A stretch of DNA of 64,000 nucleotides, from assembly GCF_035084215.1 (NCBI RefSeq), contig NC_090345.1, positions 3,906,001-3,970,000 of the forward strand. The letters are read 5' to 3'. The translations under genes were made by a program, and so were the position numbers. The notes under the pieces were generated by a model, which saw only the letters and a program-made list of their open reading frames with translations, was not told the origin of the DNA and did no database searches. Origin of the DNA: Heptranchias perlo (lineage: Eukaryota). Shown here in pieces: positions 1 through 64,000 of this stretch. Position 1 is the first letter of the stretch, and every line of letters begins with the position of its first letter.

Positions 1-1747
1 ATCACTCCTGTGAAGAGTTTTGGGACATTTTACCACGTTAAATGCGCTATGTAAATGCAAGTTGTTGTTGTATATCCATTCTGTCTGAAATCAGCTGCCT
101 AAGTACAGCCCAGCCTTTCAATATGGAACATTCTGTCTCACTACACCCTCCCTTTATCCCCTGGGTCACCCATTGAGTGGCTTTAGTTCTTTAATGAGTC
201 ATTACAAGTTACAGACTGAAAGAATCGGCACCATTTGCCCCTCACTGAGTGAAACTTCTGTGAAGGGGTTGCCTCACAGTGGAGGGGGAGGAATCCAGTC
301 AAGGTGTTTTTTCCCCCTTAACTTTCTCCCCATTTTTTCCTACAGTCACTGACTCCTAATTGGGTGTAGTACCCTAGCTGCTGAGAGGTTGTGGGTTATT
401 TGGTCATGGGGGGCATCATAGCTGAGCCTGGTGTGTGCACGGTTTATTTTATTTTATTATCCTCTCTCGTTCACACTCATGCTCACACTTGCACGCCCAG
501 AATGAGTCACTGAATATTGATCCCCAGCTGGTTTGATTTTTTTTTTCCCTCTCTTGTGCCCTGCCCCCTGCCCCCTGCCCCCGGCCCCGGCCCCTCCTCC
601 TGAGATCAGCCTGAGACCTTCTTGCTCACTGCCACCCTAGAAGGGCCGTTTGCTCCGCAAGGCACTGAGGTGGGGGGAGTCCGTTAGAAATATGTTTAAC
701 TGTTTTCTGCATTTGAAATTATTTCCTTTTTTAAATCATTTTATATTGAAAACTTACTGTTTAAAACTACAGACAGGGTGACAGAAAAGGGTCTGTTATA
801 GAAGCTGAAACCGTGACGAGGTCTGGCCCATCCCGATCACCTGCACGATTTAGGAAAGAGCAGGGTTGTGAGACACAAGAGATCTGCTTCAGTTAATTCT
901 ACTATCCGCCCCAAGCATCCAGGTCACCCAGCTCCATGAGCATGGTCAAAATGGATTTAGAGTGAGCATCGCACACTATAATCGGAGCTGCTAACCAGTG
1001 CACCCACTACACAGAATCCCCAGTACACGTGACGTGGCAGAGTGTGATTTTGGGGAATATTGGCGAGAGTACGGGCAGTTTGCGATTGGGTAATGTTGGT
1101 GAGTGTAAGGCTTTGTCAAAAATTGAGTTCATGTGTAAAATAGCGGATGCTCAAACAATCCCACAGAAGGCGGTGAAAGGAGCCTCTCGACACCCACTCA
1201 CCCATTGCCCCTCATCGCCCACTGCCCCTTAAATCACCCCCTGACCCACTGCCCCTCATCGCCCCCTGCCCCGCATCATCTGAAGCAGAATCCAGGTTGT
1301 TAGATTTAATATTTAAGAGCTTGGTGACCTGAATAGTGGATCTCCACTGGGACCCGTTTCTGTGACTGCACCTGCAGGAGCTACCCTCTGATACTGAATC
1401 CACTCCCCCAGTTACCCCGGATCCTGCCAGGAACTCCCTGCCCAGGTTTCCTTAGGTAAAGTTGGGCCTTTAAGGCTATTGGACACTTGCGTTTTTATTA
1501 TTTCTCCTTATGCCACTCTTCCCCGTTTATTCTTGCCATCAGAAGTCAGTCTCCACAGAAGTGCTGCCAAGGGAGGGGGTGTCTCAAGTTTTATATGCAG
1601 TGTTACACGGCGTGACATTGTGGGTGAAGGTAGATCCCACAAACAGCAATGAGGTGACTGAGCAGTTAATCTGATTGTGATAAGGAAGGAATGTTCTCCA
1701 TACCTGGAGAATTCCTTGTTGTTATTACCTCGGCACCTCATCCACTA

Positions 1748-2137
1748 GCCTAAACATCCACTCCCTTCACCACCGGCGCACCGTGGCTGCAGTGTGTACT
1801 AGCAACGGGATGCACCGCAGCAACTCGCCAAGGCTTCTTCGACAGCACCTCCCAAACCTGCGATCTCTTCCACCTAGATGGACAAGGGCAGCAGGCACAT
1901 GGGAACAACACCACCTGCACGTTCCCCTCCAAGTCACTCGCCGTCCCGTTCCCTCATCGTTGCTGTGTTGAAATCCTGGAACTCCCTTCCTAACAGCACT
2001 GTGGGAGAACCTTCACCACACGGACTGCAGCGGCTCAAGAAGGCGGCTCACCACCCCCTTCTCAAGGGCAGTTAGGGATGGGCAATAAATGCCGGCCTCG
2101 CCAGCGACGCCCACATCCCAGGAACGAATTTTTAAAA
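1748..2137 (+). mobile_element. 3' fragment of the same EN-RT retrotransposon family
   Basis: Closely matches the reverse complement of 16100-16500 (HSLHHRRTVAAVC..LLKG, GGGATGGGCAATAAATGCCGG tail). Confidence 0.85.
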
Positions 2138-2622
2138 GAATACAAATACATGAATTTGAAATGAGCCAGCATTACAGACAGGGCCTTGGTTTAAGGTTTC
2201 CTATGAAGGAAGCTAGCCCTGATAATGCAGCACTCCCTCAGTACTGCACTGAAGTGCCTGCCGAGATTATGTTTTCAAGTCCTGGAGCGGGGCTTGAATC
2301 CGCAAACCTCTAACCCAGAGAGCAGAATGCTACCAGTGAGCCAAGCTGACATGGTTTTAGAAATAATTCTAAAGGATTGAGCACTTTCTCCAGGAATCTA
2401 TCTGAGCTGCAAGTGGAGAATCTTACTAAATTAACTGGGATTGCGAATTGAGTTGTAAATCCTCGAGAATTATTCTCTGAATCAATACAGCAGATCCGAG
2501 ACAGAGAAAATTTGAGCGGAGAATAATGTCAAGACAAACCAGGTGGCCGTGCTAGATCAGGAGCTCACCTGAACGCACCCCTCGATCGACAGACAGCCCA
2601 GCACATCTGTCCTGTGGGGTAC

Positions 2623-2640
2623 TGCTGCCACCTGGTGGCA
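2623..2640 (-). promoter_or_regulatory. CTCF-like site in FBXW4 intron
   Basis: TGCCACCAGGTGGCAGCA on - fits the CCASYAGRKGGCR core. Confidence 0.5.
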
Positions 2641-2784
2641 ATTAAGGTCACTGCAGGAACCAGAGACAGAGGGAAATTCATTTTGCTGTGAAAATTGTAT
2701 AGATTTTTTTTGCAAATATGCATGGTCAGTTTTTTTATGCTCACCAAGGTGGTGAGGCAGTGGAGGATTTCTTGCAGCCAGTGT

Positions 2785-3366
2785 CAGGGCAGGTACAGCA
2801 CGGGTTGGATACAAAGTAAAGCTCCCTCTACACTGTCCCATCAAACACTCCCAGGGTAGGTACAGCACGGGTTAGATACAGAGTAAAGCTCCCTCTACAC
2901 TGTCCCATCAAACACTCGAGGGGCAGGTACAGCACGGGTTAGATACAGAGTAAAGCTCCCTCTACATTGTCCCATCAAACACTCCCAGGGCTGGTACAGC
3001 ACAGGTTAGATACAGAGTAAAGCTCCCTCTACACTGTCCCATCAAACACTCCCAGGGCAGGTACAGGGTTAGATACAGAGTAAAGCTCCCTCTACACTGT
3101 CCCATCAAACACTCCCAGGGCAGGTACAGCACGGGTTAGATACAGAGTAAAGCTCCCTCTATATTGTCCCATCAAATACTCCCAGGGCAGGTACAGCATG
3201 GGTTAGATGCAGAGTAAAGCTCCCTCTACACTGTCCCATCAAACACTCCCAGGGCAGGTACAGCACGGATTAGATACGGAGTAAAGCTCCCTCTACACTG
3301 TCCCATCAAACACTCCCAGGGCAGGTACAGCACGGGTTAGATACGGAGTAAAGCTCCCTCTACACT
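2785..3366 (+). repeat. 67-bp tandem array (about 8.7 units)
   Basis: Unit GGGTTAGATACAGAGTAAAGCTCCCTCTACACTGTCCCATCAAACACTCCCAGGGCAGGTACAGCAC. Confidence 0.95.
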
Positions 3367-3534
3367 TCTCTACTAATGGGCCTCAGAACTAACCTCGGAA
3401 GGACGCTCACTACTACAATAGTATGACATTGGGATGGGCAATAAATGCCGGCCTTGCCACTGATACCCACATCCCAAGAACTTTTTTAAAAATGGACACT
3501 ATAAATGAACAGTGTAAAATTTGGAAAATGGGTC

Positions 3535-4067
3535 ATTTCTGGGCACTGCACCTTCGGAAGGATATATTGTCCTTGGAGGGAGTGCAGCGTAGATTTACTG
3601 GAATGATACCTGGACTCCAAGGGTTAAATTACGAGGAGAGATTACACAAACTAGGGTTGTATTCCCTGGAATTTAGAAGATTAAGGGATGATTTGATCGA
3701 AGTTTTCAAGATCTTAAGGGGAACTGATGGGGTAGATGGAGAGAAACTATTTCCGCTGTTAAGGGAATCTAGGACTAGGGGTCAGAGCCTAAAAATTAGA
3801 GCCAGGACTTTCAGGAGTGAAGTTAGGAAACACTTCTACACACAAAGGGTGGTAGAAGTTTGGAACTCTCTCCCACAAATGGCAGTTGATGCTAGCTCAA
3901 TTGTTAATTTTAAATCTGAGATTGATAGATTTTTGTTAACCAAAGTTATTAAGGGATATGGGACTAAGGTGGGTATATGGAGTTAGGTCACAGATCAGCC
4001 ATGATCTCATTGAATGGCGGAACAGGCTCGAGGGGCTAAATGGCCTCCTCCTGTTCCTGTGTTCCTA
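3535..4067 (+). mobile_element. CR1 LINE 3' fragment
   Basis: ORF2 C-terminus [25 protein letters not shown] and CR1-type tail. Confidence 0.9.
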
Positions 4068-4858
4068 GAATGAGATGGATGAGAAGTGTGTTTTTGATGG
4101 GGTTCTGATTTGTGCCACTTCCTTCAAACGGGAGAGGCTGGGTATTGAAATAATTGCACGAGGAGCTCTGGTGTTGCTGTGCCACTCTAGTACCAGAGCC
4201 CCATCACTCCTGTCTCAAACACGATAGGTTTAAGTGATCGACAGTCCCAGGGGGGTGGCCAGGAGTCGGACTGACACAGCTGGTGGAGGCAGAGGGCAAT
4301 TTGTTGTGGAAGGTCTAGGGATTCCTCCATCTTCTGCTGTTCTTGCTGTTCCTATAAAGTGATAATTGCCAGAAAGCCTTCCGACATTCTGAAAGCTAAT
4401 GTGTCTTTCAGGATTCCCAGGGGACTGCCTAATGCGAAGGGTGAGTGACGGGATAGCACAACTGGATGGGGTTAAGCGAACAATGAGCTGGACTACTGTA
4501 ACAATATCCCGGGCGAAACACAGTGTATTACACTATATACAGGAGAGGAACTATACAGGGTAAAACACGGAGAGGGACTGACAGTCCTTGGACCCAGACC
4601 CCAGCAGCCCAGCATTTTGGTTAAAAAAATTCTTGTCTTTCGCTTGTTCCCTCTCTTGTGCTGGGGCACCTGCTCCCCTTCCGCTCCCCTCCAGTTCCTC
4701 ACCCTTTGTTAATTGTTTATCAGTGGGTATTGGCAAGTCATTCAGTTAAGGGGGATATCACAGCTGAGTCCTCATCCTAACACCCACATGGAAACTTTCC
4801 ACCAGGAACTCCTGCTGATTATTAACCCAGGGGTCCTGAGGGAGCCCGGAGCCCTCCA

Positions 4859-5631
4859 ACATTGCTTTGGTGATCCTGGGATATTGGTGCTCTGTATGGG
4901 TCAGCATTGCCCTGGTGATCCTGGGATATTGGTGCTCTGTATGGGTCAGCACTGCCCTGGTGATCCTGGGATATCGGTGCTCTGTATGGGTCAGCACTGC
5001 CCTGGTGATCCTGGGATATCCGTGCTCTGTATGGGTCAGCACTGCCCTGGTGATCCTGGGATATCCGTGCGCTGTATGGGTCAGCACTGCCCTGGTGATC
5101 CTGGGATATCCGTGCGCTGTATGGGTCAGCACTGCCCTGGTGATCCTGGGATATCCGTGCGCTGTATGGGTCAGCACTGCCCTGGTGATCCTGGGATATC
5201 CGTGCTCTGTATGGGTCAGCACTGCCCTGGTGATCCTGGGATATCCGTGCTCTGTATGGGTCAGCACTGCCCTGGTGATCCTGGGATATCCGTGCGCTGT
5301 ATGGGTCAGCACTGCCCTGGTGATCCTGGGATATCCGTGCGCTGTATGGGTCAGCACTGCCCTGGTGATCCTGGGATATCCGTGCGCTGTATGGGTCAGC
5401 ACTGCCCTGGTGATCCTGGGATATCCGTGCTCTGTATGGGTCAGCACTGCCCTGGTGATCCTGGGATATCCGTGCTCTGTATGGGTCAGCACTGCCCTGG
5501 TGATCCTGGGATATCCGTGCGCTGTATGGGTCAGCACTGCCCTGGTGATCCTGGGATATCCGTGCTCTGTATGGGTCAGCACTGCCCTGGTGATCCTGGG
5601 ATATCCGTGCTCTGTATGGGTCAGCACTGCC
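4859..5631. repeat. 45-bp minisatellite, 17 units
   Basis: Unit CCCTGGTGATCCTGGGATATCCGTGC(T/G)CTGTATGGGTCAGCACTG. Confidence 0.97.
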
Positions 5632-6908
5632 AAGGATGGTGCAATGAACAATTGAGCTATCGGGTGCTGTTTTTAAAAAAATTTGAGATGATTAAGAATG
5701 TATGAAGACCGTTGATTTTTCTTCCGGATTGGATCTGAGAAGCTCATAAAGCAAATTAAAAGGTGGGCCAGAACTGTCAGGGTTAAAGCCCCCACCCAGC
5801 AGGGAGATGCATTAGACTGTCCCTGGTAGAGAATGCATTAAAGGACACAGGAAGCAGCTTAATGGGCCTCTCCATAGTCTACAGCTCTCTCGATACTCAT
5901 TTCATCTCCAGCACTCATAGGAACACTGCTGTGTTCACTATCATCCAATCGTACTGGACTGTCAGCTGACTCCTCCGAGTTAATGAGGCCGCATTCATCA
6001 ACGCTGAGATTGTGAGTTTGCGTCTCCGGGCTGCCTAATGTTCCACGTGGTTCCCTGGCTATCACGTGCTCAATTTCCAGCTCTCTGTCCCCCTAAAACA
6101 TCCACTTCATGGTCCTAGTCCTCATCTTCAAATCCCTGGCACTCTTTCCACACCTACGATACAGACCTTTAAAACAACGAAAGGTGCAGGTGAGGTGGAA
6201 GCAAACCAGTTTCTTATCTTGGACAGTGAGCACAGGACGCAGGAAGACAGGTACAGAATTCTCGAGCCTTGAGTGAGATTGGATCAGACAGCACCGTTAA
6301 AAGGAGTGGGGTTGATATCTGTCGAGAAGAGGGATTGAGCGTTAGAAAGGAGAGAGTTGGGGGAAGGAGCTTATTATCTGTCAAGTAGGATATCAGCAGG
6401 TGTCTTGGGAGGGAAGTCAGTGATAGAATAATCACATGTGCTCTGGATGGAGTGGGCCTGATGGGCTGAATGGCCCCTCCTTACTTTGGATTTTGTTATA
6501 TTCTCATCAGCCTGACCCCCTCAAGTTATATGTACAACTGCACCCTTCGTGTCTAGATTTCTGCTCATCCCTCGCTCCCTCCATTCCACCATCATTGGTC
6601 GAGGCTTTAGTCACCTGCTCTCTGGAACTCCCATCTAAAACTATCCCCTCCCTATCCCTCTCCCTCTGAAAACTGCCCCCCTCGCTCCCCCTCGCTACCC
6701 CTCCACTCACTACCTCTGACCCTAACCCACTCCCCCCCGCTATCCCTCTCCCTCCAAAAAGTGCCCCCCCACTACCTCTCTCACCCTAACCCACTCCCCC
6801 TCACTATCCCTCTCCCTCCCAAACCCACTCCCCCTCACTATCCCTCTTGCTCCCAAACCCCGCTCCCCCTCCCTATTCCTCTCCCTCCCAAACCCCGCTC
6901 CCCCTTGC

Positions 6909-8890
6909 TGTGGCTCAGTGATAGCACTCTCGCCTCTATATCAGAAGATTGTGGGTTGCACTCCAGAGACTTGAGCACATAATCTAGGCTAACACTTCAG
7001 TGCAGTACTGAGGGAATGTTGTACTGTCTGAGGTGCCATCTTTTGGATGAGACATTAAACTGAGCCCCGTCTGGCCCCTCAGGTGCACGTAAAACTTCCC
7101 ATGACACTATTGCGAAGAAGAGCAGGGATGTTCTCCTCGGTGTCCAGGCGAATATTTATCCCTTGACCAACATAACTTTTTTTTAAAATTATTTATCTGG
7201 TCATTATCGCATTACTGTTTGTGGGACCTTGCTGCGTGCAAATTGGCTGCCGCATTTCCTACATTACAACAGTGACAAGGGAGGAAATAGCGGAGGCTCT
7301 GACCATCATTTTCCAATCCTCCATGGCTACAGGCGTATTGCCGGAGGATTGGAGGACTGCTAACATTGTACCGTTGTTTAAAAAGGGAGAAAAGGATAGG
7401 CCGAGTAATTACAGGCCAGTCAGTCTAAACTCGGTGGTGGGCAAATTATTGGAATCAATTCTGAGGGACAGCATAAATCGTCATTTAGAAAGACACGGAT
7501 TAATCAAGGACAGTCAGCATGGATTTGTTAAGGGAAGGTTGTGTCTGACTAACTTGATTGAATTTTTGAGGCGGTAACAAGGAGGGTCGATGAGGGTAAC
7601 GTGTTTGATGTAGTGTATACGGATTTTAGCAAGGTTTTTGACAAGGTCCCACATGGCAGACTGGTCAAAAAAGTAAAAGCCCATGTGATCCAAGAGAGAG
7701 TGGCAAGTTGGATCCAAAATTGGCTCAGTGGCAGGAAACAAAAAGTAATGGTTGACGGGTGTTTTTGCAACTGGAAGGCTGATTCCAATGGGATTCTGCA
7801 AGGCTCAGTACTAGGCCCCTTGCTTTTTGTGGTATATATTAATGATTTGGACTTGAATGTGGGAGGCTTGATCAGGAAGTTTGCAGATGACATAAAAATT
7901 GGCCATGTGGTTGATAGTGAGGAGGAAAGCTGTAGACTGCAGGAAGAGATCAATGTACTAGTCAGGTGGGCAGAAAAGTGGCAAATGGAATTCAATCCGG
8001 AGAAGTGTGAGGTAATGCATTTGTGGAGGGCAAACAAGGCAAGGGAGTACACAATAAATGGGAGGATACTGAGAGGTGTAGAGGAACAAAGGGACCTTGG
8101 AGTGCATGTCCACAGATCCCTGAAGGTAGCAGGACAGGTAGATAAGGTGGTTAAAAAGGCATACAGGATACTTTCCATTATTAGCCGAGGCATAGAATGT
8201 AAGAGCAGGGAGTTTATGCTGGAACTGTACAAAACATTGGTTAGGCCACAGCTTGAGTACTGCGTACAGTTCTGGTCACCACATTACAGGAAAGATGTGA
8301 TTGCATAGAGAGGGTACAGAGGAGATCTACAAGGATGTTGCCAGGACTGGAGAATTTTAGCTATGAGAAAAGTTTGGATAGGCTGGGGTTGTTTTCTTTG
8401 GAACAAAGGAGGCTGAGGGGAGATTTAATTGAGGTGTATAAAATTGTGACAGGACTAGATAGAGTGGATAGGGAGGACCTATTTCCCTTGGCAGTGGGGT
8501 CAGTGACCAGGGGGCATAGATTGAAAGTAATTGGTAGAAGGATTAGAGAGGAGCTGAGAATTAATTTCACCCAGAGGGTGGTGGGGGTCTGGAACTCACT
8601 GCCTGAAACGGTGGTAGAGGCAGAAACCCTCAACTCATTTAAAAAGTACCTGGATGTGCACCTGAAGTGCTGTAACCTACAGGGCTACGGACCAAGTGCT
8701 GGAAAGTGGGATTAAGCTAGATAGCTCTTTTTTGGCCAGCACGGACACGATGGGCCAAATGGCCTCCTTCTGTACCGTAACTTTCTATGATTCTATGACT
8801 AAACTTAAAAAGTACTTCATTGGCTGTGAAACGCTTTGGGATGTCCTGAGGTCATGAAAGGCGCTATATAAATGCAGGTTCTTTCTTTAC
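6909..8890 (+). mobile_element. tRNA-derived Deu-domain SINE (AmnSINE1/SacSINE1-like), split by the CR1
   Basis: TGGCTCAGTG A box, GGTGCCATCTTTTGGATGAGAC..CAAATTGGCTGCC Deu-like core, GCGCTATATAAATGCA tail. Confidence 0.8.
7277..8798 (+). mobile_element. 5'-truncated CR1 LINE (RT) inserted in a Deu-SINE
   Basis: NYRPVSL, QGSVLGP, FADD, with frameshifts; (TTCTATGA)2 tail; SINE sequence resumes at about 8796. Confidence 0.92.
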
Positions 8891-9091
8891 TTCTCTTCCT
8901 CCCAAAACCACTCCCTCCTCACTATCCCGCTTAACCTCCCTCCCTCCTTTCAAAAGCCTCTTTAAAAATTTGTCTTTGTTCTTTTCTTTCCCTCCCCCTC
9001 CCTCCTTATTCTTTCCTGTCGTCGTTAGCAGCTCTTCTTTCAGCCTTGGGTGAGATACTTCCTCTGTCCTAACTGGCCTCTTGTGTTCCAG

Positions 9092-9233
9092 GCGCAGTGT
9101 GATGGAGTGGGAGGAGCCTCACGACTGTGCGCTCTATTGCCTGCGGAGTGACGGAAACTTCATGATCGCCAGTGGCTCCTCACGCTACGGGGTCGTCCGT
9201 CTCTGGGACAAGAGGCAGACGAAAAGTCTGCAG
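9092..9233 (+). CDS. FBXW4: FBXW4 (dactylin, F-box/WD40) penultimate coding exon
   Basis: ttccag acceptor and CAG|gtaagt donor; encodes RSVMEWEEPHDCALYCLRSDGNFMIASGSSRYGVVRLWDKRQTKSLQ, matching the vertebrate FBXW4 WD40 segment. No upstream exons seen in the window. Confidence 0.95.
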
Positions 9234-9552
9234 GTAAGTCGGGTCTGGCTGAGAGTAAGAATGCTAAATATTTCCCCCTCGCCTCCTCTCCTGCATCACC
9301 CGAGCTGCAATCTTCACGCCTGAACCTGGACAGCGAGCACCGCCGAACTTTGCGACTTTGGGGGAAGGTCGATCCTGGTCGCAACACCATCCACACTTCC
9401 GCTGATCAGGAGCAGGCTGCTGGTCCAGGGACACAGATGCTGGTTATAGCCGCGAACAGCTGGTTCGCTACCAACCAGGGATTGGCACTGGCACTGGCAC
9501 CTTCCTGGTCTGTAATAGCACAGTGTCGCAGCAAATGGTGGATTTACAACTA

Positions 9553-9965
9553 CATAGAATTTTACAGCACAGGAACGGGCCATTCGGCCCATCAGGTCTG
9601 TGCCGGTGTTTATGCTCCACACGAGCCTCCTCCCTCTTTACTTCATCTCCCCCTATCAGCATATCCTTCTATTCCTTTCTCCCTCATGTGTTTATCCAGC
9701 TTCCCCTTAAATGCCTCAATGATATTCGCCTCAACCACTGCTTGTGGTAGCGAGTTCCACATTCTCACCACTCTCTGGGTAAAGAAGTTTCTCCTGAATT
9801 CCCTATTGGATTTATTAGTGACTATCTTATATTTATGGCCCCTAGTTTTGGACTCCCCACACAAATGGAAACATCTTTACATCTACCCTATCAAAGCCCT
9901 TTATAATTTTAAAGACCTCTATCAGGTCGCCTCTCAGTCTTCTCTTTTCTAGAGAAAAGACCCCC
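9553..9965 (-). mobile_element. CR1 LINE 3' fragment
   Basis: TRGHKYK..FFTQRVVRMWNSLP. Confidence 0.85.
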
Positions 9966-10312
9966 AGCCTGATAGTTATAACCCACAACTGAGCCATCAG
10001 AGAGCCTTAGAAATATTGCTGAAACATTTCTATCGTGCCACAACTCAAACATCTCACAGCACTTCACACACAGTGCGGCCACTGTTACGGGGACAAACGC
10101 CACAGCACATCAGTGTCTGGGCTTGCATGAGGAACGAGATAGCGAGGGGCTGCCTGTGCCCACGGAGCTGTGTCCCAGCAGAGAGTAGGACGGGAGAAAA
10201 CTGGAGTTTGAATGGGAAGGAGAACCAGATAGAGTCTGTTGTTCCTCTGTATAGAGCAGCTGCCACGGGTCGCAGAGCTAACCACCTTCTGTTCTGTTTC
10301 TTGTTCCTCCAG

Positions 10313-10450
10313 GTATTTTTCCTCTCCTCTTCCCCCGGCAGCAGCCCCGTGTACTGCCTCCGATTTACTACCTCACACCTGTACGCCGCCTTGTCCTACG
10401 CACTTTACACGTTGGATTTTACAATCTCTGACCCACGGCACGGGAAATAA
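10313..10450 (+). CDS. FBXW4: FBXW4 last coding exon
   Basis: Polypyrimidine tract + cag acceptor, phase 0; VFFLSSSPGSSPVYCLRFTTSHLYAALSYALYTLDF...GK* matches the FBXW4 C-terminus (SSPVYCLR..HLYAALSY). Confidence 0.95.
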   Translation, partial: VFFLSSSPGSSPVYCLRFTTSHLYAALSYALYTLDFTISDPRHGK

Positions 10451-10652
10451 ACGGGCGGGCACCTAGAACATGGCATAAAGTGGGGACCCCCAGACCCCCA
10501 GCTGCACATCTAAAGCCAGAGACCGACCAGCACGTTATCAATCGATGCTTTAGAGACAGGAATCGTGCCGTCGCACTTCCAACTCCACAGTTCCTTTAAG
10601 AATCACTTTTTTGTGTTTTTTAAAAAGAAAAGAGGAAGAGTCTTTTATTTGC

Positions 10653-10658
10653 AATAAA
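10653..10658 (+). terminator. FBXW4 polyadenylation signal
   Basis: AATAAA about 200 nt after the stop, in a T-rich context with TG-rich sequence downstream. Confidence 0.65.
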
Positions 10659-11014
10659 TTTTATATAACTTGTATATAAATGTTGTTACAATAGGTTGTC
10701 ATTTCTCCTCTAACTGGATTCCTGTTACTAGCAGCACCTGGAGTAGCTTCTAATGCCTGTAGCAACCTGATGTTAATACCTGATGTTTGAAAGCAAATGT
10801 TAAAAACAAGCGTTGCATTTCTACAGAACAGTCTTGTGTCTCAAACATCCCAGTGCTTTGCGTAGAATGGATTGGTGTTTGAAGTTTAGTTACTGTTATC
10901 ATCTAGGCAAACGCAGCAGCCAATTTGTGCACAGCAAGATTCTGCAAACAGCGAATGAGATAAATGACCAGTAATGCTTGTTTTCAGTGGTGTTGGTTGA
11001 GGGAGGAACGTTGG

Positions 11015-11370
11015 AACATAATAAGAACACAAGTAGGACATTCGGCCCCTCGAGCCTGCTCCACCATTCAACAAGATTGTGGCTGATCTTTGACCTCAAC
11101 TCCACTTTCCCGCCTGATCCCCATATCCCTTGATCCCCCTAGAGTCTAAAATTCTATCTCAGCCTTGAATATATTCAATGACTCAGCAGCCACAGCCCTC
11201 TGGGGGAGAGAATTCCAAAGATTCACAATCCTCTGCGTGAAGAAATTCCTCCTGATCTCAGTCTTGAATGGCCGACCCCTTATCCTGAGACTATGCCCCC
11301 TAGTCCTAGACTCTCCAGCCAGGGGAAACAACCTCTCAGCATCTACCCTGTCAAGCCCCCTCAGAATTTT
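11015..11370 (-). mobile_element. CR1 LINE 3' fragment nested in a minus-strand Deu-SINE (10805-11515)
   Basis: RTRGHSL..FFTQRIVNLWNSLP flanked by the two SINE halves. Confidence 0.8.
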
Positions 11371-11710
11371 ATATGGGCCAGGACGCTGGGAGAACTCCCT
11401 GCTCATCCCTGAATCTTGCCGTCGGATCTTTCTGAACAGGCAGATAAGGCCTTTGTTTAACCATCTCATTCAAAAGACACACTCCCCCAGTGCTGCCCTG
11501 AAGTGTCAGCTCAATGACGGACCAAAAAGATTTGTTGGTCCGAGGTGGGAGGAGGGACCACAATGATTGGCACCTGTCGCTGGGTTTGGAGCGGGTAAAG
11601 AATCTGCCAGGGTTCCTTTCCCTGTTTGTCCCTTGTGAAAAGTGCAGAACTGACGTGGTTGGGCTCAAGAATGGCCACTTGGGTAAGAGTGTTGCAGGAA
11701 TCTGTACCTC

Positions 11711-12431
11711 AGCACGGGTTAGATACAGAGTAAAGCTCCCTCTACACTGTCCCATCAAACACTCCCAGGGCAGGTACAGCACGGGTTAGATACAGAGTAA
11801 AGCTCCCTCTACACTGTCCCATCAAACACTCCCAGGGCAGGTACAGCACGGGTTAGATACAGAGTAAAGCTCCCTCTACACTGTCCCATCAAACACTCCC
11901 AGGGCAGGTACAGCACGGGTTAGATACAGAGTAAAGCTCCCTCTACACTGTCCCATCAAACACTCCCAGGGCAGGTACAGCACGGGTTAGATACAGAGTA
12001 AAGCTCCCTCTACACTGTCCCATCAAACACTCCCAGGGCAGGTACAGCACGGGTTAGATACAGAGTAAAGCTCCCTCTACACTGTCCCATCAAACACTCC
12101 CAGGGCAGGTACAGCACGGGTTAGATACAGAGTAAAGCTCCCTCTACACTGTCCCATCAAACACTCCCAGGGCAGGTACAGCACGGGTTAGATACAGAGT
12201 AAAGCTCCCTCTACACTGTCCCATCAAACACTCCCAGGGCAGGTACAGCACGGGTTAGATACAGAGTAAAGCTCCCTCTACACTGTCCCATCAAACACTC
12301 CCAGGGCAGGTACAGCACGGGTTAGATACAGAGTAAAGCTCCCTCTACACTGTCCCATCAAACACTCCCAGGGCAGGTACAGCACGGGTTAGATACAGAG
12401 TAAAGCTCCCTCTACACTGTCCCATCAAACA
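11711..12431 (+). repeat. 67-bp tandem array (about 10.8 essentially identical units)
   Basis: Same unit; period 67 (11716 to 11783). Confidence 0.97.
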
Positions 12432-13796
12432 TTACTGGATGAGTTATTCAGTTAAGCCTCTTCTGCTAACAATATACCTCAACTCTAACCTCAGAACACC
12501 TCTCACCTGAGACATTTCTGTTTACCGCCGTCCCTTTTCTTTCCGTGTGGGACCACCAGTTAGCACAAGAACTACCAGTCCCAGTAGTTAGCAGGTTGAT
12601 CTACTTCTAAACACATTTCTTTCAGCCCCACGCAGGCGGCAGAGAGGTAAGAGGTTCATCCCATTAGTGAGACCTCAGTTCAAATCCAGGTCCCGAGGAT
12701 GAAAGGGTAACTCCAACTTTAATAAAACTCAAAACAATACTTCCAGAAACAGCAAGAGGAGGGCATAGGGTCTGGGTTATGAAGGGCAAGCCAAGGACAG
12801 GTGCCAGTGCTGATCAACAGCTGTAACTGGTTGCCAGGAAGGTTGATTTGAGAACTGAACAGCTGGATGCTGGGCTGGAAAGAGAGTAGGGTTGGTATTC
12901 TGGAAGGATGAGATGGGTCAGGTAGAGAAAGCCATATAGCAAAAGTGCTGTGCGTAAGAGAATGGGCAGAAATTTAATTTTAACAAGTTTTTAATAGGAG
13001 GCTTTTTAAAAGTGTGTGTAATTATAGACCCTGCATTTCATGCTCCATCACATTAGAGATCAGTTATAAGCTCTCATAGATTGATACGCATCAGTGCCTT
13101 GTGAGACCGACATGCTACTGCAACCAGAAGGAGCATCCGTAACCTTTTATACCGAAACGTGGGAAATTAGCGGTAAATAGTCACAAAACTTAAACGTCCA
13201 GTCAAAAAACACAGTGTCTGGGTATTACTCAACTGAAGTCTGTCCTCTGAGGCTGAACCTTTTGGTTCTTTTCATTTATAGACATGCTGGAACTAGCACG
13301 TGTTGTGGGTTAGAGGGGTTACACGGCCTGGTGATGGGAGGCTGCTGGATTCATGTCTGATTTTCTCCCCTTCCTGTCCCAGATGTGCTAACCCGTGCTG
13401 GGATACAGTGTATTCATTCAGACCATCAGGCTCAGTAATTCTCCCTGGCTCCTTCCCCTGATCCCTTCAGCACTCAAAACAAATAATTGGGGGGGAAAAG
13501 GAGAGTGAATAATTGTCCAATTAAAGGAGCTGGGATATCGAGTGGGCAGAAAAAGAGGGGATTCAAGGTGGGGTGGGGGGGTGGGGTGGGAGACAGGCCG
13601 ACTTTTTTTTCATTGTGATCCCCTCCCTCTCCATTCTTCCGCTGCCACCTCCACAGTCGGGCAGCCATCAGTGGGCTCCCAGGATGGTCTGAAATCAGTG
13701 GATACACTGGGGGACACAGGGCTTCTCTGTGCCACTGCCAAGCAGCCTGGAGGTGAGACCACCAGACATTGCAGGTTTCATATAAACAGCGAGTGT

Positions 13797-13802
13797 TTTA
13801 TT
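13797..13802 (-). terminator. DPCD polyadenylation signal
   Basis: TTTATT on + (AATAAA on -) about 295 nt downstream of the DPCD stop. Confidence 0.6.
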
Positions 13803-14096
13803 GGTGGTCTGTAACTTACAATGCGACTGGGAGTGGTGGTAATATTGCCCTTCACCTCCAAAGTCATTAATGCCCTTCCTATTCTCCCCTCCCGCTCCCC
13901 TCCCTCCCTCCCCTCACACCCCATGTCACCCAGTGCACTGTGCTGACCTGGGCCACAGAGTTTCACCTTTTATCAGCACAGCTGCTGCTACAGTGCTCGG
14001 CTCCTTCACACAAGACACCCCCCCCCCCACCCCTCGAAGTAGATTCCACGCTGCGGAGTTGATTTTAGGCGGGCCGGAGTGTTTCTGATGTCTGAA

Positions 14097-14201
14097 TCAC
14101 TGCGTTTTACATTCCACGTCTCCGTCCTCAGCCACCTTCATCTTCTTCAGCTCCCGCAGCACCTCCTGTTCCAGCTGCAAGATTTCTGTCGGCTTTTGAT
14201 A
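14097..14201 (-). CDS. DPCD: DPCD exon 6 (last coding)
   Basis: cag acceptor; YQKPTEILQLEQEVLRELKKMKVAEDGDVECKTQ* matches the DPCD C-terminus ending CKTQ. Confidence 0.95.
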   Translation of the reverse strand, partial: YQKPTEILQLEQEVLRELKKMKVAEDGDVECKTQ

Positions 14202-14691
14202 CTGAGGGGGAATAAATCCCAGTTAATATATTTAAAATATTAAAAATCTTAACACCTCAACCATGCCTTCTCTCCTGTGGCCTCTCCCACGGTCTCGATC
14301 ACAGACAAGGCCATCTCCAACCCGTTCCTTGTATCCCTCACCACCCACATCCCACTTCTTTACACATCCACCCCTGGAATAAAAACTTTCCCCCCAGTCA
14401 CTCACAACTCCGCTATCAAAATCCCAACGGTCTAGCCTCTGACCCTCCATTCACCATGATAATTCTGCAACCACTGATCTGCTCAACCACTCCCTCACCT
14501 CTACTTTTGACGTCCTTGTCCCAGCAAAACCCTTATTCTCTCTCACCCCAGCCGTTCCCCCTGGAATGGCCCCCATCTTTACTCCCTCAAGCTCAAGGAG
14601 TGCCGACATGAGCATGTCTTACACACAACTGGTTTAAATCATCAAGCACTATTGGGCGTCACTGATGAAAAGTTTAGGAGTACGCACTCTA

Positions 14692-14865
<174 letters not shown>

Positions 14866-14877
14866 TCAGTCTCAACG

Positions 14878-15213
14878 GCAACAATTTGCATTTATACAGC
14901 GCCTTTCATGTCCTCAGAATGTCCCAAAGTGCTTCACAGCCAATAAAGTATTTTTGAAGTGTAGTCACTGTTGTAATGTAGGAAACTTGGCAACCAATTT
15001 GCGCACAACACGATCCCACAAACAGCAATGTGACAATGACCAGATAATCTGTTTTAGTGATGTTGGTTGAGGGAGGAACATTGACCAGGATACCGGGTCG
15101 AACTCTCCTGCTCTTCTTCAAAATGGTGGCCGTGGGATCTTTTAGAGAGCAGACAGGGCCTCGGTTTAACGCCTCATCCGAAAGACTGCACCTTCGACAG
15201 TGCAACACTCCCT
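14878..15213 (-). mobile_element. Deu-domain SINE
   Basis: Reverse complement of the same core and tail. Confidence 0.8.
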
Positions 15214-15242
15214 TAGACATTTCTTTAAAAATGTCATTCAGG

Positions 15243-15610
15243 CTACCCGATAGCTCAATGGGTAAGTGCATTGCTCAGTGTGGCAGAGTCTTATGGATCA
15301 GGAGAGTCCAGGGTTCCACCACATTGAGTTGGCCAGTCCACCCGGTATCAATAGGGGAGGGACAATCAGCCTCGGGACCTCAGGTGGGGGGGGGGGGGCT
15401 GGGGCTGTGCAATATCAGGGATTCTGCTCCCAATCATGAGTGTGTGTGCGTGTACATGTGGGTAGGGAAGAGAGACAGGATTGGGTTCTGTCCACAAGTC
15501 CTTGGTGACTCCAATAACCTGAATAACGGGCTATTGGGGGAGTTAGCAGAGAGCAGCCAGCGCCCAGGGAACCCGTACCCAGCAGGAGTCGGCAGCATCG
15601 GCAGGGGGTC
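15243..15610 (+). mobile_element. Third, older SINE-like dispersed family (relatives at about 4640-5668 -, 30160-30560 +, 58810-59060 -, 59998-60335 +, 61490-61860 +)
   Basis: Shared TAGCTCA..GG head, AATCAGCCAGGGTTCC and TGAATAG.CTGCCAA blocks across copies. Confidence 0.55.
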
Positions 15611-16089
15611 GGGGGGAGAAAACTTTAGAGCTAAAAGGAAAAACTGAAAATGCTGGAAAACCCAAGATAAAAACAGAAAATGTGGAAATACTGTGGCAAA
15701 TGGAATTCAATGTAGACAAATGTGAGGTCATCCACTTTGGACCAAAAAAGGATAGAACAGGGTACTTTCTAAATGGTAAAAAGTTAAAAACAGTGGATGT
15801 CCAAAGGGGCTTAGGGGTTCAGGTACATAGATCATTCAAGTGTCATGAACAGGTACAGAAAATAATCAATAAGGCTAATGGAATGCTGGCCTTTATATCT
15901 AGAGGACTAGAGTACAAGGGGGCAGAAGTGATGCTGTAGCTATACAAAACCCTGGTTAGACCACACCTGGAGTACTGTGAGCAGTTCTGGGCACCGCACC
16001 TTCGGAAGGACATATTGGCCTTGGAGGGAGTGCAGCGTAGGTTTACTAGAATGATACCCAGACTTCAAGGGTTAAGTTACGAGGAGAGA

Positions 16090-19000
16090 TTTTTTTTTTT
16101 TTATTCGTTCACGGGATGTGGGCGTCGCTGGCAAGGCCGGCATTTATTGCCCATCCCTAATTGCCCTTGAGAAGGTGGTGGTGAGCCGCCTTCTTGAACC
16201 GCTGCAGTCCGTGTGGTGACGGTTCTCCCACAGTGCTGTTAGGAAGGGAGTTCCAGGATTTTGACCCGGCGACAATGAAGGAACGGCGATATATTTCCAA
16301 GTCGGGATGGTGTGTGACTTGGAGGGGAACGTGCAGGTGGTGTTGTTCCCATGCGCCTGCTGCCCTTGTCCTTCTAGGTGGTAGAGGTCGCGGGTTTGGG
16401 AGGTGCTGTCGAAGAAGCCTTGGCGAGTTGCTGCAGTGCATCCTGTGGATGGTGCACACTGCAGCCACAGTGCGCCGGTGGTGAAGGGAGTGAATGTTTA
16501 GGGTGGTGGATGGGGTGCCAATCAAGCGGGCTGCTTTATCTTGGATGGTGTCGAGCTTCTTGAGTGTTGTTGGAGCTGCACTCATCTAGGCAAGTGGAGA
16601 GTATTCCATCACACTCCTGACTTGTGCCTTGTAGATGGTGGAAAGGCTTTGGGGAGTCAGGAGGTGAGTCACTCGCCGCAGAATACCCAGCCTCTGACCT
16701 GCTCTCGTAGCCACAGTATTTATATGGCTGGTCCAGTTAAGTTTCTGGTCAATGGTGACCCCCAGGATGTTGATGGTGGGGGATTCGGCGATGGTAATGC
16801 CGTTGAATGTCATGGGGAGGTGGTTAGACTCTCTCTTGTTGGAGATGGTCATTGCCTGGCACTTATCTGGCGCGAATGTTACTTGCCACTTATCAGCCCA
16901 AGCCTGGATGTTGTCCAGGTCTTGCTGCATGCGGGCTCGGACTGCTTCATTATCTGAGGGGTTGCGAATGGAACTGAACACTGTGCAGTCATCAGCGAAC
17001 ATCCCCATTTCTGACCTTATGATGGAGGGAAGGTCATTGATGAAGCAGCTGAAGATGGTTGGGCCTAGGACACTGCCCTGAGGAACTCCTGCAGCAATGC
17101 CCTGGGGCTGAGATGCTTGGCCTCCAACAACCACTACCATCTTCCTTTGTGCTAGGTATGACTCCAGCCACTGGAGAGTATTCCCCCTGATTCCCATTGA
17201 CTTCAATTTTACTAGGGCTCCTTGGTGCCACACTCGGTCAAATGCTGCCTTGATGTCAAGGGCAGTCACTCTCACCTCACCTCTGGAATTCAGCTCTTTT
17301 GTCCATGTTTGGACCAAGGCTGTAATGAGGTCTGGAGCCGAGTGGTCCTGGCGGAACCCAAACTGAGCATCGGTGAGCAGGTTATTGGTGAGTAAGTGCC
17401 GCTTGATAGCACTGTCGACGACACCTTCCATCACTTTGCTGATGATTGAGAGTAGACTGATGGGGCGGTAATTGGCCGGATTGGATTTGTCCTGCTTTTT
17501 GTGGACAGGACATACCTGGGCAATTTTCCACATTGTCGGGTGGATGCCAGTGTTGTAGCTGTACTGGAACAGCTTGGCTAGAGGCGCAGCTAGTTCTGGA
17601 GCACAAGTCTTCAGCACTACAGCTGGGATGTTGTCGGGGCCCATAGCCTTTGCTGTATCCAGTGCACTCAGCCGTTTCTTGATATCACGTGGAGTGAATC
17701 GAATTGGCCGAAGACTGGCTTCCGTGATGGTGGGGATATCGGGAGGAGGCTGAGATGGATTATCCACTCGGCACTTCTGGCTGAAGATGGTTGCAAACGC
17801 TTCAGCCTTGTCTTTTGCACTCACGTGCTGGACTCCGCCATCATTGAGAATGGGGATGTTTGCAGAGCCTCCTCCTCCCGTTAGTTGTTTAATTGTCCAC
17901 CACCATTCACGACTGGATATGGCAGGACTGCAGAGCTTTGATCTGATCCGTTGGTTGTGGAATCGCTTAGCTCTGTCGATAGCATGTTGCTTCCGCTGTT
18001 TAGCATGCATGTAGTCCTGAGTTGTAGCTTCACCAGGTTGGCACCTCATTTTTAGGTACGCCTGGTGCTGCTCCTGGCATGCTCTTCTACACTCCTCACT
18101 GAACCAGGGTTGATCCCCTGGCTTGTTGGTAATGGTAGAGTGAGGAATATGCCGGGTCATGAGGTTACAGATTGTGCTGGAATACAATTCTGCTGCTGCT
18201 GATGGCCCACAGCGCCTCATGGATGCCCAGTTTTGAGCTGCTAGATCTGTTCTGAATCTATCCCATTTAGCACGGTGGTAGTGCCACACAACACGTTGGA
18301 TGGTGTCCTCAGTGCGAAGACGGGATTTCATCTCCACGAGGACTGTGCGGTGGTCACTCCTACCAATACTGTCATGGACAGATGCATTTGCGACAGGTAG
18401 ATTGGTGAGGACGAGGTCAAGTAAGTTTTTCCCTCGTGTTGGTTCGCTCACCACTTGCCGCAGGCCCAGTCTAGCAGCTATGTCCTTCAGGACTCGGCCA
18501 GCTCGGTCAGTAGTGGTGCTACCGAGCCACTCTTGGTGATGGACATTGAAGTCCCCCACCCAGAGTACATTTTGTGCCCTTGCTACCCTCAGTGCTTCCT
18601 CCAAGTGGTGTTCAACATGGAGGAGGACTGATTCATCAGCTGAGGGAGGACGGTAGGTGGTAATCAGCAGGAGGTTTCCTTGCCCATGTTTGACCTGATG
18701 CCATGAGATTTCATGGGGTCCAGAGTCAATGTTGAGGACTCCCAGGGCCACTCCCTCCTGACTGTATATCACTGTACCGCCACCTCTGGTGGGTCTGTCC
18801 TGCCGGTGGGACAGGACATACCCAGGGATGGTGATGGAAGAGTCTGGGACGTTGGCTGAAAGATATGATTCTGTGAGTATGGCTATGTCAGGCTGTTGCT
18901 TGACTAGTCTGTGGGACAGCTCTCCCAATTTTGGCACAAGTCCCCAGATGTTAGTAAGGAGGGTCGACTGGGCTTGGTGTTTTGCCGTTGTCGTGTCCGG

Positions 19001-19410
19001 TGCCTAGCGGTCCGATGCCGGGTGGTCCGTCCGGTTTTATTCTTATTATGACTTTTCGTAGCGAGATTTTACAACTGAGTGGCTTGCTAGGCCATTTCAG
19101 AGGGCAATTAAGAATCAACCACATTGCTGTGGGTCTGGAGTCACATATAGGCCAGACCGGGTAAGGACGGCAGGTTTCCTTCCCTAAAGGACATTAGTGA
19201 ACCAGATGGGTTTTTACGATAATCCGGTAGTTTCATGCACACCATTACTGATACTAGTATTTTAATTCCAGATTTTTATTTTAATTAATTGAATTTAATT
19301 AATTGAATTTAAATTCGCCAGCTGCCGTGGCGGGATTTGAACTCATGACTCTGGATTTTAGTCCAGGCCTCTGGATTACTAGCCCAGTAACATAACCACT
19401 ATGCTACCGT
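16090..19410 (-). mobile_element. Near full-length non-LTR retrotransposon: tRNA-derived Pol III head + single APE-endonuclease/RT ORF + poly(A)
   Basis: A box TAGCATAGTGG (19406-19396), B box GAGTTCAAATCC (19344-19333). ORF motifs NIWGL, GDFN, SDH, PQGSVLGP, FADD, WNSLP. T-run 16090-16102 is the poly(A); AGATT duplicated at 16087 and 19411. Confidence 0.93.
16157..19003 (-). pseudogene. EN-RT ORF2-like frame broken by a single in-frame TAG (16586-16588)
   Basis: The 783-aa and 142-aa ORFs are in one frame; the related copy near 22350 has TGG at this position. Confidence 0.9.
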
Positions 19411-19912
19411 AGATTACACAAATTGGGGTTGTATTCTCCAGAGTTTAGGATGTTAAGGGGTGATCTGATCGAAGTTTATAAGATATTAAGGGGAACAGAT
19501 AGGGTGGATAGAGAGAAACTATTTCCGCTGGTTGGGGATTCTAGGAGTAGGGGGCACAGTCTAAAAATTAGAGCCAGACCTTTCAGGAATGAGATTAGAA
19601 AACACTTCTACACACAAAGGGTGGTAGAAGTTTGGAACTCTCTTCCGCAAACCGCAATTGATGCTTGCTCAATTGCTAATTTTAAATCTGAGATAGCTAG
19701 CTTTTTGCCAAACAAAGGTATTAAGGGATATGGGCCAAAGGCAGGTATATGGAGCTAGATCACAGATCAGCCATGATCTTATCAAATGGCGGAGCAGGCA
19801 CGAGGGGCTGAATGGCCTACTCCTGTTCCTATGTTCCTAAATACACAGCAGATCCAGCAGTGTCAGAGACAGCTCGAGCACAGAATCTTCATCGGAACCG
19901 TAAAACTAATTA

Positions 19913-20059
<147 letters not shown>

Positions 20060-20326
20060 TTAAATAAATATATATATATATATATATATATACACAAATT
20101 ATATTTAAAAAGTATCAGTAGACATTACAATATATTGTTAAAGTCAGCTGGGAGGTCCGAGATTGGTGGAAACCATCTTCAGGCTGAACTGTGTCACTCA
20201 CACAGGTAGTTTGTGCTCGTCCAATAAGGAGTGCGCACTCTTCCACCAGGGGGGGCACACCCACTGAACTAAATCCAGAGAACTTAGGCACAGAGTCATT
20301 TATGCTCTTTGTTTAAGCCCACTTAC

Positions 20327-20451
20327 ATTGCTGCTACTTTCCTGTATCAGCTGCTGCTCCAGGCTCCCGACTGCTCTGGAAAACGCTTCCCCCACCTCGA
20401 ACTGCCACTGTCCAGGGGCTCCCAGTGTATTATTCTGCTTCCACTTTCTAA
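20327..20451 (-). CDS. DPCD: DPCD exon 3
   Basis: 125 nt, tag/gtaagt; VRKWKQNNTLGAPGQWQFEVGEAFSRAVGSLEQQLIQESSSN. Confidence 0.95.
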
Positions 20452-20743
20452 CTACAATCAGAGAAGAGTCTCAATGTGATCAGTATATAAATCAACAAAT
20501 ACATACAGCATGCAACATTCTAAGGAAACCTGTAATCTGTTAAGAAGTAGTAGTGAAAAATGGACCCCTGTATTTATAGGATATAAACCCAAAAAAGACA
20601 CAGCCCGATTCATTGTTCTAGATTTTCACCATTCACGCCACTGACAGCTATTCAGAGAAGTTGAATTCATTGTCTAAATTTGCTCCTGAATTGAACTGGA
20701 CCAAAATGGAAGGCTGTCTCCCAGCACAGCCAAGAAACTTGGC

Positions 20744-21034
20744 AGTGTTTAATGGGACAGAGAGGAGGGAGTTTTATTCTGCATCTAACCCATGCTGTAC
20801 CTGCCCTGGGAGTGTTTGAATGGGACAGTGTAGAGGGAGCTTTACTCTGTATCTAACCCGTATTGTATCTGCCCTGGGAGTGTTTGATGGGACAGTGTAG
20901 AGGGAGCTTTACTCTGTACCTGCCCTGGGAGTGTTTGACGGGACAGTGTAGAGGGAGCTTTACTCTGTATCTAACCCGTGCTGTACCTGCCCTGGGAGTG
21001 TTTGATGGGACAGTTTAGCGGGAGCTTTATTCTG
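20744..21034 (-). repeat. 67-bp array, degenerate (about 4 units)
   Basis: Reverse complement of the same unit. Confidence 0.9.
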
Positions 21035-21247
21035 CCTCTCCTGAGAATACTTGGTGCTGATACGATGTCCAAAACAGAAGTGATATCCCTTCCCAAGCAC
21101 TAATCCAAAACCACAAAAATTCACCCAAAAATATTTACATTTAAAAAAAATTTCCAAACCTTTTGTCAAATATAATCTCTCAAGTTCTGATCACACAGGC
21201 CTGAGCAGTAGGCAGTGCCAGGAATCGTACTTAAAAACATACGTCGT

Positions 21248-22695
21248 TTTTTAAAAAATTGTTCTCGGGATGTGGGCGTCACTGGCTGTATTTATTGCCC
21301 ATCCCTGAGAAGGTGGTGGTGAGCTGCCTTCTTGAGCCGCTGCAGTCCGTGTGGTGAAGGTTCTCCCACAGTGCTGTTAGGGAGGGAGCTCCAGGATAGT
21401 GGCCCAGTGAGATGAAGGAACGACGATATGTGTTCACGTCAGGATGGTGTGTCGCTTGGAGGCGGTGATTGCTCTCTTGTCCTTCTTGAGGGTAGAGGCC
21501 CTATTGCTGCATTGCTTTAAACAGGATTTATAAAGTTACTGCCACCACAGTGCAGTTATAATACAGGCTGGGTGGAAGCATCAGATAGTCCAGAACATCT
21601 TACAAAAAAACATAACTGTGCCCTCAGCTCTGTGCATGGAGAAGGCAAAGTCTTACGAAGACAGACAGTAGTGCACCAGTTAACACAAGAAGTCAATCCC
21701 GGAAGAGAGGCAAGAGTAGCTACTCTCGACATCAAGGCAGCGTTCAACCAAGGGGCCCTCGCAAAACTGAAGTCAAATAGAAAACCCTTCAATAGATGGA
21801 GCCATATCTGACATAAAGGTTGTCAGAGGCCAATCACAGCCCCAGGACATCGCTGTAGGAGTTTCTCAGGGAAGCGTCCTTGTTCCAACTATCATCAACT
21901 GCTTCATCGATGACCTTCACTCCATCATAAGGTCAGGAACAGGACTGGTCACTGACAATTCCACAGTGTTCAGCTCCATTCACAACTCCTCTGATAATGA
22001 AGCAGCCCATGCCAGCCTACAGCAGGACCTGAATAACATCCTGGATTGGGCTGACAAGTGGTAGTTAATGACCATCTCCAACCAGAGAAAGCCCAGCCAC
22101 CTCCCTTTGACTTTCAATGGCATCACCATCGACTTCCCACCCCATCCCACCCACCCCCACATCCATCCAATATCCTGGGGATCACCACTGACTGAAAGCT
22201 GAACTGGATTAGCTACATCAACACTGTGGCTACAAATGCATGGCAGAGGCGGAGTACTCTGTGACACATATCTCATCTCCTAACCCCCTCAAAGCCTTTC
22301 CATCATCTACAAGGCCTAAGTAAGAAGTGTGCTGGCATACACAATGCTTGCCTGGCTGCAGCGTGTAAGATGTACAGGATGCACTGCAGCAACTCGCCAC
22401 GGTTACTTCGACAGCGACAGCACCTCCCCACCCCGCCTCGGGGACCAAGGGGAGCAATGTTGTGAGAGCACCATCACCTCCAAGTTGCCCTCCATCCTGT
22501 CTCGGGCATTTATCACCATTCCTTTGTCACTGGGTCAATATCCTGGATTTTCCCACCTAGCACCATTGTGGGAATACCTTCACCACACGGACTGCAAAAA
22601 GGAAGATTTACTCTCCTCCCCCGACCATCTCAGGTCAGGTAGGGATGGCCAATAAATGCAGCCTTTGCCCATTTCAACGACAATTTTTTTTTTTA
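21248..22695. mobile_element. Two degraded copies of the EN-RT family back to back (3' end on - at 21248-21560; RT to 3' end on + at 21660-22695)
   Basis: ATLDIKAAF and PQGSVL-like remnants plus the shared 3' tail, in opposite orientations. Confidence 0.75.
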
Positions 22696-22859
22696 AAAGA
22701 GTTGTATAACATGCCTTTGTATTCTATTTTAATGCACTTGCTACTCTTTTTGTTTTGATGGCTGCATTAATATAGTTCACAAAGAAATGTTAAACAAACC
22801 CATTAACCAGCACGCTGTCAGAGGAAGTTAAAGCCTGCTGTGAGCAATGTGATCCTTAC

Positions 22860-22940
22860 CCGTGAGTTGGTCGCTGGAGACTTCATACTCCTCTACCATT
22901 TCTCTGCCATCAGGAAACAAATAGTGAACTTTCCTCTGAC
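22860..22940 (-). CDS. DPCD: DPCD exon 2
   Basis: 81 nt, cag/gtaagg; GQRKVHYLFPDGREMVEEYEVSSDQLT. Confidence 0.95.
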
Positions 22941-23369
22941 CTGGGGGGGGGGGGGGGTAGGGTGGGGAAGAGAGGAGAAACAACTTCTCAGAACAGGGGC
23001 TGGAGATTAGAGACTAATTGAGAGCTGGCAAATGTCAGAGCAAAATTAGGAGTCAGAGTTACAATCAGCACAAGTGACACAGACTGCAAAGCTACTTTCA
23101 TATATTGTGCAGTGAAGTATTAATGTTACACATTAAATTTTTAACCTCATGTCTGCCAATTCCAAAGACCTGATACTCAATCCCACCCAATCTCCCACGC
23201 TGCAGTCTCTTTCATAATGCCCCAGTCTTGCCCCTTTCTCTGCACCAGCAGTGTTTTGTCTGTACTCTTTGCTTTACTTGCCTGCTAACAGAGTTTGCAC
23301 AATATCCCCCTCCCCCAGCACTGATTTCTCTCCTTACACTCGAAAAGCTTCGCTGTGTACTCTGCTTCC

Positions 23370-24003
23370 CGCATACTTTCCTTTATTAGCCGAGGCGTAG
23401 AATATAAGAGCGTAGAGGTTATGCTGGAACTGTATAAAACATTGGTTAGGCCACAGCTTGAGTACAGTGTACAGTTCTGGTCACCACATTACAGGAAGGA
23501 TGTAATTGCACTAGAGAGGGTGCAGAGGAGATTTACGAGGATGTTGCCAGGACTGGAGAATTTTAGCTATGAGGAAAGATTGGATAAGCTGGGGTTGTTC
23601 TCTTTGGAACAAAGGAGGCCGAGGGGAGATTTAATTGTATAAAATTATGAGGGGCCTAGATAGAGTGGATAGGAAGGACCATTTTCCCTTAGCAGAGAGG
23701 TCAATAACCAGGGGGCATAGATTTAAAGTGACTGATAGAAGGATTAGAGGGGAGCTGAGGAGAATGTTTTCACCCAGAGGGTGGTGGGGGTCTGGAACTC
23801 ATTGCCTGAGAGGGTGGGAGAGGCAGAAACCCTCAATTTAAAAAGTACCTGGATGTGCACCTGAAGTGCCGTGACCTACAGGGCTACGGACCAAGTGCTG
23901 GAAAGTGGGATTAGGCTGGGGGGGGGGGGGGCTCATTTTCAGCCGGTGCGGAGACGATGGGCCAAATGGCCTCCTTCCCCGCTGTAAATTTCTATGATTC
24001 TAC
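23370..24003 (+). mobile_element. CR1 LINE 3' fragment
   Basis: [18 protein letters not shown]; TTCTATGATTCTA tail. Confidence 0.9.
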
Positions 24004-24053
24004 GCTCTATGGCCCCCACGTCTTTCTATCTTGAGTGTCCCTGGACCTCGCTC

Positions 24054-24168
24054 TAGGCTCCAGGCTCCGGGCTCCGGGCCCCGGGCTCCGGGCTCCGGGC
24101 CCCGGGCCCCGGGCTCCGGGCTCCGGGCTCCGGGCTCCGGGCTCCGGGCCCCGGGCCCCGGGCCCCGG
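24054..24168. repeat. GC-rich 7-bp repeat (GGGCTCC/GGGCCCC)n in DPCD intron 1
   Basis: Directly visible. Confidence 0.9.
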
Positions 24169-24197
24169 CCTCCCCTGTTTCCGACCCCCGGTCTCAC

Positions 24198-24261
24198 CCT
24201 CCTGCACCACCGCTGTTTTCTTTGCTCCCCGCAGACTCTCCAACCAACTCCGCGCCGCCAT
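24198..24261 (-). CDS. DPCD: DPCD exon 1 coding part
   Basis: ATG at 24261, MAARSWLESLRGAKKTAVVQE then gtgag donor. The six exons sum to 612 nt = 203 aa + stop with consistent phases. Confidence 0.95.
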
Positions 24262-24700
24262 CTTGCCCGATCTCCATGGCAACCGCGGCTCGACGCCGTG
24301 ACCCCGCCCACTCCGCCGTGTCCCCGCCCCTCACACCCGGCGGCCCCGCCCCTCGCTGTGACCCCGCCCCTCACCCCCCCGCGGCCCCGCCCCTCGCTGT
24401 GACCCCGCCCCTCACCCCCCCCCCCCCCCCCCCCCCGCGGCCTCGCCCCTCCGCGAGAACAAATCACCTCAGCCGCGCGCGACCAGCCGCACTGATTTAG
24501 TAAAAGGTTTAAGGAAAATCCATCCGCTCCGCTGGTTTTTTATGTCGGTCGGATAATAATTACAAATATTCTTTCATTATTAATTTTATTTATCGATTAA
24601 TTTTTTTTAAATGACCAAACCGGAAGTGACTGGGAATATTTTGGTCCATTTCCGGTGTGCGGTTGCCAGGGGTGATGCCCAGGGTGAGTGAGATGAAGAT
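24255..24700. promoter_or_regulatory. Bidirectional CpG-island promoter of DPCD and POLL
   Basis: CpG-rich. YY1-type AAGATGGCGG over the DPCD ATG, X-box GTTGCCATGGAGAT (24270-24283, -), tandem CCCCGCCCC GC boxes, ETS CCGGAAGT (24620-24627) plus an inverted TTTCCGG, and a second X-box-like GTTGCCAGGGGTGAT (24662-24676). The head-to-head POLL/DPCD arrangement is known in mammals. Confidence 0.85.
24630..24683 (+). other. POLL: Probable non-coding first exon of POLL (5' end approximate)
   Basis: Strong donor AGG|GTGAGT at 24683/24684 just downstream of the promoter motifs. Confidence 0.55.
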
Positions 24701-25134
24701 GGATCCCGGGTATTTATCGCGCTTCAGTCGGCCTGAACCGGCGGCCACGGTCCCTGGCGGGTCTCCTCTTTTTGCGGCCTGTTTCAGGCGGGTTCCAGCC
24801 AATCGACGCTGGCTCCTGCCCTCCCCTCTCATTGGGCCTTCACCTCTCGCTCATTTGGCTTTAAAATGTCCCTGGAGAGGATTCGTGAGGAAAATTGATG
24901 TTTGTTTAAATTAAGCGCAGATTTACTGGCGGAGGGTTCTGCCAACTGGTTGGTACTAAAGCTGGGGTATAACTCGGGTGTGAAGATCCAAAGTGACTCG
25001 GAGGCTGAGCGAGACTCCCCCGGGCGCTTTGTTCCACAGTCAAGGTTGGGCCTTGACACTAACTAGGGTCAGGATGAATTTCTACCATAAATTGCAAAAC
25101 CTACAGCTGTTGCTTGAAAACATCCGGAGTGTCA

Positions 25135-25545
25135 GCCCAGTTCAGTTGGCAGTACGCTCAACCTGAGTCAGAAGGTTGTGGGTTCAAACCTCACTCCAGG
25201 ATTAGAGCACAAAATCTGTCTTGATTCTCCAGTGAGGGAATGTGTCCAGTACTTTGGAGGTCTGCCATTCAGTTGAGACATTAAACTGAGGTCCTACCTA
25301 CCCTTTCAGATGGATGTCCCCTTGGCACAGTCTGAAGAGCAGGGAGAACTCCTGGTGTATTGTCCAATGTTACTCCAGCAACCAACACCACAAAAACAGA
25401 TTAACTAGCCATTCATCTCGTTGCTCTGTGTGAGATCTCGCTGTGCACAAATTGGCTGCTGCATTTGCCAACAGTGACTGCAATTCAAAAGTAATTTGAG
25501 TGGAATAGTTTGAGATGTTTCTCAGGGGTGTAATAAGGTGATAAG
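25135..25545 (+). mobile_element. Deu-domain SINE (diverged)
   Basis: GAGTCAGAAGGTTGTGGGTTCAAA head and Deu core. Confidence 0.75.
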
Positions 25546-26029
25546 TTTTTTTTTTAAGGCTCTGTATGTGGCTCCCCTTAGAGATAGGATGGCTCCTTGG
25601 TGTTAGCCAAGTGAGTGAACCATTTTGGAAGTATTGGGGAGCAAACCATTGTTGCGCAGCCCCATTGAATGTCTTTTTACCAAAATAACTGTTAAAACAC
25701 TACAGGGCTCCAGCTCTTAATTGCAATCCTCGTGACTCTTCTGGAATGTGCATCTGTGTTGATGTTGGATACAAATTGGGCACGGCTGTGTTACCCCTGT
25801 GATAGAATAGGCGACTGGCACTTGCTGTCCGGACTCACACATAAGAATGGTCAGTTGGTTGGGGTACTGGAGAAGTGTCTGTAGCATTGTACCTCTGCGA
25901 GAAAGACTGGCATTTATATAGCACGTTAACAGAAACATCTCAAATCACATCACATACAATGAACTACTCTTCAAATGCAGTGCCTGCCATTGTGTAGGCT
26001 AGAAGTTATGAAGTAGTAGGGTATCCTAC

Positions 26030-26425
26030 ACATAGGAACAGGACGAGGCCATTCAGCCCCTCAAGCCTGTTCCGCCATTCAATCAGATCATGGCTGATCT
26101 GTACCTCAACTCCATTTTTCCGCATTTGCTCCATATCCCTCGATACCCTTACCCAACAAAAATCTATCGATCTCAGTACAGAAAGTTCCAATTGATCCAC
26201 AGGCGTCTGGGGGAGTGTTCCAGATTTCTACTCCGTGTGTGTGAAAAAGTGTTTCCTGATTTCAATCCTGAACAGCCTGGCTCTAATTTTAAAATTGTTC
26301 CCCCTTGTTCTGGATCCCCCCCACCAGAGGAAATAATTTCTGTGCATCTACCCTATCAAATCCCCTTATCATTTTAAAGACCTTGATTAAATCACCCCTC
26401 AACCTCCTAAACCCAAGGTAATACA
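26030..26425 (-). mobile_element. CR1 LINE 3' fragment
   Basis: Reverse complement of the CR1 3' ORF2/UTR seen at 3700-4067. Confidence 0.8.
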
Positions 26426-27159
26426 ACTAAGAGAAAGCAGCTGTACGGCTCCCACCAGAACTGCAGTGGGCTGGCATTGATGTTTCTGGGTTTTAGAGGC
26501 ACATTATTTCTTTTGGGAGGAGTTTATAGGGTTTAATCAGGCTTAACCCTTAAATTAGAATGCCTATTTGTCTGTGACCCCAGATAATGAGTGGGGGCAT
26601 ATCGTAGTCAAGCTAGATCCTTTCTTAATATGACATTCACATGCAAACTTTCCGTAGGAGTAAATGATCATTGATCGTGTTGAGGGGGCAGTTATCCTGC
26701 TGGCCAAGTGCAGAATTATTACAAATATGCTCATGAAGATGCTCTCTGGTCAGTATCTCTGGGATGTGATTATGAATTTTACACATAATGACCAGAGCAT
26801 TCTCCCCAACGCCCTTGCATCTCCCCCGGGAGCGGGGATCAGGCTACTTGATTGATTTTCCCTTCCTTAGCTCTGGGTAGTACAGAAGTCAATAATCGTG
26901 GTCCCAAAGGTAGCCTGGTTGAGCTCAGATAACTGCGCCCACTCGGGATTGAAACTTGGTCTATAACTGAATTTCGCACTGGAGAGTGCATTTGCCACCA
27001 GTGCAGTTCCAGAGCCCAAAATGTGATGTATTAAAGAGCGTCCATCTAGGGCAGTGCAGTGGATTAGATCCTGACCTTTCACCCCTGGGCAAGGCAGCCT
27101 AGACCAATGGGAGGGAAAGTCTCCTCTCTCTCCTGCTGTCAAGGTCCCACATAAAGAAA

Positions 27160-27625
27160 TAAGAAAGAACCTGCATTTATATAGTGCCTTTCATGACCAC
27201 AGGACGTCCCAAAGCCCGTTACAACCAATTGAGTACTGTTGAAGTGTAGTCACTGTTGTAATGTAGGAAACCTGGCAGCCAATTTGTGCACAGCAAGATT
27301 CCACAAACAGCAATGTGATAAATGACCAGATAATCTGTTTTAGTGAAGTTGGTTAAGGGATCATTGTTGCCCAGGATACCAGGGAGAACTCCCCTGCTCT
27401 TCTTCAAAATAGTGCCATGGGATCCTTTACATCCACCTGAAGGGGCAGATGGGGCCTCGGTTTAACATCTCATCCAAAAGACGGCACTTCCGACAGTGCA
27501 GCACTCCCTCAGTACTGGAACAGGGAGTGTCAGCCTGGATTTTGTGCTCAAGTCCATGGAGTGGGACTTGAACTCTCAACTTTCTGACAGAGGCGAGAGT
27601 GCTGCCCAGTAAGCCATGGCTGACA
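27160..27625 (-). mobile_element. Deu-domain SINE
   Basis: Full head, core and tail on the minus strand. Confidence 0.82.
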
Positions 27626-28129
27626 CCTAAAATAAATAAATACAAGAAAAAAATTTCAGCAAAGTTCAATCCAGTTCCAAATGAGCCTAGAGCCACAGCA
27701 CAAAATGAGTGGCACCAAAGCTGACAATCTCACTCAGAGAGGCCACAGGGAATGAGTGTTGTGGGCAGTGTGAAAATGTTATACTGATGTGGAAGAGGGT
27801 GATTTATTTGAGGTTGGGGTCAAGTAGAGGGTGCATTACTCTGCATCTAATCACACTACACCTCACCTGGGAGTGCTTGATGCTGACACTGGACACCTGA
27901 AGTGGAAAGTGTTCCATTCCCCTAACATCCTTCATCTTAATGAGCACAAAAATCACACACACAGGAGTCACTCTTAACAATCGCTGCTCCCCAGTGACCT
28001 GGTGAGTGAATCATCCCAGAAAAAGAGGGGAAAAATCAGCCAGGAATTTCTGCTCTTGTTTCTGTTCACTATCCAGTGATTCCTGCTGGAAAGTGCATCT
28101 GTGTGCATATCTGGGAACATCGGTTTAAA

Positions 28130-29245
28130 ACACCTTAGCTACCCAGATAGACTTAAAAAGCTGCGTTTATATACTTTTGAGAAATGTAGACTCGGGGGTG
28201 ATTTGATCAAGGTCTATAAAATAGTGAAGGGACCAGATTGTGTCCCAGCGGAGAAATGATTTCAATTAGTTAGGTTGGGGAGGACCCAGGGGCCATGCTT
28301 ATAATTTATGTAAGGGTCGAGCTAGGTTACATGTTAAACGGGTCTTCTTTTCTCAGAGAATAGTGGGCCTCTGGAACAGGCTGCCACCTCGTGCGGTGAA
28401 AGCTGATTCGCTGAATTCCTTCAAGTGAGAGCTGGACCTGTTCCTGGCTGGACTGGAGATCACGTCATACAAGAGGTAGGTACCAAGTAACATAAGCCAT
28501 AGTCAATGAGGACTCCTGGACTAGTTTTGATCATTGGGGAGTCGGAGAAGAATTTTTGCCCTGTATTTGGCCATGGGTTTTTATCTGGCTTTAAGCCTCT
28601 CTCTGGAGATTACAGGGATCCAGGTGGGTTCCGAATGTCTTAATCGTGAAGCATAAGAGGAAGTTACACTAAACCTTTATAAATCACCGGTTAGGCCTCA
28701 GCTGGAGCATTGTGTCCAATTCTGGGCACCGCACTTTAGGAAGGATGTGAAGGCCTTGGGGAGGGTGCAGAGGAGATTTACTAGAATGGTGCCAGGGATG
28801 AGGGACTTCATTTATGTGGGAGAGACTCGAGAAGCTGAGATTGTTCTCATTAGAACAGAGAAGGTTAAGGGGAGATTTAATAGAGATATTCAAAATTACG
28901 AGGAGTTTTGATAGAGTAAATAGCGAGAAACTGTTTCCACTGGCAGGAGGGTCGGGAACCAGAGGACACAGATTTATGTTAATTGGCAAAAGAACCAGAG
29001 GGGGAGATGAGAAATTTTTTTATGCAGCGAGTTGTTATGATCCGGTATGCGCTGCCTGAAAGGGCGGTGGAAGCAGATTCCATAGTAACTTTCAGAAGGG
29101 AATTGGATAAATACTTGAAAGGGAGAAATTTGCAGGGCTATGGGGAAAGAGCAGGGGAATGGGACTAATTGGATAGCTCTTTCAAAGAGCAGGTGCAGAC
29201 ACGATGGGCCAAATGGCCTCCTTCTGTGCTGTATCATTCTATGAC
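28130..29245 (+). mobile_element. Two adjacent CR1 LINE 3' fragments
   Basis: Two RLRGDLI..RGH..W.LP segments (28130-28490, 28655-29245). Confidence 0.8.
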
Positions 29246-30184
29246 TGCATGGGACAGGTTAGATAGACCAGCTGGTCTTTTCGTGTCTGGCATTTTCATA
29301 TGTTCATATGAAGGCAGCTCAGCTCTGTAACATCCGTTTGTCACTCACTCTTCCATGAAGATCCGCTACTGGAGGGTAGCACCTGAAGAAGGGAAAGAAA
29401 AGGAACATTTTTTCAACAGAAAAATATCTCCCCGCTGCTTTAAGCTGCTGCAAAGATACTGATTCAGGAGGCGTGATCTTTCAGAGAGCTACGAGGCTGT
29501 GCAGGAGTGCAGAATTTCTTTGTATTCAGGGACAGTAGTGAGCCTTTCGTAGTATTCCCGCCTCTGAGTCAGAAGATGAAGGGTTCGAGCCCCACTCGAG
29601 ACAGTCCCAGCGAGTGGACACTAGAATATGGTCTCTAAATACTGGGGTGACCACTGGCTCAGGGGTAATATTCCCACCTCTGAATCAGAAGGGTTGGTTT
29701 CGGACCCCACTCTAGACAGCCCCAGTGAGCAGAGACCAGAGCACCAGCTCTGAATACTGACGTCCAGCGAGATACTTGTGTCTGATGAGTGCGGGCGGCC
29801 CCCTCCCATTGTAAAGGGCAGGTGGGGATCCTTGGTTGCAGCCCACCTAGAAGAGGGTACTCCAAAGATAAAAACCAGGAGGAAGACAACGTGAAACCAC
29901 CTCAGCTCCTCTTCCCTAGTGAGTAACTCAAGATTCTCACGTGTGAGACTTGGGTTAGGACCTGCCCTGGGGGCAGCACACAGCGGGCGGATGGAGTGTG
30001 GTTATGACACTGGACTTCTCAGGGTAACTAGGGACAATAAATGTGGTCCTGTCAGTATCTCAGGACAACTAGGATGGGCAAAAAAGTAATGAGGCAGAGT
30101 TGGTGGGATGGGTGTTCTCTAAACATAAAATTCCTGGTCCCTAAAGTGCCATCCACAAAGGGGTAGCGATGACATAGTGGCTAA

Positions 30185-32132
30185 ATGCACAGCCTGTCGT
30201 GGTGCTGAATCGTACAGATCAGGTCCAGTGTTCCCTTCCCGGCCTGTGTTGAGTCAGCAGTTGTCAGGTGGGGCACTACAAGTTGGCCTCAGTGCTCCTC
30301 GGTGAGAGAAGGGAGAGTGAGCCAGGGTTCCTACTCCTGATCATTATCCAGTAACTCCTACTCTTAAACGTAAGCGTATGTGTTGATTTTGGGGAAGAAC
30401 AGATTTGGGCTCGGCCCCTACAGTTGAATAGGCTGCCAATACTTACTATCTAGACTCACAGATGAAGAAAGGGCTTTTGGATGAGTTACCAGAGGGTAGA
30501 CACAGTCTTGCAGATCCACACCCCAGCAAAGTTCAGCACCTTTGGGAGAAGAGAGGAGAAGGTGCTCTGGGGACATTTGAGAATCTGTTTGAAATGTTTT
30601 TTTTAAAGTAAAGTCCCAATCGTTGAACAGGTTGGTTAATATCTCGCCCTAACTGCGAGTCGGCCGTACAGTGCATGGAGCCTCAGGGGATCGTAAAGGC
30701 ATTTCGGAAGGTGAAACGAGCTCAGGATGTCCCGCCAGGAGCTGCCGGAGAGCCCCAGAAGAAATCAAAGCCAGATGAAGTCAATAAAGGTAGTGTAATC
30801 CGTGACCTTTACCTCTTCACCCACAATCTGCAGGTGGATAATGAAGGAAGGATGTGTATTTATTACAGACTATCTGGTCATTATCACATTGATGTTTGTG
30901 GGATCTTGCTGTGCGCAAATTGGCTGCCACGTTTCCTACATTACAACAGTGACTACACTTCAAACAATACTTCACCGGCTGTAAAGCACTTTGGGACGTC
31001 CTGAGGTCGTGAAAGGCGCTATATAAATGAACTCTCTTTTTATTTATTTAGTGTCTTACCATGTCTCTCAGAAATGCCTCAAGGCACCCCACACACCATG
31101 TAGGCAAGCACAGAAAGATCCCACGAACAGTATTGAGGTGGATGGCCAGTTAATCTGTGTTTTTGGTAGAGTTTAGTTGAGTGAGAAATGTTGGCCAGGG
31201 CACCAGGAGAACTCCCTCGATCTGTTAATATCCACCCGAGTCATCAATACGACGCCTTGATTTGACATCTCATCTGAAGGGTGGCCCTTCCAACAGTGCA
31301 GCACTCCCTCAGTATTGCATTGGAGTATCCGAACTCAGTTACCTGCTGGGATAGGATAACCCTCTCCTTGGGAAGAGAGTGAGAAGGGAGCATTGGCGTT
31401 TTGCTTCTCCCTCTCTTACCAAACCCCCTTCACCCCCACCCATGCCAGAAATCACTCCCCAGGCATGAAAGTGGACATCAGACCTTTGCTGCCAATCCTT
31501 TGTTCAGTGACACTTGAAAATCGTTTTCAGCCTTCTGTTTGGAGCAATACGGAAACAGTTCTGTGGGTGACACACTGCACAGTCCTGTTACAAAACTGTC
31601 CAAAATCCTACATTATAGAGAAGAAACACAACTCGATGCACAGCCTGTCGTGGTGCTGAATCGTACAGATCAGGTCCAGTGTTCCCTTCCCGGCCTGTGT
31701 TGAGTCAGCAGTTGTCAGGTGGGGCACTACAAGTTGGCCTCAGTGCTCCTCGGTGAGAGAAGGGAGAGTGAGCCAGGGTTCCTACTCCTGATCATTATCC
31801 AGTAACTCCTACTCTTAAACGTAAGCGTATGTGTTGATTTTGGGGAAGAACAGATTTGGGCTCGGCCCCTACAGTTGAATAGGCTGCCAATACTTACTAT
31901 CTAGACTCACAGATGAAGAAAGGGCTTTTGGATGAGTTACCAGAGGGTAGACACAGTCTTGCAGATCCACACCCCAGCAAAGTTCAGCACCTTTGGGAGA
32001 AGAGAGGAGAAGGTGCTCTGGGGACATTTGAGAATCTGTTTGAAATGTTTTTTTTAAAGTAAAGTCCCAATCGTTGAACAGGTTGGTTAATATCTCGCCC
32101 TAACTGCGAGTCGGCCGTACAGTGCATGGAGC
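30185..32132 (+). repeat. 497-bp direct duplication (30185-30681 and 31636-32132) including the POLL acceptor, 5'UTR and ATG
   Basis: Copies appear identical by eye at offset 1451, both ending at ATGGAGC. Confidence 0.95.
30675..30789 (+). CDS. POLL: POLL first coding exon
   Basis: MEPQGIVKAFRKVKR... resembles the Pol lambda N-terminus (MDPRGILKAF); 115 nt ending G|gtagtg, phase 1 compatible with the next exon. Confidence 0.9.
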
Positions 32133-32400
32133 GATGATCACACGATGGGTTACTGGGCTTATTAAATAGCAAATCTCCCCTAGTGTTGCTCCTGGTGAGT
32201 CAGATCCCTGCCTGTGTTGTGTTGGTTCTTCCCCCTCACCTCCTCTCCCCCTCCCCCACCCCCATTCAGCTTTGCCTCCTCCACGCCAAGCAGAGCAAAT
32301 GTGTGGTGGTCCCGGCTCCCTTCCAAGGTCAGTAGCACATCCCACCAGTCCATGGCATTTGACATTTATTTAACGTCCTTTCTTTATCCCGTTTCTCCAG

Positions 32401-32903
32401 GGTCCTGGTTGAGTGGAGTGACGGCTTACATCGTCCAGGCAGGGATTGGAAAGGCCAGGACACAAATCTTTCGGAAACAGATTGCACAGAATGGCGGTGG
32501 TGTCAGCCTTGCTTTCTCCCCCGCCGTTACCCATGTGATCATAGACGATGGGATGGATTGCGACCGTGCGTGTCGTCTCTTGAATCTGGAGGCACTGCCT
32601 CCCAACGTCCAGCTGGTGAGGTCCATGTGGCTGAGTTTATGCATCTCGGAGAGAAGAGTTCTGAGCACTGCAGGCTACAACGTCTTCATCCCGGACAAAT
32701 ACCTGCAGCCAAAGCAGGTCAAGGCTCAGGGGTCAGGAGTTGAGGGTCAGTACAGTAACACGGGTCTAGAGATCAACAGCCATTCAGGGACACAATCAAA
32801 GTCCGAGTTGAACTGTAAAAAAGCAGAAGCACCTTTACTTGAACAGCCGCGAGAGGCAGCAGCTGAAGACAACACTGGAGCCGTACGAGCCTCTGCAGCA
32901 CAG
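32401..32903 (+). CDS. POLL: POLL coding exon 2 (BRCT domain + linker)
   Basis: ctccag acceptor, CAG|gtagag donor; AGIGKARTQIFRKQIAQNGG..VTHVIID..WLSLCISERR is the Pol lambda BRCT domain. Confidence 0.93.
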
Positions 32904-32924
32904 GTAGAGTGACCCTGTCTCCTT

Positions 32925-33263
32925 ATCTCTGTAACCTGCTCCAAACCTACCCTCCCAGATCTCTGCGTTCCTCTAATTCTGGCCTCTTGCGCACCCCCAC
33001 TTCCTTTGCCCCACCATTGGCGGCCGTGCCTTCAGCTGCCTAGGCCCAAGGCTCTGGAATTCCCTCCCTAAACCTTTCCGCCTCTCTCTCCTCCTTTAAG
33101 GCGCTTCTTAAAACCTACCTCTTTGACCAAGCTTTTGGTCACCTGTCCTAATATTCCCTTATGTGGCTCGGTGTCAAATTTTGTCTGATAATCGCTCCTG
33201 TGAAGCACCTTGGGGATATTTTACTACGTTAAAGGCGCTATATAAATGCAAGTTGTTGTTGTT
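32925..33263 (+). mobile_element. L2-type LINE 3' end whose tail is shared with the Deu-SINEs (another tail at 1-70)
   Basis: ...TGGAATTCCCTCCC..AAAGGCGCTATATAAATGCAAGTTGTTGTTG tail. Confidence 0.7.
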
Positions 33264-34374
33264 GTCTACTTTCACTCTGTGAAGAATTTGCTAAAAGTCT
33301 CCACCTGTACTTTTTTCATCAGTCCTGCTCCCACAGAGTATCACAGGGCACTGTACCTGAACTGTATCATCTTATATCATGTTGGCATAAGGCAACAGCA
33401 GTGCCCAGGAACCGTTTGCTTTCCATTTTTTTTGCCCATTCCTCCTTTCTTGTCCTGAAGGGACTGTCTGTTGTTGTGTGCAGAGCCACTGGTACTGACA
33501 GCCCTCCGGTACCTCACCTCAGTGGCCATTCTGCATGTGTGGGTATCAACGCTGAGTGTTTGTGGCCAGCCAGTGACGGGGGGCGGGGGGAAAGCATCAC
33601 ATCTCAACCCTGTCCTCACCCAATGTCATCACACACAGATTTCCCAACAGGAGTCATTGGATAGCCTTCCAGAGTGGGTAAAAACCAACTGGAATTGGAA
33701 CCAGCCTTCAGGAGTGGGTTAAAAACCATCCGGAGTGGGAACCAACCTTCCAGAAAGGAAACCATGGCTAATTCCCGCCCCCCTCCCCACCAACCTTGGC
33801 CAGTTGTATCACCACAACTATTACCCTGGCTGAGACCACCTAACTCAGCCGAGACCAGGGATTGAACCCAGGACCTTCCAGTCTGTGTTACTCAGTAAGA
33901 CACGTGGGGCCGGTATTGAGCAAGCCGGGGGGTTTTGGGCGGAACGATCGCACCATGTCCACGGTCGGGCCTCATTTGAAGGTGATCGGCAAGCTGCCGG
34001 GGCTGCTCCACAGAGGCGAGCAGAAGTCGTCACTTGAGGTGAGGGGGGGTGTGGTGAATCCTGGCGGCTACAGGGGGGCACCGGCTTACTGTCTCTCTAG
34101 TTTTTCAGAGGGTCCTGCATTGCTTCCAGTGGAACACGAACATTGCATCGGGTTCCTGCGCCCGGTGTAGGAACCCGCTTGAAATATTTCAATAAGGTTC
34201 CTGCCTGTCGAACGCCCATTTCCAGCCCCATTCGAAAATCGAATCGGGCTGGTCCGCTGATTGCAGGTTTTAAAAAAAAAAGGTACATTTCTCCTATCGA
34301 CCGCCCTGTTTTTCTGCGTGAATGAGGCGATCAGGAGACAAAAATTGCCTCTCATGGTACATAGAGTCAGCCAA

Positions 34375-34800
34375 TAATGAGTGGTAGCACTCTTACCCCT
34401 GAATCAGAAGGTTGTGGGTTCAAGTCCCACTTCAGTGCAATACTGAGGGAGTGCTGCACTGTCGGAGGTGCCGTCTTTCGGATGAGACATTAAACCGATG
34501 CCCTGTCTGCTTCTCTCGGGTGGATGTAAAAGATCCCATGGCACTTTTTCAAAGAAGAGCAGGGGAGTTCTGCCCAGTGTCCTGGCCAATATTTATCCCT
34601 CAACTAACAACACTAAAAAAAAAATTATCTGGTCATTACCTCATTGCTGTTTGTGGGATCTTGCTGTGTGCAAGTTGGCTGCTGCGTTTCCTACATTACA
34701 ACAGTGACTACAATTCAAAGCACTTCATTGCCTGTAAAGCGCTTTGGGATATCCTGAGGTTGAGAAAGGCGCTATATAAATGAAAGTTCTTTCTTTCTTT
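34375..34800 (+). mobile_element. Deu-domain SINE
   Basis: Full head, core and tail with (TTTC)n end. Confidence 0.85.
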
Positions 34801-34925
34801 CATTCTTTCTTTTACATTTACCAACTGAAGCAATGGGGAGAGTTGGGATCCAGCTATGTGTAAATGTGATGTGTTGGGGAAGTTCCCAACCCTTACACTG
34901 AGTGCTCTCTCTGATGTCTCCCCAG

Positions 34926-35234
34926 TTATCCGAAGACGGAAATGGAAGTGACACTGAAGACGATGGAGTCTCCGAACGTGACCTGCAAGCACTGATCCGG
35001 GGGAGCAGCCATTCCGCCAGTGCCCTTGACCCCAGCGAGCCGGCCATCAGTGGGAAGTGGGTGTGTGCCCGGTCATCCCAGAGCAAGAAGCAAAACCACA
35101 ACAAGCCCATCACAGACAAGCTGGAGGTTTTGGCGACTGCGTACACGCATCAAGGCGACAAGTGGAGAGTGCTGGGGTACTCCAAGGCCATCAACGCCCT
35201 AAAGAGTTACCAGAAGCCAGTGACGTCCTATGAG
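34926..35234 (+). CDS. POLL: POLL coding exon 3 (linker + 8-kDa dRP lyase domain)
   Basis: [55 protein letters not shown]; cag/gtaaaa. Confidence 0.95.
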
Positions 35235-35299
35235 GTAAAATCTTTGTGTCTTTCCTCCTTTCCTTCCAAAAAAAGGAGGTTTCCAGTTAAATCACACAT

Positions 35300-35405
35300 T
35301 GGGGGTCATTATAACCTGACCCGCCCGGCGGGTAACAGACGGGATCAGGCTGTTTTACACTCGCCTGATTTCACCCTCCATTGACCTCATGTTAAAATTA
35401 CCCCA
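35300..35405. mobile_element. Small MITE-like element
   Basis: Imperfect terminal inverted repeats TGGGGGTCATTATAAC / GTTAAAATTACCCCA. Confidence 0.4.
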
Positions 35406-35889
35406 TTATATATGATTTTGACTTTTGATATATTTCCCTCCCCACCTCCTCTCTACACTTCCGTGGGGCCCAGTGGCCCAGGGGCTAGTGAGGCCACCTG
35501 TTGCCCAGGCTGGTATCAGCTAAGTCAGCAAAGACCAGAAATCTACCCTGGGGCTTTCCTGGTCTGTGTGGCTCAGTACCAGACTCGCTGATGCATTTTC
35601 TTACTGTACCATGGTTTTTGGGGGGGAAGGTGGGGGGGGGGGCGGGGGGGGAGAGAGGGTCTCAAGTCTGGTTTCTGTCAAAAAATGTTGTTTTCAATAA
35701 GTAGAGGCTTATATGTGCTGTCTTTATATTGGCTCACAGTGTAAGACCCCACAACGTTCAGAGAGAGTAGGAGGGAATATAAGAACTGTAGGAGTTTACA
35801 ACACAGGAGGGCATTCGGCCCATCGTGTCTGGGCCAGCGCTTTGGTAGAGTAATCCAAAACTAATCCCATTGCCCTGCTCTCTCACGAA

Positions 35890-36412
35890 TGCCATACACA
35901 CCATACCCTTTATCCATATACACTACCACACCCACCGCATTCCCTTTATCCATATACACACCTACCGCATTCCCTTTATCCATATACACACCTACTGCAT
36001 ACCCTTTATCCATATACACACCTACCGCATTCCCTTTATCCATATACACCACCACCGCATTCCCTTTATCCATATACACCACCACACCTGCTGCATACCC
36101 TTTATCTATATACACACCTACTGCATACCCTTTATCCATATACACACCTACTGCATACCCTTTATCCATATACACACCTACTGCATACCCTTTATCCATA
36201 TACACACCTACTGCATACCCTTTATCCATATACACACCTACTGCATACCCTTTATCCATATACACACCTACTGCATACCCTTTATCCATATACACACCTA
36301 CTGCATACCCTTTATCCATATACACACCTACTGCATACCCTTTATCCATATACACACCTACCGCATTCCCTTTATCCATATACACCACACCTACTGCATT
36401 CCCTTTATCTAT
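35890..36412. repeat. 30/33-bp minisatellite derived from CR1 RT sequence
   Basis: Unit TACACACCTACTGCATACCCTTTATCCATA; the minus strand reads (YMDKGNAVGV)n. Confidence 0.93.
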
Positions 36413-48287: not shown

Positions 48288-51200
48288 TAACAACTTAGCA
48301 AGTGAGGTCTCAGACAAACTTGACCTGGTTCGGAAACAAATTTCCTTTAGACAGCAACATGGTCAATAACATCACAACTCCGAAGAAAAGTTTGGATGTT
48401 CTTGCCCCCTTCCCGTATCCACAGTATTTACCAATCAAGTCCATCATAGCTTCAAAATATCAAGTCACATTAAGGGTGGCTTGATATTTTGAATCAGCCA
48501 GGCAATGAGTAGACTATTCTGTGACCTCATGAGTATCTGAGTCAGTCAGGTTACTCCCATTTCAGCTGGAAGGATACTCAGTCTCCTGGTGTGCATGCAG
48601 TCTCCAGGAACTAGGTGTGATATACAGTACAATTAGTGCAGGACAGCCCATAGTTTCAGGTCTTGCTGCTCAATAGATGTACCACTGGCCACGGGCAGGG
48701 GTAAAAGCAGCAAGAGTGTCTACTCTGGTATTATTTCAGGTTTTGCTCAGGAACAGTTTCAACGATGAGAAGTGATTAATCCAGCTATGGAGGAAACTCT
48801 TTGCTGCTGACTTCAAGGCCAGCCAATCCAAAAGAACAGCAATGCCAGCAGCTGCAGCAGCAAATTCAGTTCTCTCAGCACAACAACCAGATCCTTAGCA
48901 GCATGTTTTGTGAACATTTTCCTCCAGGGTTCTTCTCTTCCACCACCGCAACTGTTAGATCCACTGTTATCAGAACACAAAACAAAGACCAGCAGTGTGT
49001 TGAGTTACTAATGTGACAATGCTGGGAGAGAATGCTGTGCACACAGCACACAAAACACTCCATCTTGCACCCGAACGCCTTAAAACAAGAGAGACACACA
49101 AAAGATGATCTTTTAAAAAGATTTTATATGTACACAGTTTTCTCCTTGTCTGGATTTGCTCTCCACTGATGAGTGTCAGAAGTTTTAGGGGCACCCATTC
49201 GTAACTACAGTCAATAGATGCCAAGAGCTAGCAGTATGTTTGTGCTTGTTCAAAATGGCTTGCAGAAGGTAAAGAAGAAGCTCGGCTAAATTCCTGTTAA
49301 GATATAGAAACGAATGGAGTGCTGTCACCGGCCGTGTTTTGGTGACAATATATTGTGGCAATGATCACAGGTAATATGCTTTAGTGTACAATAGGAAATG
49401 CAGCACCCCAGTGTGATTCTACAGAACTGTAGCCACTAGTACTTAATCCTATTATTATACAGTTCAAAATACTCTCTCCGCCACAACCCTAGAATCTGTA
49501 ACTACCTCTAGGTGCCCAATGCACAGTGTGAAAATCTCACACTCACGACTACACTTTACTGAAATCCTAGTGACAAAACACAAAGTTTTATCCCTGGAGG
49601 AGCCACAAAAAAAATCTGCATCAAGCACTTCAACGCTAAAACCAGACTGACTGCTTACGGCAGGTACAGTGGTCACCAGACTGCAACACACTGAAAACAA
49701 AGAGCCTTCAAAAATCCAAATGGCAGCTTTAAACCATTATTTAGTGCTGGCTGAAGGTCACTCTCTAATCCAGTTCCCTCCACACTTATTTTCTCCACCC
49801 ACCACCCCCCCCAACCTATTTATGAATTAAGCTGAGTCACATAAGCAGGTGGCTGCTGAATGCAGGTGGAGTGCATTCCAATCAATCAATCAGAGCCCTA
49901 CAAGGGCAGAGTTGAAAAGAGTTTACTTAAGTGAGGGAAATGTTAAACTTGGGGTCGTTCTCATTTTCTCTGATGGAACAAAAAAAACAAGGAATGCTGA
50001 AATACACAGCAGGTCTGTGTTTGAAACAAAGTTTAATACTACAGGCAACTAACTTTATCCGATCTGCTGGGCATTTGATTCTATTTCAGATTTCCAGCAT
50101 CGACTGTTCCCGTCCCCCCTCAAAAGGAAGTGGCTCGTTAGAATTTCCACATTAGCAGTCAGAGATTGGTGCACACTTTCTGGTGTTTTGGTGACACATT
50201 CAGTTCCTGTAGCTTAAGCTGTGAAACTGCAGTCCCAAAGACTTCCTGTGAGCAGTGATACCTCAGCAGAGCCACATTTCCCCTCCTCCCTAAACTGATT
50301 TCTGACACCAGATAACACAAGACAACCAAAGGAAGCAGCAAAGAGCAGCAGTTCTTTAGCATGCACATTGGGGAAATACCAGTTAGAATACAGAGATAGG
50401 CTGTATCTTCACATTTGTGATTGGGGGGGGGGGGGGGGGGAAACAAGGCAGAGATGACTAACTGGATTGCTCTTGCAGAGAGCCAGCATGGACTCGATAG
50501 GCCAAATGGCTGCCTTCTGTGCTGTTTCGATTCTATGATTCCAAAGAAAAAGGTACTAAATTGCTTATTTATCGCATAGGTTTTCAAACAGGATCAGACC
50601 CTAAGGAATCTATAGGATCGGATTTCTATCTGGGGTCATAAATGTGACCCGAGCAGCATCTGAATAATTTTGTATTCCATATTCTTCCTGTATTCATTCA
50701 ATTACTGGCAATGCTACTTCTGTCCAATTTTAAAACTTCCATTCAAATGCGCCTGTTTATGGAGACACATGGGCAGCCTTTATATCTGACTGGAGGCGAG
50801 CTGGGATATTGCATACAGCAAGAAGAGTAATTTTTAAAAGAGATGGTGAGGATGTGGGTAAAGAGATGTGAAAAAAATCTTCCCTGGTCTAGTGTATTGT
50901 ACATAAGTTTGATGATGTCAAGTGGGGCCAGGGGAGGAGCAAATAGGAAGATGAGATTTGTACAGGGCAGTCAAAATAAGTGGATTAAAAAAATTAATGG
51001 AGTAGACGGAATGCGAGTTGCAGCTAATTCTCACTCATTACGAGATTCAGGAAGCGAGTGACGATTGAGCTGGAAATTAAGAAAAAGCTATCCCAGAGAT
51101 CATATTCCTACAATGAACATTGGTTGTAGGAACACCAGTGTCTGTTCAGTGCAGGTAGAACAGCAAATTCAGCTACTCTCAGCTACTGAGAACACTACAA

Positions 51201-53464
51201 ACTATAAATCGGGATAAAGTAACTGCTCAGTTACCAGTGCTTTGAAGGACCTGTGTCCATCTGGCCTGGCCGCAATTGCAAAAAGACGAGAACAACCATA
51301 AGCAGAGGTCGGCCAACAGGTGGCTGGGGTGGGGCGGGGTGAACCACAGAGGGTGAAATATTAACCTCCAGCTTCATGGATGTGAGCACTTTGAGTTATT
51401 GAATAAAACAAGATGCTGGACACAAGATCCTGTCCAGCGTCTCTCACCAGCAATGCATTTGATGCGTCTTTGTCATGTTAATGTGAAGGACAGAATGAAC
51501 TGAAGTTGGACTGAATGTGCAAAACATGCCATTATTGATGCCTATGACTTAATGTCTCAGGCATATAAGCAAAAGTTTAAATTAAACAGGTTCCATTTAG
51601 TGCATATAGAGAGCTGTTCATAGAACGAGAGAGCATTTGAAAACTATACTCAGTGGTTAGCGACACATGGAGTGGTTGAGGCGAATAGCATAGATGCATT
51701 TAAGGGGAAGCTAGGTAAACACATGGGAGACAGGAATAGAAGGATAAGCTAAAGTACGGTGGGAGGAGGCTCATATGGTGCATAAACACCGGCATAGACC
51801 AGTTGGGCTGAATGGCCTCTGCTGTAAATTTGAGGAGCTAGATAGATTTCGTTAGAGATAAAGGATCAGTCATGATCATATTCAATGGCGGAGCAGGCTC
51901 GAATGGCCTACTCCTGCTCCTATTTTCTATGTAAATACTATGTATGGCTGGAAAATGAAAATGTAAGTCTATAATAATGGGCTTTGTCACCTAATGTTGA
52001 GAAATACTTTTCTGGAAGTGGTTCCAGACAATCTAAGGGTAAGGTTGCTTGACCAGGTGAAGGAGCAGACAATTATGTGACCTCACTAGCACACAGGTCC
52101 TGCTGACTGAACGGGAGGTTAGACTGCTCCGATCAGTTGGCCAGGAGAGACGCCAAGGCTGGTGTGCATCCACAGCCCTAAGAGCCAGGAGATGCACCAC
52201 TCAGTAAAAACCCACCGGGCGACACCAGAAATCTCAGGTTCTTTAAATGTAACAAAATGGGTCATAGTTGCTGGTGCACACACCAAACTAGGCAATGAAA
52301 CAAGAGACTGCAGAGTGTACAGAAAGTTCCATCAGATCGTACATTATTCCTGTTCCTCTATACTAACTGCTGTCCAAAGGAGAAACCATTGCAGAAAACA
52401 ATGACTTATGGGAGTTGGTACAAGAGGTCCCATGGGGGTGTTGATATTTGCAGTGGGGCCTCCCACACATCGCTAATTTACAGAACTGTCAACATTAATG
52501 GGACAAGAGGGGAAAGTCTCATATGGGGCTGCTGCCAACCGTCATTAATGAAACCCAGTGCAGGGCTACTTTCGAGTCAGATGTTGGGTAGCCTTTATAC
52601 AGACAAGGAGCTCTCCTATAATGCTCCAGAAACAATTCAAAGTTTTAAATATATAAGCTCCGTCAGGTTCTGATTAAGGGCACTGTACATACGCAAAATG
52701 ATAGCCTGCCGTTCCTCTTTACGGATGCTCTCTGACCTGTGTATTCCCAGCACTGTTGCTCTTATTTCCGATTTCCAACATTTACAGTTTGTTCCTTTAT
52801 CTAGAAACAATTCTATTTAACCGTTCAGACCAAAAGTATGAGAATCGCTACGTATAAAGTGCCTTTACAGCCTTAAAGGCCATTAGTTTTCACAGAAACA
52901 CAGGAATTGCAGAAAGCGATCTCCAAAACACCAGTTGAAGTCGCAGAATCCCACCAAATGAAACTGAACTGGGCTTATTCAGTCACCGCAAACCAGGGAC
53001 TCTAATTATTTTTCTGCGGATGGTCCATTATAAACAGAGCCACGTCGTGCTATCTTGGGATGGAAGGGTAATTGCCTCCCAGACGGGGAAATGGCAAGTC
53101 TAACTGGCTGCACAGCAAGCACACACACCATCAGCTGGGACTAGCATCAGAAGTGAGAGAAACTAGTCATCATTTTGCCAGCCTCCCATCTAATTGTGAA
53201 GAATTTCTTTTATGTGGAGGAGTGAGGAGGGAAAAATGGGAGGAAAGAGAAGGGTAAAAGCATGCTTTGGTACTGCATCAGTGGAGGTCCACCCATCTCA
53301 CAAAGTGCCATCTGGATCGAGTTCACCTTATTGTGTATTGCAAATTAAAAAAAAAAGATAAAATATAAAACATTATTAAACACAGGTTATTCAGCTTAAG
53401 GCTAAATTTAGATACATTTAATTATACACATCCTTTAATTACACTACGTTGCACAGGGCGCCTG

Positions 53465-53601
53465 TTACAAGGTCCTTCCCAGGACCAACATCTCTTTCGG
53501 GAATCCCTCCATTTTGGCCAACTCCAAGAAGCCCAGCTTACTGTAGAATTCCAGACCTCGTCTGTCATTGGGTTTTACTTCACAGAATGCTCCTCGGGAT
53601 C
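53465..53601 (-). CDS. OGA: OGA (O-GlcNAcase/MGEA5) last coding exon
   Basis: [45 protein letters not shown], the end of the OGA pseudo-HAT domain. Confidence 0.9.
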
Positions 53602-55949
53602 CTTAAAAAGAAAAGCAAGAGATGGAAATAAGTATGAGTTCGACTCACAGGACACCCACTGCAAATAACCTGCAGAGGAATGGGCACTCCCAATATACCC
53701 AGGATCTGGCACAGGCCACTCCCCTCATCTGCTGTCCTGGGGGACTCCATCCAGTGACTTGACTGACCTATGTTGTTATGTTGAAGCTGGGATTCAGCAA
53801 CATTCCCTTTCTATTGTTCCTCAGTAAGAGAAAACATTAGAACCAAGTTCTCTCTTCCCCCATCCTCCCCCATGCACATTCGTGTGGGAAGGTGCCTGAG
53901 CGCCGGTACGTGTTCAGAGTCCTGGGCGAAATCCAGAGATTGCGTGAAGAAACCGCAGGTGCGTCAGTTAGTAGAGGAGCACATTCCAGCATTCCTGAAA
54001 AATGGGCCTCGAGCCAAACACTGCGGCTTAGGATGAAAAGCGAGTAATCCTGCAAGATCGAATCAAAAGAAGTATCTCAAAGTGGCCTTAGATCTGTTAA
54101 GCCCACTGATTTTTAAATTTGCAACGTAATTCACCTGAAGACATTGAAGTTTAAAATAATCAGCATCATTCCTGGTATTTTTCAATGCTTATGCAAATGC
54201 TGCACAATTAAAATCAAAGACCCTTTCAAATGTACAGGTAAAGATGTGAATATATATGCAAATACCTAAAAGCTTACAATCTCCAGCAGTTAGAATCACA
54301 AAATAGAAATTGTGCCCCAAGGGCAGGAAACAGGAAGCTTCAAAGATCCCCAGATCAGCAATACCTTGGTTACTAAATAAAAACGTAGCAAAACCAATCT
54401 GTACATTTTGATGTGTACTTCAGAGCATTATTCTTAGCTGAATGTGTTAAACAGGATTCTAAGCAGAACTAAGAAGAGTGTACGCACGTAACACAGCAGC
54501 TAACTTGACAACAGAAGCCTTGATTATGCAGCTTTGGTATGAATTTCTTCATTCTTTAAATAAAGTTTGCTCTCCGACTACCTGTCATTTACAAGTCCTT
54601 TTGCACAGAATCACATCACACAGATTTGTACAAAACTAAAGTCTTATATGAAAAATCCCAGAGGCGACAAATGTGCCAGTTTCGGAGCAAATTGCAATCA
54701 CTTGCCATATGCACAAGCTACCATTGAAATACGGCAAGAGTCTCTTTTAAGACTATTTTCACAATAACCAGGCTGGGTATCAGTAAATACTTTGAAGCTG
54801 CTCAAGATGCATGTCAGGGACAGACCCAAGCTGGGAGCAAGGCCACCCACTTCTCCTTAGTGGAAACTCCTTCACAGGAAAAAGTATCGAGACAGCTACA
54901 CAATATCCCCTCCCCCAAGGCAGTACCTGCACCACTCCTGGATGGTGCAAATGCTTCCTCAGCACTAGGCTCCAGGATCTGAACTGCAAGTTTTTGTGGG
55001 ATCTGCCAAGGGCTCAGACTCTTTCAGCACAATCTTTGAGCTGATCAAAGGACCAACGATTATGCCCTATGCTCAGCTCTCCAATTGGGAGTCAGTGCGG
55101 ATCATGCACTTCAGATGTAAACTGGCTATGGATCACCTCCCAGCTAGTCAACATTCACCATGACCCAAGGACTCACTGCAGAAGAGACACCACACTCCAA
55201 AAACAGTAGGCTACCAAAACCTAGAATATGGAAGGAACCTGCAACATGGAAACTTGGGTTAAAAGAATCTTGTAAAATACAAGACAGCACAATAAAATAT
55301 GACAAAACGAGGGGTTTAACCGTTGCCTGATATTGGAAGGCAGGGTAGAGGGAGAGAGAGCGAGCGAGCGAGCTATCACACGGGTCACATGGCTGGATTT
55401 ATAGAACATTATAGCAAAGAAACAGGCCATTTAACCCATCAAGCCTGCACATGACCCACCCAGTTTAATCCCACTCTCCTACCTGCTCGCCATACCCTTT
55501 AATATTCCTCTTTTTCGAGCAACCATCCAACTCCCTTAAGAAAATTTACATATTTAGCTTCAACAGAATTCCACATTCTAACCATCCTCTGTGTAAAACG
55601 TATTTTCTTATCTCCACTTTAATTCCATTGGTGATTATCTTAATTTTACAAGTTCTCATTACCATTAAGCCAACTAGTAGAAAAAAATGTCACTGTTTAC
55701 CTCATCACAGACCTGAAGACTTGTAATAGCTCAAATGAACCTTCCCAGCTCGAGAGAAAAGAAATCCCTAACTTCTCAAGTTTCCCTTCATGACTGTAAC
55801 CCCTCGATGTGGTAACATCACTGCTGTGAGGGAGGGTACATCTTAAAAGGGACATTGTCCCATGATTTCAACATTTGGATGATAGTGTATTTATCTGTAT
55901 GTATTTCAGGGAATGAGGAAGAATCAATATTTTGGCAGCTAACCATTTC

Positions 55950-56635
55950 ATAGAATCATAGAATGATACAGCACAGAAATTTATCCCCCTTCAAGTATTT
56001 GTCCAATTCCCTTTTGAAAATTACTATTGAATCTGCTTCCACCACCCTTTCAGGCAGCGCATTCCAGGTCACAACTCGCTGCATAAAAAAGTTTCCTCAC
56101 ATTGCCTCTGATTCTTTTGCCAATCACCGTAAATCTGTGTCCTCTGGTTACCGACCCTTCTGCCAGTGAATACAATTTCTCCTTATTTACTCTATCAAAA
56201 CCCTTCATAATTTTGAACACCTCCGTCAAATCTCCTCTTAACTTTCTCGCTCTAAGGAGAGCAACCCCAGCTTCTCCAGTCTCTCCACATAACTGAAGTC
56301 CCTCATCCCTGGTACCATTCCAGTAAATCTCTTCTGCACCCTCTCTGAGGCCTTCACATCCTTCCTAAAGTGCGGTGCCCAGAATTGAACACAATATTCC
56401 AATTGAGGCCTAACCAGCATTTTATAAAATTTTAGCACTAACTTCCTTGCTTTGGTACTCTATGCCTCGATTAAAGCAGCCCAGGATCCCATATGCTTTT
56501 TTTGAACAGCCTTCTCAACTTGTCCTGCCACCAAAGATTTGTGTATATACATCCCTAGGTCTCTCTGTTCCTGCATCCCCTTTAAGATTGTACCATTTAG
56601 TTTATATTGCCTCTCCTCATTCTTCCTACCAAAAT
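55950..56635 (-). mobile_element. CR1 LINE 3' fragment in OGA intron
   Basis: RPQLEYCVQFWAPHFRKD; CATAGAATCATAGAA tail on +. Confidence 0.87.
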
Positions 56636-56767
56636 GTATTAAAACGTATCAAGTATTTGATTTACTCCACATGATCCAGTGTATCACTTAGTCCCAGTAA
56701 TTAGTAATCAAGGTTTCTCTTCAGATAAGGAGGCAAAACATTTGGAGCGAAGGGAAAAAGGCCTTAC

Positions 56768-56927
56768 CATTAGCTTTTAAGGATGAAAGCAAGCAGCCCA
56801 TCATACTTTTGGCAACACTAGGATCCGTCACTTTCGAGTGCACATTCACTTTAATTAGTGAGGGGAAGGTTGCGAGGAAGTTGTCTGGCAGACCTTGTTG
56901 CTCTTCATGGAAGCTCAGCATCATTTT
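56768..56927 (-). CDS. OGA: OGA penultimate exon
   Basis: [54 protein letters not shown]; tag/gtaagg. Confidence 0.92.
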
Positions 56928-58429
56928 CTACATGGGAACCAAAAACAAGTGACTTACAGTCACACATTAATGGCAGTGTTCATTTAGACACATCAAGACA
57001 TTAAAACGATCTGCTCGTTAACATTAAAGATCCCATAGCACAACTCAATGAGGAAGTGGGCACTCTCCCGATATCCTGGCCAACACTGTTCTCTCAACCA
57101 TCACCATCAAAATTGGTCATCTCATTGCTGCTTGTGGGACCTTGCTGTGAATAAAAAGGTTTGCCCATTAAACAGTAACTGCACAATGTAATTCATTCTA
57201 TGTGAGCATTTGAAAGGCACGATAAGCTACTGTATAAATGCAAGTTCTTTAATTTCACAGGCAGCAAGGTGTGCTTGAATCAATCAAAGGCAATTAATAA
57301 GAGCAAGCCTGTTTAAGCTTTTAAAAATTAAATTGGAGGGGGAGGGGGTGAGAAAAAGGAGGAAGAAGAGGGGAAAAAAAGATGACTCACAGGCAACAGC
57401 ACTGAAGAAAAACTTGCTAACAGTACATCAGTATTTCAGAAAGAAAGATTCTGCTGAAGGCAGATTACCCATCACCAGCAGAGCTAGTTAAAGCACTACT
57501 GATTGTACAATTTTAGTGAAACAGCCAGTCCTACTTTTCCTTTCTCCCATAGTTTCCGCTTGGCAACTGCCCACAGGACCTTGATTGAATTTGTAAGCCT
57601 GCCAACGGGGTAGCTGCAGATATAATACCCATATCCCATTATTTCTGTGATACAACTGAGAGTGCCTCCTCCTCCTCCTCCTCCCCTCCTCCTCGAGTAA
57701 GACACTGTTTGGAACAGCAGTCCTTAACAAAAGGTGTATCAAAACTTATATCAAGCATCTTTAAAATCAGCAAAAACACCCCAAAGTGCTTCACAAAAAG
57801 GGTGGGGAGGGAGAGGGGAAAAAGAAAAGGCAGGCACCGGTAGCAGGTGTTAGACGAGTTCAAAGAGACTTTTGAAGCTGGGAGAGGGGTAGTAAAGTGC
57901 GAAGCATTTGGCAGGGGGTGGGGGAAAGAGAGAGTTGGAGAGAGCAAGTTCTACGCCATTAAAAAATATCTAAGACCAAGCGTGTATGTTTGTAAGTCAG
58001 TCCTATTACACCTGGCTAGATGTCACTGTAACAGGCCTACCGCATGAGGCAGACATACCTCAGGGTTTTAGATGTGGAAAAATAGCTTTTTTTGTTTTGT
58101 TTTTATTATTTTTGACAAGAGCTCTGGCAGTCTATGGACATCAGATCACTTCCCTACTTCCACAACTGTGACACCTGATGGAAACCCTGGAATGGGCCCA
58201 TTGGGCTACCAGATTGTGCCAAGTATCAGAAAGAAATGGCGAGTTTCTTCTTGCCAGTCCCCAGATAGAGACGTTGTTTAAAGACACACCTGGAGAATTC
58301 TCGGGATGCAAGAAACCCAGAGTATATTTTCTTATACCCAAGTTGAGATGATAACGGTCCCTTATGGCTCTGTTAAAACCACTCACTTAATTTACAGTGA
58401 AAGTGAATCCAGTTATTCTGGGAGAGTAC

Positions 58430-58622
58430 CTGTTCTTCTGAAAGTTCCTTACTAGTCTCTGGTTTAATATACTTCTCCCGCATAGCAGGTATCCAGGAGA
58501 CTCTACACTTTGTACAAAATGGTTTCACATCCACAGTCCCAAGGGCATAACCACAAATGCTGCCCTCATCCTCTAACACGAAGCAATAATCCAGGCTCAG
58601 CGTCAGAAGACCTCCCACCAAA
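58430..58622 (-). CDS. OGA: OGA exon (HAT-like domain)
   Basis: [54 protein letters not shown]; cag/gtactc. Confidence 0.92.
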
Positions 58623-59157
58623 CTGCAAACACAACAAAAATAACACATTACACTAAAAAAACACAGGTACAGAGCTGAAACAAACATTAAACTATACTGA
58701 AGTTCTCCTTTTACCATAAGCCACAGAACAAGCACCCAGCGTAAAGGTACAGAAACATTTTTAAATATTCTCTATCCTGGCGACTCCAACTCTTGCTGGG
58801 GTGCAGTTCCACAGGGACAGGCAACTCTCTGGTACCTTGCCCACTTAGTCTAGACAGTTAATGTCAGCAGTCTGTTTGACTGCGGTGCTTATTGTAACAG
58901 CCGAAACAAAGCCAGTCCTCACCTGGCACCCTTACACATACACTTTCCAGCACAGAGTCACTGGATAATAATGAGCAGGAATCCTGCATGATTTATCCTT
59001 GTTATAGCCAGGGAAACTGAGGCCAATTGTAGCAACCCTACTGCCACTTAGGCCAGCTAATTAAACTAAAGCTTTTTATATTAATTTTTTTGTGGGAAGT
59101 AGAGTTTCCTCAGCAAGTTTCCTCTACAATACCACATAATACTGTAGATTTGGCTCA

Positions 59158-59415
59158 AGGGTAAAGTAGCCTAGTGGTTTTATAACTGGACTAGTAACCC
59201 AGAAGTCACGAGTTCAAATCCTACCATGAAACTGAATTCAAAAATCTGGTAATTTGTGGGATAGTACAAGAAAACGACCATGAAAACTGCTAACTGGTTC
59301 ACTAATGTCCTGCAGGGAAAGGAACCTGCCACCCCTCCCTGGTCTGGTCTACTATTAACTCCAGTCCCAATCTACAAGGTTAGCTCAGGGGAATTGGGGA
59401 TTGGCAATAAATACA
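59158..59415 (+). mobile_element. Second short partner SINE
   Basis: TAGCCTAGTGG, GAGTTCAAATCC, CTGGTTCACTAATGTCC body and GGGATTGGCAATAAAT tail. Confidence 0.78.
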
Positions 59416-60380
59416 ATCTTACTAGTTTTAATAAAGTGCATTAGGTGAACAAGTTCAGCACCTCATTTATTCAGATGCACAGTACATGGATATCTGTCAC
59501 ACCTCATCCACAAGGAGGAGAAAGAAAGGCAATACAACCAGCTGAAGAAGCTTTAAACTTGAACTCTAGACTGCATGGATTTATATTCAAATTTTCAGTA
59601 TGCATGGTGCAGTTTTTGCACCCCTGGAACTCCAGGTTAAACTTAGCCCAGATCTATAGGATGTAACAGTCCTGTATGAAATGAAATGTGACAACTTCAG
59701 CCCAGCTCCCACATAAAACCACCCATAATTTGGCACCAAAGCAACAATTCATAATCAGATGGCTGATATGAAGACATCACACTAATTCAAGTTAAGAGAT
59801 GCTCTTCTGAGAGCTGAGTTGGAGTGCAGCTGAGGGAAGTTAATTCTGCAGCTGGATGTGGTGCATGTAACTTGGGAGTGCCAGAAACGGGGAAAAACAT
59901 TCCATTCCCCAGGTCAAACAACCTTCATTTTGATTAAACACACAGTCTCAAAATCCTGAGGAGAAGTAAACCTTTAAATCAGAATAAAACAGAAAATTAG
60001 GAGTCACCCAATGACTCAGGTTAAAAAAAATACAACAACCATACATAACAGAATATCCCAGATTCTACCCTAGTCTGTGTTGATCTTAGCTATGGTGAAA
60101 AAAGGGACACTACAGTTTGCTTCAACTACTCTGGATTAGGGAGGTGAAAAAAAATGAGCATTGGGCAATAAGGGAGTCTACGGAGATATCCTCAACGATC
60201 GAATAAAATACATGATGTCCAGCTTTATCGATGAAAAACGACCAACTGGATGACCTACAAGAGGATGGCCAGCACATGTGGAACTAGACCCCGGCAGAAG
60301 CAATAATGCATTCAAGATGGGATGAGAAAATAGGTAGCGCCCCCCCCAACACACAAAAAGTCATCTCTTTGTACACTCAC

Positions 60381-60472
60381 CTGTCACCAATGATATCTGG
60401 CTGGTCAGAAGACATTGAGTCACCATCCATTTCATCATCATACATCTCCTTACAGATCTTGTACACAGAGGC
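60381..60472 (-). CDS. OGA: OGA exon (start of HAT-like domain); gene continues beyond the window
   Basis: ASVYKICKEMYDDEMDGDSMSSDQPDIIGD; cag/gtgagt, phase compatible with the next exon. Confidence 0.9.
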
Positions 60473-62954
60473 CTGTGGATAAAAGAAAACCTGGCTAATA
60501 TATAGTACTTTAACACCCTGGGTATATATTAACATAGTGGAACCGTCCCTGATAAACACACGACAAGCATATATTTTATGCTCGGGTTTCTGTTGACACA
60601 AATATTAGATAGGTGAATCACAAAGACACCAAGAGTTTGGTGTGTCTTGAAAAGAGTCTCCATTACTCATTCTACCCACTGGCAACCAAACTGGATTTGC
60701 AATTGTTAAATAGATGGTGGAACTGGGGTTCACTTTCAGGGCTTTTGATGAGACCAGCCAAATCCTATTTGCACTTTCATCGAAAGGGAGGCCAAAATCT
60801 AATAACTAAGCACAAACCCAATTTCAAGGAAATCAAAATCTATTCAAAACTGCCATGAGAAGACCCAAAAAGACTACCTCAGAAACAAAGTATGATACAT
60901 TGAGTATACTTTAATTTAAATAAAAATTAACTTAAAAGGGGAGAATATACTAATCTTAATTTACTACACTGCACACAGATACAAGTACTGTTTTGTCAAA
61001 CTACGGCCTTCCAGGTGGGGGAAGGCCAACAGCGGCACTTAGTCAAAGCATGTGGTGACTGCAGATACACCAAGACCAGGCTTTAAGATGCCTTAATTAG
61101 CAGCCACTGATGCTGCAGAATGATGTCTTCACTCACTTGATTGGGATCAGGTGGCTCCAACCGAATGATGCTGAAGGCAGCCAATAAAAAAAAATAAAAA
61201 TCTCAGGAAAGGTTGGTGGCTGCTAAGAAAAAACACAAGAATTTCCATCAAGAGGCCAAGCTCCAACTGGTGCACGAAACAATAACGCTGCATCATTTAT
61301 CCCTTGCATTCAGAAGTTCAGAGTTCCAGTGACACCAACATCTGGGAATGAGTTTCTGTGCAAAGAATTCTGCTAATATTCCATACCAACTTTTTTTTTT
61401 TGAGGTGAAACTGGAGCAGCTCACATCCCTTGCAGAAATATAGGTCTCGTTAGCATTGTCTGGGGTCCTCCAAATACTTCAATTTCCCAGGAATTAGAGC
61501 CACATAGTCCAGGAAGGTCCCAGGTTCATGCCCTGGTCTATGATGAGTTAGTTGGTCTCAGCTAGAGTGGTGATGAGGGACATCACAATTCATCTCACAT
61601 CCTTAGTTTATGGGAGAGGGAGGGAGAACCAAAAATCAGCCAGGGTTCTTTCTTCCAATGTCAACCTAGTGAATGCCTAACTTAAGTTCATGTGCCAATG
61701 TATATCATGTGAGAAAATGACCCAGCTTTGCTATGGTGCCAATATTCACCATCCAAGATTCATACATGAATGATGGTCACTTTGCCAAGGTATCAAGGTG
61801 CCCTATTCAGCCAGACCCTAGCACGGATTCAATGCTTTCCACAAGAACGGGAAAATAAAATGGCAAGGGTTGGGAAAAAAACACTCCATTTTGTAAAGGA
61901 CTAATATGGAAATACATTGAGACTGGGTTAACAAAAAAATAGGCAACCATATCCAATGCTGTAGATACATTTCAACGATACAGATTGGTTCTCTCCAAAC
62001 CGCAAATCACCATCTATACAATGAAAGGAAACCGCCTTACCCCTATGCAATGGAACTAGTACATCCTCTGAACCAGTAACATACTAGGCAGGATTAAGAA
62101 ACAGTGGCCTGCAGCACCTACTAGGTTTGGGCCCAGGGTAATCCAATTGCCTCCTGTCCTAATCATTGCATCCATGCAATTCCAAACATACCATGAGAAT
62201 TGAAGTAGCATCCAGGTATCTGAGGCATGGGGGCCTCAAGTAATTGAAGGCTGGGAGAAGCATTCTTAAGCAAATTCACAACTCCCAAGATTATCTCCCT
62301 GCAACCAGCTGATAGAGATCTGTCCGTCATTGGGTTATAAGGTCCAAGGAACATGGATGTTGAATAATGACTGGCAAGAGGACTGGGACAGTGTTGAAGA
62401 TGATGGAAATTCAAGACATTTATGTCCTGTAATTAAGTAGAGAAAGGAATATTTAAAACAGCTCCAAAGGCAGTCAGCAAAAAGGAATCCCAGAAGTGTA
62501 AAGCTGGACATGGCTGAGTTATGAGACCAAAGCAATTTCATAATTAAAATGCCAAAACAGGAAGTTATACTGGTTAATGAGTTTTCCTATTTGAAGCCTA
62601 GTATCTTGGTCTCAGGGTAACTTGGCAGTGATACCAATTTAAACCAATGAAAGGAATACTAAACTTGGGTCTTGATCTTGATTTACTAAATTCCTTTGCA
62701 CACTGATAGAACTTTTGGTGTGGCACCTCAGATTTCAGAAAGCTTTCCAGCTGTTATAGTTTCACCACTTTCATATCAGTATCAGTAAGAGATCAAGATA
62801 GCAAGGCAAGACCAATATTGAACATTTTGGATCATCTTCCACTGATTCTTGGAGCCTGCATGAAAATCAGGCATGTTTGGGGCACATCTTGGGCCTGTAC
62901 CACCAGCTGAGCTGGCAGACAATTGTTTAAAAAATTGCCAGATTTGAATCCCAT

Positions 62955-64000
62955 GAGTCAACATGGCTTTGTCAAGGGAAGATCATGTCTGACTAATTTG
63001 ATTGAATTTTTTGAGGGGGTGACTAGGCGTGTGGATGAGGTATACATGGATTTCAGTAAGGCCTTCGATAAAGTCCCCCACAGGAGACTGGTCAAGAAGG
63101 TACGAGCCCATGGAATCCAGGGTGCCTTGGCACTTTGGATACAAAACTGGCTTAGTGGCAGAAGGCAGAGGGTGATGGTCGAAGGTTGTTTTTGTGACTG
63201 GAAGCCTGTGGCCAGTGGGGTACCACAGGGATCGGTGCTGGGTCCCTTGCTGTTTGTGGTCTACATTAATGACTTGGATATGAATGTAAAAGGTATGATC
63301 AGTAAGTTCGCTGATGATACAAAAATTGGTAGGGTGGTAAATAGCGAGGAGGATAGCCTCAGTCTGCAGGACGATATAGATGGGTTGGTCAGATGGGCGG
63401 AACAGTGGCAAATGGAATTTAACCCGGAAAAGTGCGAGGTGATGCACTTTGGAGGGACTAACAAGGCAAGGGAATACACAATGAATGGGAGGACCCTAGG
63501 CAAGACAGAGGGATCTTGGTGTGCAAGTTCACAGATCCCTGAAGGCGGCGGAACAGGTAGATAAGGTGGTAAAGAAGGCATATGGGATACTTGCCTTTAT
63601 TAGCCGAGGCATAGAATATAAGAGCAAGGAGGTTATGATGGAGCTGTATAAAACACTGGTTAGGCCACAGCTGGAGTACTGTGTGCAGTTCTGGTCGCCA
63701 CATTACAGGGAGGATGTGATCGCTTTGGAGAGGGTGCAGAGGAGATTCACCAGGATGTTACCAGGGCTGGAGCACTTCAGCTATGAAGAGAGACTGGGAA
63801 GATTGGGTTTGTTTTCCTCGGAGCAGAGGAGGCTGAAGGGGGACATGATTGAGGTGTACAAAATTATGAGGGGCACAGATAGGATGGATACTAAGGAGCT
63901 TTTTCCCTTCGTTGAGGGTTCTATAACAAGGGGACATAGATTCAAGGTAAAAGGCGGGAGGTTTAGAGGGGATTTGAGAAAGAACTTTTTCACCCAGAGG
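62955..64000 (+). mobile_element. CR1 LINE RT fragment running off the window end
   Basis: QHGFVKGRSCLTNL, VPQGSVLGP, FADD. Confidence 0.92.

Follow-up and report, generated by a model that had tools for sequence, protein, structure and literature searches.

A tRNA-headed LINE family of Heptranchias perlo with an AUG-less reading frame and a putative anticodon-like start element

The element, its locus and the window copy

The window, a 64,000-nucleotide stretch of the 3.25 Gb Heptranchias perlo genome (NC_090345.1, positions 3,906,001 to 3,970,000, forward strand), harbors a 3.3 kb element that runs on its minus strand from 19411 to 16090. The element sits in an intron adjoining a DPCD exon (19916–20047, minus strand; Pfam PF14913), in the same sense as DPCD, is inserted into an antisense CR1-like fragment, and is bounded by a candidate 5-bp target duplication, AATCT (19415–19411 and 16091–16087). 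A stretch resembling the next DPCD exon lies at about 14740–14840 on the minus strand and has no Pfam match. Elsewhere in the window are further fragments of the same LINE family or its leader (1732–2129, 21261–22669, 59294–59369, and 46905–46942; 69–97% identical), exon-like frames on the plus strand with a Pfam HHH_8 domain (32199–35384), which we take to resemble DNA polymerase lambda, and tandem repeat arrays that give rise to long open frames in several phases (4713–5705, 35849–36454, and 40471–41846).

A single ORF of the element encodes both an APE-type endonuclease domain (18341–18952; Pfam PF03372 and PF14529), which contains no Met, and a reverse transcriptase domain (16751–17497; PF00078), and the element is thus classified as an APE-type LINE. 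Among protein fragments with a named source, the nearest come from Heptranchias and Mobula, at 79–82% identity. The family is dispersed, with 6,814 exact matches genome-wide, and shows 5′ truncation and an A-rich 3′ end; in the window copy, the natural stop, a short 3′ tail, and poly(A) occupy 16090–16159. Upstream of the ORF, again on the minus strand, lie a tRNA-derived head (19333–19411), an AT-rich spacer whose length differs among copies (19241–19332), and a conserved leader body of approximate boundaries (19075–19240), which an older family and contigs from four other organisms also possess. The last part of this body corresponds to a predicted hairpin (19075–19100) with a seven-nucleotide anticodon-like loop, CUAGCAA (19090–19084), and also contains an upstream AUG (19095) and a UAG (19089–19087). 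The leader measures about 350 nt from 19411 to the start proposed below (19062), somewhat more than the roughly 330 nt first estimated.

The initial annotation described the frame of this copy accurately: it is open from 19003 on the minus strand, the codon at 18937 is a GTG positioned after the NIWGL motif, and the first in-frame ATG lies downstream of the SDH motif. The frame extends to 16586 (805 aa), and this ATG is at 18331–18329 (codon 225, VEMK). A run of 224 Met-free codons before it is unusual, given 16 Met among the 805 aa of the frame. The N terminus quoted at the time, APDTTTAKHQAQST, is not that of the family: the window copy lacks 10 nt at 18963/18962 (a site ambiguous by a few bases), and this deleted form has five exact matches in the genome vs 5,547 for the undeleted form. 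The usual frame reads a stop followed by NLATKSHNKNKTGRTTRHRTTRHRTRQRQNTKPSRPCKVLLTNIWGL, with 42 open codons there in 24 of the 30 top protein matches. An indel had been offered as the way in which this copy might have lost its AUG; the indel is present but removes no AUG. Because of this deletion and a nonsense codon, TAG at 16588–16586, where intact copies encode Trp and run on to 931 aa counted from NIWGL, the window copy is dead and unable to make the protein; it appears to derive from a recently amplified single-ORF LINE.

A family-wide frame without a usable AUG

A protein search gave 57 scored candidates, most of which harbor a 973-codon stop-to-stop frame, and in all 30 copies fetched the first Met is residue 208 from NIWGL, a codon that is ACG in the oldest subfamily. 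A conserved in-frame AUG just upstream of NIWGL, against which the reading of an AUG-less start had originally been staked, is absent among the copies compared, and the consensus contains no usable AUG. As judged from these sequences, the missing AUG is real and family-wide, and the case is stronger at the family level than the single copy showed. An in-frame AUG is found 51 codons before the NIWGL frame, followed by the UAG noted above and by a UAA (19071–19069; TAC in the oldest subfamily, which is blocked by UAG only). Among 6,881 exact matches, 3,635 carry both stops, 1,007 the UAG only, 1,855 the UAA only, and 384 neither, and the doubly open form is not enriched (odds ratio 0.75). Young copies have the TAA in 59 of 61 cases, and in the older family 26 of 28 readable copies have GUG in place of the upstream AUG; that family also has ACG where the second upstream AUG (19124) stands. 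In an unbiased sample of copies chosen solely by their endonuclease start, 30 of 30 carry the leader or a truncation of it, 17 reach the head, and none has any other 5′ sequence.

Two candidate explanations were rejected on these data. Selection for stop loss after the upstream AUG is contradicted by the lack of doubly open enrichment and by UAG variants that are unlinked to other changes, and a conserved uORF or +1-frame product shows no selection signal and has an AUG that is not conserved.

To obtain estimates of selection, we compared 163 copies (173 spanning the junction, with 10 duplicates dropped), part of them chosen by stop-codon patterns, contrasting changes present in 8% of copies or more with those private to one copy and excluding variants of intermediate frequency. 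In the endonuclease before the first AUG, shared changes comprise 7 synonymous and 1 nonsynonymous vs 116 and 358 among private changes (p = 4e-4); in the basic N-terminal extension (ATKSHNKNKTGR...; 18953–19062, frameshifted in the window copy), the counts are 4 and 1 vs 15 and 76 (p = 0.005). With hypermutable sites left out, neither of the two remaining frames has a comparable excess; when CpG and CTAG sites are included, the p values weaken to 0.005 for the endonuclease and 0.013 for the extension, and one control frame reaches 0.048. The old-TAA and young-TAA subfamilies differ by eight synonymous changes and one replacement (p = 7e-5), which argues that source elements were selected for the protein while the upstream AUG was blocked. 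Counting against the selection argument, in-frame indels of 3 and 15 nt fall in tandem repeats, and 1-nt insertions in the A-run directly after the GCU discussed below are common to nine copies. Taken together, the AUG-less endonuclease and basic extension are under purifying selection, from which we infer that the protein is made. Given such selection upstream of the first AUG and a consensus with no usable AUG, the full-length protein would require a non-AUG start, in line with the original proposal.

The tRNA-like head, the leader hairpin, and distant relatives

The head harbors A and B boxes (19406–19396 and 19344–19333) at the 5′ end, the layout of a Pol III type 2 transcript, and is present on every full-length copy examined; three G precede TACGG at the start of 48 of 67 heads. 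Its Rfam tRNA match is weak (E 0.53, below the gathering score), and ARAGORN calls no tRNA in it. The sense strand is free of T4 runs in 18 of 19 full-length copies, vs about 20 A4 runs. The probability of finding no T4 is 0.0075 by base shuffling, 0.001 under uniform synonymous codons, and 0.09, which is not significant, under the codon usage of the ORF itself, so that significance depends on the null. A CR1-like control family from the same genome has 11 T4 runs in 2,180 nt at similar T content, and a distant relative of the family, L241, has 7. Both the head, with its likeness to a tRNA, and the missing T4 runs fit the Pol III RNA suggested in the initial annotation, and Pol III transcription of the family is likely. 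To our knowledge, a protein of 970 residues is not what one expects a Pol III RNA to encode.

The hairpin with the loop C-U-AGC-A-A precedes an in-frame GCU-ACN by 21 nt, and loop bases 3–5 (AGC) are complementary to the GCU (19062–19060), which may serve as a codon mimic or as the first codon. Five pairs make up the upper stem in the older family, as in an anticodon arm. The older family and the contigs of four other organisms retain GCTAC at the same distance, and the preceding 7 nt differ. The protein is conserved from this point as Ala-Thr (ATK in the young, old, and older families), which places a conserved structured element where protein conservation starts; the codon directly after GCU is ACG in young copies, whereas older subfamilies have ACA or AAA there. 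No variation in the AGC/GCU pairs occurs in any of the DNA compared. In the shark-type families, loop positions 37–38 often mismatch and leave three to four pairs, at or below the four required in IAPV (PMC4132737). Covariation in the leader, suggested at the outset as a check, gives a split answer: the stem covaries, and the loop–codon pairs never vary, so that covariation supports the hairpin and not the pseudoknot. The minimum free energy of the 206-nt leader is no better than that of shuffled sequences (z −0.38). A generic scan for any anticodon–codon hairpin matched 7 of 18 more distant loci, and the general motif was therefore rejected as not specific.

Read from the sequence, the leader hairpin and a stem in the 3′ tail have a similar short stem sequence, a likeness that possibly reflects chance or a shared protein-binding shape.

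The hairpin idea was recorded before distant relatives were fetched. Two metagenome relatives, L241 and L244, share 42% and 40% protein identity with the family and are close to each other, and thus count as one lineage. They carry loops CCAGCUA and CUAGCGA, respectively, on stems of 10–12 bp, 23–24 nt before an in-frame GCU ACA; stem pairs are changed from C-G to G-C and from U-A to G-C or G-U, and four (L241) or six (L244) loop pairs are possible. The chance of a motif of this type is 0.1–0.3% per 300 nt. Protein conservation begins with ATS in both. T4 runs are present, and no tRNA head is detectable. Neither has an AUG at the upstream AUG site of the family; in-frame AUGs occur within the extension, five codons before the motif in L241 and at 24 codons in L244. 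For the part of the leader that precedes the hairpin, homology to L241 and L244 was considered and rejected as weak or absent (22 and 94 of 500 shuffles were as good).

Four further relatives, 55–66% identical to L241, have Ala-Thr 34–35 residues before the motif, where protein similarity starts. Back-translation, which speaks to compatibility only, reveals that three of five peptides allow a 5-bp stem and a YY(A/G)GCNN loop 21–22 nt before the Ala, as do 1 of 19 control peptides and 0–4 of 40 shuffles each. P0180 hints at a GGC loop. Ala-Thr is missing in 44 of 48 relatives with enough upstream sequence, and the protein of a sponge subclade starts with Met. In the tree, the shark family and L241 fall in one 14-row clade and are not resolved as sisters. 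A metagenome scan with the window protein and a viral-contig scan returned no matches.

Initiation without an AUG and the relation to SINEs

The best explanation of these data, toward which we lean with reserve, is a Pol III-made RNA with a non-AUG start set by the tRNA-anticodon-like hairpin and the GCU. The LINE RNA would be transcribed by Pol III from the tRNA-like head and hence be uncapped; the AGC in the loop of the anticodon-arm-like hairpin would pair with the in-frame GCU 21 nt downstream to form a pseudoknot; and this tRNA mimicry may load the ribosome. Translation without an AUG would start at the GCU or one codon after, with Ala, or Thr/Lys, as the first residue.

In outline, this arrangement resembles pseudoknot I (PKI) of the dicistrovirus intergenic region (IGR, type 6) IRESs, with an anticodon-like loop hairpin, a downstream complementary codon, and a non-AUG start. 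Types 6a–6d most commonly start with GCU and type 6f with ACA (PMC12221177), and in IAPV unpaired C-U precede the pairing loop bases (PMC4132737). As in type 6, the ORF lacks an AUG and is both open and conserved starting with the codon at the putative PKI or the one following it. Unlike the IGR IRESs, the host is a cellular retrotransposon, and only three to six loop pairs are possible. No shared helices corresponding to PKII/PKIII, SLIV, or SLV were recognized in the leader, Rfam gives no IRES match to E 5 in the leader, and the L1.1 motifs quoted in PMC10275262 were not seen by eye in 19240–19100. As judged from these comparisons, the element is similar to PKI in outline and falls outside the type 6 IRESs. 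The occurrence of IGR IRESs in non-LTR elements is raised only as a possibility in PMC3894237.

Initiator tRNA might instead decode a near-cognate codon that ribosomes reach by scanning or by internal entry, with the hairpin binding the element's own protein or stabilizing the RNA and the GCU kept for the protein; we consider this unlikely, though credible. Young copies place ACG right after GCU with a G at −3, the pseudoknot pairs do not covary, and the 3′ tail has a similar short stem; however, the codon is ACA or AAA in the older subfamilies and ACA in L241 and L244, none of them near-cognate, and the fixed loop size, spacing, and loop–codon complementarity would be left unexplained. It is also rather improbable that ribosomes translate a short uORF (AUG-GCC-UAG, or MAQQATQL, which stops 6 nt short of the GCU) and then reinitiate with no AUG, as has been proposed for LINE-1 ORF2, the hairpin only positioning or stalling them. 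Termination–reinitiation is reported for SART1 and LINE-1 (PMC5972666), and the AUG of young copies is in a strong context, in frame, and ends close to the conserved start region, but the older family has GUG at this site and ACG at 19124, L241 and L244 have no AUG at the site, and ribosome loading would still be needed on an uncapped RNA.

We give little credence to a start at the upstream AUG or GUG with readthrough of the UAG (and UAA), or to a −1 frameshift from an overlapping uORF. In favor, the AUG and the ORF share a frame, the oldest subfamily is only UAG-blocked, 30 of 83 unbiased copies have another base for the U of the UAG, and the extension is open in the +1 frame; against this, nearly all young copies carry the TAA and selection went on in the TAA lineage, doubly open copies are not enriched, the UAG variants are unlinked to other changes, and the uORF frame is free of purifying selection, its AUG not being conserved. 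Most improbable is that headed elements are untranslated and the protein is supplied in trans by rare AUG-bearing copies or a sister LINE whose 5′ end differs. In favor, neither stop is present in 384 exact matches, and the copies examined are only a small part of the more than 6,800; against this, all 30 unbiased copies with an endonuclease start have the same leader or a 5′ truncation of it, TAA-blocked lineages show purifying selection, and the doubly open copies examined are older (84–97% identical).

Like single-ORF LINEs of the L2/CR1 group, the family harbors APE and RT domains, no ORF1, and a poly(A)-ended tail common to SINE-like forms; unlike them, it has a tRNA head and an AUG-less start; the tree used here contained no labeled references. 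Unconventional initiation of ORF2 is a feature of other non-LTR elements, including LINE-1 and SART1 (termination–reinitiation), and AUG-less translation is linked to a ribozyme in RTE and R2. Unlike all of these, the present family has no ORF1 and no conserved upstream AUG, and no HDV-like ribozyme was recognized by eye or by Rfam. RTE-1_DAn is likewise a LINE with tRNA-like sequence (PMC5786205), but the family studied here belongs to a different clade. A literature search that excluded Repbase and most subscription papers found no paper describing the element, and an earlier description is possible.

The leader body presumably resembles the Deu domain of SacSINE1 and AmnSINE1; a search of the literature for its sequence motif gave no match. 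A tRNA head, a conserved body, and a LINE-derived tail are shared with SacSINE1 and other DeuSINEs of cartilaginous fish (PMC5499810, which names L2-2_CM as the SacSINE1 partner); unlike in DeuSINEs, head and body lead into a full endonuclease–RT ORF. DeuSINEs are short, noncoding, and non-autonomous, and this element is 3.3 kb long with intact ORFs, although short derivatives exist. The leader is joined to the LINE tail in 38 of 57 older-group copies at many different breakpoints, and direct leader–tail junctions are also found in contigs of other organisms. These short forms fit the internal-deletion model of SINE bodies (PMC5786205) and the head–Deu–L2 tail layout of SacSINE1 (PMC5499810). 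For the head, the opposite order is possible, in which the LINE captured the 5′ end of a SINE. The presence of the hairpin in headless distant LINEs suggests that the 3′ part of the leader body came from a LINE. A broader reading, which we regard as possible though doubtful, holds that the family is an autonomous Pol III LINE with an IGR IRES-like, tRNA-mimicking pseudoknot ancient in its lineage and that the 3′ part of the conserved Deu domain of vertebrate SINEs is this translation element, inherited by SINEs via repeated internal LINE deletion.

We know of initiation by anticodon–codon mimicry in viral RNAs only, and a cellular element using it, if confirmed, would bear on the open origin of the mechanism. 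According to PMC4824008, it is unknown what conserved SINE bodies, the Deu domain among them, do and where they come from, and PMC5786205 finds LINE origins of SINE bodies for RTE and Vingi only. The family offers a direct test of this question, since the element spans 40 nt, intact copies number in the dozens, and the compensatory mutations are clear.

At 19089, C, G, or A replaces the loop U in 30 of 83 copies of the unbiased sample and in 7 of 26 young ones, a rate far above that of other CTAG sites (p = 9e-5), with no linkage to other variants; U is still the majority in every subfamily. One possibility is an RNA modification misread by the reverse transcriptase. More generally, in two LINE families unrelated to each other, young copies are mutated at the central TA of CTAG at a per-site rate of 4–6% on both strands, about twice the CpG rate (2.3–2.5%) and more than 10 times background; a literature search found no paper on CTAG TA hypermutability. 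A strand-specific, RNA-level cause of the TpA hypermutability was rejected, the bias at the CTAG T (13% vs 4%) being seen in the first sample only. It was not repeated in 29 young copies (5.1% vs 6.2%) or in 29 CR1-like copies (4% vs 4%), and TpA hypermutability is therefore treated as a DNA-level effect.

What the first reader, a model, noticed from the sequence alone, without database searches (positions are those of the whole stretch)
16090..19410. Candidate Pol III-transcribed, protein-coding retrotransposon ('autonomous SINE'): tRNA head fused to EN-RT with no TTTT in 3.3 kb
Seen: the element is bounded by a duplicated AGATT inside a host CR1, so head, ORF and poly(A) appear to have inserted as one unit. 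Its 5' end is a tRNA-type internal promoter (A box TAGCATAGTGG, B box GAGTTCAAATCC), followed about 330 nt later by an APE endonuclease + RT frame, with no room for ORF1. Reading every line, I find no AAAA on + between 16090 and 19410, so the sense strand has zero TTTT and only about 7 TTT, against about 20 AAAA. Neighbouring CR1s (e.g. 7277-8798) have many sense TTTT. Established: T4 terminates vertebrate Pol III; LINEs are normally Pol II-transcribed and SINEs are non-coding. Inference: selection against Pol III terminators over a whole coding region implies full-length Pol III transcription of an RT-encoding RNA. The first downstream TTTT is in the flank at 15949-15946. ORF1-less LINEs (RTE, some fish L2) are known, so the unusual part is the tRNA promoter plus terminator avoidance. 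I cannot check whether this family is already described.
Basis: partly seen in the sequence, partly recalled or inferred. Interest (0 to 1): 0.93.

Follow-up and report, generated by a model that had tools for sequence, protein, structure and literature searches.

The report
LINE family with tRNA-SINE head
A young, very abundant jumping gene in a shark-type genome encodes its own copying enzyme yet is built, end to end, like the short non-coding elements read by RNA polymerase III, which would be a first if experiments confirm it.

Summary
Window 19410-16092 (minus strand) is one insertion with a 5-bp target duplication. It has a tRNA-derived head with intact A and B boxes, about 400 nt without an ORF, and one endonuclease-RT frame. 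The sense strand has no TTTT.

It is not a one-off chimera. In contigs of the likely source animal, head, body, leader and 5' ORF have about the same depth. This scan's first readers noted the same architecture on other DNA of this genome (24 notes, unchecked).

The TTTT argument is weaker than claimed: only 2-4 are expected (P 0.01-0.11). T-run avoidance is nevertheless real and specific to T. T3+ runs number 5 against 12.2 under synonymous-codon permutation (P 0.002), while A, C and G runs are as expected.

One new point: 6 of the 6 other tails of this family in the window end in AATAAA, then a T-run, then an A-run. That is the layout of Pol III "T+" SINEs. The focal copy has lost its T-run.

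Full-length Pol III transcription is the best reading (about 0.55) but is untested. Seven literature searches found no such element.

The parts
19411..19415 (-). 5' copy of the target-site duplication (AATCT, sense reading)
   Evidence: empty-site joint 16086->19411, 5 shared letters.
19320..19410 (-). tRNA-derived head. A box 19406-19396, B box 19344-19333. Carries a 19-nt insertion (19369-19351) relative to the old SINE copies.
   Evidence: boxes read directly. (tRNA model 18.7 bits, below the 29 threshold). (alignment with two old SINEs). (no cloverleaf in the minimum-energy fold, z -0.5).
19071..19319 (-). SINE-type body, shared with short SINE copies. Deletion-type joints leave the element at 19060-19152.
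   Evidence: old SINEs at 39137-39415 and 59165-59420. (joints, e.g. 19070->16167 in 26 contigs of X1 and 12 of X10).
19035..19070 (-). A-rich linker (56% A), a possible fossil A-tail of the captured SINE. Contains AATAAA at 19041.
   Evidence: In one search, X10 loose ends at 19070 (486 contigs) run into a homologous stretch and then a run of at least 10 A.
18961..19034 (-). GC-rich, CpG-rich leader (68% GC, CpG o/e 1.13, 4% T), probably the original short LINE 5' UTR. Other copies carry about 10 more letters at 18962.
   Evidence: (X1 loose end at 18962 in 100 contigs; depth 1.2M in X1 but 55 in X10 at 19008).
16589..19003 (-). Open frame of 805 codons without ATG. APE endonuclease about 18952-18341, reverse transcriptase about 17497-16751.
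16586..16588 (-). In-frame stop codon, private to this copy.
   Evidence: (at 16587, 9.02M of 9.17M depth in X1 reads another letter).
16157..16585 (-). Last 142 codons of the same frame plus the final stop (16159-16157), which lies inside the tail shared with the SINEs.
16103..16167 (-). 3' tail shared with the SINEs. AATAAA at 16148. Ends in a single T where older copies have T4-T11.
16092..16102 (-). A-tail (the A run 16102-16090 is 13 long; its last two A belong to the duplication).
16087..16091 (-). 3' copy of the target-site duplication.
1696..2137 (+). Older 5'-truncated LINE copy of the same family (87.5% identity over 417 nt). Its tail ends in T5 then A4, with a candidate duplication AGAATWC right after.
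21249..21480 (-). Another 5'-truncated LINE copy. Its tail ends in T6 then A6.
3431..3491 (+). Short tail-only copy ending in T6 then A5. A candidate duplication follows directly.
39137..39445 (+). Old SINE (head + body + LINE tail, about 80% identity). The 3' end reads TTAT and then an A-rich run.
59165..59425 (+). Old SINE (head + body + LINE tail). The 3' end reads T4 and then an A-rich run.

Best explanation
The element is a slightly damaged member of a very abundant family of single-ORF (APE endonuclease + RT) LINEs. Full-length copies of this family begin with the head and body of a tRNA-derived SINE.

Most likely working, step by step:
1. TFIIIC and TFIIIB bind the A and B boxes, and RNA polymerase III starts at the first base of the head (inferred).
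2. Pol III reads through about 3.3 kb that is kept free of T-runs (the avoidance is shown; the cause is inferred).
3. In the ancestral layout it stops in a T-run placed directly after the conserved tail, and the RNA is A-tailed through the AAUAAA about 45 nt upstream, as in T+ SINEs. The layout is shown in 6 of the 6 other tails in the window; the process is inferred.
4. The uncapped RNA is translated from a non-AUG start into the EN-RT protein (inferred; the frame has no ATG).
5. The protein nicks the target and copies the RNA by target-primed reverse transcription. This leaves a 5-bp duplication and, usually, 5' truncation (both shown).

Short SINEs with the same head and the same tail ride on the same machinery.

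The head was probably captured when the RT switched from the 5' end of a LINE RNA with a short GC-rich leader onto an A-tailed SINE RNA. The A-rich linker at 19070-19035 would be the trace of that event (inferred).
For: Unit insertion: the duplication and the empty-site joint.

Family-wide head. X1 depth is:
- leader: 1.20M at 19008 and 1.26M at 19058;
- body: 1.58M at 19064, 1.61M at 19220 and 1.27M at 19238;
- head: 1.25-1.51M at 19347-19357;
- start of the endonuclease: 1.38M at 18882.
There is no step at the SINE/LINE border. The listed short-form joints have depth of 2,824 or less.

The measure can see uncoupling. In X10, another species, depth is 55 at 19008, against 754k in the body and 294k in the endonuclease.

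This scan holds 24 first-reader notes of the same 3.3-kb architecture on other DNA of this genome. They are unchecked leads.

The depth gradient in X1 is typical of a LINE: 19.0M at the tail falling to 2.7M in the endonuclease.

Promoter: the A and B boxes are intact and 52 nt apart.

T-run avoidance:
- T3+ runs are 5 against 12.2 under synonymous-codon permutation (P 0.002).
- A, C and G runs are at expectation.
- T|T codon junctions are 10 against 24.5 expected.
- The antisense strand has 20 T4 runs.
- Three other LINE pieces in the window are not depleted.

Terminator layout: 6 of the 6 other family tails read tail, T-run, A-run. They are T5A4, T6A5, T6A6, T11A4 in a related family, and two decayed SINE tails. 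Two or three of them (1696-2137, 21249-21480 and, in the related family, 21668-22698) carry LINE coding sequence, so they came from LINE RNA rather than SINE RNA. TTTTAAAA occurs 14 times in the window against 1.6 expected, and 4 of these sit at such tails.

This matches the definition and the copy tables of T+ SINEs in PMC12101331 (passages read).
Against: - There is no direct evidence on the polymerase, the 5' end chemistry or translation.
- The absence of T4 alone is weak (P 0.08-0.11 once dinucleotides or codons are kept).
- The focal copy has only one T before its A-tail. At least 900 contigs of X1 share that T1 + A8 or longer form (loose ends at 16094/16095). So the youngest copies lack a terminator of their own.
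- To my knowledge (recalled) no natural Pol III transcript of 3 kb is known.
- An uncapped RNA with an AUG-less frame would need unusual export and translation.
- Contig word depth is a rough measure, and states that some joints and loose ends were not counted.
- AATAAA occurs at 19280 and 19041 inside the 5' part.
Confidence: 0.55

Rival explanations
1. The family is real, but the long RNA is made by RNA polymerase II, from an internal promoter in the SINE-derived part or the CpG-rich leader, or by host read-through. The head is kept because transcription happens to start at or before it. Only the short SINEs use Pol III.
For: All LINEs studied so far are described as Pol II elements, with R2 as a Pol I co-transcript (PMC10886601 passages; PMC5786205 Discussion). 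The leader has CpG o/e 1.13 and 68% GC, like LINE promoters. AATAAA lies 45 nt before the A-tail. The youngest tails have no T-run. The T4 absence alone is not significant.
Against: A start in the leader would lose the head, yet head and leader have equal depth. Nothing but a Pol III type-2 promoter is known to fix a start at the first base of such a head, and it does so for the SINEs with the same head. T-specific run avoidance and T-run + A-run ends on LINE-derived copies are left unexplained.
Confidence: 0.27
2. Headed copies arise again and again. At each insertion the RT jumps from the 5' end of a headless LINE RNA onto an abundant SINE RNA, so headed copies are dead-end chimeras, not a lineage.
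For: Template-switch chimeras of LINE-1 with small RNAs are well documented (PMC13174262 passages). The A-rich linker looks like a SINE A-tail.
Against: De novo junctions would vary in A-length and in LINE end point, and would give a depth dip and piles of loose ends at 19035-19070. X1 shows depth of 1.2-1.6M across that stretch and no listed pile there, while X10 does show one. The head variant with the 19-nt insertion has the same depth as the leader.
Confidence: 0.08
3. The tRNA-like head is an RNA-processing signal. RNase P (and RNase Z) would cut the element out of host co-transcripts, as HDV-like ribozymes do for R2 and RTE.
For: Ribozyme-defined 5' ends exist in several LINE clades (PMC5786205 Discussion).
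Against: The head starts at about tRNA position 4. It is not called by ARAGORN, scores below threshold for the tRNA model and does not fold as a cloverleaf. RNase Z would cut the head off. No Rfam ribozyme matched in 15900-19600.
Confidence: 0.05
4. A one-off chimera, or a nested insertion, at this locus only.
For: A single pair of duplications flanks the whole element.
Against: Depth of over a million across the junction in X1. 24 notes of the same structure elsewhere in this genome. Only one tail is present, so it is not a LINE nested inside a SINE.
Confidence: 0.02

Closest known systems
T+ SINEs of mammals (B2, Dip, Ves, Can). PMC12101331, passages read.
   Same: tRNA-type A/B-box head. 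AATAAA, then a T-run terminator, then a short A-tail at the 3' end. Copies such as T5 followed by A5 look the same as tails at 2130, 3484 and 21249 here.
   Different: T+ SINEs are 100-600 bp, non-coding, use L1 in trans and are described from mammals. This element is 3.3 kb, encodes its own EN-RT and comes from an elasmobranch-type genome. The youngest copies have lost the T-run.
tRNA-SINE / LINE pairs with a common tail, e.g. HE1/HER1 of sharks and rays. I saw only a table row in PMC3747384. The original paper, Ogiwara et al. 1999, was not seen, and I could not test identity with HE1/HER1.
   Same: A tRNA-derived SINE and a LINE of elasmobranchs share the 3' tail.
   Different: In the classical pair only the tail is shared. 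Here the LINE also carries the SINE head and body.
SINEs built from both ends of a LINE (Bov-tA/Bov-B, RTE- and Vingi-derived bodies). Kojima 2018, PMC5786205, Introduction and Discussion read.
   Same: The SINE equals small-RNA head + LINE 5' part + LINE 3' part. Template switching is proposed as the way the head is added.
   Different: In that model the head is added to an internally deleted, non-coding LINE, and the text states that SINEs cannot encode a protein. Here the head sits on the full coding LINE.
Small-RNA/LINE-1 chimeras (U6/L1, tRNA/L1). PMC13174262, passages read.
   Same: A small Pol III RNA sequence is fused 5' of a LINE within one pair of duplications.
   Different: Those are single dead-end insertions: a few to 21 loci for the newly found types. 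tRNA pieces are mostly half-length and antisense. Here the fusion is in sense, complete, and amplified as a family.
R2 and other ribozyme-processed LINEs. Discussed in PMC5786205; details are recalled.
   Same: A LINE RNA not made from its own Pol II promoter, uncapped, with an ORF that lacks a conventional AUG context.
   Different: R2 is a Pol I co-transcript cut by an HDV-like ribozyme. No ribozyme was found here, and the promoter type is Pol III.
Helenus/Ajax (TRIMp3): LTR retrotransposons with tRNA or 5S promoters. PMC10886601, passages read.
   Same: A Pol III promoter module captured by a class of retrotransposon that normally uses Pol II.
   Different: They are non-autonomous, under 1 kb and of LTR type.

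Membership tests
APE-type LINE (non-LTR retrotransposon) | APE endonuclease and reverse transcriptase in one ORF | tested here: met
   PF03372, PF14529 and PF00078, all above their cut-offs.
APE-type LINE (non-LTR retrotransposon) | Target-site duplication, 3' A-tail and a 5'-truncation gradient among copies | tested here: met
   (X1 depth 19.0M at the tail falling to 2.7M in the endonuclease).
tRNA-derived SINE (SINE2) | tRNA-derived head with A and B boxes at the 5' end | tested here: met
   Boxes read. tRNA model 18.7 bits, below the threshold of 29.
tRNA-derived SINE (SINE2) | Short (100-600 bp) and non-coding | tested here: not met
   3319 nt with a 948-codon EN-RT frame.
tRNA-derived SINE (SINE2) | Transcribed by RNA polymerase III | not testable with these tools
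   Only contigs of an RNA run were available.
T+ class of Pol III retroposons | AATAAA followed by a T>=4 or TCT>=3 terminator and then an A-tail | tested here: inconclusive
   Met in 5 of the 6 other family tails in the window, decayed in the sixth. Not met in the focal copy, which has T1 then A13.
RTE clade | Single ORF, very short 5' UTR, no ORF1 | tested here: met
   The leader is 74 nt if the SINE part is set aside.
RTE clade | Placement of the RT within the RTE clade on a tree | not tested
   No named reference sequences were available. The protein search gave only unnamed or gene-model hits and the Atlas gave no clade names.
CR1/L2/Jockey-type LINEs | Similarity of the RT and of the C-terminal region to CR1-like elements | tested here: inconclusive
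   42% and 29% identity to the CR1-like piece at 7284-8260. Only a WNSLP motif in common with the host repeat (E 0.018). The clade motifs are recalled, not tested.
One-off template-switch chimera (U6/L1 type) | The junction is present at a single locus | tested here: not met
   (depth above 1M across the junction in X1). (notes on other DNA of this genome).

The most novel reading that the evidence does not exclude
An autonomous retrotransposon whose complete 3.3-kb protein-coding RNA is made by RNA polymerase III. It would have an internal tRNA-type promoter, a body purged of T-runs, and a built-in T-run terminator with AAUAAA-dependent A-tailing. The RNA would be translated without a cap and without an AUG. 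That would make it the first natural protein-coding Pol III gene in an animal and a third polymerase solution for LINEs, after Pol II and Pol I. It would also show that SINEs can arise from such an element by simple internal deletion.
Probability: 0.5. Interest if true: 0.95.

Novelty: new variant of a known kind. Interest (0 to 1): 0.85.

Why it matters
Textbooks and current reviews separate LINEs (coding, Pol II) from SINEs (non-coding, Pol III). The papers read here say so outright. A family that joins the two would change several things:
- It would alter how the origin of SINE heads and bodies is explained: deletion of a headed LINE instead of heads added to deleted LINEs.
- It would give a natural test of how long a Pol III transcript can be, and of whether such an RNA can be exported and translated.
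- It would explain why this family became so abundant in this genome.

The idea is directly testable with standard RNA and chromatin assays on shark tissue.

Tried and rejected
Fetching other copies
- Two exact-pattern scans of metagenome contigs gave 0 hits, so there is no shark DNA in that collection.
- The protein search returned only 16 hits. The close ones are LINE pieces inside shark and ray gene models, 73-83% identity over 9-32% of the query.
- As a result I read no other full-length copy myself.

Raw reads
- X23, the only raw-read run laid, comes from another species. Only 200 reads were laid, so it gave no copy-number profile.

RNA evidence
- X5 is labelled RNA only by guess and is contigs. 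It covers the whole element but cannot show starts, strand or polymerase.

Rfam and folding
- No ribozyme or other family reached threshold in 15900-19600.
- The 5' 471 nt fold somewhat better than shuffles (z -2.8). I draw no IRES claim from that.

Clade
- The Atlas gave about-940-aa EN-RT clusters without clade names. The clade is left open.

Rejected readings
- Nested LINE-in-SINE: there is only one tail.
- One-off chimera: rejected by the depth.
- T-run + A-run as a target preference: the focal target has none, and candidate duplications follow the A-run at 2137 and 3491. Those duplications were read by eye and are imperfect, 6 of 7 and 7 of 9.

Majority variants
- I checked the 9 listed variants that read A on the plus strand. 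None creates a sense TTTT. 487 further variants were not shown.

Literature
- Seven searches found no tRNA-headed or Pol III-driven autonomous LINE.
- Repbase, Dfam and subscription journals could not be searched.
- Supplements were closed and not requested. The supplementary tables of Kojima 2018 could list relevant families.
Full report
WHAT IS THERE

Read on the minus strand, window 19410-16092 is one retroposed unit. AATCT stands at 19415-19411 and again at 16091-16087. Contigs of three runs hold the uninterrupted host repeat, joining 16086 to 19411 and skipping 3324 with 5 shared letters: 20 contigs in X1, 2 in X5 and 3 in X10.

From 5' to 3' the unit consists of:
- A tRNA-derived head, 19410-19320. 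The A box TAGCATAGTGG is at 19406-19396 and the B box GAGTTCAAATCC at 19344-19333.
- A SINE-type body, 19319-19071.
- An A-rich linker, 19070-19035 (56% A).
- A GC-rich leader, 19034-18961 (68% GC, CpG o/e 1.13, 4% T).
- A frame open from 19003 that holds Exo_endo_phos, Exo_endo_phos_2 and RVT_1. It has one in-frame stop at 16588-16586 and a final stop at 16159-16157.
- A 65-nt tail with AATAAA at 16148.
- One T and an A run.

There is no sense ORF of 60 aa or more upstream of 19003 and no ATG in the frame before the endonuclease domain.

The head is only tRNA-like. ARAGORN calls nothing. The Rfam tRNA model gives 18.7 bits against a threshold of 29, with a Thr-type anticodon loop. The head does not fold as a cloverleaf.

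THE T-RUN CLAIM

The count is right: 0 TTTT and 7 TTT in 3321 sense bases, against 35 overlapping AAAA. The first TTTT downstream starts at 15949, 140 nt past the end.

The expectation, however, is small:
- 4.2 T4 runs from mononucleotide shuffles (P 0.010);
- 2.1 from dinucleotide shuffles (P 0.108);
- 2.07 when synonymous codons are permuted within the ORF (P 0.083).
So 'no TTTT' alone proves little.

The stronger result concerns T3+ runs:
- They number 5 against 12.2 under codon permutation (P 0.002).
- A3+, C3+ and G3+ runs sit at expectation: 36 against 37.2, 40 against 39.4 and 32 against 32.8.
- Codon junctions of the type T|T number 10 against 24.5 expected.
- The antisense strand has 20 T4 runs against about 14.6 expected.

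Three other LINE pieces in the window show no depletion: 6, 1 and 2 T4 runs at or above expectation. They are old and short. An older copy of the same family (1696-2129) has no T3 in 434 nt against 2.4-2.6 expected.

The avoidance is therefore real, strand-specific and base-specific. It is measured on one copy of one lineage.

ONE-OFF OR FAMILY

I laid four runs on 15700-19800 at 85% likeness.

X1 (DNA contigs, probably the source animal):
- 587,202 pieces were laid.
- Summed word depth falls from 19.0M at the tail to 2.7M in the endonuclease, the usual 5'-truncation profile.
- It then stays level: 1.38M at 18882, 1.20M at 19008, 1.26M at 19058, 1.58M at 19064, 1.61M at 19220, 1.27M at 19238 and 1.25-1.51M at 19347-19357.
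- There is a local dip to 0.47-0.75M at 18975-18982. Other copies differ there by small indels, and 100 contigs leave the alignment at 18962 with about 10 extra letters.
- There is no step at the SINE/LINE border. The short-form joints listed have depth of 2,824 or less.

X10 (another species) shows that the same measure can see uncoupling: depth is 55 at 19008 and 307-437 at 18975-18982, against 754k in the body and 294k at 18882. Also in X10, 486 contigs leave at 19070 into a homologous stretch followed by at least 10 A, and 582 leave at 19411 into unrelated flanks.

I conclude that in the source genome this head variant and this leader belong to the same molecules. In the other species, the body and the LINE are not joined by this leader.

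Limits of this evidence:
- Word depth is rough.
- says that some joints and loose ends were not counted.
- No listed piece spans the whole element.
- I could not fetch another full-length copy.

This scan's first readers flagged the same 3.1-3.4-kb architecture on other DNA of this genome: 24 notes hold the words 'Pol III LINE'. None has a second-stage check, so I use them as leads that agree.

RELATION TO THE SINES

Two old SINEs in the window (39137-39445 and 59165-59425, about 80% identity) have the head, the body and then the LINE tail. They lack the 19-nt insertion in the head (19369-19351) and the AT-rich duplications.

One search lists many different joints between 19060-19152 and 16155-16215, for example 19070->16167 in 26 contigs of X1 and 12 of X10. 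So short forms arose several times. The SINE/LINE partnership is older than the present headed copies.

The A-rich linker followed by a short GC-rich leader suggests how the head was acquired. The RT would have switched from the 5' end of a LINE RNA onto the A-tail of a SINE RNA, as in small-RNA/L1 chimeras (PMC13174262 passages). Here the product then amplified. This origin is inferred.

A 16-letter tail motif, allowing up to 3 mismatches, gives 12 matches in the window. Seven are tails of this family or of a related one, and 5 are chance matches.

The six non-focal tails all end in conserved tail, T-run, A-run:
- T5A4 at 2126;
- T6A5 at 3482;
- T6A6 at 21256-21245;
- T11A4 at 22684 (the related family);
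- T4 plus an A-rich run at 59421;
- TTAT plus an A-rich run at 39434.

Two of them (1696-2137 and 21249-21480), and the related 21668-22698, carry LINE coding sequence. They therefore derive from LINE RNA, not SINE RNA. Imperfect candidate duplications follow the A-run at 2137 and 3491 (by eye), which places the T-run inside the copied unit. TTTTAAAA occurs 14 times in the window against 1.6 expected, and 4 of these are at such tails.

This is the layout that defines T+ SINEs: AATAAA, then a Pol III terminator, then an A-tail that results from A-tailing of the terminated Pol III transcript. The B2 copies listed in that paper look the same (PMC12101331, abstract and passages).

The focal copy, and at least 900 X1 contigs that share its tail to 16094/16095, have one T followed by eight or more A. 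So the youngest copies have no terminator of their own.

READING

Three marks of a Pol III unit coincide:
- an intact type-2 promoter exactly at the inherited 5' end;
- a body that avoids T-runs;
- in the older layout, a T-run at the 3' end.

A 5' end that is passed on through retrotransposition requires transcription to start at the first base of the head. That is what this promoter does for the SINEs. I therefore take full-length Pol III transcription as the best explanation (0.55).

The main rival is Pol II transcription with the head as a passenger (0.27). It is favoured by precedent, by the CpG-rich leader and by the terminator-less young tails. It does not explain how the head is retained, nor the T-run features.

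The other rivals are recurrent de novo chimeras (0.08), RNase P-type processing (0.05) and a one-off event (0.02). Each is disfavoured for the reasons given in its field.

COMPARISON AND NOVELTY

The element passes the tests for an APE-type LINE. It fails the 'short and non-coding' test for a SINE.

The clade is open. The single ORF and short leader fit RTE. The similarity to the CR1-like neighbour is modest. No named references were available.

I could not test whether the pair equals HE1/HER1 of elasmobranchs. I saw only a table row and a mention.

Seven full-text searches found no autonomous LINE with a small-RNA head or Pol III transcription. Two papers by a Repbase curator state the opposite as the rule. 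Repbase, Dfam and non-open journals were not searchable, and supplements were closed.

VERDICT

I rate the novelty as a new variant of a known kind, which would be categorically new in mechanism if Pol III is shown. Interest is 0.85.

Noticed in passing
window 2126-2137, 3482-3491, 21245-21256, 22684-22698, 39434-39445, 59421-59431: All six other tails of this LINE/SINE family (one from a related family) end in a T-run directly followed by an A-run. This is the layout of mammalian T+ SINEs, and I have not seen it described outside mammals.
   Followed up: partly
window 21668-22698 (+): 5'-truncated copy of a related LINE family (about 50% aa and about 70% nt identity) with a T11 A4 end. It lies next to an inverted tail fragment of the focal family at 21249-21480.
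   Followed up: partly
window 46905-46942 (-): A 38-nt stretch 97% identical to the SINE body (element positions 230-267), standing alone in otherwise unrelated sequence. It could be a conserved core shared with other repeats, or an exapted piece.
   Followed up: no
window 15700-16086 and 19411-19800 (+): The host repeat interrupted by the element is itself extremely abundant (X1 depth 2-4M). It carries an open RT-C-terminal type frame at 19423-19758.
   Followed up: no
whole window: TTTTAAAA occurs 14 times against 1.6 expected from shuffles. Only 4 are explained by the family tails. One (7181) lies inside another repeat.
   Followed up: partly
window 15900-19600: Runs of six differently coded organisms hold 64-93% of the sampled 31-letter words of this stretch, so near-identical copies exist across several species. 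Four runs guessed to be RNA, from the source sample, hold 70-73%.
   Followed up: partly
window 18962 and 16587: This copy lacks about 10 letters that other copies have just upstream of the endonuclease. Its in-frame stop is private (98% of depth reads another letter). At 19008, 99.9% of depth differs from the window.
   Followed up: partly
window 19273-19316: An AT-rich internal duplication in the body (two copies of a ~19-nt unit). It is absent from the old SINEs, and read laying skipped it as a repeat.
   Followed up: no
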